Below, piece after piece: positions 1 through 37,738 of a DNA stretch of 37,738 bases. Source of the DNA: an uncultured Bacteroidales bacterium (lineage in GTDB: Bacteria; Bacteroidota; Bacteroidia; Bacteroidales; JBBRXJ01); assembly GCA_964606415.1 (NCBI GenBank), contig CAZSGN010000002.1, forward strand, positions 1 to 37,738, written 5' to 3'. Position numbers and translations under genes: made by a program. The notes below the pieces were generated by a model. The model searched no databases. It was not told where the DNA came from and saw only the letters and a list, made by a program, of their open reading frames with translations. Numbering within the stretch: position 1 is the stretch's first letter; each line of letters begins with the position of its first letter.

Positions 1-96
1 AAAAGTACGAAATTTTCATTTAACTTCATCACTATCCTATGAAATGCCTGCGGATATTGGGTTTGATGCCTTGTGAAGCCTTGTTGATTTCATTTT

Positions 97-1212
97 CTAT
101 GATTCCAATATTCTGATCAAATCATCATTTATATAAAATACTTCTTTTCCGCTTTTTTTAGGTCTGAGAATTTTATGTTTTTCTAATTCATCAAAATATT
201 TTGTTAATGTGGTCCTTGATGACTTATCCAAAATTCCTCCTAATACATTTTGTTTGATATATGGTTGACTGAATAATATTTCATTCACCTCTTTACTATA
301 CCATTTTATTCGTTCTTTTGCATAATCCAATGTGCTCTCCATTTGTTCAAGTATCTCATTTATCAATGTATTTGTTAATAATGATGTTTTTTCAATCGCA
401 TCCAACATGAAAGTGATCCATTCTTTCCATGAGTTTCTTTGGGTTACTGTTGCCAATTTAAAATAATAATCATCTTTGTTGAGAATAATATATTTTGATA
501 AATAGAGGATAGGATAAGAGAGGAGTCCTTTATTTATCAAGTACAAGATATTTAAAATTCTTCCAGTCCTTCCGTTTCCGTCTTGAAATGGATGTATCGC
601 TTCAAATTGATAGTGCCCAACACACATTTTAAGTAATGGGTCAATTGGATATTTTTCATCGTTGTTTAGAAATTCGAGTAAATTTTCAATGAGTTCTTCA
701 ATTTTCTGTTCTCCTCTTGGAGGTGTATATACGATTCCCCCTGATTTAAATTCACTACTTCCTTTTCGGATTACAACTTTTGCTTGAGGAGATCGAAATT
801 CTTGTGTAGTTTCTTTAATTTGATTAAATATAGTTATAATGAGTTTTTTCTCAATCTTTTGCGAGTCTTTTAATTTGCTGAATCCACTCCAAAGTGCTTC
901 CCGGTATTTCAATACTTCTTTTGTGGCTGCATCTATTTTTCCTTCATAATTCTTTTCAGATATTGCTTTGTATAGTTCATCTTCAGTTGTGAATATGTTT
1001 TCGATTTCGGTAGAAGATTTAGCTTCCTGAAGAGCAATTGTATTTATAAGCATGAATGGATTCGGTAATCTATTAATGTTTCCATTCACATTAGCGAGAG
1101 CTCTAGATGCTATTACAAGTTTTTTAAGGATATCTTTATCTTCAAAAACATCATTTCTCGCGGTTAATAAAGGCAAGTCATTATATGGAATATTTCTGTC
1201 AAAATTATTCAT
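97..1212 (-). CDS. Fic family protein (class II autoinhibited type, with a C-terminal winged-helix-like tail)
   Basis: ORF 97..1218. Canonical Fic active-site motif HPFQDGNGRTGR (HxFx[D/E]GNGRxxR). N-terminal STEIEN fits the [S/T]xxxE[G/N] inhibitory-helix motif. The track start at 1218 is TTG; the first ATG (MNNFDR) is at 1212. Confidence 0.9.
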   Translation of the reverse strand: MNNFDRNIPYNDLPLLTARNDVFEDKDILKKLVIASRALANVNGNINRLPNPFMLINTIALQEAKSSTEIENIFTTEDELYKAISEKNYEGKIDAATKEVLKYREALWSGFSKLKDSQKIEKKLIITIFNQIKETTQEFRSPQAKVVIRKGSSEFKSGGIVYTPPRGEQKIEELIENLLEFLNNDEKYPIDPLLKMCVGHYQFEAIHPFQDGNGRTGRILNILYLINKGLLSYPILYLSKYIILNKDDYYFKLATVTQRNSWKEWITFMLDAIEKTSLLTNTLINEILEQMESTLDYAKERIKWYSKEVNEILFSQPYIKQNVLGGILDKSSRTTLTKYFDELEKHKILRPKKSGKEVFYINDDLIRILES

Positions 1213-1220
1213 ACACAAAT

Positions 1221-1342
1221 ATGTTCATTTTTAGTTAAAATCTGAACGGAAGGTGAGAAAATGTTCATTTTATGAGTATTAAAAATATATACGTTCATTT
1301 TTAAGGCAAAAATGTACATGTTTTTGTTTTGTGTTCATAATT
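1221..1342. promoter_or_regulatory. Phased direct-repeat array (core [A/G][T/C]GTTCAT[T/A][T/A]TT) upstream of fic; candidate operator or iteron-like sites
   Basis: Copies start at 1221 (atgttcattttt), 1261 (atgttcatttta), 1291 (acgttcattttt) and 1331 (gtgttcataatt), plus a degenerate atgtacatgttttt at 1312. Spacings are 40/30/40 bp. Confidence 0.4.
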
Positions 1343-1464
1343 ATTGACAACTTATTTTTGTATATCTATCTTAAATTTTTGGCTTGAGGGTTACTTCAAT
1401 AAGGCTTAACATGATATATTCTATAACTTTTAATCTGTCAAAGTAGAATGAATGTTTACTAAAA

Positions 1465-1539
1465 CCCAAAATGAGCGATTCCGCTCAATCGATTAAGTAA
1501 ATTAAGCATTTCACTTCGTTTAAATCGCTCAACTTAGGT
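1465..1539 (+). repeat. MITE/REP-like structured intergenic repeat, 75-bp internally deleted copy
   Basis: cccaaaatgagcgattccgctcaatcgattaagtaaattaagcatttcac|ttcgtttaaatcgctcaacttaggt matches both ends of the 143-bp copy at 24324..24466. The interior is missing between two tttcac direct repeats. Confidence 0.75.
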
Positions 1540-1626
1540 AAAAAATAATGCGGGATTTCAATGAAGGTTAAATGAATCGAAATCAAAGTAAAAAGTTTGG
1601 CTTTAAAACAAAGGATCACGCAAATA

Positions 1627-3420
1627 TTACATTCGCTCTGGCACTTCTATTCCCAGTAGAGCCATTGCCGATGCAATAACCCGGCCAACCATAGCCGACA
1701 AGGCTAGTCGAAAGGAAATCAGTGCCGTATTGTCATTTTTCAAAATAGGTGTCTCCTGATAAAATTGATTATATTGCTTAACCAGGTCATAAGCATAATT
1801 AGCAACAATCCCCGGATTAAAACCTTCTGCTGACTCACTTACAGCAGCCGGAAAGTCATAAAGAATTTTAATCAATTCTTTTTCTGCCGGCTCAAGATTC
1901 CCGTCATAATTAATTGTTTCTGCTGGTTTAAAACCTTTTTTTTCCGCTTTACGCATTACACTATTGATCCTCGCATATGCATACTGAATAAAAGGCCCGG
2001 TATTTCCGTTAAAATCAATAGATTCAGCAGGATTAAAAGTCATATTCTTTTTAGGATCTACTTTAAGAATATAATATTTAAGAGCCCCCAGCCCAATAAT
2101 CCTATAAATATTATTTTTCTCTTCTACCCCATATCCCTCAAGCTTCCCCAGTTCTTTTGACATTTCTTCAGCAGTACCAATCATTTCTTCAATAAGATCA
2201 TCAGCATCCACAACAGTTCCTTCGCGGGATTTCATTTTCCCTTCGGGAAGTTCCACCATACCATACGACAAATGATAAATATGTTTACCCCAATCGAATC
2301 CCATTTTATTGAGAAGAACAGAAAGCACCTGGAAATGATAATTTTGCTCATTACCTACCACATAAATCATATCATCAGCATTATAATCCTCATGCCGAAG
2401 TATCGCCGTTCCAATATCCTGTGTCATATAAACCGATGTCCCATCGGAACGAAGTAACAACTTTCTGTCAAGTCCTTCATCTTCGAGATTAGCCCAGACA
2501 GAACCATCCTCGTGTTGTTCAAGAATACCATTATTTAATGCATCAAGAACGATGGATTTTCCCAGAAGATAAGTTTCAGATTCATAATAAATCTTATCAA
2601 AATCTACCCCAAGCGCTTTGTAAGTCTGGTCAAAACCATCATAAACCCACTGGTTCATCATTTTCCACAACTCATTCACTTTTTCATCTCCAGCCTCCCA
2701 CTTTCTCAACATTTCCTGTGCTTCTTTCAGGACAGGAGCTTGTTTAGCAGCCTGGTCTTTATCTACCCCTTCTTCAATCAGTTTTTTCACCTCCTTTTTA
2801 TATTCCTGATCAAAACGAACATAATAATCGCCAACCAGATGATCTCCTTTTTCCCCGGCAGAATCGGGAGTCTGGTCATTACCCCACTTTTCCCAGGCCA
2901 ACATAGACTTACAAATATGTATACCACGGTCATTGACAAGATTGACTTTATAAACATTATTACCAGCAGCTTCTAAAATATTAGAAATGGCATAACCTAA
3001 TAAATTATTCCGGATATGCCCCAGATGGAGAGGTTTATTGGTATTAGGAGATGAATATTCCACCACGATGGTCCTTTCAGCCTGCTCGCTACGAATACCG
3101 TAATCATCAATCTTTTTCATGCCCTGCAACTGATTAATCCAGAAAGCACCATCAAAAATAAGATTAAGAAAGCCCTGAACAACATTGTAATGTTCTATAT
3201 AACGCAGGCGATCAACTAAATATGCACCAAGCAGCTCGGCGGTCTCTACGGGAGATTTTTTTGCAATTTTTAAAAGGGGAAAAACAACAATCGTTCTATC
3301 GCCTTCAAAATCCTTTCTGGTTTTCTGGATCTGAATTAATTTCTCATCTGGCTCCTGGCCAAACAGCTCCAGACACCCTTCACGAACACTTTTAGACAAA
3401 AGAGACTCAATATTTTCCAT
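1627..3420 (-). CDS. argS: Arginine--tRNA ligase
   Basis: Class I aaRS HIGH motif (NKPLHLGHIRNN), KMKSREG (MSTR-like) motif, and a typical ArgRS C-terminus ending ...PERM. The 31-codon hydrophobic extension to 3513 is not ArgRS-like, so MENIESLL (ATG at 3420) is preferred. Confidence 0.95.
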   Translation of the reverse strand: MENIESLLSKSVREGCLELFGQEPDEKLIQIQKTRKDFEGDRTIVVFPLLKIAKKSPVETAELLGAYLVDRLRYIEHYNVVQGFLNLIFDGAFWINQLQGMKKIDDYGIRSEQAERTIVVEYSSPNTNKPLHLGHIRNNLLGYAISNILEAAGNNVYKVNLVNDRGIHICKSMLAWEKWGNDQTPDSAGEKGDHLVGDYYVRFDQEYKKEVKKLIEEGVDKDQAAKQAPVLKEAQEMLRKWEAGDEKVNELWKMMNQWVYDGFDQTYKALGVDFDKIYYESETYLLGKSIVLDALNNGILEQHEDGSVWANLEDEGLDRKLLLRSDGTSVYMTQDIGTAILRHEDYNADDMIYVVGNEQNYHFQVLSVLLNKMGFDWGKHIYHLSYGMVELPEGKMKSREGTVVDADDLIEEMIGTAEEMSKELGKLEGYGVEEKNNIYRIIGLGALKYYILKVDPKKNMTFNPAESIDFNGNTGPFIQYAYARINSVMRKAEKKGFKPAETINYDGNLEPAEKELIKILYDFPAAVSESAEGFNPGIVANYAYDLVKQYNQFYQETPILKNDNTALISFRLALSAMVGRVIASAMALLGIEVPERM

Positions 3421-3584
3421 AACGTAGCATTTTAGGGGAGCCAAAATTAGTAAAAAGCAAGCAGTAAAAAATATAAGTGGCAACCAAAAATCATCGGGAA
3501 ACTTCCAAAACATTTTAATCTTTCACAACTATTAATAACAATCGTTTGGAAATAACTCATAAAAAACTAATTATCAACATTACA

Positions 3585-3668
3585 CATATTATGAGTGTAT
3601 GCTAAATTATTGATTTAGTGATATTTAAATATTCAATCTTATAAAAAATACACCTAAACTTACTTTGA
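3585..3668. repeat. 84-bp intergenic repeat, family B copy 1 (second copy at 18787..18870)
   Basis: Shared blocks catatt-N10-gctaaattattgattt-N6-atttaaatattc...acctaaa...ttga sit at identical offsets in both copies. About three quarters of positions are identical by eye. Confidence 0.6.
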
Positions 3669-3712
3669 CCAATTAAATGACCTAATTAAACCCTCTTAAT
3701 AAATAAAGAAGC

Positions 3713-3740
3713 AAAAAATCCCTGAATGCCGAAGTCATTC
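3713..3740 (-). terminator. Putative intrinsic terminator downstream of the dehydrogenase gene
   Basis: On the minus strand, hairpin gaatgacttcggcattc (GAATG/CATTC arms around a CTTCGG core) is followed after 4 nt by TTTTTT (plus-strand a-run 3713..3718). Confidence 0.45.
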
Positions 3741-3786
3741 CTGTTACGATTTCAAGTATCATGACAAACATAATAAGGATAAAAAC

Positions 3787-4839
3787 TTAATCCGCAGCTG
3801 TCCCATTAAAATAGATCATCGCTTTCATGACCCCATCCTGATAACCCTCTACCAGATCAAATGCCTCTTTAGACTGTTCAAAAGAAAAGCGATGAGTCAG
3901 CATATCATCAACCTTGATCATTCTGTTATCAATCATATCAAGGACAGGTTGCACGCAATCCACCTGCCGTCTTACATTAATAATACTTATTTCTTTTCGC
4001 CTGATCTTTTCCGGACTAAAACAAATTTGATCAGCCTCGGGTATTCCGATAAGCATAAGCACCCCACCCGGCTTCAATAAATCAATAGCCTGATCAATGG
4101 CCTCTTGCTGTCCACAGCATTCAAAAACCACATCCAACTCAAGGGGTTCCTTTTCATGTATATCAGTAACTACATCCTGCTTATCAGGATTACCAGTCCA
4201 GTCCGCACCGGCGGCGGAAGCCATTTCCAGGCGCTCCTCAATTTTATCAGTCACATATAATTTATCAGGCGTACATGTCTGAGCCGCTTTAAGGACACTC
4301 ATGCCAATAGGACCAAAACCAAGAATACCTATTTTCTTATTCCCCAGTATCCCCGCTTGCCTAATTGCATACAAGCCAATTGACAATGGCTCAGACAGTG
4401 CACCCTGCTCAATGGATGTATCCCTTTTAAGCACAAGTAAACTGGCTTCCGGCATAACAATATATTCTTTCAGTGATCCCTCTGCCTGCCCAGGACAACC
4501 GAGGAATTTGAGATTACGACAGGTATGATTTCTGCCGGCACGGCATTGATCGCACTCCCCACACCATATTGCCGGATCAACAGCAACGCGATCTCCCGGC
4601 TTCACCAATTGAGTGCCAGGCCCGACATCTTCAACAACTCCGGCACATTCATGGCCTACAACAAAAGGATAATCAACCACCTGGCTTCCTATCCGTCCCG
4701 TTTTATAATAATGAATATCAGATCCACACACACCAACCACTTCTATCCTGATCATAACATCTGTATCATTAATAATATCCGGCTTAGGCACATCCCTCAT
4801 CTCCATCTGGTGAATACCAGTTAATATCATTGCTTTCAT
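3787..4839 (-). CDS. Zn-dependent medium-chain dehydrogenase, polyol/sorbitol dehydrogenase-like
   Basis: Catalytic-Zn motif GHECAGVVEDVG. Structural-Zn cysteines CGECDQCRAGRNHTC. Rossmann GILGFGPIG. CGSDIHYYKTGRIG resembles the sorbitol-DH signature. Confidence 0.9.
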   Translation of the reverse strand: MKAMILTGIHQMEMRDVPKPDIINDTDVMIRIEVVGVCGSDIHYYKTGRIGSQVVDYPFVVGHECAGVVEDVGPGTQLVKPGDRVAVDPAIWCGECDQCRAGRNHTCRNLKFLGCPGQAEGSLKEYIVMPEASLLVLKRDTSIEQGALSEPLSIGLYAIRQAGILGNKKIGILGFGPIGMSVLKAAQTCTPDKLYVTDKIEERLEMASAAGADWTGNPDKQDVVTDIHEKEPLELDVVFECCGQQEAIDQAIDLLKPGGVLMLIGIPEADQICFSPEKIRRKEISIINVRRQVDCVQPVLDMIDNRMIKVDDMLTHRFSFEQSKEAFDLVEGYQDGVMKAMIYFNGTAAD

Positions 4840-4855
4840 ATGTTCGATATTTTTT

Positions 4856-5095
4856 GTTCGTTGTTCCTTGTTCCTTGTTCCTTGTTCCTTGTTCCTTGTT
4901 CCTTGTTTTTTGCCTGTCCGTCTACTGACGGATTCTTTGTTCCTTGTTCCTTGCCTGTCCGTCTACTGACGGATTCTTTGTTCCTTGTTCCTTGTTCGTT
5001 GTTCCTTGTTCCTTGCCTGTCCGTCCACTGACGGATTCTTTGCCTGTCCGTCCACTGACGGATTTGTTGTTTGTTTGTCTACTGGAAGATCCTTT
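4856..5095. repeat. Composite minisatellite: GTTCCTT heptad runs interleaved with four copies of a 27-nt hairpin unit
   Basis: 12 perfect GTTCCTT units (6 at 4863..4904; pairs at 4939, 4980 and 5001) plus variants gttcgtt/gtttttt/gtttgtt. The 27-mers gcctgtccgtc[t/c]actgacggatt[c/t][t/g]tt lie at 4912..4938, 4953..4979, 5015..5041 and 5042..5068, each with a TCCGTC-NACT-GACGGA stem-loop. Confidence 0.9.
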
Positions 5096-5280
5096 GCTTT
5101 AGCTGCTATGACGAGGTATTAAGTCAATTATTTAAGTATATATTAAACGCTATAAAATGAAAACTTCATAGAAAAAAATAGTTTATATGAATATCATTTA
5201 AAGAATCATTATAACTTTACAATTAACAAAGTTAACCATTTTAGAGGCACGACAAACATCAAGCCATAAAACATCCACCA

Positions 5281-5901
5281 ATGAAACCCGACGAGATCAG
5301 AAAACTCATTCAGTATGAAGCCACAGCCATAGAAAACATCCCGGCTTCCGAAACATTTTCCGAAGCCATTGATTTGATCCATGAACAAGTACATCAAAAA
5401 CAAGGCAAACTCATTGCAAGCGGCATGGGAAAGGCAGGACAAATTGCAAATAATATTGCTACCACCTTCAGTTCAACAGGCACACCAGCCATATACATTC
5501 ATCCCAGTGATGCTCAGCATGGCGATCTGGGTGTCATTGCGCCGCAAGACATTTTACTGCTCATTTCCAATTCCGGAAAAACAAGAGAGATTCTTGAATT
5601 AATCGACTTAACAGAAAATCTTCACCCGGGCCTTCCACTTATTGTAATAACAGGAAACCAGAAAAGCGAATTAGCAGAACTTGCTGATGTTTGTATCTAT
5701 ACCGGTGCACCAAAAGAATTATGCCCGTTGGGTCTCACCCCAACAATATCCACCACCGCCATGACTGTTATAGGTGATGTTTTAGTGGTCATGATGATGA
5801 AAAGAATTAATTTTACAGCAGAAGGATACGCCAGGCGACATCATGGCGGATACCTCGGCGATCTATCACGAAGAAAAAACAATCAAAACAGATCAACATG
5901 A
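5281..5901 (+). CDS. SIS domain protein, KpsF/GutQ-like sugar-phosphate isomerase lacking the CBS pair
   Basis: GKLIASGMGKAGQIA and LLLISNSGKT are SIS motifs. The protein ends just after the RHHGGYLG linker where KpsF-type proteins continue into CBS domains. Confidence 0.8.
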   Translation: MKPDEIRKLIQYEATAIENIPASETFSEAIDLIHEQVHQKQGKLIASGMGKAGQIANNIATTFSSTGTPAIYIHPSDAQHGDLGVIAPQDILLLISNSGKTREILELIDLTENLHPGLPLIVITGNQKSELAELADVCIYTGAPKELCPLGLTPTISTTAMTVIGDVLVVMMMKRINFTAEGYARRHHGGYLGDLSRRKNNQNRST

Positions 5902-6440
5902 GAATAGAGAGCACGCGAACAACAGGATTAATTATTGACATACAGGAAAAACTTTTTCCTGTCATGCATGACAAAGAAAACCTCCGGATCCAGAATGAAA
6001 AACTAATCAAGGGCCTCCAGGAACTAAGTATAAACATTGAGGTTACCCAGCAGTACCCGAAAGGATTAGGGCCAATAATTACACCATTAAGGGAAATGAT
6101 CCAGGATTTTACCCCTTATGACAAAATTTCCTTTAGTTGTTGCGATGATCCGGATTTTTTCAATCAACTTGAATCCACAGAAAAAAAAAATATATTAGTT
6201 GCCGGAATAGAAACACACGTGTGCATTTTACAAACCACGCTTGACTTATTGGAAAAGGGTTACCAGCCTGTTATCATTGAAGACTGCGTTTCATCAAGAC
6301 ACCTGCCGGATAAAGAAATAGCTATTGCACGCATGAGACAAGAAGGAGCTATTATCAGCAGCCTTGAATCCATCTTATTTGAGCTCTGCAGATATGCCGG
6401 AACAGAAGAATTTAAAGCTATTTCCAGGTTGATCAAATGA
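5898..6440 (+). CDS. Isochorismatase-family cysteine hydrolase
   Basis: LIIDIQ (Asp) and ILVAGIETHVCILQT (catalytic Cys) motifs; 180 aa. The ATGA overlap with the upstream SIS gene suggests translational coupling. Confidence 0.85.
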   Translation: MRIESTRTTGLIIDIQEKLFPVMHDKENLRIQNEKLIKGLQELSINIEVTQQYPKGLGPIITPLREMIQDFTPYDKISFSCCDDPDFFNQLESTEKKNILVAGIETHVCILQTTLDLLEKGYQPVIIEDCVSSRHLPDKEIAIARMRQEGAIISSLESILFELCRYAGTEEFKAISRLIK

Positions 6441-6691
6441 AACCCTCACCATAAGGCTTATAAAATGGGAAATAATTGATTTAAGACAAAAGGGCATGAA
6501 CCGAATCCCCTTTAGGGGTGAGCTCAGCGAAGCTAATATAAACAGTGGTATTAAAAAAGTGAGGATTCGCCGGAGGGCGTGTGTTTGTCTTGTGAGTGCC
6601 CGGCAACAGACATCACGTTCGCCCAAAAAAATGGACCTGTATTTAATAAATTACAAACGATTGGATAAATTATATTCGTGTAAAGAAACAA

Positions 6692-6699
6692 TATATTTG
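6692..6699 (+). promoter_or_regulatory. Bacteroidota-type -7 promoter box (TAnnTTTG) upstream of the first DUF1573 gene
   Basis: tatatttg matches TAnnTTTG, about 85 nt upstream of the ATG at 6784. Confidence 0.35.
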
Positions 6700-6783
6700 C
6701 TTTCTATATACTAATTACAAATAACAAAATCCAGGTTTATTCGTTTAATCATAAAAATAAGAACCTTAAATGATCATAAGAAA

Positions 6784-7206
6784 ATGAAAACAACCACGAA
6801 TCTTTCTTTATTAGTGTTTTTTGCATTAATGAATTTTGGTTTGATTAATGCTCAGGATGGTGCCAACATACACTTCCCTGAAGAAAAGCATGATTTCGGG
6901 ACCATTAAAGAAGTTGATGGTCCAGTATCTTATCATTTCGAATTCATTAACAAGGGAAAAGCTCCTCTTATCATCAAAGACGTAGATGCTACATGCGGAT
7001 GCACAACACCTGAATGGACCAAAAAACCAGTAATGCCAGGTCAAAAAGGGAGTATTAAAGCTATTTATGACCCCAAAGACAGACCGGGAACCTTTGAAAA
7101 AACAATTACAGTAAGCTCTAATGCTCAAAATAAAAACAAATATATATTAAAGATCAGCGGGGAAGTTGAACCTAAAGGATTACCCAAAATGAAACCACAA
7201 AAATAA
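6784..7206 (+). CDS. DUF1573 domain protein (single domain, secreted)
   Basis: Signal peptide followed by the HDFGTI...FEFINKGKAPLIIKDVDATCGCTTPEWTKKPVMPGQKG pattern typical of DUF1573 (CGCT motif). Confidence 0.85.
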   Translation: MKTTTNLSLLVFFALMNFGLINAQDGANIHFPEEKHDFGTIKEVDGPVSYHFEFINKGKAPLIIKDVDATCGCTTPEWTKKPVMPGQKGSIKAIYDPKDRPGTFEKTITVSSNAQNKNKYILKISGEVEPKGLPKMKPQK

Positions 7207-7343
7207 ATAGAGTTTGTCTATAAAGTCCAATTTACGAGAAAGAATAAGCCTTTCAAACGTAACATTTCAAACAAGCATATGTTTGATCGCATCATTTCTT
7301 TACTTTATAAACAGATTTTAAATAAAATAACCAGGATAGGATT

Positions 7344-8450
7344 ATGAATAAAAAATATATACAAAGCCTTTTTATATTATTATTTACAGCGCTTTCAAAT
7401 TTATCTGCACAGCAAATCGGGCCAAATATATCCTTTGAAAAGACCGTGCATGATTTCGGTCAAATAGAAGAAGAAGAAGGCCAGGCAACTTGCCGTTTTG
7501 AATTTATCAATACCGGCAATGAGCCTCTTATTATTAATAATGTGAGGGCCTCTTGTGGCTGCACTGCTTCCAAATGGACCAAAAAACCAGTAACCCCCGG
7601 AGAAAAAGGTTTTATCAAGGTTACTTACGATCCCAAAAACAGGCCCGGTAATTTCATGAAATCCATCAGTGTAAAAACCAATGCAAATGAAAAAAAATCC
7701 GAAATACTCAAAATCAAAGGCACTGTAATTCCCAAGCCGGAAACGCTTGCCCAACAATACCCCAGTGACATGGGACGACTAAGGCTTAAATCCAATCATT
7801 TGGGTTTCGGAAAAGTTTATAAAAATCAGGAGAAAACGAAAACGCTTGAGGTTATTAACTTTTCAGATAAAAACCCCATCAATGTTTCCTTCTCCAATGT
7901 CCCGGACTATATAGATATCAAAATAACCCCGGAAAAACTCAAACCAAAAAGTAAAGGAACGATTGAAGTCACATATAATGCTAAAAAAGTCAATGACTGG
8001 GGATTTGTAATCAATCGTATCAAAGTTGTTATTGATGATCAAAAAGATCAAAAACACCGTTTTACGATTAGCGCAAATATCACAGAAGATTACTCGAACT
8101 TAACACAAAAAGAACGCGCCAATGCGCCAAGAATCAAGTTCGACAAAGAAACTCATGATTTTGGGGACATACCGCAAAACAAAAAAGCCTCATCTAAATT
8201 TGAATTTACCAATACCGGTAAAACAGATTTAAAAATCAGAAAGATCAAATCAACCTGCGGATGCACCGTTGTTGAGCCTAAAGACAAGATACTTGGCCCC
8301 GGAGAAAGCAGTAGTCTGAAAGCAACATTTACACCGGGTAACCGAAAAGGCATCCAGAATAAAATCATCACCATCATTACCAATGACCCTTATCAATCTG
8401 TTAAGCGACTGTATTTAAAAGCAAATGTTGATCCTAAATTGGATCAATAA
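7344..8450 (+). CDS. DUF1573 domain protein (three tandem Ig-like modules; CGCT motif in the first and last)
   Basis: Signal peptide. The N-terminal module is nearly collinear with the 6784 product (HDFGQI...RASCGCTASKWTKKPVTPGEKG). The C-terminal module carries HDFGDI...KSTCGCTVVEP. Confidence 0.85.
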   Translation: MNKKYIQSLFILLFTALSNLSAQQIGPNISFEKTVHDFGQIEEEEGQATCRFEFINTGNEPLIINNVRASCGCTASKWTKKPVTPGEKGFIKVTYDPKNRPGNFMKSISVKTNANEKKSEILKIKGTVIPKPETLAQQYPSDMGRLRLKSNHLGFGKVYKNQEKTKTLEVINFSDKNPINVSFSNVPDYIDIKITPEKLKPKSKGTIEVTYNAKKVNDWGFVINRIKVVIDDQKDQKHRFTISANITEDYSNLTQKERANAPRIKFDKETHDFGDIPQNKKASSKFEFTNTGKTDLKIRKIKSTCGCTVVEPKDKILGPGESSSLKATFTPGNRKGIQNKIITIITNDPYQSVKRLYLKANVDPKLDQ

Positions 8451-8478
8451 AAAAAGCCGGCAAATGCCGGCTTTTTTT
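8451..8478. terminator. Bidirectional intrinsic terminator between convergent genes
   Basis: aaaaa-GCCGGC-aaat-GCCGGC-ttttttt: a perfect GC stem flanked by an A-run and a T-run. Confidence 0.8.
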
Positions 8479-8502
8479 ATTGATATAATTCCAAAATTTT
8501 AA

Positions 8503-9486
8503 TTACTGTGTTTCAATTAATTTTCTCACCATCTCGTTTTTGCCTATCTTAATCCGCAAAAAATAGACACCAGCGGAATGGCCTAATTCACGGGCGCTGA
8601 AAGCATGATCATAATCACCCGGGGAGAGATATTTATTTTGTAACTTAGCAACTGGGTTTCCAATCATATTAAACACAGCTATTTCAACTTTCTCAGATTT
8701 ATCCAGCGTATATCTTATAAAAACCTTATCTGTATATGGATTGGGGCCAATTGAAAGCTTATAGTTTTGCCCGGAAACTTTATCAAGGGAGTTACTCTCC
8801 TTTAACCGGTTATCTTCCAAATTGGAAATTGACTGGCTAAAAGGCCCTGAAGAAGCTTTAAATGAACTAATCGTTTCATTCAAATCAATGGTGTCCGGCA
8901 GAGGAATACTTACGGCGTAATAGTATAAAGAATCAAACACATCACTTGCAGTATCCCTGATAAAACTCAGGTTATCCTGAAAAGGAATTCGCATATATTC
9001 CTTTAAATCAGTAGAATCAGTGCTTCTATAAACGATAACTTCCTGACCTTGAAAATAAGAACTTAAATCCATATTCTCCATATCATAAAACTGAACATTC
9101 AAACCAAAAGTATCAGGATCAGCAATATACTTTTCAATAAACATAGTCTGATGATAATTGCTAACAACTGAATCACCTGTAGTTAAATGAACTTTAATGC
9201 GGTATTTATAAGACTGGCTTGAAGGGTCTGAAGTTTGATCAATAAATTGAGGATTTTCCGAGGGCCCCTGGCTATATATCTTTTGAAAACCATCACCATC
9301 CGTATCATTCCGGTAGATATCAATACTTGATACGGAAGAAGCCAATAAAGCATCCGGATTTTGCCAAACCACCATGTTTTTCCAGGTAGCAGTATCTATT
9401 GTAACAATAAAAGGCAACTGTTGTTGTGCAGAAAGTGAATAAAAAAGAAAACCTAAAAGACCTAAACAAAGTATTTTTTTTCTCAT
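8503..9486 (-). CDS. Secreted hypothetical protein with a T9SS type A C-terminal sorting domain
   Basis: Signal peptide MRKKILCLGLLGFLFYSLSAQ (ATG at 9486 preferred over 9543). C-terminal LSIGPNPYTDKVFIRYTL...GVYFLRIKIG...KLIETQ is a typical T9SS CTD. Confidence 0.8.
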   Translation of the reverse strand: MRKKILCLGLLGFLFYSLSAQQQLPFIVTIDTATWKNMVVWQNPDALLASSVSSIDIYRNDTDGDGFQKIYSQGPSENPQFIDQTSDPSSQSYKYRIKVHLTTGDSVVSNYHQTMFIEKYIADPDTFGLNVQFYDMENMDLSSYFQGQEVIVYRSTDSTDLKEYMRIPFQDNLSFIRDTASDVFDSLYYYAVSIPLPDTIDLNETISSFKASSGPFSQSISNLEDNRLKESNSLDKVSGQNYKLSIGPNPYTDKVFIRYTLDKSEKVEIAVFNMIGNPVAKLQNKYLSPGDYDHAFSARELGHSAGVYFLRIKIGKNEMVRKLIETQ

Positions 9487-9611
9487 ACGCTTAAATGTTT
9501 TTATAATTTTAAAACAAGTTATAACATTTTGATTATATATCATAAAAATCGAAATGCTTTTTTCAATTTTTCTTATCTTTACGACAATGAATAATCATTT
9601 GAAACCTTGAG

Positions 9612-12152
9612 ATGAAGTACACACCCACCATATTCTTCTTTCTTTTTTATTTAACTTTTAACTCCTATACCCAGGATAAAGTTGACAGTCTCCAATACCA
9701 ATTAAAAGATGCCGATGGTAAAGAAAAAACAAAAATCTACCTGGCACTTGCCGAAGCTAACGCGGAAAATAATTTCGAGGAAAGCATTAATTACAGCAAA
9801 GAAGCTCTTAATCTGGCACAAAAACAAAAAGACAAGCAATTAATAGCCAAAAGCTATCAAAAAATGGGGCAATCATATTATTATGATTATCAAAATGACA
9901 AGGCCATTGAGTATTACAAGAAAAGCCTTGATATACTAAAAGAAATAGATGACAAAAAAGGAATGATCTTTTCGCTAAATCATCTTGGGCTGACCCATTA
10001 TTTCAATAATGATTTCTCCAAATCCAAATCTTATCTTGAACAAGCAATAGCCTTAAATAAAAACGATCGTTTCCCTGAAGAAAAAGCTTTTTCTTATCGT
10101 TACCTGGGGCGAACGATTAATAAAACCGGTGACGCTAAAAAAGCAATGGACTATTATAAAAAAGCGCTCGGAATCTATCAGGATATTGACTCAAAAAAAG
10201 GGATTGCAGGCATCAGAAACAGCATTGGCTTAATCTATTTTGGCTGGGACCAATATGACTCAGCTATTGCTCAATATAAAATATCGGCCAAACTCAGAGA
10301 AACCTCCGGCGATCAAAAAGGCGCCGGAATAGCACTGGTCAATACCGGCAATGTCTACTGGCGCTGGGGGAAATACGATCAAGCCATCAGCAACTACCAG
10401 GAAGCTTCAAAAATATTTGAAGAGATTGGCTTCAAAAATGGCATTGCAAGTTGCCTTAATAATATCGGCCTTATATATGAAAATCTAACGAAAGGCTCTT
10501 TAACTGCAGCAAATCTAAAGAATTTCAAAAAAGCGATGCAATACCATCAAGAAGCGCTGAAAGTAAGAAAAGAGCTGGGTGATCAGTTGGAGATAGCCCA
10601 TTCGCTTAATAATATTGGCACTGTTCATATCAAAATACAAGAAAATAAACTAAAAGAAAAATTTGGCCAGAACTGGCGCGATTCTGTTCCCAAACTTAAA
10701 AAAGAAGAAATACCTCATTTCCATCAGGCACGGGAAAATTACCAGGAAGCCTACAACCTTTTCGAGGATGCCAATTATAAAGCTGGCATTGCCAAAGCCT
10801 TAAACAATTTAGGGCGGGTCCATGCATACCTCCAACAAAACAACAAAGCATTGCAAAACCTGGAACGGGCACTTCAAATTAGTAAAGAACTAAATAATCA
10901 ATATGAACTGGCTGTCAATTATTTTCAAATCGGCATTGCCCAAAAGCAAAAAGGGAATTATCAAAATGCACTGGAAAAATTAAATAAAGCACTGGACATC
11001 GCGAACAGAAACAACCTTAATGAATTCCGGAAATCTGCCTATGAGAACATCTCCGAAATCTATGAAGCTCAAAATAATTATCAATCTGCACTACACGCCC
11101 ACAAGCGCTTCATTGACGTAAGAGATAGTATTTTCAACCAGGAAAATGCCAAATTCATTGAAGAACTACAAACCAAATATCAAACAGATAAAAAAGAACA
11201 AGAGATCAAAATCCTGAATCAGGAACAAAAACTTAACGAACAACAAATCAGACAACAAAGATTATTCCTCTACGGTGCTATTGTCATCGTAATTGTTATA
11301 GGTGGCTTTTTGCTATTGGTTTTCAGACAAAACAATCAAATTAAAAAAGCCTATCAACTACTGGAAGAACGAAATACTTTAATCTCGAAACAAAAAGAAG
11401 AAATTACTGACAGCATCCACTATGCCAGCAGAATACAAAGAGCGGTCTTGCCTCAAACCAAAATGCTGGAAAAAAATCTTAATGACTTTTTTATTCTCTG
11501 GCGCCCGCGGGACATTGTCAGTGGTGACTTTTACTGGTTCACCGAACATCAGAACAAATTAATTATAGTTACGGCTGATTGCACCGGCCATGGGGTGCCC
11601 GGGGCTTTCATGAGCATGCTGGGTGTTTCCTTCCTGAATGAAATTCTATCCAGACATAAAGAAGTCCATGCAGAACAAATATTAAACGAATTGCGGGACC
11701 AGGTAATCAACTCCCTGCATCAAACAGGAAAAACAGGAGAAAGCTCTGATGGTATGGATTTGGCTCTTTATATCATGGACAGGGACAATATGAAACTTGA
11801 ATACGCCGGGGCAAACAACCCCCTGGTTATTATACGCAACAAGGAAATCATCCAATACAAAGCGGACAAAATGCCGATTGGCATCTATATAAAAGCAGAC
11901 ATCCCTTTCAAACGCCACGATATTGATATCCAGGAAGGCGATTGCATTTACACTTTTTCAGATGGTTACCAGGATCAATTTGGGGGCAAAGGAAAAAAAT
12001 TCATGATCAAACGAATGAAAAGCATGTTATTGGAAAATCATGATAAACCAATGACAGAACAAAAAGCGCTATATGATAAAACCATTGTTGACTGGATGGG
12101 CGAAGAATTCGAACAAATTGACGATATCCTTTTGGTGGGTGTACGGGTATAA
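9612..12152 (+). CDS. TPR-repeat / single-TM / PP2C-type (SpoIIE family) protein serine phosphatase
   Basis: N-terminal signal/anchor and many TPR-like repeats (A..Y..AL.I pattern). Coiled coil, then TM LFLYGAIVIVIVIGGFLLLVF. C-terminal SpoIIE/PP2C motifs SRIQRAVLP, SGDFYWF, ADCTGHGVPGAFMS, FSDGYQDQ, DDILLVGVRV. Confidence 0.9.
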   Translation: MKYTPTIFFFLFYLTFNSYTQDKVDSLQYQLKDADGKEKTKIYLALAEANAENNFEESINYSKEALNLAQKQKDKQLIAKSYQKMGQSYYYDYQNDKAIEYYKKSLDILKEIDDKKGMIFSLNHLGLTHYFNNDFSKSKSYLEQAIALNKNDRFPEEKAFSYRYLGRTINKTGDAKKAMDYYKKALGIYQDIDSKKGIAGIRNSIGLIYFGWDQYDSAIAQYKISAKLRETSGDQKGAGIALVNTGNVYWRWGKYDQAISNYQEASKIFEEIGFKNGIASCLNNIGLIYENLTKGSLTAANLKNFKKAMQYHQEALKVRKELGDQLEIAHSLNNIGTVHIKIQENKLKEKFGQNWRDSVPKLKKEEIPHFHQARENYQEAYNLFEDANYKAGIAKALNNLGRVHAYLQQNNKALQNLERALQISKELNNQYELAVNYFQIGIAQKQKGNYQNALEKLNKALDIANRNNLNEFRKSAYENISEIYEAQNNYQSALHAHKRFIDVRDSIFNQENAKFIEELQTKYQTDKKEQEIKILNQEQKLNEQQIRQQRLFLYGAIVIVIVIGGFLLLVFRQNNQIKKAYQLLEERNTLISKQKEEITDSIHYASRIQRAVLPQTKMLEKNLNDFFILWRPRDIVSGDFYWFTEHQNKLIIVTADCTGHGVPGAFMSMLGVSFLNEILSRHKEVHAEQILNELRDQVINSLHQTGKTGESSDGMDLALYIMDRDNMKLEYAGANNPLVIIRNKEIIQYKADKMPIGIYIKADIPFKRHDIDIQEGDCIYTFSDGYQDQFGGKGKKFMIKRMKSMLLENHDKPMTEQKALYDKTIVDWMGEEFEQIDDILLVGVRV

Positions 12153-13170
12153 AATAAACAATTCTTTCACCCGGATTCTATTCCTGGCTTTTCTTATTCT
12201 TTTTTACTCTTCAGGATGCGGAAGAAAAACCGATATGAAACTCGGGGTTGTTTTTGATACCTACCAAACTGATCGCTGGCAACGTGACAAAGCAATAATG
12301 AAAGAAATTGCTGATCAAAAAGGCATTCAACTCATGACAGCCGAAGCACAGGGAGATCCCTTTATACAATATGCACAAGCCAGAAAAATGATCAAAAATG
12401 GAGTAGATGTATTAATCATTATTGCTGTTGACCAAGACCTGGCTTCGCATATTGTAAATCTGTCAAATAATCATCATATACCGGTTATTGCTTATGACCG
12501 GCTAATAAATGATGCCAACCTGGACTATTACATATCTTTTAATCCAAGAGACATAGGGCATCTACAAGGCTCCTATTTCAAAAAACAAAAACCAAAAGGA
12601 AAATACATATTGATTAACGGGCCACGCTCAGACAATAATTCTACAAGAATACATCATGGACAATTAGAGGTTTTAAAAGAAGCAGACTCATCCGGATACT
12701 CAACAAATATTCTTTACCAGACATACTGTTCAGAATGGTCCGAATATCAGGGCTATCATCATATTCTAAACTGCATTGAAGCCTATGGTGCAAATTTTGA
12801 TGTCGTTATTGCAGGTAATGATCAAATTGCCCAGGGGGTGATCAGGGGGTTAGAAGAATATCAATTTCAACATGTATTGATTGGCGGACAAGACACCGAT
12901 TTGTCTTCCATTCGCTTTATATTAGATGGCAGACAAACCATGACGATCTTAAAACCAATCAGGAAAATTGCAGAAAAAGCCATTAATGCAGCAATAAGCC
13001 TTCATCATGACACTTTACCGGATCGTTTAATTAATCATCAGACAGACAACAATAAAGCAATGGTGCCAACTTTTTTCTTAAAGCCCATCATTGTAGATAA
13101 AGAGAACATTTTTCATGTTGTTAAAAAATATAAGCTAATAGATGAACCAATTAAAAATTTCGTCGAATAA
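12139..13170 (+). CDS. XylF-like periplasmic sugar-binding protein (type I PBP), predicted lipoprotein, without partner transporter genes
   Basis: Blocks DRWQRD, AYDRLINDANLDYYISFNP and GGQDTDLSSIRFILDGRQTMTILKPI parallel E. coli XylF as I recall it. Lipobox LFYSSGC. In-frame GTG at 12139 is preferred because it gives a 26-aa lipoprotein signal; the alternative ATG at 12073 would overlap the upstream gene by 80 nt. Confidence 0.8.
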   Translation: MYGYKINNSFTRILFLAFLILFYSSGCGRKTDMKLGVVFDTYQTDRWQRDKAIMKEIADQKGIQLMTAEAQGDPFIQYAQARKMIKNGVDVLIIIAVDQDLASHIVNLSNNHHIPVIAYDRLINDANLDYYISFNPRDIGHLQGSYFKKQKPKGKYILINGPRSDNNSTRIHHGQLEVLKEADSSGYSTNILYQTYCSEWSEYQGYHHILNCIEAYGANFDVVIAGNDQIAQGVIRGLEEYQFQHVLIGGQDTDLSSIRFILDGRQTMTILKPIRKIAEKAINAAISLHHDTLPDRLINHQTDNNKAMVPTFFLKPIIVDKENIFHVVKKYKLIDEPIKNFVE

Positions 13171-14447
13171 TGCAGTCACATGCCTTGTATATTCTGATCA
13201 TCCTTATATTTACATTTTTTCAGTCTACAAATAGTCAAGAAAGCAAAGACAGTACAGGAAAAGTTGATATTTTCCCCCTGCCCGTCATTGGGTATTCAGA
13301 AGACAGAGGAATAAAATACGGAGGGATGCTCGGCCTCTACCACTATTCAAAAGACCAACCAAAATCTGAATACAGAAATAAACTGGAGATTGAAGCAAGC
13401 AGAAGCACCAAAGGCAATCATTATTATTCGCTGGAACATCAATACAGAAATCTCCCAAAAGGTTTTAAATTATTCAACTATATCATCTATGACAAGAATA
13501 ATACTGCCCGTTTTTTCGGATTTAACAGCCAAACCCCTATTATGCAGGGACAGGATTTTGACCGTGCTTATTTCTCTTTCAACCGGCAAACATTTAAGGT
13601 ATCAAACAAATTTCACCTATTGATCATCCCCAGGCATCATATTTATCTTACCGGAGGACTCATTTATTATAACGCGAACATTTCTCCAACCAACCTGGAA
13701 AAACTCCCTGCTACATACTCAAACGACACGACCACCCTTTTCGATGAATACATTAAGCATTTAATTATACCAAAAGATGAAGTTAACGGTGGACAATCAT
13801 TATACGCGCAAGCAGGCCTGCTGATTGATAACAGAGAAAGACCTGTTAATCCCCAACGTGGCTACTTTTCGGAGATTATTTTCATTGCAGGACAAACAGA
13901 TCATACCATAAATAAAAATTTTATTAAAGCAAGTTTTACTCATCAACATTACCTTCCACTAATAAAAAACCGGTTAACAGGAGCCATCCGGATGAGCTAT
14001 CAACCACTCCTTGACGGAAAATTACCTTACTACATGCTGCCTGTCTTTTATAGTTCTATTCAGAATATTGAAGAATTAGGAGGCGAGAACACACTCCGGG
14101 GAATGAATCAAAACAGAATTCTTTCTGATGGCTTTCTCCTGAGTAACCTGGAACTTCGGTTAAGCCTTTGGGATCATACATTATTCAATTATGCTTATCA
14201 AACTTTTCTTGTATTATTTAGTGACATCGGCTTAATTACCCAGGAATACAATTATCCCCAACACCTATTACCCCCAACAATCAAACAAAACATATCAAGC
14301 AATCAATCACCTTATTACCAAACAATTGGAGCCGGGGCTTATGTTGTAATCAGGGAAAATATGGTTGCCAAAGCAGATATAGGAAAGGAAATTGACGCGC
14401 CATATCCTAACTGGTATATTTCTACCGGAATGCGCTTTTTGTTTTAG
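13170..14447 (+). CDS. Omp85/BamA-TamA family outer-membrane beta-barrel without POTRA domains
   Basis: Signal peptide, the surface-antigen (D15) motif LGGENTLRGMNQNR, and a C-terminal aromatic ...GMRFLF. The start overlaps the upstream stop (TAATG at 13168..13172). Confidence 0.75.
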   Translation: MQSHALYILIILIFTFFQSTNSQESKDSTGKVDIFPLPVIGYSEDRGIKYGGMLGLYHYSKDQPKSEYRNKLEIEASRSTKGNHYYSLEHQYRNLPKGFKLFNYIIYDKNNTARFFGFNSQTPIMQGQDFDRAYFSFNRQTFKVSNKFHLLIIPRHHIYLTGGLIYYNANISPTNLEKLPATYSNDTTTLFDEYIKHLIIPKDEVNGGQSLYAQAGLLIDNRERPVNPQRGYFSEIIFIAGQTDHTINKNFIKASFTHQHYLPLIKNRLTGAIRMSYQPLLDGKLPYYMLPVFYSSIQNIEELGGENTLRGMNQNRILSDGFLLSNLELRLSLWDHTLFNYAYQTFLVLFSDIGLITQEYNYPQHLLPPTIKQNISSNQSPYYQTIGAGAYVVIRENMVAKADIGKEIDAPYPNWYISTGMRFLF

Positions 14448-14552
14448 AAAAATATCTTTTTTTTAATAATTGCCTGAATAAAGAAAACACACGGACGGCT
14501 TATTTGCTGAAAATTATTTTATAAATTTACAGTATTATAAATGCAAGGATAG

Positions 14553-14960
14553 ATGAAACAATTAATAAGAAAAACAAGTAAAGAAACAAATTACTATCCC
14601 TTCATTGATTTTAATCCGGACACAGGAAAATGGATTATTTCCGGGGAATCATACATGGAAAACCCCTGTGATTTTTATGCTCCTGTCATTGAATGGGTCA
14701 AATCATTCATTGAAACCAAGGAAACACCTATTCATTTAAAAATACAACTAAACTATTTTAACACAAGCACGACCCGTTGTCTCCTCTCTATATTTAACTC
14801 AATAAGAAAACATAAGGAGATGGGAAAGACATACCGGATACAATGGGAATTAGAAGATGATGATCCTGGTTTAATTGAAGAAATAGAGGATTTACAAGTC
14901 GAAGCCAACGTTAAAATTAATATTATTGAAAAAAACAAAAGGGCTAAATACAATCACTAA
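14553..14960 (+). CDS. SiaC-like regulatory phosphoprotein (DUF1987 family), paralog 1
   Basis: 135 aa. GESYMENP...FYAPVIEWVKSF...LKIQLNYFNTSTTRCLL parallels P. aeruginosa SiaC (GDSYPEN...LLYLNTSS) as recalled. It is collinear with the paralog at 30016..30405. Confidence 0.75.
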   Translation: MKQLIRKTSKETNYYPFIDFNPDTGKWIISGESYMENPCDFYAPVIEWVKSFIETKETPIHLKIQLNYFNTSTTRCLLSIFNSIRKHKEMGKTYRIQWELEDDDPGLIEEIEDLQVEANVKINIIEKNKRAKYNH

Positions 14961-15013
14961 TTCATAACCTCAAGAATATTTATATGCAAATAACCAACTT
15001 CAAAAACAAAAAA

Positions 15014-15589
15014 ATGAGGATTAAAAACTTATTTATCCTGATTCTCGTCCTGCCTCTTTTAAGCAGTTGCGGCTACAATAAAATGGTCACCCTGGATGAA
15101 CAAATAGCTGCCCAGTGGGGACAGGTTGAAAATGTTTACCAGCGAAGAGCAGACCTGATTCCGAACCTTGTAAATACAGTAAAAGGGTATGCTGATTTTG
15201 AGAAAGAGACGCTTACAGAAGTTATAGAAGCCCGCTCAAAGGCTACATCTGTTAATGTAGATCCAGATAAACTGTCGCCAGGTTCAATCCAACAATTTCA
15301 GCAAGCTCAACAGGGATTAAGCTCAGCCTTGAGCAGGTTAATGGTTGTGGTCGAGCGATATCCTGAATTAAAAGCAAACCAAAACTTCCTGGATCTACAA
15401 GCTCAACTGGAAGGCACAGAGAACAGGATTAGTGTTGAGCGGCGAAAATACAATGAAGCGGTTCGCCAATATAATACTTATATCCGCAGTTTCCCGAGAA
15501 ATATCCTTGCCTCCATTTTTAATTTTGAAAAGAAAGGCTATTTTGAGGCTGACGAAGGCGCATCTAAAACCCCAGAAGTAAACTTTTAA
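15014..15589 (+). CDS. lemA: LemA family protein (lipoprotein/anchor)
   Basis: MRIKNLFILILVLPLLSSCGYN, then LDEQIAAQWGQVENVYQRRADLIPNLVNTVKGYADFEKETL, typical of LemA. ATG at 15014 is preferred over 14984. Confidence 0.9.
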   Translation: MRIKNLFILILVLPLLSSCGYNKMVTLDEQIAAQWGQVENVYQRRADLIPNLVNTVKGYADFEKETLTEVIEARSKATSVNVDPDKLSPGSIQQFQQAQQGLSSALSRLMVVVERYPELKANQNFLDLQAQLEGTENRISVERRKYNEAVRQYNTYIRSFPRNILASIFNFEKKGYFEADEGASKTPEVNF

Positions 15590-15590
15590 C

Positions 15591-16025
15591 ATGGAAGCAA
15601 TAGACAAGTTCACCCCCGAAGAACGAAAACGTATTACCAACGCCATAGAAGAGGCCGAACTGGATACATCCGGAGAAATCAGGGTGCATATTGAAAATCA
15701 CTGCAAAGGTGAAGTACTGGATCGTGCAGCCTTTTTATTCAAAAAACTAAAAATGCATCAAACCCTCTTAAGAAATGGCGTTCTGATTTACCTTGCATTA
15801 AAGGATCACCAATTTGCCATATTGGGTGATGCCGGCATTAATGAAAAAGTACCGGAGGGATTCTGGGACGATATCAAAGATAAAATGCTGAAACATTTCC
15901 GTGAAGAAAATTACACCCAGGGCCTTGAAGAAGGCATCCGTGATGCCGGCAAACAGCTTAAAGAACATTTTCCCTATCAAAAAGATGATATCAATGAACT
16001 AAAAAATGATATTTCTTTTGGCTGA
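15591..16025 (+). CDS. TPM (TLP18.3/Psb32/MOLO-1) domain protein, soluble form
   Basis: GEIRVHIE...NGVLIYLALKDHQFAILGDAGI is a TPM-domain pattern. The gene lies immediately after LemA (2-nt gap), the usual LemA-TPM arrangement. Confidence 0.8.
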   Translation: MEAIDKFTPEERKRITNAIEEAELDTSGEIRVHIENHCKGEVLDRAAFLFKKLKMHQTLLRNGVLIYLALKDHQFAILGDAGINEKVPEGFWDDIKDKMLKHFREENYTQGLEEGIRDAGKQLKEHFPYQKDDINELKNDISFG

Positions 16026-16075
16026 TAATCACCTTTCACAGTGATACATGCTTAATGTAAAAAAAAACAAAAACC

Positions 16076-16864
16076 ATGAAATTAACTCATTCTATATTTC
16101 TATCCTTTTTATTATTACTATACCAGGCTCCCCTGGCAGCCATCCCTGAAAAACCAAGCCCTCCAAAGCTGGTTAACGACTTTGCCAACTTTCTGCCCAA
16201 GGACAAGAGCCACCAGCTGGAACAAATCCTAAAAGATTTCGAGCAAAAAACATCGACTCAAATTGCCGTAGTCACAGTAAAAGATCTTGAAGGATACGCG
16301 ATTTCAGACTATGCTTTTCGGCTTGGAGAACAATGGGGTATTGGCCAGGAGAAAAAAGACAATGGCATTCTGATCCTCATAAGGCCAAAAACAAAAGACA
16401 CCAAAGGACGAGCTTTTATTGCAACAGGCTATGGCCTGGAAGGAGCCGTGCCGGATGTGGTTGCCAAAAGAATCGTAGACCAGGAAATGATTCCAAGATT
16501 TAAAGAAAACAAATATTACGAGGGCATACTGGCCTCCGTCAAAGTACTCTTTGAGCTAACAAAAGGAGAATACACAGCCGAGCAATACATCCAACAAAAA
16601 GAATCAACCAACCTCGCCCCCTTAATTATATTAGCCATTCTGTTGTTTATTGTTATTCGTAATCTTTCAAGAGCCAACCGCTACAGAAAAAGATCAGTCG
16701 GACACAGCATGCCTTTCATGACAGCTTTATTCCTGGGATCAGCAATGGGCTCAGGCCGTGGCAGCTGGAATAACTTTAGCTCAGGCGGAGGCGGCGGAAT
16801 GGGCGGCTTCGGTGGCTTTGGCGGCGGCGGATTTGGCGGTGGTGGTGCTGGAGGCAGTTGGTAG
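16076..16864 (+). CDS. TPM domain protein, YgcG-like (signal peptide, TM, Gly-rich tail)
   Basis: LVNDFANFL...TSTQIAVVTV...NGILILI...FIATGYGLEGAVPD is a TPM pattern. TM LAPLIILAILLFIVI. C-terminal GGGGGMGGFGGFGGGGFGGGGAGGSW. Confidence 0.85.
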   Translation: MKLTHSIFLSFLLLLYQAPLAAIPEKPSPPKLVNDFANFLPKDKSHQLEQILKDFEQKTSTQIAVVTVKDLEGYAISDYAFRLGEQWGIGQEKKDNGILILIRPKTKDTKGRAFIATGYGLEGAVPDVVAKRIVDQEMIPRFKENKYYEGILASVKVLFELTKGEYTAEQYIQQKESTNLAPLIILAILLFIVIRNLSRANRYRKRSVGHSMPFMTALFLGSAMGSGRGSWNNFSSGGGGGMGGFGGFGGGGFGGGGAGGSW

Positions 16865-18721
16865 CTAATATCTGAAAGATTTTTTCAAGCGGCGAAAACC
16901 ACTTTGAACATTCTGCCTGAGGCGATTTATCACTCCTGTATCCTCAACAGCACCCCCTAAAGCATAAATATCATTAATGATATATTGGTACTTATCTGTA
17001 ATAACAGACCGTTTCAGCTTTAAGGTGGGCGACAACTCACCAGTTTCCGGCTTCCATTCATCACAGACAATCCGGAACCTCTTTATTTGTTCAGCCTGTC
17101 CCAATCTTTTATTCAAATTATTTACCTGATCCTGATATAGCCCCAGCACTTTTGGCAAACTAACCAGTTCTTTATTGTCCCGGTATTCGATTCGATTTTT
17201 ATAAGCCCAATTATGCAAATAATGGAAATTAGGGGCTATCAACACACTGGCGAATTTCTGATTCTCGCCTACAACCATGGCCTGTTCAATAAACATAGAC
17301 TCTTTCATTCGAATTTCAATCATTTGCGGAGCAATATACTTTCCACTAGACAATTTAAAAATTTCTTTTTTCCGGTCATTAATCATTAAAAACTTACCAT
17401 CTTCCAGCTTGCCTATATCACCTGTATGAAACCACCCATCTTCATCGATCACCTCCCTGGTTAAATCAGGTGCTTTATAATAGCCTTTCATAATACCGGG
17501 GCCTTTACATAAGATTTCCCCTTCGTTAGAAAGACGAACTTCCACACCATCAATCACAGGCCCTACAGTACCTAACTTAACCTCATTCTTTGCAGGATGA
17601 TTGACAGCAATAACCGGGGAGGTCTCCGTTAACCCATATCCTTCGTAAACGCTCAATCCAGCAGCCCAAAAAACCCTGGCTAATCTCATCTGCAAGGCAG
17701 CTCCCCCAGAAATAATCAATTCAACTTGTCCACCCAATACTTCCCTCCATCTATGAAAAACCAGGCGGTCTGCCAAAGACAACTGACATTTATACCACCA
17801 GGATTTTCCTGTTAATTCATACTGATGAGCCAATGCCAGAGCCCACATAAAAATATGTCGCTTTAAAAAAGGAAGTTCATCTCCTCTACTCACAATTTTA
17901 TCATAAATGGTTTCCAGCAAGCGGGGCACTGTTCCAAAAATATGAGGAGAGACATATTTCATATTATCAGCAATAGCACCCATATCAGAATAATAAATAC
18001 TTAAACCCTTGTATTGGAAATGATAATTCAGCATTCGTTCATAAACATGACAGAGCGGCAAAAAGCTAATTACCCGATGATGATGATTAAGCCAATGCAA
18101 GGCTGCCGTGGCTTTAGCATTCGAGAGTATATTCCGATGCGTCAACATCACCCCTTTGGGCACACCAGTTGTACCTGAAGTATAAATAATTGTCGCCACA
18201 TCATCCGGCAAAACCGCACATTTAATATTATCCAAATCCGATTTATGATGAAGAGCGAAATTTTTCCCCATTTCAACCAACTCCAGCCAATGCCGAACCC
18301 CTTCCACATAAGAAAAAGAGAATACACCCTCAAGAAATGAAACCTTTTCAATAATATGTTTTATCTTTCTATATAAAAGATAATCGGCAACAAAAAGAAA
18401 CTTCGGCTTAGCATGATTTAATATATAAATATAATCTTCCTGACTCATTGTAGGATATAGAGGAACATTGACCATCCCTGCCTGAAGACTCCCCATATCA
18501 ACAAAATTCCATTCAGGCCTGTTATTGGTAACAATAGCAATACGGTCTCCCGGATTCAATCCCATGGCCATCAATCCAAAGCTCACGAAATCAGCATAGT
18601 CCCTGTATTCAGCAGAAGAATATTTTTTCCACTGCCCATCAATTTTACCTGCCAGGGCATCTTGCTTATCAAAATTAATCCGATACCTTTCCAAAAGGTC
18701 AAAAAGTCGTTCTACCTGCAT
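16865..18721 (-). CDS. Long-chain fatty acid--CoA ligase (AMP-dependent synthetase)
   Basis: AMP-binding signature IIYTSGTTGVPKGVMLTHRN, plus EGYGLTETSP, GWFHTGDIG and KLSSGKYIAP. Confidence 0.9.
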   Translation of the reverse strand: MQVERLFDLLERYRINFDKQDALAGKIDGQWKKYSSAEYRDYADFVSFGLMAMGLNPGDRIAIVTNNRPEWNFVDMGSLQAGMVNVPLYPTMSQEDYIYILNHAKPKFLFVADYLLYRKIKHIIEKVSFLEGVFSFSYVEGVRHWLELVEMGKNFALHHKSDLDNIKCAVLPDDVATIIYTSGTTGVPKGVMLTHRNILSNAKATAALHWLNHHHRVISFLPLCHVYERMLNYHFQYKGLSIYYSDMGAIADNMKYVSPHIFGTVPRLLETIYDKIVSRGDELPFLKRHIFMWALALAHQYELTGKSWWYKCQLSLADRLVFHRWREVLGGQVELIISGGAALQMRLARVFWAAGLSVYEGYGLTETSPVIAVNHPAKNEVKLGTVGPVIDGVEVRLSNEGEILCKGPGIMKGYYKAPDLTREVIDEDGWFHTGDIGKLEDGKFLMINDRKKEIFKLSSGKYIAPQMIEIRMKESMFIEQAMVVGENQKFASVLIAPNFHYLHNWAYKNRIEYRDNKELVSLPKVLGLYQDQVNNLNKRLGQAEQIKRFRIVCDEWKPETGELSPTLKLKRSVITDKYQYIINDIYALGGAVEDTGVINRLRQNVQSGFRRLKKSFRY

Positions 18722-18786
18722 GGCATATTAATAAAAATAACAAAAGTTTCGCAATAACATATAAAACATTAATTATTAAGATTGTG

Positions 18787-18870
18787 CATATTGAAGCACA
18801 GAGCTAAATTATTGATTTCATACTATTTAAATATTCCATTTGTAAAATATATACCTAAATTTTATCTTGA
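18787..18870. repeat. 84-bp intergenic repeat, family B copy 2
   Basis: See 3585..3668; same block order and offsets (gctaaattattgattt at 18803, atttaaatattc, acctaaa, ttga). Confidence 0.6.
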
Positions 18871-19137
18871 AAAACTTGATTCAACTATAGGCTTTAAGGC
18901 ACCTATAAACTTGTTCATTTTTTTTGTCATTCGTAACAAAAAAAACGAACCAAAAAAAATACTCGTGAATTATGGCATCCACACAAGCCATGGCTACGCC
19001 CTTTCCTTCCCAAATTCACTGGCCACACTCACAAAAAAAAATAAAATTCAATCGTAATTAATTTACTGCGATACTTTAGAAAATAAAACTCAAAAATAAA
19101 GAATTTCCTGCTTCATCAGGCATACATATTATTCTAA

Positions 19138-19226
19138 CCCAAATTGAGCGATTCCGCTCAATAAATTTCACAGGCCATCCCTGGGATTGTAGGCATTATT
19201 GTTTAGTGATTTTTTAATAACTTAGG
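19138..19226 (+). repeat. MITE/REP-like repeat, degenerate copy
   Basis: The left end cccaaattgagcgattccgctcaat is intact (19138..19162). The interior is diverged (atccct, gtgattttt remnants). The right-end remnant aacttagg at 19219..19226 lies 5 nt from the miaA stop codon. Confidence 0.55.
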
Positions 19227-19231
19227 ATGAA

Positions 19232-20158
19232 TTAGCTAAATAAACGCGCTTCAATGAAATCCACTTTTTCCTGCATCGGTAAGTTACCATCCAACCACTG
19301 AATTGACATACCTTTTTTTTCCATTCTTCTAAACCATGTCATTTGCCGCTTTGCAAATTGATGAATAGCAGTCTCCAGTTTTTGACACATTTCTTTATAA
19401 GTGATGCGCCCAGTTAAAAAAAAAGTGATCCATTTATACTCAAGACCATAATATTCGAGTTGTTCCGGGGTCAGGCCTTCCTTTAAAAGACGGTTGACCT
19501 CATCGACCATTCCTTCTTCCAGCCGCTGATAAAGCCGCTGAGATATTCTCCGGCGCTGCTCGGGGCGTGAATAATATATACCAATAATGCATGGATGTAT
19601 ATCCGGGAATTTTAATGAAGACAAATCATGATGCATTTGATAGTCTGCTATTTCAATTGCCCGAACAGCTCTTTTGCGAGTATCCGAATCCGACTTATTA
19701 TGCAAAGATTTATAAGAGGAAAGGATTCCTTCCAGCTCGTCCATGGTTTTCTCTTTTAATCTTTCCCTTAATTCAGGATTCACAGGTACCCGGATCAATT
19801 GATAAGCATCAAGCACAGATTCAAGGTACATACCACTCCCCCCACACATCACAGGCCATCTTTTCCTTCGACGAATATCCTCAAAAACCCTAAAAAAATC
19901 TTGTTGATACTCAAACACATTATATTGATAACCCGGATCAATAATATCAATCAAATGAACAGGAACCTGTCTTCCTTCCACCCAATAATCAGCATAATCT
20001 TTTCCTGTGCCAATATCCATTCCCCTGTATAATTGCCTGGAATCAGCACTAATCACCTCTCCATCAAAACGGTCAGCCACCCGTGCAGCTATCGCCGTTT
20101 TACCTCCGGCAGTAGGACCAAGAATTGTCAATAAATTATACTTTTTGCCCAAGCTCAT
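19232..20158 (-). CDS. miaA: tRNA dimethylallyltransferase
   Basis: P-loop ILGPTAGGKTAIA and SADSRQLYRGMDIGTGK. ATG at 20158 (MSLGKKYNLL) is preferred; the 54-codon extension to 20320 is hydrophobic junk overlapping the smpB promoter and start. Confidence 0.9.
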   Translation of the reverse strand: MSLGKKYNLLTILGPTAGGKTAIAARVADRFDGEVISADSRQLYRGMDIGTGKDYADYWVEGRQVPVHLIDIIDPGYQYNVFEYQQDFFRVFEDIRRRKRWPVMCGGSGMYLESVLDAYQLIRVPVNPELRERLKEKTMDELEGILSSYKSLHNKSDSDTRKRAVRAIEIADYQMHHDLSSLKFPDIHPCIIGIYYSRPEQRRRISQRLYQRLEEGMVDEVNRLLKEGLTPEQLEYYGLEYKWITFFLTGRITYKEMCQKLETAIHQFAKRQMTWFRRMEKKGMSIQWLDGNLPMQEKVDFIEARLFS

Positions 20159-20178
20159 CAGGAATCTTATTTTTATTG

Positions 20179-20186
20179 TAAATTTG
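20179..20186 (+). promoter_or_regulatory. Bacteroidota-type -7 promoter box upstream of smpB
   Basis: taaatttg matches TAnnTTTG, 54 nt upstream of the ATG at 20240. Confidence 0.35.
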
Positions 20187-20239
20187 TGTTCAACTAAAAG
20201 TAAAAATAAAGAAATCAAGCCGGAAAAAGAGAGCGCTAT

Positions 20240-20689
20240 ATGAAAAAAGATATTGTCATTAAAAACAAAAAAGCATCCTATCAATACGAATTCATCGATC
20301 AGTATGTTGCCGGCATCCAATTAACAGGTACAGAAATAAAAAGCATACGTCAGGGCAAAGCAAGCATGGTAGATACCTATTGTTACTTCAGGGGCAATGA
20401 GCTTTTTTTAAAAGGCATGCATATCGCCGAATACGAATATGGCACCTATGCTAACCATGAACCCAAAAGAGAACGAAAGTTATTATTAACCAGGAAAGAA
20501 CTAAAAAAATTAAAAAAAGCCGGACAGGAAAAGGGGCTTACCATTGTAGCCACCAGATTATTTATTAATGAGCGGGGTCTGGCAAAAGTCAACATTGCAC
20601 TTGCCAAGGGAAAAAAGCTTCATGATAAACGGGAAGACATCAAGAAAAAAGACATGGAACGATCCATGGAAAGAGGCGGGAAACTTTAA
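20240..20689 (+). CDS. smpB: SsrA-binding protein
   Basis: 149 aa. [29 protein letters not shown]...[11 protein letters not shown]...[28 protein letters not shown] is typical SmpB. Confidence 0.95.
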
Positions 20690-20692
20690 AAG

Positions 20693-22036
20693 TTACTGTG
20701 AAAAGAAAAAATCTTTTAACTGATCTATTTCTTCCGAAGTCATATCAATTTCGCCATTAAAAAAACGATCCATAGCACTAAGCACCTCGTCAAAAGACAG
20801 ATAACCATCATCATCCTTGTCAAATTGTTTATACTTATCCGGAATTTCGACATTAGAAATTGCCGCGTAATATTTATTGCTTAAACTACTCCGCATAATG
20901 GCTTTCACATCCTCACGATCAACCGCCTTATTATTGAGCATTTCGATCAAATCATCGCTGCTCAGGGCCACACCATGCTCGTTCACCCAAGCACCTTCAG
21001 GAGTATCTTCCTCCTTATCAAGATAATTAGGCACACCATCATTATCATCATCAAAGGGACAGCCTACAGAATCAACTTCCACGCCATCCGGAGTTCCCGG
21101 GCATTCATCAACCCGGTCAAAAACCATGTCATTATCTTCGTCACCATACATGGTATAATCAAAATCAACATCAGCAAAAAGCTTTTTTACAGTTGTTGTT
21201 TCATCATCCGAAAACAAATCATAATGAAAAGTTACATAGCTGAAACCATACATATCATTTCCTTTCTTTCCAATAACACCTTTCGTGTTTTTATGGCTGA
21301 CATGATCAATCAAATCGGTCAGGGCATAGTGTAAAGAAGTACCAATCATTAAATTAGCCCTGTCTGTAACTTTAAAATCTACACCTATCTCAAAAGGAAT
21401 GGCCAGCGAATTTTGCGCATACTTTCCAAGGCCATAATCCAATTCCTGGCGGACATCTGTCTCATAACTATAATCGCGTGTAATGATATCCCCTTGCGTA
21501 TTTCTAATGGTGCCATCCGGGTAAAACTGATAAGCATCTCCATTATCCGCGTAAATATCTGTTTTTGTAACAAATTGAAACAACTCAATACCTGCACTAA
21601 CAAAAGGATGGATGGTCTTTTCAGGAGGAATAATGTGTTCAAAACTATATTGAATGTTCAGTCCAAATGTAGTAAACTCGGAACTAAAATTCATCTGCTC
21701 AGAGATTGGGGTATATTGCTGTCCTGATAACTTTCCTAACAAAAGAATAAAAAAGTTACTTTTAAAAAAATGATCATTATCAAGAAAAGTCGATACATTA
21801 ATTTTAACAGCACTATTTCCACTAAGCATAGGTTGCTTATTCTTTATATCACCATAATATCTCAATACCCCAGGACCAACACCGAACACAGGCATATAAA
21901 CCGGATTCTCAACCTCTACTTCTTCTTCCAGCAATTTTTCATAAAGATCTTCTTGCGCCTGTCCCCATTCAGGGAAAACAAAGACAAGCACTAATCCCGT
22001 CAAGAAAAATCTTAAAAAATTAGTTACCTGTACCAT
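20693..22036 (-). CDS. Outer-membrane beta-barrel protein with thrombospondin type 3 repeats and a C-terminal EF-hand (OmpA-like architecture lacking an OmpA_C domain)
   Basis: Signal peptide ...PEWGQAQ and an alternating-hydrophobic barrel region. TSP3 repeats DEDNDMVFDRVDECPGTPDG and DDDNDGVPNYLDKEED. Canonical EF-hand loop DKDDDGYLSFDE. Confidence 0.7.
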   Translation of the reverse strand: MVQVTNFLRFFLTGLVLVFVFPEWGQAQEDLYEKLLEEEVEVENPVYMPVFGVGPGVLRYYGDIKNKQPMLSGNSAVKINVSTFLDNDHFFKSNFFILLLGKLSGQQYTPISEQMNFSSEFTTFGLNIQYSFEHIIPPEKTIHPFVSAGIELFQFVTKTDIYADNGDAYQFYPDGTIRNTQGDIITRDYSYETDVRQELDYGLGKYAQNSLAIPFEIGVDFKVTDRANLMIGTSLHYALTDLIDHVSHKNTKGVIGKKGNDMYGFSYVTFHYDLFSDDETTTVKKLFADVDFDYTMYGDEDNDMVFDRVDECPGTPDGVEVDSVGCPFDDDNDGVPNYLDKEEDTPEGAWVNEHGVALSSDDLIEMLNNKAVDREDVKAIMRSSLSNKYYAAISNVEIPDKYKQFDKDDDGYLSFDEVLSAMDRFFNGEIDMTSEEIDQLKDFFFSQ

Positions 22037-23508
22037 TTTTGATTTGAGATCATTAAAGCTTCCTGCACGGTAATCCTGCTGCCATCATTATAAGCAGAAA
22101 CAAATGCATCATCAATTGATGTCGTATTCCATATATGTACCCTATAATCCCTGGCTGCTTTGTAAATATCAAAAGACCCAACCGAATACTTATACCAACC
22201 TTCATGCCGCTCTCTTTTCACTTGTTTATCGAGATCATACTCCTTAAAATAACGATCAATATCAACTGGTTTATGCCCTGCAGCTAACTGCACCCTGTAA
22301 TAAACACCTGACTGGGGCTGAAGCAAATCCGATTCATCCCCATTAACCTTTCCATATCGCTGTTCTATTGATTGTTGCCCCTGACGCTCAATCTCTTCTT
22401 CGTTCGATTCTAAAGCATCCTCCTCAACAAGTTGGTCATCCAATTCCTGTGACCCTTTTTCATCTTCATCAACTTTTTCCTCCTCTTGCTGTTCCTCAGC
22501 CATTTGTTCTTCAGCGTCAATAAACAAGTCTTCATCCTGCTCGTTGGACTCCCCCGGCAGATCATCCAGTGAAGCCAATAAATTTTCAAGCTCTTCATCG
22601 GACATCTCCGGCAGCTGCACATCCTTCTGAGTAACAGGAATACTTTTTGTTTCAGAACCATCAATATATGAAAAAGAACCATCAATTCTTATATTCTCGG
22701 AAACAGAATGCTCAGGCTTCGGAATCAATTTATAAGAAACAACAAAATAATCTTCTGGCGGCAAATTCATCCAGAGAAATTTCAATGTCTGGTCTTTAAA
22801 TGTAAAGATTCCACTTTTCTTATTAATGCTTTCAGCAATATATCCTGAAGGAATCTCTTCCTGAATTTTAGCAAACTTGCCACGGTCTTTTTTATGTACA
22901 AGCAAATTAACAACTATTCCGCCATCCTTTTTTACCGGTTTTTGGCGAATGGCTGTCACCTGATCCGGTTGTTTATCTCCAAGCTCCGGGACAATTTTCT
23001 CTTCAAACTCATTAATATCAACAATTAATGAAGGGTCAATGTCCGTAGATGGATCAATATTAATACGGGTAGGCGACATCTTCAGCGTCCGCCGTTCATT
23101 ATTCTCGATATAATCAAAACTCCCAGACATTTTAAAATCCCCTTTCAGTCTTTGATCAACCTTTACATTATAACTAAAAGAGATTGTTGGTTTAGAAGGT
23201 AATTTTAACCATATAAGCTTCACCTTATTATCATTAAACCGAAACTCAGCATTATCAGTATTAACAGAACTGGCCTTAAGTCCGGCAGGTAATTTCTGCT
23301 GGAAACGAGAAAAGCTTGATATTGCCCCTTTTTCAATGGTCACATTAACTTCAAACTCCTCTCCTGCTTCAACAGTTTCAGGAACATCCATTTTTGAAGA
23401 AACATTCTCACTAAAGAGCGTGTTCATAAAAAGCACCACGACCATATGTACGAAAAGCACAAAAATTCTGATCATATCAGCTAACATTGTTTTATACAAT
23501 ATTAGCAA
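22024..23508 (-). CDS. SPOR domain protein with two N-terminal Ig-like repeats and an acidic linker
   Basis: C-terminal GVYYRVQLAAGHKP...GWYKYSVGSFDIYKAARDY...DAFVSAYNDG is SPOR-like. There are two homologous ~110-aa repeats and an E/D-rich linker. The start could be 23508, 23487 or 23475. The stop overlaps the downstream gene by 13 nt. Confidence 0.7.
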   Translation of the reverse strand: MLILYKTMLADMIRIFVLFVHMVVVLFMNTLFSENVSSKMDVPETVEAGEEFEVNVTIEKGAISSFSRFQQKLPAGLKASSVNTDNAEFRFNDNKVKLIWLKLPSKPTISFSYNVKVDQRLKGDFKMSGSFDYIENNERRTLKMSPTRINIDPSTDIDPSLIVDINEFEEKIVPELGDKQPDQVTAIRQKPVKKDGGIVVNLLVHKKDRGKFAKIQEEIPSGYIAESINKKSGIFTFKDQTLKFLWMNLPPEDYFVVSYKLIPKPEHSVSENIRIDGSFSYIDGSETKSIPVTQKDVQLPEMSDEELENLLASLDDLPGESNEQDEDLFIDAEEQMAEEQQEEEKVDEDEKGSQELDDQLVEEDALESNEEEIERQGQQSIEQRYGKVNGDESDLLQPQSGVYYRVQLAAGHKPVDIDRYFKEYDLDKQVKRERHEGWYKYSVGSFDIYKAARDYRVHIWNTTSIDDAFVSAYNDGSRITVQEALMISNQKWYR

Positions 23509-23575
23509 ATAATTTGCAAAATAGAATACTAACTACTTGATAAATTACTTCTTATAGCACGTACAAAGAAAAAAA

Positions 23576-24280
23576 TCAGAAATTGGGGCTCAGTAAATAT
23601 TTGGAATAGAAACGGTTAATGAACTCAACAGCCTCATCAGCAGAATCTGCAACTTTAAACAGATCCATATCACTATCACTAACATTCTCCTCTTCCCGGA
23701 GCATCGTTTTATTCATCCATTCTACCAATCCCGACCAATAGTCTTTACCTACAAGGACAATAGGAAACTGTCCGATTTTCTCAGTCTGGATCAAAGTTAT
23801 AGCCTCAAAAAATTCATCCAATGTACCAAAACCACCTGGCAAGACAATAAACCCCTGTGCATATTTCATAAACATGACTTTGCGAACAAAGAAATGATCA
23901 AAACTAATCAATTTATCAGGATCAATAAAAATATTGGGATGCTGTTCAAAAGGCAAAGTGATATTAATTCCAACAGAAGGGCCCTCCCCTTCTTTAGCCC
24001 CCATATTAGCAGCTTCCATAATGCCAGGACCTCCTCCGGTAATTACGCCATATCCATTTTGAGTTAACTTTCTGGCAATCTCGGTAGCCAATTTAAAATA
24101 ACGATTATCAGGTTTCGTTCTGGCAGAACCAAAAATAGAAACACAAGGTCCAATTCTGGATAATTTTTTAAATCCTTCGACAAATTCAGCCATGATTTCG
24201 AAAATCCGCCACGAATCGCTTGTCTGGATCTCGTTCCAGTCCTTTTTTTGAAAAGCACTTTTAATTTTATCTTCGTTCAT
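23576..24280 (-). CDS. LOG family protein (nucleotide 5'-monophosphate phosphoribohydrolase, TIGR00730-type)
   Basis: Motifs GGGPGIMEA and PGGFGTLDEFFE; 234 aa. Confidence 0.9.
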   Translation of the reverse strand: MNEDKIKSAFQKKDWNEIQTSDSWRIFEIMAEFVEGFKKLSRIGPCVSIFGSARTKPDNRYFKLATEIARKLTQNGYGVITGGGPGIMEAANMGAKEGEGPSVGINITLPFEQHPNIFIDPDKLISFDHFFVRKVMFMKYAQGFIVLPGGFGTLDEFFEAITLIQTEKIGQFPIVLVGKDYWSGLVEWMNKTMLREEENVSDSDMDLFKVADSADEAVEFINRFYSKYLLSPNF

Positions 24281-24323
24281 AATTCCGGTTTTAAAAAACT
24301 AAAATAAATAATTTTTATTTAAA

Positions 24324-24466
24324 CCCAAATTGAGCAATTCCGCTCAATCGATTAAGTAAATGTAAGCATTTCACCTCACTTATTCGGTGAAACGCAACAT
24401 TTTCTAAATCGGGGTTATCCCTAAGTAAAGCGATTTTTCACTTCGTTTAAATCGCTCAACTTAGGT
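24324..24466 (+). repeat. MITE/REP-like structured intergenic repeat, full-length 143-bp copy
   Basis: Imperfect terminal inverted repeats CCCAAATTGAGCAATT / AATCGCTCAACTTAGG. Left hairpin TTGAGC[A/G]-ATTC-CGCTCAA. Internal TCACC...GGTGA. Right-end long hairpin CCTAAGT..AGCGATTT / AAATCGCT..ACTTAGG. Confidence 0.8.
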
Positions 24467-27283
24467 TAAAAAAATATTTAATGCCTGAGCAGTATAACTT
24501 TTCCCGTTATTTAAAATATCTTCCGGCTGACCCTGCGCCACGATATGTCCACCATACTTTCCCCCATCAGGCCCCATATCAATAATATGGTCAGCCATTT
24601 TAATGACCTCCATGTTATGCTCAATAACCACAACCGTATTTCCCTTATCAACCAATTTGGTCAAAACCCCAAGTAAAACACGGACATCTTCAAAATGAAG
24701 GCCAGTTGTTGGTTCATCCAAAATATACATTGTCTTACCAGTATCTTTTTTCGCAAGTTCGGATGCTAATTTAACACGCTGGGATTCTCCACCAGATAAA
24801 GTTGTAGAAGGCTGCCCCAATGTCACATAACCAAGTCCTACCTCCTGCATTGTTATCATTTTTTTATAAATTGACGGGATATTGGAAAAAAGCTCAACAG
24901 CCTGATTAATTGTCATATTAAGAACATCATTAATTGAATGACCTTTGTATTTAATATCCAGGGTTTCCTTGTTATATCGTCTGCCATTACAAGACTTACA
25001 AGTCACGTATACATCAGGCAGGAAATTCATTTCAATCGTTTGCACTCCAGCCCCTTTACAAGTCTCACATCGTCCACCCGACACGTTAAAAGAGAAGCGT
25101 CCGGGTTTATATCCCCTGATTTTCGCTTCAGGTACCTGAACAAATAATTTGCGTATATCACTAAAAACACCGGTATAAGTAGCGGGATTAGACCGTGGTG
25201 TTCTCCCGATAGGAGATTGGTCAACATCAATCACTTTATCGATCAAATCAAGACCTTCCACTTTTCTAAATGCAAGGGGTTCTTTTTTAGACCGGTATAT
25301 ATCCTGGCTCAATGCCGGATAAAGGGTTTCATTAATAAGTGTAGACTTGCCACTACCAGAGACACCTGTTACACAAATAAGTTTTCCAAGGGGAAAATCC
25401 ACATTAACGTTTTGAAGATTATTCCCAGAAGCTCCTTTTATCGTGAGCACCTTACCCTGTCCCTCTCTGCGTTTTCGCGGAACTTCAATCAACTTCCGTC
25501 TACTAAGATAATCCGCCGTCAAAGATCCGGCCCCTATAATATCTTCGGGAGTGCCAGCAGCAACAACCTGTCCGCCATTCTTCCCTGCTCCCGGCCCAAT
25601 ATCCAACACATAATCTGCACTAAGAATCATATCTTCATCATGTTCAACAACAATAACCGAATTACCAGCGTCCCGCAACTTTTTGAGAGAATCAATTAAT
25701 TTCTGATTATCTTTATGATGAAGGCCAATACTGGGTTCATCAAGAATATACAATACATTAACCAACCTGGATCCGATCTGAGTCGCCAGTCTTATCCGCT
25801 GGCTTTCCCCACCAGACAAACTAGCCGAAGGCCTGGAAAGGCTCAGATAACTTAATCCCACCTCCAGTAAAAACCCTATGCGGCTATTCAATTCTTTTAA
25901 AATATCCCTGGCGATCAATTTTTGTTTATTATTCAATCGTTCGGGCAAATCCTCCATCCATTCAGCCAATTCATCCATTTCCATATTGGCAAGTTCAGCA
26001 ATATTCCGGCCATCAATCAAAAAATGAAGCGCTTCTTTATTAAGACGATTACCATTGCATTCGGGACACCTGACCTGGCTAATATATTTCTCTACCTGCT
26101 CACCCAATGCGTCATTAATAAGATCTCCAAACTGATTATTAAGATAACTAATAACCCCGTCAAAACTCAAGAAATAATTAGAATTAGCCCCTAATGGTGT
26201 CTCTTCCAGGCGAAACATCTGATTTGATCCCTGGAAAATAATCTCCCTGGCTTTTTGAGGAATTTTTTGGAAAGGTGTATCCAGACTGGCTTTATGCTTT
26301 TTTAAGATCGCCTCCAGCTGCCAGAAGATGGTTATGTTTTTATATTTTCCAAGCGGTTCAATAGCCCCATTCCGAATACTCTTTGACTCGTCCGGCACTA
26401 ACTTCTGCTCATCAATCCGGCTAACAGTACCTAATCCATTACATTCGGGACAAGCTCCCCTGGGAGAATTGAAAGAAAAACTATGAGGCGCCGGCTCGCC
26501 ATAACTTAAACCAGTAGTCGGACACATAAGTGCCTTACTAAAATAACTTACCTCCTCCTTTTCTTTATCCATGATCATCAGGTAACCTTTGCCCAGCTTT
26601 AAAGCGGTTCGCACAGACTCTTTTAACCTCTTCTGCTCTTCCCCGCTTACCTTTAAGCGATCAACAACAATCTCGATATGATGATTCTTATAACGGTCTA
26701 CTTTCATGCCATACCTAAGTTCATTTAATACTCCATCTACACGAACATAGATATATCCTTTTTTTCTTATTTGTTCAAATAGTTCCCTGTAATGCCCTTT
26801 TCGTCCTTTAACGACAGGAGCAAGCACATAAACGGGCTTATTTTGAAATCGCTCATTAATCAGTCGAAGAATTTCATCTTCACTGTATTTAATCATTTTC
26901 TCCCCGGTTTTATAGGAAAAAGCTTCACCAGCCCGGGCAAAAAGCAACCTTAGAAAATCATAAATTTCGGTAATTGTCCCAACAGTAGAACGAGGGTTTT
27001 TGGTTGTTGTCTTTTGTTCAATAGCAATCACCGGGCTCAATCCGGTGATTTTGTCAACATCCGGACGTTCGATATGACCAATAAATTTTCTGGCATAAGC
27101 AGAGAGGGTTTCTATATATCTTCGTTGTCCTTCTGCATAAATAGTATCAAAAGCAAGGGATGACTTCCCGCTTCCGCTTAATCCAGTAATCACGATCAAT
27201 CTATTCCGGGGTAAATCAACATCAATATTTTTGATATTATGGACCCTGGCGCCCCATACACTTATCTTCTGATCTTCCTTCAC
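24461..27283 (-). CDS. uvrA: Excinuclease ABC subunit A
   Basis: 940 aa. Two ABC ATPase modules ([18 protein letters not shown]; LSGGESQR twice), Zn-finger cysteines ([14 protein letters not shown]), and an N-terminal [19 protein letters not shown]. Confidence 0.97.
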
Positions 27284-27361
27284 AAATCAAATAATTATTA
27301 TTAAAAGAAATGCAAAATTAATGATAATCAACAAGAAAAAACACCAACAGCCAAAAAAGTA

Positions 27362-28285
27362 TCAATGAGCAGGGAGCTGAATTTTATATTGTTTCCCATT
27401 CATGACAGTCAACCGATCTGAACGAAGCCACGGATTTAATACTTTTAGCATTTTGTAGTTCGAATTATTTTCTTTGGCAAAAGAGGCAAGATCAGAGATA
27501 GTCGATTTCACAACAACTTCGCGGGTCTGAACAGGATAATAAAGATCCTTATCGCGTAAATGAAACCCATATTTTTGAGGATTTTCGATAATAAGTTTCA
27601 ATGCCAGCAAACGAAAGATGTAACGTTCTGTTTCAGCATTTAAATAAAGATCATAATAATTATCTACTTTTTGTTGATCAAGGCGCTGCTTAATTCTTCT
27701 CATACCAGCATTATATGCTGCAGCAGCAAGCGTCCAGGAACCAAATTCCTCATAAGCATCATGAAAATAATCGCAAGCTGCTTTGGTTGACTTTTGAATA
27801 TGATAACGCTCATCGACTTCACTATTGACAATTAAACCATAATCCACAGCCGTACTTTTCATAAACTGCCAAAATCCGCTTGCCCCGGCAGGTGATATAA
27901 CATGCATAAACCCACTCTCCACGAGTGGGAGGTACTTCATGTCTTCCGGGATATTATTAGCGTCAAGAATGGGCTCAATCAGTTCAAAATACCGGCTGGC
28001 TTTTTTAATAAACAGTAATGTCTGGGACTGCCAGTATGTATTAATCATCAATTCTCTGTCAAGCCTTTCCTTTACCTCGAAATCATTTACAGGCACAGGC
28101 TCACCAGCAAGACAAAGTGTATCCGGCAGAGAAAGTGCATATATACCATAATTCTGAGAAAAAGAATCCTGAAAAACTTTATCATTTTCTTGATTGGTTT
28201 CATAAAAAGCCAGAAAAATAACTGACAAAAACAGAAGCACACCAACAATAATAAACTGATTTTTAACAAAAGCCTTTTTGATCAT
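27362..28285 (-). CDS. Lytic transglycosylase (SLT domain) protein, membrane anchored
   Basis: N-terminal TM. SLT catalytic block YLPLVESGFMHVISPAGASGFWQFMKSTA and AAAAYNAGMRRI. Confidence 0.85.
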   Translation of the reverse strand: MIKKAFVKNQFIIVGVLLFLSVIFLAFYETNQENDKVFQDSFSQNYGIYALSLPDTLCLAGEPVPVNDFEVKERLDRELMINTYWQSQTLLFIKKASRYFELIEPILDANNIPEDMKYLPLVESGFMHVISPAGASGFWQFMKSTAVDYGLIVNSEVDERYHIQKSTKAACDYFHDAYEEFGSWTLAAAAYNAGMRRIKQRLDQQKVDNYYDLYLNAETERYIFRLLALKLIIENPQKYGFHLRDKDLYYPVQTREVVVKSTISDLASFAKENNSNYKMLKVLNPWLRSDRLTVMNGKQYKIQLPAH

Positions 28286-28322
28286 ACCATCCGATTTTCA
28301 ACATTCCACAAAACATCATTTT

Positions 28323-29396
28323 TCACCAATTTAAAAAGAAACCAGAGAAACCAATAACAGCAGCAAAAAAAAGTTTCATCCCTTTTAACAAAAAGAAACT
28401 TTTTCTTGATTCAGCCAACAATGGCAAACCCCCATGGCCTTCTTGTACAATAGAATTAGCAATAAAAACACTCATTGGCAAAGAGCCCCCTACAAACAGA
28501 GTCAGAAACACCAAATGAGGCCCAGAAACAGGAATCAAGCCTATTAACAAGGCCACAATCAACACTTTAACCTGGTTCACTTTGATCCACTCATGCACAT
28601 CAATATACTCAAGAAGCAATTCAATAGCAAACAAAGCAACGATGATCCAAATAAAAATTTTAGGGAAATGTTTCTTAATAATATGCCCCCAAAGATGTTC
28701 ATGAAGAAAATGCTCGGGAACAAGCAATACAATAATAAAAGCAATAAATGATGAGACCATGAAAGTCAATTGAACCCATAACCCATGCATGTCGAGGCTT
28801 CCATGACCATGTCCATGTCCTGCATGAGCTCCTTCTTGATGCGCATGTCCGACATCACCAATAAGCATAAAGAAAATAAACAATGCCAAAAAAAATAAAA
28901 GAATTGCCCGTTCAAAAGTAATATTTTTCAGATGTTTCTTTACATTACTAAAAGAATAGTAACAGCATCCTTCATACTCATCATGCAACTTAAATTGAAA
29001 ATTCTCGGGATGGAAAGAACGCTTTACTCCGAATAAATGGATCAAAAAGCCGAAAACAATTCCCGCAACCATTAATATAGCTGAAACCTGAAGCGCTTTA
29101 AGCGGGTTAAGCCCCAGCAGTATAAAAGCTTCATCACCAAAGGTTGTCACCATCGCAGCAGACAGTGATGCAAAATTGATCAAATGATGTGTATAAAGAG
29201 AAACAACAGCATAAGACCCCATGCAACCAGGAATCAATCCCAGCAAAACACTAAAAAAAAGCTGGGCTGATTTTGAACGATTAAAGAAATTACTCCAGTT
29301 GCCCCGGGATAAAACATTAACATATTCGATAATTAACATCATCACCAGCACAAAACTGGTAATCATCAAAGCCTCTTTAATAATCGCTGCCACCAT
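28323..29396 (-). CDS. Polytopic membrane protein, putative 10-TM metal transporter (ArsP_2 / 'putative manganese transporter'-like) with a His-rich loop
   Basis: About 10 hydrophobic segments. N-terminus IKEALMITSFVLVMMLIIEYVNVL resembles that family as recalled. Central loop GHAHQEGAHAGHGHGHGSLDMHG. Confidence 0.65.
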   Translation of the reverse strand: MVAAIIKEALMITSFVLVMMLIIEYVNVLSRGNWSNFFNRSKSAQLFFSVLLGLIPGCMGSYAVVSLYTHHLINFASLSAAMVTTFGDEAFILLGLNPLKALQVSAILMVAGIVFGFLIHLFGVKRSFHPENFQFKLHDEYEGCCYYSFSNVKKHLKNITFERAILLFFLALFIFFMLIGDVGHAHQEGAHAGHGHGHGSLDMHGLWVQLTFMVSSFIAFIIVLLVPEHFLHEHLWGHIIKKHFPKIFIWIIVALFAIELLLEYIDVHEWIKVNQVKVLIVALLIGLIPVSGPHLVFLTLFVGGSLPMSVFIANSIVQEGHGGLPLLAESRKSFFLLKGMKLFFAAVIGFSGFFLNW

Positions 29397-29427
29397 CCAC
29401 CTGTTTATTATACAACACTAATAAAAA

Positions 29428-29841
29428 TCATTCCACAAGAATCACTTCTTTAGCAAAAAGCCCTTTTTTCGATATCAACTGAACCAAATAGAAACCACCA
29501 TCCAGTTCCTGCCTGTCAAATTCAAAAACATGGTCGCCAGACTGCATTTCTTTCGACTCAACCAAACTCCTAATCTCACGCCCCTGCACATCATATAGTT
29601 TAATCGTAACACGATCATTTTCATCTAAAGTGAAATTAACCGTTGACTCTTTTCTAAAAGGATTGGGATAAATTAATATAGACATATTGTCTCTCTTGAC
29701 TGTAACCATTAAAGTATCCTCAGTAATGCCTGTTAAATTTTTAACATTACTGTCCTGCTCAGCATGGCTATCATCTTTTGCATTCACAGTCATACAAAAG
29801 ACCAAGACAAACCATATTAAACTCAAGAGAAATGCCTTCAT
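29428..29841 (-). CDS. Minimal T9SS cargo: signal peptide, ~35-aa acidic segment and a type A C-terminal sorting domain
   Basis: Signal peptide ...MTVNA|KDD. The CTD pattern ILIYPNPFRKESTVNFTL...VTIKLYDVQGREI...GFYLVQLISK...KEVILVE accounts for most of the 137 aa. Confidence 0.75.
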   Translation of the reverse strand: MKAFLLSLIWFVLVFCMTVNAKDDSHAEQDSNVKNLTGITEDTLMVTVKRDNMSILIYPNPFRKESTVNFTLDENDRVTIKLYDVQGREIRSLVESKEMQSGDHVFEFDRQELDGGFYLVQLISKKGLFAKEVILVE

Positions 29842-30015
29842 CCTTCCTTATATTTAACTATTTGCATCAGAAAATTCCGGCTACCTTTCATGCTTTAAAA
29901 ATTTATTCTGTATTAAAGAATTATAAAAATACAATAAACCTTTCAAAAAGTCAATTAATCAAACAAAAACCTGCACATATTCACAAATTTATATTTTTAT
30001 GCAAAAAAATTTAAT

Positions 30016-30405
30016 TCACTCATTCATAGGAATCTTATTAATTTCCATATCAGTCTCTACACTGTAATCATGAATATCATCCAGCATATCATAATCTTCA
30101 GGATCATAATACCAATTAACCGTCACACCAGCTCCTTTGGTCTTATACTCGTATAAAATTTCAAGCATATAGAGCAACATTTTAGATGAACTGGTGTTGT
30201 AATAGATTAATTTAATATTCAATTCAAAATCACCCTTATCTTCAGCCACATATTGTTTCATCCATTCTAATACGGGCATGTAGAAAGCATTAGGCTCTTC
30301 CATAAAAGACTCACCCTCAATCACTCCCATCCCCATTTCAACACTAAGACGAACAACAGGCGAATAAGGTTCATCAACAATTCTATTTATTACAAGATTT
30401 TCCAT
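30016..30405 (-). CDS. SiaC-like regulatory phosphoprotein (DUF1987 family), paralog 2
   Basis: 129 aa. GESFMEEP...FYMPVLEWMKQY...LNIKLIYYNTSSSKMLL. It aligns without gaps to the 14553 product, with GES[Y/F]ME at 31-36 and N70-T71-S72 in both. Confidence 0.75.
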   Translation of the reverse strand: MENLVINRIVDEPYSPVVRLSVEMGMGVIEGESFMEEPNAFYMPVLEWMKQYVAEDKGDFELNIKLIYYNTSSSKMLLYMLEILYEYKTKGAGVTVNWYYDPEDYDMLDDIHDYSVETDMEINKIPMNE

Positions 30406-30581
30406 TGGCCTAGTCCCCCTGTACTATGAAAAAGAAACATAATAAACATTTCATTCTCCCTATTATTTATTAAACGAACGAGCTCATTTTAAGATAATCA
30501 TCAACTATATCCGGATATATACACAAAAAAAGCTTTGAGGTTATGGTCTATATCAATGCTAAATGAATTCATATAAACCTT

Positions 30582-31115
30582 CTATTTATCATTGTCAATG
30601 CCTATTTTCAGAAAAAACCAGGCACTCTGACCATCACTCATATCAAAAAAATCATATTCCAGTTTACCATCAGCGATTAATGCTGCTTGTATCAACCCTA
30701 CATTGGCACCTGTTTTTTCCTTAATAACCCTTTTCCGGTTATTTCTTTTAAAATCTCTCAATTCCTCACGCTCCAATTGATTAATTTTCATGCAACGATC
30801 GTTCAGGAATTGCTGATTTTTTTTCTCAATAAGATTTCCTGAAACAATATAGTAACTATCATTTTTCTTTTCCAAAGCAAGCATACCAACACCAGCATCT
30901 TTATCCAAACGCTTAATACGCTGCCCGGAATAATGATAAATATTGTGAGAAATCTCAATGAATACACTAATGATTCTTTTTCTAAGTGCAGCCTTCAAAG
31001 AGCAAGCATTAATAAACTCTATAAAAAGAGTTATAACCTGATTATCTACAATCCCCTTGTAAGACCAGACTAAGTCCTGACCCAAAACCTTATGATATCT
31101 ATAATTATCAATCAC
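30582..31115 (-). CDS. Small GHKL-like protein kinase candidate, SiaB-like
   Basis: 177 aa, directly upstream of a DUF1987 gene as in siaB-siaC. EISHNIYHY resembles the N-box (ExxxNxxH) of SpoIIAB/RsbW-type kinases and KTGANVGL resembles a G2-box. The assignment is by architecture and weak motifs only. Confidence 0.55.
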   Translation of the reverse strand: MIDNYRYHKVLGQDLVWSYKGIVDNQVITLFIEFINACSLKAALRKRIISVFIEISHNIYHYSGQRIKRLDKDAGVGMLALEKKNDSYYIVSGNLIEKKNQQFLNDRCMKINQLEREELRDFKRNNRKRVIKEKTGANVGLIQAALIADGKLEYDFFDMSDGQSAWFFLKIGIDNDK

Positions 31116-31195
31116 CGTCAGCTTTACTCGATTAAAAAAAATTCCTTTGTAAATTTAAGCATTTAATAATAAAAAGATTAGGAATAAAATAAAAA

Positions 31196-31210
31196 CCAAA
31201 TTGAGCAATT
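31196..31210 (+). repeat. Fragment of the MITE/REP-like repeat (left terminus only)
   Basis: ccaaattgagcaatt is identical to the left end of the 24324 copy. The match breaks off after 15 nt. Confidence 0.3.
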
Positions 31211-31434
31211 ACCCCCTTCGTTCATAAGCTATAGGTTCTGTTCAATCAAGGAACCGTCTTCCTGGATTGGATCAACTCATCAATCTCATCAATTAAAAGC
31301 CTGGTCAAACAATCATGGATGACATTTATTTGTTTCCATAACTTTTCTGAATTATTATCTTAAAATCTTTCAAACATTTAACAATTTGACCCTATAATAC
31401 ATAAAATAAGCCTTATTCAATGAAAAAATGTTAT

Positions 31435-31442
31435 TATATTTG
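31435..31442 (+). promoter_or_regulatory. Bacteroidota-type -7 promoter box upstream of the GH3 gene
   Basis: tatatttg matches TAnnTTTG, 25 nt upstream of the ATG at 31467 and downstream of the alternative ATG at 31428. This supports the 31467 start. Confidence 0.4.
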
Positions 31443-31466
31443 ATACTCATTTTTCAAGTAAAACCT

Positions 31467-32978
31467 ATGCCATTAATCAATTCTATACTTAGCTGGCTTA
31501 ATTACAAAAGGTTATACCAGATGGACCTCTTTAAAAAACATCCATGCGATGCCCAGCAGGAGGTGCTTTTTAAATTATTACATGCAGCCAGGAATACCGA
31601 ATGGGGGAAGAAATATGATTTTTCATCTATTAAAGATATCGATACTTTCCAAAAGCGCTTGCCTATCCAGGATTACGAAAGTATTAAGCCAGAAATAGAA
31701 CGTCTTATGAGGGGCGAAGAAGACATCATTTGGCCGGGTAACATTAAATGGTTTGCAAAAAGCTCGGGTACTACTTCTGATAAAAGTAAATTTATTCCCG
31801 TCAGTAAAGAGACAATGGAAGAAAATCACTTTCGTGGCGGACGGGATATATTTGCCCTATACATGGCTAATTTCCCGGACAGTCCAATATTTAAAGGGAA
31901 AGGCCTCACCTTAGGAGGCAGTCATCAAATCAACAGATTAAATAATCAATCATTTTACGGAGACCTCTCGGCAATCCTGATTGAAAACGTACCTTTCTGG
32001 ACACACTTTGTCAGAACACCCAGCCAGAAGATAGCCTTAATGGACGAATGGGAACAGAAACTAGAAGAAATTACCCGTACCACAATCAAAGAGAACGTCA
32101 CCAATTTAATGGGTGTTCCTTCATGGAACCTTGTTTTAATTAAGCACATCCTTGATTACACTGGAAAAAACAATCTACTTGAAGTTTGGCCTAATCTGGA
32201 ATTATTCATTCATGGTGGTGTTAAATTTGATCCGTATCGTAAGCAATTCGAAAAGCTGATCCCCTCAGATAAAATGAATTATTTTGAAACTTATAATGCC
32301 TCCGAGGGTTTCTTTGCCATACAAGATGAAGCAGGCAGGGATGACATGCTCCTATTGCTTGATGCAGGCATTTTCTTTGAATTTATTCCTGCGCATCAGG
32401 TGGACACCCCTTCCCCTTTAGTTTATTCGATCAGAGATGTAAAAACAGAAGAAAATTATGCCATGCTCATCTCTACAAATTCAGGACTTTGGCGTTATCA
32501 AATAGGAGATACGGTCACTTTCACCTCTACCTACCCTCATCGCATCAGGATATCAGGAAGAACAAAACATTTCATCAATGCCTTTGGGGAAGAGATCATT
32601 ATTGACAATGCTGAAAAAGCACTAAATGAAGCGTGCAATGCAACAGGTGCAAGCGTAAATGAATATACTGTAGCTCCAGTATTTATGACTGATTGTAGGA
32701 AAGGCTCACACGAATGGTTAATCGAATTTAATAATGCACCATCAAATCATGAGAAATTTTTAGATCAGCTCGATAAGAATCTCCAGAATATTAATTCTGA
32801 TTATGAAGCCAAAAGATATAAAAACATCACCCTTGAAAAGCCCCAATTAAAAATAGCCCCCTCAGGTACTTTTTTCAAATGGCTTGAGCAAAAAGGCAAA
32901 TTAGGAGGGCAGAACAAAGTACCCCGGCTTTATAATAACCGGAAATACATTGATGAATTAATTGGCTTAATCCAATGA
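31467..32978 (+). CDS. GH3 (auxin-responsive promoter) family acyl-adenylate-forming enzyme homolog
   Basis: LFKKHP...QQEVLFKLLHAARNTEWGKKYDF, the adenylation motif FAKSSGTTSDKSKFIPVS, and YNASEGFFA, RYQIGD, ISGRTKHFINAFGEE. Confidence 0.9.
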   Translation: MPLINSILSWLNYKRLYQMDLFKKHPCDAQQEVLFKLLHAARNTEWGKKYDFSSIKDIDTFQKRLPIQDYESIKPEIERLMRGEEDIIWPGNIKWFAKSSGTTSDKSKFIPVSKETMEENHFRGGRDIFALYMANFPDSPIFKGKGLTLGGSHQINRLNNQSFYGDLSAILIENVPFWTHFVRTPSQKIALMDEWEQKLEEITRTTIKENVTNLMGVPSWNLVLIKHILDYTGKNNLLEVWPNLELFIHGGVKFDPYRKQFEKLIPSDKMNYFETYNASEGFFAIQDEAGRDDMLLLLDAGIFFEFIPAHQVDTPSPLVYSIRDVKTEENYAMLISTNSGLWRYQIGDTVTFTSTYPHRIRISGRTKHFINAFGEEIIIDNAEKALNEACNATGASVNEYTVAPVFMTDCRKGSHEWLIEFNNAPSNHEKFLDQLDKNLQNINSDYEAKRYKNITLEKPQLKIAPSGTFFKWLEQKGKLGGQNKVPRLYNNRKYIDELIGLIQ

Positions 32979-33117
32979 ACCTAAAAGATATTTTATTATT
33001 TTTAGGCTAAAATAATCTATGATTTTCTTTTTATTAACACAGGTCAACCAGATTATTAAAGTGCATTTTTTATTCATGCACGCCAGTAATATACAGACCA
33101 TTCAACTTTAAAGCCAG

Positions 33118-33927
33118 ATGACCATACTTGAATTATCCATTCTCACATTTTTTCAATCTTTCGAGCTCCCGGCAGACTCCCTGCAATTCGAAAAGGTTAA
33201 GGAATTCCCACTTTCTTTTAATTACCAGCAATCACTAACAGATCCCTTAGGGAATGCCTATTTTATCCAGGATGAAATATTAATCAAACACATGCCCGGT
33301 AAAAACAAAAAAATCTCTTTCAGTAATTCAGAATTTGGAACAATCAGTTTACTGGACGTATCTGATCCAATGAAATTACTTCTCTATTACAAGGACTATA
33401 ATATGATCCTGTTTTTAGACAATAACCTGTCAGAACTGCTAAGTCCTATATCTCTTGATGATCTTGGACACGAAAACGTCCGGCTTGCCTGCTCATCCAG
33501 GGAAGGAAGTTTTTGGATATACGATGAGCAAAGCGGACAACTTTTCTCATATAATGAAAACTTACATCTAACCAATAAAAGCATTTCAATCCATTCAATC
33601 ACTGAAGGAGAAATAGAGCCCAATCTTTTATTAGAAAGAGGAGAAAAAGTTTATCTGAACATACCTGATTTCGGCATTTTAGTATTCAATCACCTTGGCG
33701 GGTATTTACATACGATCCCCCTTATCAACTTGGAAACATTTCAGATTGACAACCAGAAAGTGGTCTACTACAATGAACACACGGTTTTCGAATACAGCCC
33801 CTTTACACAAGAAACAACTTCATTTGACATCCCGGACACAACAAATGTTACTCATTCAACAATACATAAAGATCAATTATACATCTTTCATAAAGATCAT
33901 TACCAGATCTACCAAATAAAAAAATAA
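33118..33927 (+). CDS. Hypothetical protein (beta-rich, no recognisable motif)
   Basis: 269-aa ORF tightly packed with the downstream kinase gene (8-nt gap), with coding-like composition. An in-frame stop at 33109 precludes a longer N-terminus. Confidence 0.55.
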   Translation: MTILELSILTFFQSFELPADSLQFEKVKEFPLSFNYQQSLTDPLGNAYFIQDEILIKHMPGKNKKISFSNSEFGTISLLDVSDPMKLLLYYKDYNMILFLDNNLSELLSPISLDDLGHENVRLACSSREGSFWIYDEQSGQLFSYNENLHLTNKSISIHSITEGEIEPNLLLERGEKVYLNIPDFGILVFNHLGGYLHTIPLINLETFQIDNQKVVYYNEHTVFEYSPFTQETTSFDIPDTTNVTHSTIHKDQLYIFHKDHYQIYQIKK

Positions 33928-33935
33928 ACAATCAC

Positions 33936-34550
33936 ATGCACATTGCCATTGCCGGAAATATTGGAGTAGGGAAAACATCACTGACCGAACTTCTCACCAA
34001 ACATTTTGGATGGGAGCCCCATTATGAGGAAACAGACAAAAATCCTTTTTTACCAGACTTTTACGAAGACATGCAAAGATGGGCATTCAATCTCCAGATT
34101 TACTTCCTTTCTTCCCGTTTTAAAACCATGCTTGACATCAGACAATCAGGCAAAAATGTTGTTCAGGACCGAACAATCTATGAAGATGCTTATATTTTCG
34201 CGGCCAATCTACATGCTATGGGGCTTATGTCAACCCGTGATTATGAAAATTATCGGTCACTATTTACTTTATTAACCACCCTGGTGCAACCCCCAGACCT
34301 TATCATCTATTTACGGGCTTCGGTCCCAAAGCTAGTCAAACAAATTGAAAAACGGGGAAGAAAATACGAAACCAATATCCGCCTGGATTACCTGAGACGG
34401 TTAAATGAAAGATATGAAGCCTGGTCTGAAAATTATCACGACGGAAAAATGCTAAGAATTGATGTTGATGAACGAGATTTTGTCGAAAAAACAGATGATC
34501 TGAGCTTCATCATGGACCGTATTAACAGCGAAATTCATGGTCTTTTCTAA
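33936..34550 (+). CDS. Deoxynucleoside kinase
   Basis: P-loop IAGNIGVGKTS, plus EPHYEE..NPFLPDFY, DRTIYED (DRS-like) and lid EKRGRKYE. Confidence 0.9.
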   Translation: MHIAIAGNIGVGKTSLTELLTKHFGWEPHYEETDKNPFLPDFYEDMQRWAFNLQIYFLSSRFKTMLDIRQSGKNVVQDRTIYEDAYIFAANLHAMGLMSTRDYENYRSLFTLLTTLVQPPDLIIYLRASVPKLVKQIEKRGRKYETNIRLDYLRRLNERYEAWSENYHDGKMLRIDVDERDFVEKTDDLSFIMDRINSEIHGLF

Positions 34551-34679
34551 AATAATAAATTGTACTTAAAAAGCTCATATTGAATAAATTCCTTCTCACA
34601 ACTACGCCAATTCATTAAAAAACAATTTTTCCGGTTTAAAAAAATAGTCATTTTTATTGGCTTAAAAAATAAACTTATT

Positions 34680-34687
34680 TATATTTG
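34680..34687 (+). promoter_or_regulatory. Bacteroidota-type -7 promoter box for tRNA-Asn
   Basis: tatatttg matches TAnnTTTG and ends 21 nt before the mature tRNA 5' end. Confidence 0.45.
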
Positions 34688-34707
34688 CAATCCAGTGCAG
34701 CCAACAC

Positions 34708-34781
34708 TCCTCAGTAGCTCAGTTGGTTAGAGCATCTGGCTGTTAACCAGAGGGTTGTTGGTTCGAGTCCAACCTGAGGAG
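34708..34781 (+). tRNA. tRNA-Asn (anticodon GTT)
   Basis: The 74-nt cloverleaf was folded by hand: acceptor tcctcag/ctgagga, D arm gctc-agttggtta-gagc, anticodon arm tctgg-ctGTTaa-ccaga, T arm gttgg-ttcgagt-ccaac, discriminator g. CCA is not encoded. Confidence 0.95.
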
Positions 34782-34788
34782 CAAAAAA

Positions 34789-34817
34789 ACCGAAGATAAG
34801 CATCTTCGGTTTTTTTT
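34789..34817 (+). terminator. Intrinsic terminator after tRNA-Asn
   Basis: accgaagat-aagc-atcttcggt perfect 9-bp stem followed by ttttttt. Confidence 0.85.
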
Positions 34818-35031
34818 ATTTAATCCGACACCAACATAAATCACAAAATTACATGTGGGTATCAAAAACAACTCATGTGTAATCATTCCGCATGCGTGAC
34901 AAGCCCGTTTATTCTTCGTTGCCCAAAAAACCAATCAAGAACAATAAAGCATAAAGATTTTAAAAAAAATTGGCAAAGTATTTGGTGTTAAATAAATAAA
35001 TTATTTGTCTAACCACTAAAAAAGAAAAATT

Positions 35032-35454
35032 ATGGTTTTAATGAAAAGAAAAGAAAACTGGCCAACATTTGGAGATGTATTTTCCGATTTTTATACGCCT
35101 AACAGTCCGGGAGGATTAAACAGCCAAATTCCTTCAACAAATGTTAAAGAAAAAGATGACGAGTTTGTTGTTGAAGTAGCAGCGCCGGGACTCGAAAAAG
35201 ATGATTTCCAAATTGATGTAGATGATGACACGCTCTCTGTTCGTGCCGAGAAAAAAGAAGAAAAGAAAGATGAGGAGAAAGATTATACACGTGTTGAATA
35301 CAATTATTCAAATTTCGAGCGTACGTTTAATCTTCCAAGCACAGTAAAAGGAGAAGATATATCGGCTAATTATAAAAATGGGATTTTAAACCTTCACCTG
35401 CCAAAGAATGAAGAAGCTAAGAAAAAAGGGAAACGTCAGATTTCCATCACTTAA
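35032..35454 (+). CDS. Hsp20/alpha-crystallin family small heat-shock protein
   Basis: The alpha-crystallin domain pattern VKEKDDEFVVEVAAPGLEKDDFQIDVDDDTLSV...ERTFNLP...ANYKNGILNLHLPK. The start could also be the ATG at 35041. Confidence 0.9.
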   Translation: MVLMKRKENWPTFGDVFSDFYTPNSPGGLNSQIPSTNVKEKDDEFVVEVAAPGLEKDDFQIDVDDDTLSVRAEKKEEKKDEEKDYTRVEYNYSNFERTFNLPSTVKGEDISANYKNGILNLHLPKNEEAKKKGKRQISIT

Positions 35455-35480
35455 TGAGAGTGATTTTAGGGTTAATAAGC

Positions 35481-35517
35481 AATCAGGCTATCCCTGCGGG
35501 ATAGCCTGATTCTTTAT
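35481..35517 (+). terminator. Intrinsic terminator after hsp20
   Basis: aatcaggctatccc-tgc-gggatagcctgatt perfect 14-bp stem followed by ctttatt. Confidence 0.7.
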
Positions 35518-35520
35518 TAT

Positions 35521-35670
35521 ACCTGAGTTGAGCGATTTAAACGAAGTGAAAAATCGCTTTACTTATTCGTCAGTTGACGGACCAATTTAGAAAATGTTGC
35601 GTTTCACCGAATAAGTGAGGTGTAATGCTTACATTTACTTAATCGATTGAGCGGAATCGCTCAATTTGGG
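35521..35670 (-). repeat. MITE/REP-like structured intergenic repeat, full-length 150-bp copy in inverted orientation
   Basis: The reverse complement aligns end to end with 24324..24466 except for a substituted central module (ggtccgtcaactgacgaa versus ggggttatccc). The CCC end abuts the galK stop codon at 35671. Confidence 0.8.
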
Positions 35671-36834
35671 TTATATTTTCTTTGACCCATCGCTGATATC
35701 AGCAATATAAAAATCCGGTTTAATGCTGGTTCTTCGTTCATATTGATCACCAACTGATTTGGTAAACACGTCAACTTGTTCCTCCTTTACAATACTTACC
35801 GTACAACCACCAAAACCAGCGCCAGTCATCCGGGATCCTAAAACGCCATCAACTTTACGGGCCTCTTCAACAAGCGTGTCCAATTCTATCCCCGTCACTT
35901 CATAATCATCTCTCAATGAATCATGAGACTCGTTCATCATTTGTCCAAACTTTTCTAACTTGCCGGCTTTTAAAGCTTCAATCGCGTCCAATACACGTTG
36001 ATCTTCGGAAACAACATGCCGCGCTCTTCTTTTTACTGTTTCATCAGGTATCGCGTCACTAATCTCGTTAAATTGGTCCATAGTCAGCTCACCCAGTTCT
36101 TTTATAGGCTTTTTCTTATTCAGATACTCGACCGCCTTATCGCATTCAGCTCTTCTTTCATTATATTTAGAATCAGCAAGCCCCCGGCGTTTATTGGTAT
36201 TTGATATCACAATTTTATAGCCTTCCAGATTAACAGGAACTTTTTCATATTCAAGTGTGCTACAATTAAGGGCCAGGGCATGATCCTTTAATCCCATGCC
36301 GGAAGCAAACTGATCCATTATTCCACAATTTACTCCTACAAATTGATTTTCAGCCGCCTGAGACATTTTCACCAGATCCCATAACTCGTTCCCCGCATCA
36401 AAAAGAATATTCATTGCATAAGCAGTTACCATTTCAATTGAAGCAGAAGAAGACAATCCAGCGCCATTTGGAATATCACCATAATACAAGAGTTCGACAC
36501 CCTGATCAAAATTCAACCCTGCTTTCTTCAACTGCACCAAAACACCAAGAGGATAATTAACCCACTGGTCATCAATCTTATTATCAATATCCTTCATTGA
36601 AACTTCAGCAGTAAAATCAAAATTAGTGCTGGCAAATCGCACCACATCTTCCTGAATTTTTCGAACAGCCAGATAAGTTCCAAAGCTTAAAGCACAGGGG
36701 AAGACATATCCACCATTATAATCAGTGTGCTCACCAATAAGGTTGACCCTGCCAGGGCTAAAAAACACCTCCGGTTGATTGGCTTCTTGGCCATACCGTT
36801 TAATAAACTCTTGTTTAAGTTGATTTTTTTCCAT
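35671..36834 (-). CDS. galK: Galactokinase
   Basis: Galactokinase signature GRVNLIGEHTDYNGG. GHMP motifs PNGAGLSSSAS and MTGAGFGGC. Confidence 0.95.
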   Translation of the reverse strand: MEKNQLKQEFIKRYGQEANQPEVFFSPGRVNLIGEHTDYNGGYVFPCALSFGTYLAVRKIQEDVVRFASTNFDFTAEVSMKDIDNKIDDQWVNYPLGVLVQLKKAGLNFDQGVELLYYGDIPNGAGLSSSASIEMVTAYAMNILFDAGNELWDLVKMSQAAENQFVGVNCGIMDQFASGMGLKDHALALNCSTLEYEKVPVNLEGYKIVISNTNKRRGLADSKYNERRAECDKAVEYLNKKKPIKELGELTMDQFNEISDAIPDETVKRRARHVVSEDQRVLDAIEALKAGKLEKFGQMMNESHDSLRDDYEVTGIELDTLVEEARKVDGVLGSRMTGAGFGGCTVSIVKEEQVDVFTKSVGDQYERRTSIKPDFYIADISDGSKKI

Positions 36835-36895
36835 ATTATAATAATTTTTGACATATTTTAGAGTCCTAAAAGTATCAATTTTTCATCAAAGCATC

Positions 36896-37687
36896 ATGCG
36901 AACCGTCAAAAAAAGTCTCTTTATACTTATATCTTTTTGCTTATTCTTGCTCAAGTCAAAGTCTAAAAAGGGATTTGGCATACACTCACCATTCCTTTAC
37001 TCCCTGCTTAAAAAACTAAATAAACCTGATGAAAAAGAATTATCAAAAATAAAAAATATACGCCGGGAAATTCTCCAGGAAGGAGGATTAATAGAAGTAC
37101 ACCCTAAAGGAAATGCCCAAACAAAAAAAATCAAAAAAAAATCGGTCCGTGTCCTGGTCAAAAAAGAAAGCATATCACACCATTACGGTAAATTTCTTTT
37201 CACCCTTGTCAGACATACCCGCCCATCAGGCATAATAGAACTGGGCACGAACCTGGGCCTTAGTAGCTTGTATCTTGGCCTGGCTCAACAAAATAAAGAA
37301 ATAACAACCATTGAAGGTTGCCCAAATAAAGTAGCCTTTGCAAAAAAAATCTTTAATAAAACATCTATCCGTGCAAGAATTTTCAATAACTCTTTTGAAG
37401 ACGTCCTTGAAAAAGCGCTACAATCAACCCCTAAACCTATGCTTATTTATATTGATGGTGATCATCGTCAAGAAGCCTTGCTGAAATACATACAAAAAAT
37501 CTTAACCTACCATCATGACGGTCTGATTATTGTTATTGATGACATAAACTGGTCAGGAAAAATGAAAAAAGCATGGAAGCTATTATTAAAGGAAGAAAAA
37601 AAAACATTAAGCCTTGATCTGTTCAGGCTGGGAGGCCGTTTTTACCAATCGGCGTTATCAAGACAACACATACATATCAGGTATTAA
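36896..37687 (+). CDS. Class I SAM-dependent methyltransferase (O-methyltransferase family 3-like)
   Basis: Motif I-like IIELGTNLGLSSLYLG and LIYIDGDHRQEAL. ATG at 36896 (MRTVKKSLF..., hydrophobic N-terminus) is preferred over the TTG at 36848. Confidence 0.7.
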   Translation: MRTVKKSLFILISFCLFLLKSKSKKGFGIHSPFLYSLLKKLNKPDEKELSKIKNIRREILQEGGLIEVHPKGNAQTKKIKKKSVRVLVKKESISHHYGKFLFTLVRHTRPSGIIELGTNLGLSSLYLGLAQQNKEITTIEGCPNKVAFAKKIFNKTSIRARIFNNSFEDVLEKALQSTPKPMLIYIDGDHRQEALLKYIQKILTYHHDGLIIVIDDINWSGKMKKAWKLLLKEEKKTLSLDLFRLGGRFYQSALSRQHIHIRY

Positions 37688-37738
37688 TAACTTGTTAATA
37701 ATTTAACCCATGCACACATCCGGCTTTTTACCAAAATT

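Follow-up and report, generated by a model that had tools for sequence, protein, structure and literature searches.

An orphan XylF-like lipoprotein and an Omp85-family barrel among the genes of a probable dispersed SiaABC-type switch in an uncultured Bacteroidales bacterium

Do four closely packed genes of an uncultured Bacteroidales bacterium form a single envelope-spanning signalling system? The whole stretch of DNA analysed here (37,738 nt; the window) carries, tightly packed on the + strand at 9612-14960, genes for a phosphatase, a XylF-like lipoprotein, an Omp85 barrel and a SiaC/DUF1987 protein (Table 1). An original prediction, made from the DNA letters alone, had regarded the four as one system in which the lipoprotein is a ligand co-sensor for the phosphatase. 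The layout on which it relied is confirmed by ORF and junction coordinates, with spacings of −14, −1 and +105 nt in order: the GTG start of the binding-protein gene at 12139 overlaps the phosphatase stop by 14 nt, the TAATG at 13168-13172 is a 1-nt overlap of the binding-protein stop and the barrel start, and a 105-nt gap separates the barrel gene from the SiaC1 start at 14553. No + strand terminator-like sites were found between the genes of the block. The −14 and −1 nt overlaps suggest that translation of the phosphatase, binding-protein and barrel genes is coupled here, and we infer that the latter two are probably co-transcribed with the phosphatase gene. Seven genes, from the PP2C gene through TPM2, run on one strand. 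All four domain identities were upheld by profile searches. The reading that we favour as probable is that the window encodes a dispersed, cyclase-less SiaABC-type threonine-phosphorylation partner switch, with the lipoprotein and barrel genes placed there by an insertion or rearrangement specific to this lineage; the results do not support a new sugar-sensing system.

Table 1 Features of the window considered in this analysis, with the basis of each assignment.
Feature	Position	Strand	Basis or remark
SiaA-like sensor phosphatase	9612..12152	+	SiaA model, PDB 6K4E, domain profiles, hydropathy
XylF-like type I periplasmic binding lipoprotein	12139..13170	+	Peripla_BP_4, TIGR02634, PDB 4YWH/3M9W
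POTRA-less Omp85-family 16-strand outer-membrane barrel	13170..14447	+	PF01103, NF047779, AlphaFold model, Foldseek
SiaC/DUF1987 phospho-adaptor, paralogue 1 (SiaC1)	14553..14960	+	PF09345, T68 alignment
LemA-TPM-TPM trio	14984..16864	+	Begins 23 nt past SiaC1, same strand
SiaC/DUF1987 paralogue 2 (SiaC2)	30016..30405	-	PF09345, NTS threonine
SiaB-family protein kinase (DUF6272)	30582..31115	-	DUF6272, NF038262, PDB 6KKO chain A

Sia components and their usual gene order

The SiaC profile PF09345 matches SiaC1 at 2e-32, in keeping with its earlier assignment to DUF1987, and SiaC2 at 3e-33. SiaC2 is the more canonical of the two, and it receives higher scores than SiaC1 from most metagenomic SiaCs. 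The NTS motif is invariant in an alignment of both copies with P. aeruginosa SiaC, and Thr71 of SiaC1, within this motif, is aligned with T68, the threonine phosphorylated in the P. aeruginosa protein (PMC7647112). The original prediction had recognized only the PP2C and SiaC parts of such a switch; both are present, but a SiaB-family gene and the second SiaC gene, which it overlooked, lie 15 kb downstream on the opposite strand (30016-31115). The kinase is recognized by DUF6272 (3.8e-30) and NF038262 (112 bits, cutoff 85) and matches PDB 6KKO chain A at 1.7e-7. The domain survey of the window covered ORFs of at least 120 aa, among which there is no GGDEF or SiaD-type cyclase, as had been stated before, and no other PP2C gene. 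Judged by homology, the window appears to hold a complete but dispersed SiaABC set: a SiaA-homologous PP2C, a SiaB-family kinase and a DUF1987 adaptor with a T68-equivalent threonine are present; a contiguous siaA-siaB-siaC operon and a SiaD-type GGDEF output are not.

The phosphatase (846 aa) has a signal-like N-terminal segment, TPR repeats spanning about 500 aa (nine stretches matched by TPR_12), one strong TM helix (aa 552-570) and, at aa ~576-846, a PP2C domain (SpoIIE profile at aa 648-846, 2.4e-19), with the metal-binding motifs DCTGHG, DGYQD and DDILLV present. Prediction from hydropathy places the TPR array in the periplasm and the PP2C domain in the cytoplasm, which is the topology originally proposed. 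The best PDB match is SiaA-PP2C (6K4E, 3.4e-38), that to SpoIIE reaching only about 1e-4, and the SiaA model NF038263 is matched at 7.6e-54 over model positions 389-657, with 183 bits, under the 700-bit equivalog cutoff. The PP2C domain is thus specifically SiaA-like, and these matches, with the retained T68-equivalent threonine, sustain the kinship to the SiaA/SiaC phospho-switch that had been suggested. Members of the PP2C family are very numerous (at least 7994 matches below 1e-10), and their sensor modules are interchangeable. Within this family, the catalytic domain of the phosphatase is nearer to paralogues unlinked to SiaB or SiaC (P0134 and others, 55-62% identity): REC-PP2Cs match it at e-69 to e-87, SiaB-adjacent TPR-PP2Cs more weakly at e-44 to e-63, and neither SiaB nor SiaC was found near its closest relatives (loci L013-L015). 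Because the closer relatives are not linked to SiaB or SiaC, pairing of the phosphatase with the SiaCs of the window is tentative.

At 80 metagenomic SiaC loci, the usual order is TPR-PP2C, SiaB, SiaC, contiguous in most. SiaB lies directly upstream of SiaC in 62 of the 65 loci with room for it, PP2C directly upstream of SiaB in 31 of the 41 with room, and roughly 45 of the 80 carry a PP2C gene. All SiaB-adjacent PP2Cs tested (6/6) are TPR-PP2Cs; by hydropathy, a TM helix precedes the PP2C domain in 6/6 and a hydrophobic N-terminal segment is present in 4/6, the exceptions being L113, whose signal-like N-terminus was missed, and L107, whose first hydrophobic segment is at residues 69-87. Only distant loci (L159-L175, 30-36% identity) have a GGDEF gene after SiaC, and nearer loci end at SiaC; the cyclase-less SiaABC-type switch is common in Bacteroidota-like genomes.

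It is unlikely that the seven same-strand genes are unrelated genes in a compact stretch whose adjacency has no functional meaning, with a PP2C whose substrates are not the SiaCs of the window. Such an explanation draws on the size of the PP2C family and the interchangeability of its sensor modules, on the SiaB/SiaC-less surroundings of the closest relatives and on synteny with the nearest genome (GCA_038248505.1), which is broken at several points. Against it stand the specifically SiaA-like character of the catalytic domain, the recurrence of TPR-PP2C-SiaB-SiaC as an operon and the presence in the window of one SiaB and two SiaC genes with no second PP2C among the ORFs surveyed.

The XylF-like lipoprotein and the Omp85 barrel

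The binding-protein ORF, which ends at 13170, has two upstream starts, 12139 (GTG) and 12073 (ATG). The cysteine of its lipobox, YSSGC, is aligned with a cysteine in 13 of the 14 homologues having an N-terminal extension (P0107 is the exception; a fifteenth homologue, P0002, was called from an internal Met), and the extension is still open in an 86%-identical contig, with the lipobox FSSGC; the upstream GTG is therefore favoured over the internal Met at 12235 chosen by the gene caller. The protein matches Peripla_BP_4 (4.7e-42), PDB 4YWH (7e-54) and E. coli XylF (3M9W, 2.3e-48), and the xylF model TIGR02634 gives it 236 bits, under the 390-bit equivalog cutoff. The family-invariant residues R46, W47, D120, R121, D165, N167, W200, D252 and K272 are present, which we take to be the xylose-contacting positions of E. 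coli XylF. The window ORFs of 120 aa or more encode no ABC importer, their sole ABC_tran match being UvrA, and neither an ABC importer nor xylGH was found within 5 kb of the binding-protein homologues at 12 Bacteroidota loci. By its sub-cutoff score and the lack of a permease or ATPase nearby, the protein does not qualify as XylF of a D-xylose ABC transporter. Its orphan status, asserted at the outset, extends from the window to Bacteroidota relatives, and what had been named as a possible objection, that orthologues normally sit beside ABC genes, is not the case at the 12 loci. The protein is one of a Bacteroidota-wide family of orphan sugar-binding-type lipoproteins, whose members occur in varied contexts.

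The barrel scores 27 bits against Omp85 PF01103 (cutoff 24) and matches NF047779 at 2.6e-50 over the full-length model, with 172 bits, under the 200-bit cutoff. It has a signal peptide, a conserved L6-type LRG motif (R310 and G311 invariant) and a C-terminal Phe. The 16 strands of its AlphaFold model (pLDDT 70, pTM 0.71) start at residue 31, right behind the signal peptide, so that no POTRA domain could fit. The top Foldseek PDB matches of the model are Sam50, BamA and TamA (probability 1.0, TM-score about 0.5-0.6), with sequence identity of only 11-15%. The 16 strands and the L6 RG motif place the protein in the Omp85 superfamily, in which POTRA domains are optional, and the PF01103 score and the model bear out the POTRA-less barrel predicted earlier. 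With only 13 homologues found, the barrel family is rare and fast-evolving.

Gene neighbourhoods and the favoured reading

The binding-protein comparison set comprised 80 loci from GTDB genomes together with L001, L003 and L006, and at none of these 83 loci does a PP2C, SiaB, SiaC or barrel homologue occur within 10 kb of the binding-protein homologue. The binding protein is likewise missing at barrel-homologue loci (0/4), and at PP2C-carrying loci (0 of about 48, three of them outside the SiaC set), and the 80 metagenomic SiaC loci contain no binding-protein, barrel, LemA or TPM homologues (0/80). GCA_038248505.1 is the closest genome short of near-identity, and in it the orthologues of the phosphatase and of the binding protein are on separate contigs. 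The former (41% identical in the TPR part, 62% in the catalytic part) adjoins a DUF1573-isochorismatase-SIS-ADH block, as in the window, without a binding protein; the latter (45% identical) directly precedes LemA-TPM-TPM. As the one genome that represents intermediate distance, it is compatible with either direction of rearrangement, an insertion in the window or a loss in GCA_038248505.1. Outside the window, the PP2C–PBP–barrel junctions are present only in two contigs at 86-88% DNA identity. The proposal of a single four-gene system thus finds no locus that combines the genes in the binding-protein, SiaC or barrel sets, and the co-conservation check suggested with it fails, lack of co-conservation being the first finding that the original prediction had named as refuting it.

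That the lipoprotein and barrel constitute a non-signalling two-gene envelope module of their own, which landed inside the Sia cluster, is distinctly unlikely. In such a module the barrel might, for example, serve to insert the lipoprotein, anchor it or expose it at the surface, or both proteins might capture sugar at the outer membrane. In favour of it are the coupling of the two genes through the 1-nt TAATG overlap, the BamA/Sam50-like features of the barrel (the conserved L6 LRG motif among them) and the absence of both genes from canonical Sia loci; however, the pair is not conserved, with the barrel at 0/83 binding-protein loci and the binding protein at 0/4 barrel loci, and the GRKTD directly after the lipobox Cys is presumably unlike the acidic Bacteroidota lipoprotein export signal.

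Very unlikely is the original co-sensor model, in which the lipoprotein, loaded with a pentose or hexose, docks on the TPR ectodomain in the manner of LuxP-LuxQ, TorT-TorS or XylFII-LytS and tunes the PP2C, setting the phosphorylation of SiaC1, the output adaptor, with the barrel serving ligand entry or complex assembly: the gene overlaps without intervening terminator-like sites, the orphan binding protein with its retained residues from R46 to K272 and no importer in the window or near Bacteroidota homologues, the predicted periplasmic location of the TPR array (a protein-binding fold) and the junctions kept in close relatives are in its favour, but co-conservation does not extend past about 86% DNA identity (0/83 binding-protein loci, 0/80 SiaC loci), the orthologues are unlinked in the nearest genome, three further PP2C loci and the TPR-PP2C architecture elsewhere do without an adjoining binding protein, and the kinase and second SiaC are left out of the model.

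The dispersed SiaABC-type switch, by comparison, would consist of the sensor phosphatase, the SiaB-family kinase and the two SiaC adaptors. Homology to P. aeruginosa SiaABC suggests the following course: SiaB would phosphorylate the conserved NTS-motif threonine of SiaC. An envelope signal would reach the TPR ectodomain of the membrane phosphatase, upon which the PP2C domain would strip this phosphate, and unphosphorylated SiaC would bind and modulate a non-cyclase target. We infer this direction of signal flow, as well as the pairing of PP2C and SiaB with both SiaC copies as substrates. The lipoprotein and barrel genes occupy the usual place of SiaB, between the phosphatase and SiaC1; they are not among the conserved parts of the switch, and the lipoprotein gene probably entered the Sia cluster as a lineage-specific insertion. 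Counted against the dispersed switch are the gene overlaps, the junctions kept in the 86-88% identical contigs and the closer relationship of the PP2C to SiaB/SiaC-unlinked paralogues.

Comparison with known systems

The barrel resembles BamA, TamA and Sam50 in its 16 strands and conserved L6 (V/L)RG motif but differs from them in lacking POTRA domains and in scoring below the NF047779 cutoff. The binding protein shares the fold and family of E. coli XylF and Actinobacillus 4YWH, with invariant polar and aromatic positions kept; unlike these transporter proteins, it is a lipoprotein, falls below the equivalog cutoff and has no xylGH nearby.

Binding-protein-dependent sensors include XylFII-LytS (also PMC5547591), LuxP-LuxQ, TorT-TorS, ChvE-VirA and GlnH-GlnX-PknG (review PMC8050422). 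The gene of a signalling binding protein typically adjoins that of its receptor, and known outputs are a histidine kinase, a chemoreceptor, a GGDEF/EAL protein or a Ser/Thr kinase, with no PP2C example in that 2021 review (PMC8050422). The window resembles these sensors in that a type I binding protein lacking a transporter adjoins a membrane sensor with an extracytoplasmic domain, but their pairing is conserved across species, whereas that in the window is not.

Compared with P. aeruginosa SiaABCD (PA0172-PA0169; PMC7647112, PMC8457831), the window has a PP2C whose best match is 6K4E, a SiaB-family kinase and a DUF1987 adaptor with the NTS phospho-threonine, and in both systems the phosphatase is membrane-anchored with an extracytoplasmic sensor. 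The sensor differs, being a long TPR array with one TM helix in the window and two TM helices with a HAMP domain in SiaA. Unlike SiaABCD, the window has two SiaC paralogues and no SiaD or any GGDEF gene, and its Sia genes do not form one operon, the kinase and SiaC2 being 15 kb off on the other strand with two unrelated envelope genes at the SiaB position. The uncharacterised metagenomic TPR-PP2C–SiaB–SiaC operons (L096-L158) differ in that their genes are contiguous rather than split, their phosphatases, at about 580-670 aa, fall short of the 846 aa of the window phosphatase, and they contain neither a binding-protein nor an Omp85 gene; they share with the window the SP-TPR-TM-PP2C architecture, the same SiaB and SiaC families and an arrangement without a cyclase after SiaC.

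Cluster architecture and a dispersed SiaABC component set

This region is best interpreted as a partner switch of the SiaABC type, belonging to the common class with a TPR sensor and no cyclase, whose genes have lost their usual order in this lineage. The original prediction described four tightly packed genes for a PP2C phosphatase, a XylF-like binding lipoprotein, an Omp85-type barrel and a SiaC-like (DUF1987) protein, and all four open reading frames are indeed present on the forward strand, with domain calls borne out by Pfam and NCBIfam and with the predicted junctions (a GTG start overlapping the phosphatase stop by 14 nt, TAATG at 13168-13172 and a 105-nt gap before the first SiaC gene, SiaC1). 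Promoter and terminator scans were uninformative, because their counts matched those of shuffled sequence and the σ70 scan does not cover Bacteroidota promoters.

Features of the window bearing on the putative partner switch, with neighbouring genes
Feature	Position	Strand	Details
Tandem DUF1573/HYDIN-like Ig proteins (two)	6784-8450	+	Just upstream of phosphatase; DUF1573 block syntenic with L013 (GCA_038248505.1)
T9SS cargo protein	8503-9543	-	Just upstream of phosphatase
PP2C phosphatase	9612-12152	+	846 aa
Binding protein	12139/12073-13170	+	GTG start 12139
Omp85-type barrel	13170-14447	+	425 aa
SiaC1 (SiaC/DUF1987)	14553-14960	+	135 aa
LemA-TPM-TPM trio	14984-16864	+	Starts 23 nt past SiaC1; counterpart L001 9505-11323 (GCA_038248505.1)
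PorG-like barrel match	20693-22036	-	447 aa; short match to peptidoglycan-binding anchor lipoprotein family (PA1041); C-terminal EF-hand pair
Protein with T9SS C-terminal sorting domain	29428-29841	-	137 aa; after SiaC2, same strand
SiaC2 (second SiaC paralogue)	30016-30405	-	3e-33; 3' of SiaB, 176-nt spacer
SiaB-family kinase	30582-31115	-	DUF6272 3.8e-30; NF038262 112 bits (cutoff 85); PDB 6KKO chain A 1.7e-7

The phosphatase combines TPR_12 matches in nine stretches with a SpoIIE domain (Pfam/NCBIfam). Hydropathy analysis gives one strong transmembrane helix (residues 552-570) and a signal-like N-terminus, so that the TPR array is predicted to lie outside the cell and the PP2C domain inside, in agreement with the periplasmic and cytoplasmic placement first proposed. 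By its database matches, the catalytic part is specifically SiaA-like, scoring 7.6e-54 against the NCBIfam SiaA model and 3.4e-38 against the PP2C domain of Pseudomonas aeruginosa SiaA (PDB 6K4E), versus about 1e-4 for SpoIIE. The catalytic-domain family is very large (at least 7994 matches below 1e-10), and its N-terminal sensors are interchangeable, comprising TPR, Y_Y_Y, PAS, REC and cNMP-binding domains.

Of the Sia components, the original prediction had noted only the PP2C and one SiaC; both are there (SiaC1 matches SiaC/DUF1987 at 2e-32), but it had overlooked a kinase of the SiaB family and another SiaC paralogue elsewhere in the window. Together, these genes make up a full but dispersed SiaABC component set, with no phosphatase beside the SiaB/SiaC2 pair. 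Both SiaC copies retain the NTS threonine, aligned with T68 of P. aeruginosa SiaC; in that species, SiaB phosphorylates T68 and SiaA removes the phosphate (PMC7647112).

Gene order in Sia loci and in relatives

Eighty metagenome SiaC loci were retrieved, with position counts restricted to loci having room for the gene concerned. SiaB lies directly upstream of SiaC in 62 of 65 such loci and a PP2C gene directly upstream of SiaB in 31 of 41; a binding-protein, barrel, LemA or TPM homologue occurs in none of the 80. All six SiaB-adjacent phosphatases tested are TPR-PP2C proteins, with a predicted transmembrane helix before the PP2C domain in every case and, by hydropathy, a hydrophobic N-terminal segment in four; their predicted architecture is that of the window phosphatase. 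Only in distant loci (30-36% identity) does SiaC have a GGDEF gene after it, and the nearer loci end at SiaC, which makes the missing cyclase typical of the clade rather than particular to the window.

Several loci are more elaborate. A REC-PP2C (response-regulator phosphatase) gene directly precedes TPR-PP2C-SiaB-SiaC in six (REC domain confirmed by Pfam in L113, L117 and L120, and inferred from the two-PP2C pattern in L142, L145 and L157), giving two phosphatases per module; the window catalytic domain scores higher against REC-PP2Cs (e-69 to e-87) than against SiaB-adjacent PP2Cs. Four loci (L132, L133, L137 and L138) carry SiaB-SiaC-SiaB-SiaC-SiaC arrays, with a divergently oriented PP2C gene upstream in L132, L137 and L138 and none shown in L133, an organization that suggests multi-branch switches. 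Literature searches returned nothing on Sia modules outside Pseudomonas.

The view of the four genes as one conserved system is not supported: they are not co-conserved across the loci of binding-protein, barrel, PP2C and SiaC homologues. The best PP2C match (P0134, genome GCA_038248505.1), together with its preceding ORF, is colinear with the window phosphatase (41% identity in the TPR part, 62% in the catalytic part) and adjoins the DUF1573-DUF1573-isochorismatase-SIS-ADH block also found next to the window phosphatase, which identifies it as the positional orthologue; no binding protein, barrel or SiaC lies downstream of it, nor are these found at two other TPR-PP2C loci. This orthologue (L013 669-3260) is broken into ORFs of 419 and 430 aa at a T-run (TTTTTTGTAA), which marks a sequencing error in the MAG or else a pseudogene. 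On another contig of the same genome, L001, a 45%-identical binding-protein orthologue is followed directly by the LemA-TPM-TPM trio, with no PP2C, barrel or SiaC at the locus, and the barrel and SiaC1 genes are thus extra genes between binding protein and trio in the window. Repeats around the window binding-protein and barrel genes, sought as signs of insertion, are only short and at chance level.

Two contigs with 86-88% DNA identity to the window keep the PP2C/binding-protein and binding-protein/barrel junctions; they cover the junctions up to the barrel and end short of SiaC, and at such identity synteny is expected by default. That the arrangement is purely coincidental seems unlikely. 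In the 88%-identical relative, the post-barrel spacer (L177 1371-1493) has diverged from that of the window and has a GC-rich hairpin at its end (CCCGCTGAAAAGCGGG), which may be a terminator without counterpart in the window.

The barrel itself matches PF01103 (Omp85) at 27 bits against a cutoff of 24, and NF047779 at 2.6e-50 over the whole 423-position model. Its AlphaFold model (pLDDT 70, pTM 0.71) has 16 strands, the first beginning at residue 31, which would leave no room for a POTRA domain, and among PDB structures it best resembles the barrels of Sam50, BamA and TamA. Thirteen homologues were found, with no binding protein, PP2C or SiaC near any in the four contexts examined. An independent module formed by lipoprotein and barrel is, in our assessment, quite unlikely.

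The binding protein as a Bacteroidota orphan lipoprotein

The binding protein matches Peripla_BP_4 at 4.7e-42; among named models it fits xylF best, with a score of 236 bits that falls short of the 390-bit equivalog cutoff. The gene caller's version begins at an internal Met and has 311 aa, but initiation at the GTG further upstream, yielding a lipoprotein, is favoured by two results: of the 14 homologues having an N-terminal extension, 13 show a Cys at the position of the lipobox Cys, and the extension is open, with an FSSGC lipobox, in the 86%-identical contig. Its closest homologues are 81% identical (on a 1.2-kb contig), then 45% and 35-40%. A GTDB representative-genome scan yielded 80 binding-protein loci, whose six-frame ORFs were searched with the window proteins; in none does a homologue of the PP2C, SiaB, SiaC, barrel, LemA or TPM proteins lie within 10 kb. 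Two Bacteroidota loci besides that of GCA_038248505.1 likewise lack PP2C, barrel and SiaC.

Outside Bacteroidota, a permease (called as a ~10-TM ORF, the ABC ATPase motif regex being too insensitive for CUT2-type ATPases) comes right after the gene in most loci, the layout expected of an ABC operon, and no such permease adjoins the binding protein in Bacteroidota loci. Bacteroidota neighbours are heterogeneous, with DUF2520-HAD-Maf upstream in several and an S46 peptidase, sulfatase, fucosidase or GMP reductase in others. These transporter-less, heterogeneous contexts place the window protein in a Bacteroidota orphan-lipoprotein family, which, judging from its gene neighbourhoods, is not normally accompanied by a phosphatase. 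Its predicted orphan status therefore stands: there is no ABC importer among window ORFs of at least 120 aa, and none within 5 kb in 12 Bacteroidota loci.

In Marinilabiliales-type genomes (L003, L022, L024, L030, L034 and L047), a DUF2520-HAD (KdsC-like) hydrolase-Maf-binding protein array is conserved, with the binding protein last and variable genes (S46 peptidase, sulfatase) downstream; the 435-aa gene downstream in L003 is not the same barrel (BLASTP E = 0.48). Many Firmicutes loci (L020, L025, L029, L039, L043-L045, L048 and others) carry two XylF-like genes, adjacent in most, reminiscent of a transporter binding protein paired with a XylFII-type sensor binding protein. Literature searches on orphan Bacteroidota binding proteins came back empty, and XylFII-LytS appears in the Halosquirtibacter paper solely in its reference list.

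That this lineage recruited the orphan lipoprotein to bind a ligand and act as co-sensor with the periplasmic TPR array of the SiaA-type PP2C is very unlikely: the overlapping genes suggest co-translation, the protein is a true orphan and signalling binding proteins are usually encoded beside their receptor (PMC8050422), but the co-conservation test set beforehand in the original prediction failed, and many TPR-PP2C-SiaB-SiaC operons dispense with any binding protein. A binding-protein-stimulated PP2C, unlikely here, would be new, since a 2021 review includes none (PMC8050422); if true, it would be the first binding-protein-stimulated Ser/Thr phosphatase, the sugar-sensing partner switch would represent a new receptor class that depends on a binding protein, and the many orphan Bacteroidota binding lipoproteins might then serve the TPR-type membrane sensors abundant in the phylum as detachable ligand modules.

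A probable scrambled SiaABC-type switch

Under the scrambled SiaABC-type reading, the binding-protein and barrel genes fill the usual SiaB slot, and SiaB lies 15 kb away with SiaC2, the more canonical SiaC copy. By analogy with Pseudomonas, SiaB would phosphorylate the NTS threonine of SiaC, the PP2C would remove the phosphate upon a signal at the TPR ectodomain, and free SiaC would modulate a partner protein. DUF1987 proteins have been proposed to modulate adjacent proteins (PMC8457831), which would point, speculatively, to the LemA and TPM proteins as SiaC1 partners. If this reading is true, the region exemplifies widespread, unstudied TPR-sensor switches whose output, in the absence of a cyclase, must be other than c-di-GMP synthesis, and identifying it would carry the idea of DUF1987/SiaC proteins as adaptors beyond Pseudomonas. 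The comparison also reveals a Bacteroidota-wide family of XylF-like lipoproteins without nearby transporter genes. None of the parts represents a new protein family and the SiaABC logic is already known; the TPR-sensor, cyclase-less form is widespread yet uncharacterised, and the arrangement in the window is a lineage-specific variant.

Follow-up and report, generated by a model that had tools for sequence, protein, structure and literature searches.

A SiaB-family kinase and a SiaC-family acceptor encoded without a diguanylate cyclase on a contig of an uncultured Bacteroidales bacterium

The stretch of DNA analyzed here (the window, 37,738 nt of one contig) carries an adjacent gene pair for a SiaB-type kinase and a SiaC-type acceptor, a second SiaC-type gene and one PP2C phosphatase gene. 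The features discussed are as follows.

9612..12152, (+), TPR sensor with one TM segment and a C-terminal PP2C/SpoIIE phosphatase domain (846 aa; PF07228, TPR families)
12073..14447, (+), Peripla_BP_4 lipoprotein-like and Omp85-like genes in the interval between the phosphatase and SiaC2 (Pfam; given for context)
14553..14960, (+), SiaC2, second SiaC-family paralog (135 aa; PF09345, 6KKO_C)
14984..16864, (+), LemA (lipoprotein-like), TPM (144 aa) and TPM (262 aa) genes (Pfam LemA and two TPM_phosphatase matches)
30016..30405, (-), SiaC1, SiaC-family (DUF1987) regulatory phosphoprotein (129 aa; PF09345, 6KKO_C)
30406..30581, (-), siaB-siaC1 spacer (176 nt; long for the family, featureless)
30582..31115, (-), SiaB-family Ser/Thr protein kinase (177 aa, GTG start, cytoplasmic; NF038262, DUF6272, 6KKO_A)
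31116..31427, no strand, divergent intergenic region between siaB and a GH3-family gene (holds TAAATTTACA)

By family and modeled fold the 177-aa protein is a SiaB-type GHKL kinase, for which ATP-dependent phosphorylation of SiaC is predicted. It passes the cut-off of the NCBIfam model NF038262, 'SiaB family protein kinase' (112 bits; cut-off, 85), matches Pfam PF19788 (DUF6272; E 3.8e-30; 104.7 bits; threshold, 26.6), and its sequence matches the crystal structure of Pseudomonas aeruginosa SiaB (PDB 6KKO_A; E 1.7e-7). No TM segment is predicted. An earlier note on this DNA had posed the GHKL/SiaB-like fold beforehand as a refutation test, and this is the fold that the AF2 model (pLDDT 93.1, pTM 0.87) takes: its best Foldseek match is 6KKO_A (E 9e-9; TM 0.74/0.77), and UsfX, SpoIIAB and RsbW come next. 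The two quoted motifs fall at E54-Y62 (EISHNIYHY, with the N-box residues E54 and N58) and at K134-L141 (KTGANVGL, the G2-like motif with G140), and N94 is also kept. E54, N58, N94, G140 and G21 occupy invariant columns in an alignment of 45 homologs. In the sequence alignment to 6KKO_A, E54 is paired with the Glu of P. aeruginosa SiaB; E61 is the predicted catalytic Glu of that protein (PMC7647112).

SiaC1 is assigned by the Pfam SiaC family PF09345 (E 3e-33; 114.5 bits; gathering threshold, 24.5) and by PDB 6KKO_C (E 9e-12), in whose alignment its NTSS motif falls on P. aeruginosa N67/T68/S69. The predicted phospho-acceptor is T71, within N70-T71-S72; the N and T of this N-T-S motif do not vary across the 125 SiaC sequences aligned. 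The earlier note had described two ORFs of 177 and 129 aa on the same strand, 176 nt apart and in siaB-siaC order, with these motifs and with SiaB-like and SiaC-like identities; the coordinates, the profile hits and the 6KKO matches all agree with it.

The spacer is the unusual part of the pair. Among 93 SiaB-SiaC pairs the median gap is 23 nt, and the 176 nt of the window is the second largest value; since the spacer is atypical, co-transcription of siaB and siaC1 is not assured. It contains no terminator-like site and no Rfam match, and its RNA folding z-score of -0.12 indicates no excess folding energy, so the idea of a regulatory RNA or terminator here was dropped. An independent contig (L088) has an identical 176-nt siaB-siaC gap. 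On the other side of siaB, TAAATTTACA lies at 31148..31157 (-), 33 nt upstream of the start. A 70%-identity ortholog locus (L086) keeps the sequence around it together with the divergent GH3 start. This 10-mer has two copies in the whole window, the second of them upstream of SiaC2, a weak count since two matches were reached in 3 of 100 shuffles.

The kinase is divergent. Apart from two close relatives, the only ones at >50% identity in very large databases, it shows at most 42% identity to anything else. The identical kinase also turns up in other samples, among them Logan SRR29060565. Single-protein scans of genome contigs and of metagenome contigs gave no close relatives of the kinase, nor did the metagenome contig scan give relatives of SiaC2; the lineage is barely sampled. 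The scarcity of relatives, the non-ATG start, the lack of linkage to any phosphatase and the atypically long spacer could together suggest that the phosphatase and output genes have been lost and that what survives is decaying or non-functional, a pseudokinase whose acceptor is orphaned. We consider such decay highly improbable, because both ORFs are intact, every family-invariant residue is kept in the kinase and in SiaC1, the AF2 kinase model is very confident, and the ortholog in L086 keeps 122 of the 177 kinase positions, motifs included, with a non-ATG start at the same position.

To our knowledge, SiaABC-type switches have been studied in P. aeruginosa only, where the output is the diguanylate cyclase SiaD. 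The window resembles that system, SiaABCD (PA0169-PA0172), in its SiaB kinase and SiaC acceptor, their gene order, the predicted catalytic Glu and the N-T-S motif, and in having a membrane PP2C protein, for whose catalytic region SiaA is the best-scoring model. The differences are considerable. The P. aeruginosa genes run contiguously as siaA-siaB-siaC-siaD and are co-transcribed, whereas in the window only siaB and siaC are adjacent, the PP2C gene lies 18 kb off on the opposite strand, and neither siaD nor any other GGDEF gene is present. The window also has two SiaC paralogs and the 176-nt spacer, and its phosphatase has a TPR sensor and thus another N-terminal architecture. The equivalog models were scored as well: SiaB (NF038264, ortholog of PA0171) gave 47.3 bits for the kinase (cut-off, 225), SiaC (NF038265) gave 70.5 and 77.4 bits for the two paralogs (cut-off, 150), and SiaA (NF038263), the best PP2C-containing NCBIfam model for the phosphatase, gave 183 bits over residues 576-846 (cut-off, 700). 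Since all three fall far below their cut-offs, we treat the window proteins as family members and not as strict orthologs of the P. aeruginosa Sia proteins. The annotation names 'SiaB family protein kinase' and 'SiaC family regulatory phosphoprotein' suffice.

The earlier report that the window has no diguanylate cyclase holds. The window ORFs that are 100 aa or longer contain no GGDEF domain, the motif GG[DE]EF is absent from the six-frame translation of the window, and cyclases of other types are likewise missing from it. For comparison we assembled 80 loci with a SiaB homolog, mostly from Bacteroidales MAGs, through a scan seeded with a 12-sequence subset of the 45-sequence kinase alignment. 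Gene calls in these loci are crude (longest ORF with greedy overlap removal; the SiaB call was lost in one locus). SiaC is present in 72 of the 80 and a PP2C gene lies within 10 kb of SiaB in 65-67, linkage statistics that are biased because the loci were selected by SiaB presence. A diguanylate cyclase (GGDEF) was found in none of the 80; four GG[DE]EF motif matches turned out to be three T9SS/PKD proteins and a GH31 enzyme. In the papers that we found, DUF1987 proteins outside P. aeruginosa are described just as 'widespread' (PMC8457831), and we found no experimental literature on the Bacteroidota PP2C/SiaB/SiaC sets.

Multi-paralog sets of these three families are the norm among the 80 loci. 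Layouts include SiaB-SiaC-SiaB-SiaC-SiaC, PP2C-SiaB-SiaC-SiaC and SiaB-SiaB-SiaC-PP2C, and there are fusion proteins as well (TPR-PP2C-SiaB in P0040, PP2C-SiaB, and SiaB-SiaB-SiaC). SiaC genes outnumber SiaB genes in 23/80 loci, so the excess of acceptors over kinases pointed out beforehand is a common layout. The sets share with the window the same three families, the absence of a diguanylate cyclase, paralog multiplicity and TPR-PP2C sensors; they differ in compactness, with the PP2C gene mostly within 10 kb (the 65-67 loci above) and a typical SiaB-SiaC gap of ~23 nt, while the parts in the window are dispersed over 21 kb. The pair thus belongs to a large, mostly Bacteroidota clade of PP2C/SiaB/SiaC sets without a GGDEF gene and is an unexceptional case in a family that is large and already has names (NF038262, PF09345 and PF19788); the window is a further example of how many kinase/acceptor/phosphatase sets without a cyclase the Bacteroidota carry. 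Given the 80-locus pattern and the stand-alone phosphatase homologs described below, a layout with no cyclase, scattered genes and several paralogs is the normal state here, and the unusualness that the earlier note implied finds no support.

The phosphatase gene at 9612..12152 encodes the only PP2C (SpoIIE) domain of the window (PF07228 at residues 648-846), behind TPR families and a TM segment at residues 552-570. Against the phosphatases of SiaB/SiaC loci, several of which directly adjoin siaB/siaC, its PP2C domain scores 206-286 bits, and in several loci a TPR-PP2C gene of this architecture lies at a distance of 143-197 nt from SiaC. The four nearest full-length homologs that were examined are all orphans, far from SiaB/SiaC. 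Because the gene lies 18 kb from the kinase and its closest homologs are orphans, pairing the two is a guess: that it is the cognate (candidate SiaA-like) phosphatase, acting in trans, we put forward tentatively, as somewhat less probable than the opposite.

The phosphatase gene is followed, after two other genes and 2.4 kb, by SiaC2. Neither the Peripla_BP_4 nor the Omp85-like gene is found beside the phosphatase ortholog in L081. Nor do they precede the SiaC2 ortholog of L085, a close relative, where ~85 nt ahead of that gene are conserved and the sequence farther upstream differs. A single conserved operon of PP2C, periplasmic binding protein, Omp85 and SiaC2 was therefore rejected. The distant PP2C gene with a second SiaC nearby, as noted earlier, is indeed present, but this link is not conserved, and SiaC2 instead sits in a SiaC-LemA-TPM-TPM arrangement.

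SiaC2 matches PF09345 (E 2e-32; 111.8 bits; threshold, 24.5) and 6KKO_C (E 2.2e-11), and its predicted acceptor is likewise T71 in N70-T71-S72, so that a predicted phospho-acceptor Thr is seen in both paralogs. LemA-TPM-TPM begins 23 nt downstream and is probably co-transcribed with SiaC2; L085 repeats the order SiaC-LemA-TPM-TPM, with a SiaC ortholog at 88%. The 144-aa TPM protein has no signal peptide, and the 262-aa TPM protein has a signal peptide and a TM segment.

The earlier note counted one kinase, one phosphatase and two acceptors and took them to suggest a branched partner switch. That count stands within the 37.7-kb window and does not necessarily apply genome-wide, since the rest of the genome may encode further PP2C, SiaB or SiaC proteins. 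The two paralogs are deep (31% identity, 83.6 bits), and each scores higher with SiaCs that are linked to SiaB in other genomes (up to 105 bits for SiaC1 and 120 bits for SiaC2). This depth would suit two independent circuits, in which the SiaB-SiaC1 pair has its phosphatase outside the window, the SiaC2-LemA-TPM-TPM operon has its own kinase and phosphatase elsewhere, and the TPR-PP2C protein is an orphan with other substrates. The conservation of the SiaC2-LemA-TPM-TPM block and of the leader in front of it, the proximity of phosphatase and SiaC2 that is not kept in the nearest relatives, and the orphan state of 4/4 nearest phosphatase homologs examined point the same way. Against two circuits, three loci (L014, L057, L059) have one SiaB with two adjacent SiaCs, which makes it plausible that one kinase serves two acceptors; TPR-PP2C genes built like that of the window do occur at 143-197 nt from SiaC, and the TPR-PP2C-SiaB fusion exists; and the TAAATTTACA 10-mer occurs in the window upstream of siaB and SiaC2 alone, weak evidence given its recurrence in 3/100 shuffles. 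On balance two separate circuits seem unlikely, if a serious contender. It is possible that the one SiaB kinase has SiaC2 as a further substrate, although with slightly less assurance than for the assignment of the phosphatase.

A functional tie between SiaC2 and the LemA-TPM-TPM genes downstream is doubtful. A fuller version of it, that SiaC2 is a cytoplasmic phospho-switch controlling, or controlled through, a LemA-TPM-TPM envelope module, possibly by contact with the signal-less 144-aa TPM protein, while the unlinked SiaB and TPR-PP2C proteins set its phosphorylation in trans and SiaC1 serves a different target, is a long shot. If true, it would make this a truly branched, c-di-GMP-independent Sia-type switch and open a first way into the regulation of the LemA/TPM trio, which is poorly understood. 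The window in any case supplies two small clean test proteins, SiaC1 and SiaC2, and one candidate link, SiaC2-LemA-TPM.

Taken with the family membership, the kinase fold, the conserved Glu/Asn residues and N-T-S site and the siaB-siaC order, the pair is likely to form a partner-switch core of a cytoplasmic SiaB-type GHKL Ser/Thr kinase and a STAS-like SiaC acceptor, without a diguanylate cyclase. Phosphorylation of P. aeruginosa SiaC at T68, and its effect, have been described (PMC7647112, PMC8457831). By homology, SiaB dimers would bind SiaC1 in its unphosphorylated form and use ATP to phosphorylate T71; on stimulation of its periplasmic sensor, a membrane sensor PP2C would remove the phosphate from SiaC; and unphosphorylated SiaC would bind and modulate a target other than a diguanylate cyclase.

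RsbU/RsbV/RsbW and SpoIIE/SpoIIAA/SpoIIAB follow the same logic, with a phosphatase of the PP2C type, a GHKL-type Ser/Thr kinase and a small protein that accepts the phosphate, and SiaC has been described as STAS-related (PMC8457831). One might ask if the kinase itself binds and sequesters the output, a sigma factor or other regulator, as SpoIIAB/RsbW do, with unphosphorylated SiaC as the antagonist that frees it. UsfX, SpoIIAB and RsbW are the best structural matches after SiaB, and the lack of a conserved SiaC-partner gene in the 80 loci is compatible with a target, a sigma factor for instance, whose gene lies elsewhere. However, the Foldseek identity to these anti-sigma kinases is 6-10% with TM 0.44-0.54, the Sia acceptor is the Thr of N-T-S in a DUF1987 fold rather than a STAS Ser, and no sigma-factor family was found in the window ORFs or among the recurrent and adjacent neighbors scanned in the 80 loci. 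In P. aeruginosa it is SiaC, and not SiaB, that binds the output (PMC7278518). Anti-sigma logic of this kind is accordingly improbable, and we keep to the partner-switch core in which the acceptor binds the output.

No target of SiaC1 is identifiable within this window. The neighboring GH3, T9SS-peptide, metal-transporter (ArsP_2) and SLT genes had been offered as candidate outputs, and none of them gained comparative support. GH3 lies beside SiaB in 0/80 loci; the adjacency is kept only in close relatives, as ordinary synteny, and GH3 was dropped as unsupported. A fourth gene conserved alongside the PP2C, SiaB and SiaC genes was not found in the 80 loci, where recurrent neighbors are lineage-specific and apparently non-signaling (BipA, ABC-F, RlmL-like, FtsX, esterase, CitMHS, DciA). 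Outputs, too, look lineage-specific. A Leptospiraceae locus (L056; STK-AAA-GAF-PP2C / SiaB / SiaC / GAF-class III nucleotide cyclase) shares the SiaB-SiaC core and has its sensor PP2C gene upstream, but there a class III adenylate/guanylate cyclase gene, 6 nt after SiaC, is the obvious candidate output, with no counterpart in the window. In several rumen Bacteroidales loci a UDP-glucose dehydrogenase gene follows SiaC by 1-3 nt.

The window genes are SiaB and SiaC family members with all the defining features that can be tested. The pair of SiaB-like and SiaC-like ORFs proposed in the earlier note, both on the minus strand with a 176-nt gap, is present, and the window's only PP2C/SpoIIE domain is indeed in the 846-aa protein:

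30582..31115, minus strand: siaB kinase, 177 aa, GTG start
30016..30405, minus strand: SiaC1, 129 aa, ATG start, downstream of siaB and co-directional
9612..12152, plus strand: phosphatase, 846 aa, with a TPR region, one TM segment (552-570) and a PP2C domain (648-846)

The 177-aa protein passes the NCBIfam model NF038262, 'SiaB family protein kinase' (112 bits; cut-off 85), matches Pfam DUF6272 (E 3.8e-30), and by sequence only matches chain A of 6KKO, the P. aeruginosa SiaB-SiaC crystal structure (E 1.7e-7). An AlphaFold2 model built with 45 homologs as input is very confident (pLDDT 93, pTM 0.87). Its best PDB match is SiaB (TM 0.74/0.77), so the fold that the earlier note had wanted checked is there. 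The GHKL-like motifs EISHNIYHY and KTGANVGL are likewise real and meaningful: E54 and N58 of the first and G140 of the second are invariant in 45 family members, and E54 aligns opposite E61, the predicted catalytic residue of P. aeruginosa SiaB (PMC7647112). Further best PDB matches are the anti-sigma-factor kinases UsfX, SpoIIAB and RsbW; an anti-sigma type of logic, in which the kinase would itself be the output binder, is quite unlikely. The 70%-identity ortholog (contig L086, position 277) has TTG exactly where siaB of the window starts with GTG (31115, minus strand); there is no in-frame ATG nearby.

SiaC1 belongs to the SiaC family (DUF1987; PF09345, E 3e-33; 6KKO_C, E 9e-12). Its N70-T71-S72 aligns to N67/T68/S69 of P. 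aeruginosa SiaC, the phosphorylated threonine and partner-binding triad (PMC7647112, PMC8457831), and the N and T of this acceptor motif are invariant across 125 of 125 aligned SiaC sequences. That the pair is a decaying remnant is very improbable, since every invariant residue is conserved and a conserved ortholog exists.

Since the equivalog models fail (the strict NCBIfam SiaB model at 47 versus 225), these genes do not count as orthologs of the Pseudomonas ones. Nor do they form an operon like P. aeruginosa SiaABCD, because siaD is lacking and the genes are non-contiguous. By homology with that experimentally dissected system (PMC7647112, PMC7278518, PMC8457831), SiaB would bind unphosphorylated SiaC1, phosphorylate T71 and then release the phosphorylated protein. 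A membrane PP2C, with its sensor part predicted to face the periplasm, would reverse the phosphorylation, and unphosphorylated SiaC would then bind a target.

SiaB belongs to a large family. An exhaustive search for relatives, counted as 50%-identity clusters at E<=1e-3, gave 1,638 clusters, many of them tandem double-SiaB proteins. The window kinase is a divergent member: the only two relatives above 50% identity are the 70% ortholog, whose contig is 848 bp long, and an identical copy found on a contig of 2 kb. When one genome of each GTDB species was scanned with a 12-sequence alignment as seed, 80 loci were obtained, of which nearly all belong to MAGs of Bacteroidales or other Bacteroidota; their ORFs were called crudely and then clustered, and the SiaB ORF was lost in one locus. 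Because SiaB served as the selection criterion for these loci, the figures for linkage are biased: SiaC is present in 72 of 80, 93 SiaC genes directly follow a SiaB, and a PP2C gene lies within 10 kb in 65-67. Against these 93 SiaB-SiaC gaps (median 23 nt) the 176-nt spacer of the window is the second longest; it contains no terminator-like site, Rfam match or unusual folding.

Arrangements include PP2C-SiaB-SiaC, SiaB-SiaC-SiaB-SiaC-PP2C-PP2C, SiaB-SiaB-SiaC-PP2C, SiaB-SiaC-SiaB-SiaC-SiaC and PP2C-SiaB-SiaC-SiaC, and SiaC genes outnumber SiaB genes in 23 of the 80 loci. The sensor parts of the phosphatases are very different (TPR, PAS, Reg_prop/Y_Y_Y, YfiR-like, GAF, Ser/Thr kinase). Fusion proteins (TPR-PP2C-SiaB, PP2C-SiaB, SiaB-SiaB-SiaC) tie PP2C, SiaB and SiaC together functionally, a three-component coupling seen across genomes. 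Fused tandem SiaB-SiaB proteins (about 370 aa) are many, and some fusions join SiaB-SiaB to SiaC (about 505 aa) or TPR-PP2C to SiaB (1024 aa). Representatives of these fused forms are P0004, P0058, P0077 and P0040.

No GGDEF protein was found in the 80 loci, the four motif matches being a GH31 enzyme and T9SS/PKD proteins. The window also has none, as first noticed (no domain in ORFs of at least 100 aa, no GG[DE]EF motif in any frame). Given the 0 of 80 and the frequent multi-paralog sets, the lack of a cyclase and the presence of several acceptors are normal for the family in Bacteroidota, and not the peculiarity of this window that they had seemed. The 80 loci share no conserved fourth gene; recurrent neighbours are lineage-specific and apparently unrelated to signalling. 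The contigs of the 70% ortholog and of the identical protein both keep a GH3 gene divergently upstream of siaB. As GH3 is near SiaB in none of the 80 loci, this adjacency counts as local synteny and gives no evidence on function.

The window PP2C domain matches phosphatases of the 80 loci at 206-286 bits, some of them same-architecture TPR-PP2C genes 143-197 nt from SiaC, and SiaA is the best of the PP2C-containing NCBIfam models; the phosphatase is therefore of the right kind. All four of the full-length homologs closest to it (36-50% identity) are solitary: over 8-10 kb around them there is neither SiaB nor SiaC. The locus of the 50% ortholog (L081) keeps the left-hand synteny of the window (two DUF1573 genes, isochorismatase, ADH) and lacks the PBP, Omp85-like and SiaC2 genes. 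In this subfamily, then, the phosphatase is typically unlinked, and its proximity to SiaC2 is not conserved. Among named homologs of the phosphatase, the one from Williamwhitmania, a genus of the Bacteroidales, is the most similar. The longest ORF of a Peripla_BP_4 lipoprotein-like gene overlaps the PP2C gene end by 80 nt (12073..12152); its lipobox-like SSGC comes only after about 45 residues, which makes a start site further downstream, or one with a non-ATG codon, more probable.

The second SiaC-like paralog, SiaC2, was confirmed at 14553..14960, plus strand (PF09345, E 2e-32; N-T-S motif as in SiaC1). The two share only 31% identity and are old paralogs, since each is closer to SiaB-linked SiaCs of other genomes than to the other. 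Two independent circuits, and not one branched switch, are a possibility that we take seriously without favouring it. SiaC2 heads a tight SiaC-LemA-TPM-TPM string (14553..16864, plus strand; gaps 23, 1 and 50 nt), whose order is kept in L085 (212..2527), the locus of an 88%-identity SiaC2 ortholog, with a SiaC-to-LemA gap of 10 nt. Upstream, the two loci have a leader of about 85 nt in common, beyond which similarity stops. The first of the two TPM proteins, of 144 aa, lacks both a signal peptide and a TM segment. By tight downstream coupling, LemA-TPM-TPM is the only output candidate in the window, a doubtful one linked to SiaC2; the link to SiaC was seen in 0 of 80 loci.

The window has exactly two copies of the 10-mer TAAATTTACA, one 22 nt before the start of SiaC2 (14522..14531, plus strand) and the other 33 nt before that of siaB (31148..31157, minus strand). 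The chance expectation is 0.31, and two copies were reached in 3 of 100 shuffles. It is exact in L085 and has one substitution (final A to G) at the siaB ortholog (L086). It resembles the Bacteroidetes -7 promoter box, TAnnTTTG, and may be just a promoter element.

Judging by related loci, SiaC may be a portable adaptor that different lineages connect to different outputs. In a Leptospiraceae MAG (L056, 4553..12365), the genes for an STK-AAA-GAF-PP2C phosphatase, SiaB and SiaC are separated by just 6 nt from a downstream gene for a GAF-class III adenylate/guanylate cyclase, apparently a Sia-type cassette wired to a different nucleotide cyclase. A UDP-glucose/GDP-mannose dehydrogenase gene follows SiaB-SiaC in rumen Bacteroidales MAGs, with a gap of 1-3 nt in L002 (13198..14463), L062 and L076 and of 78 nt in L038, and a group-1 glycosyltransferase follows a lone SiaB after 8 nt in L079; these neighbours may point to a role in controlling polysaccharide synthesis. 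Curated models and names already exist for both families, and in the literature searched DUF1987 is mentioned only in P. aeruginosa work. On the wider matter of the targets of Bacteroidota Sia modules that lack a cyclase, the window by itself adds little tractability beyond the SiaC2-LemA/TPM hypothesis.

The window is AT-rich (37% G+C) and encodes T9SS sorting-domain proteins, which place its source in the Bacteroidota. The Pfam scan gave zero matches for two sizeable ORFs and a sub-threshold EF-hand match only for a third:

22024..23508, minus strand: 494 aa, no Pfam match
33118..33927, plus strand: 269 aa, no Pfam match
20693..22036, minus strand: 447 aa, EF-hand only

The left edge (97..1218, minus strand) encodes a protein of the Fic/DOC family that combines Fic_N and SoFic-like C-terminal domains, and there is a single tRNA gene (34708..34781, plus strand).
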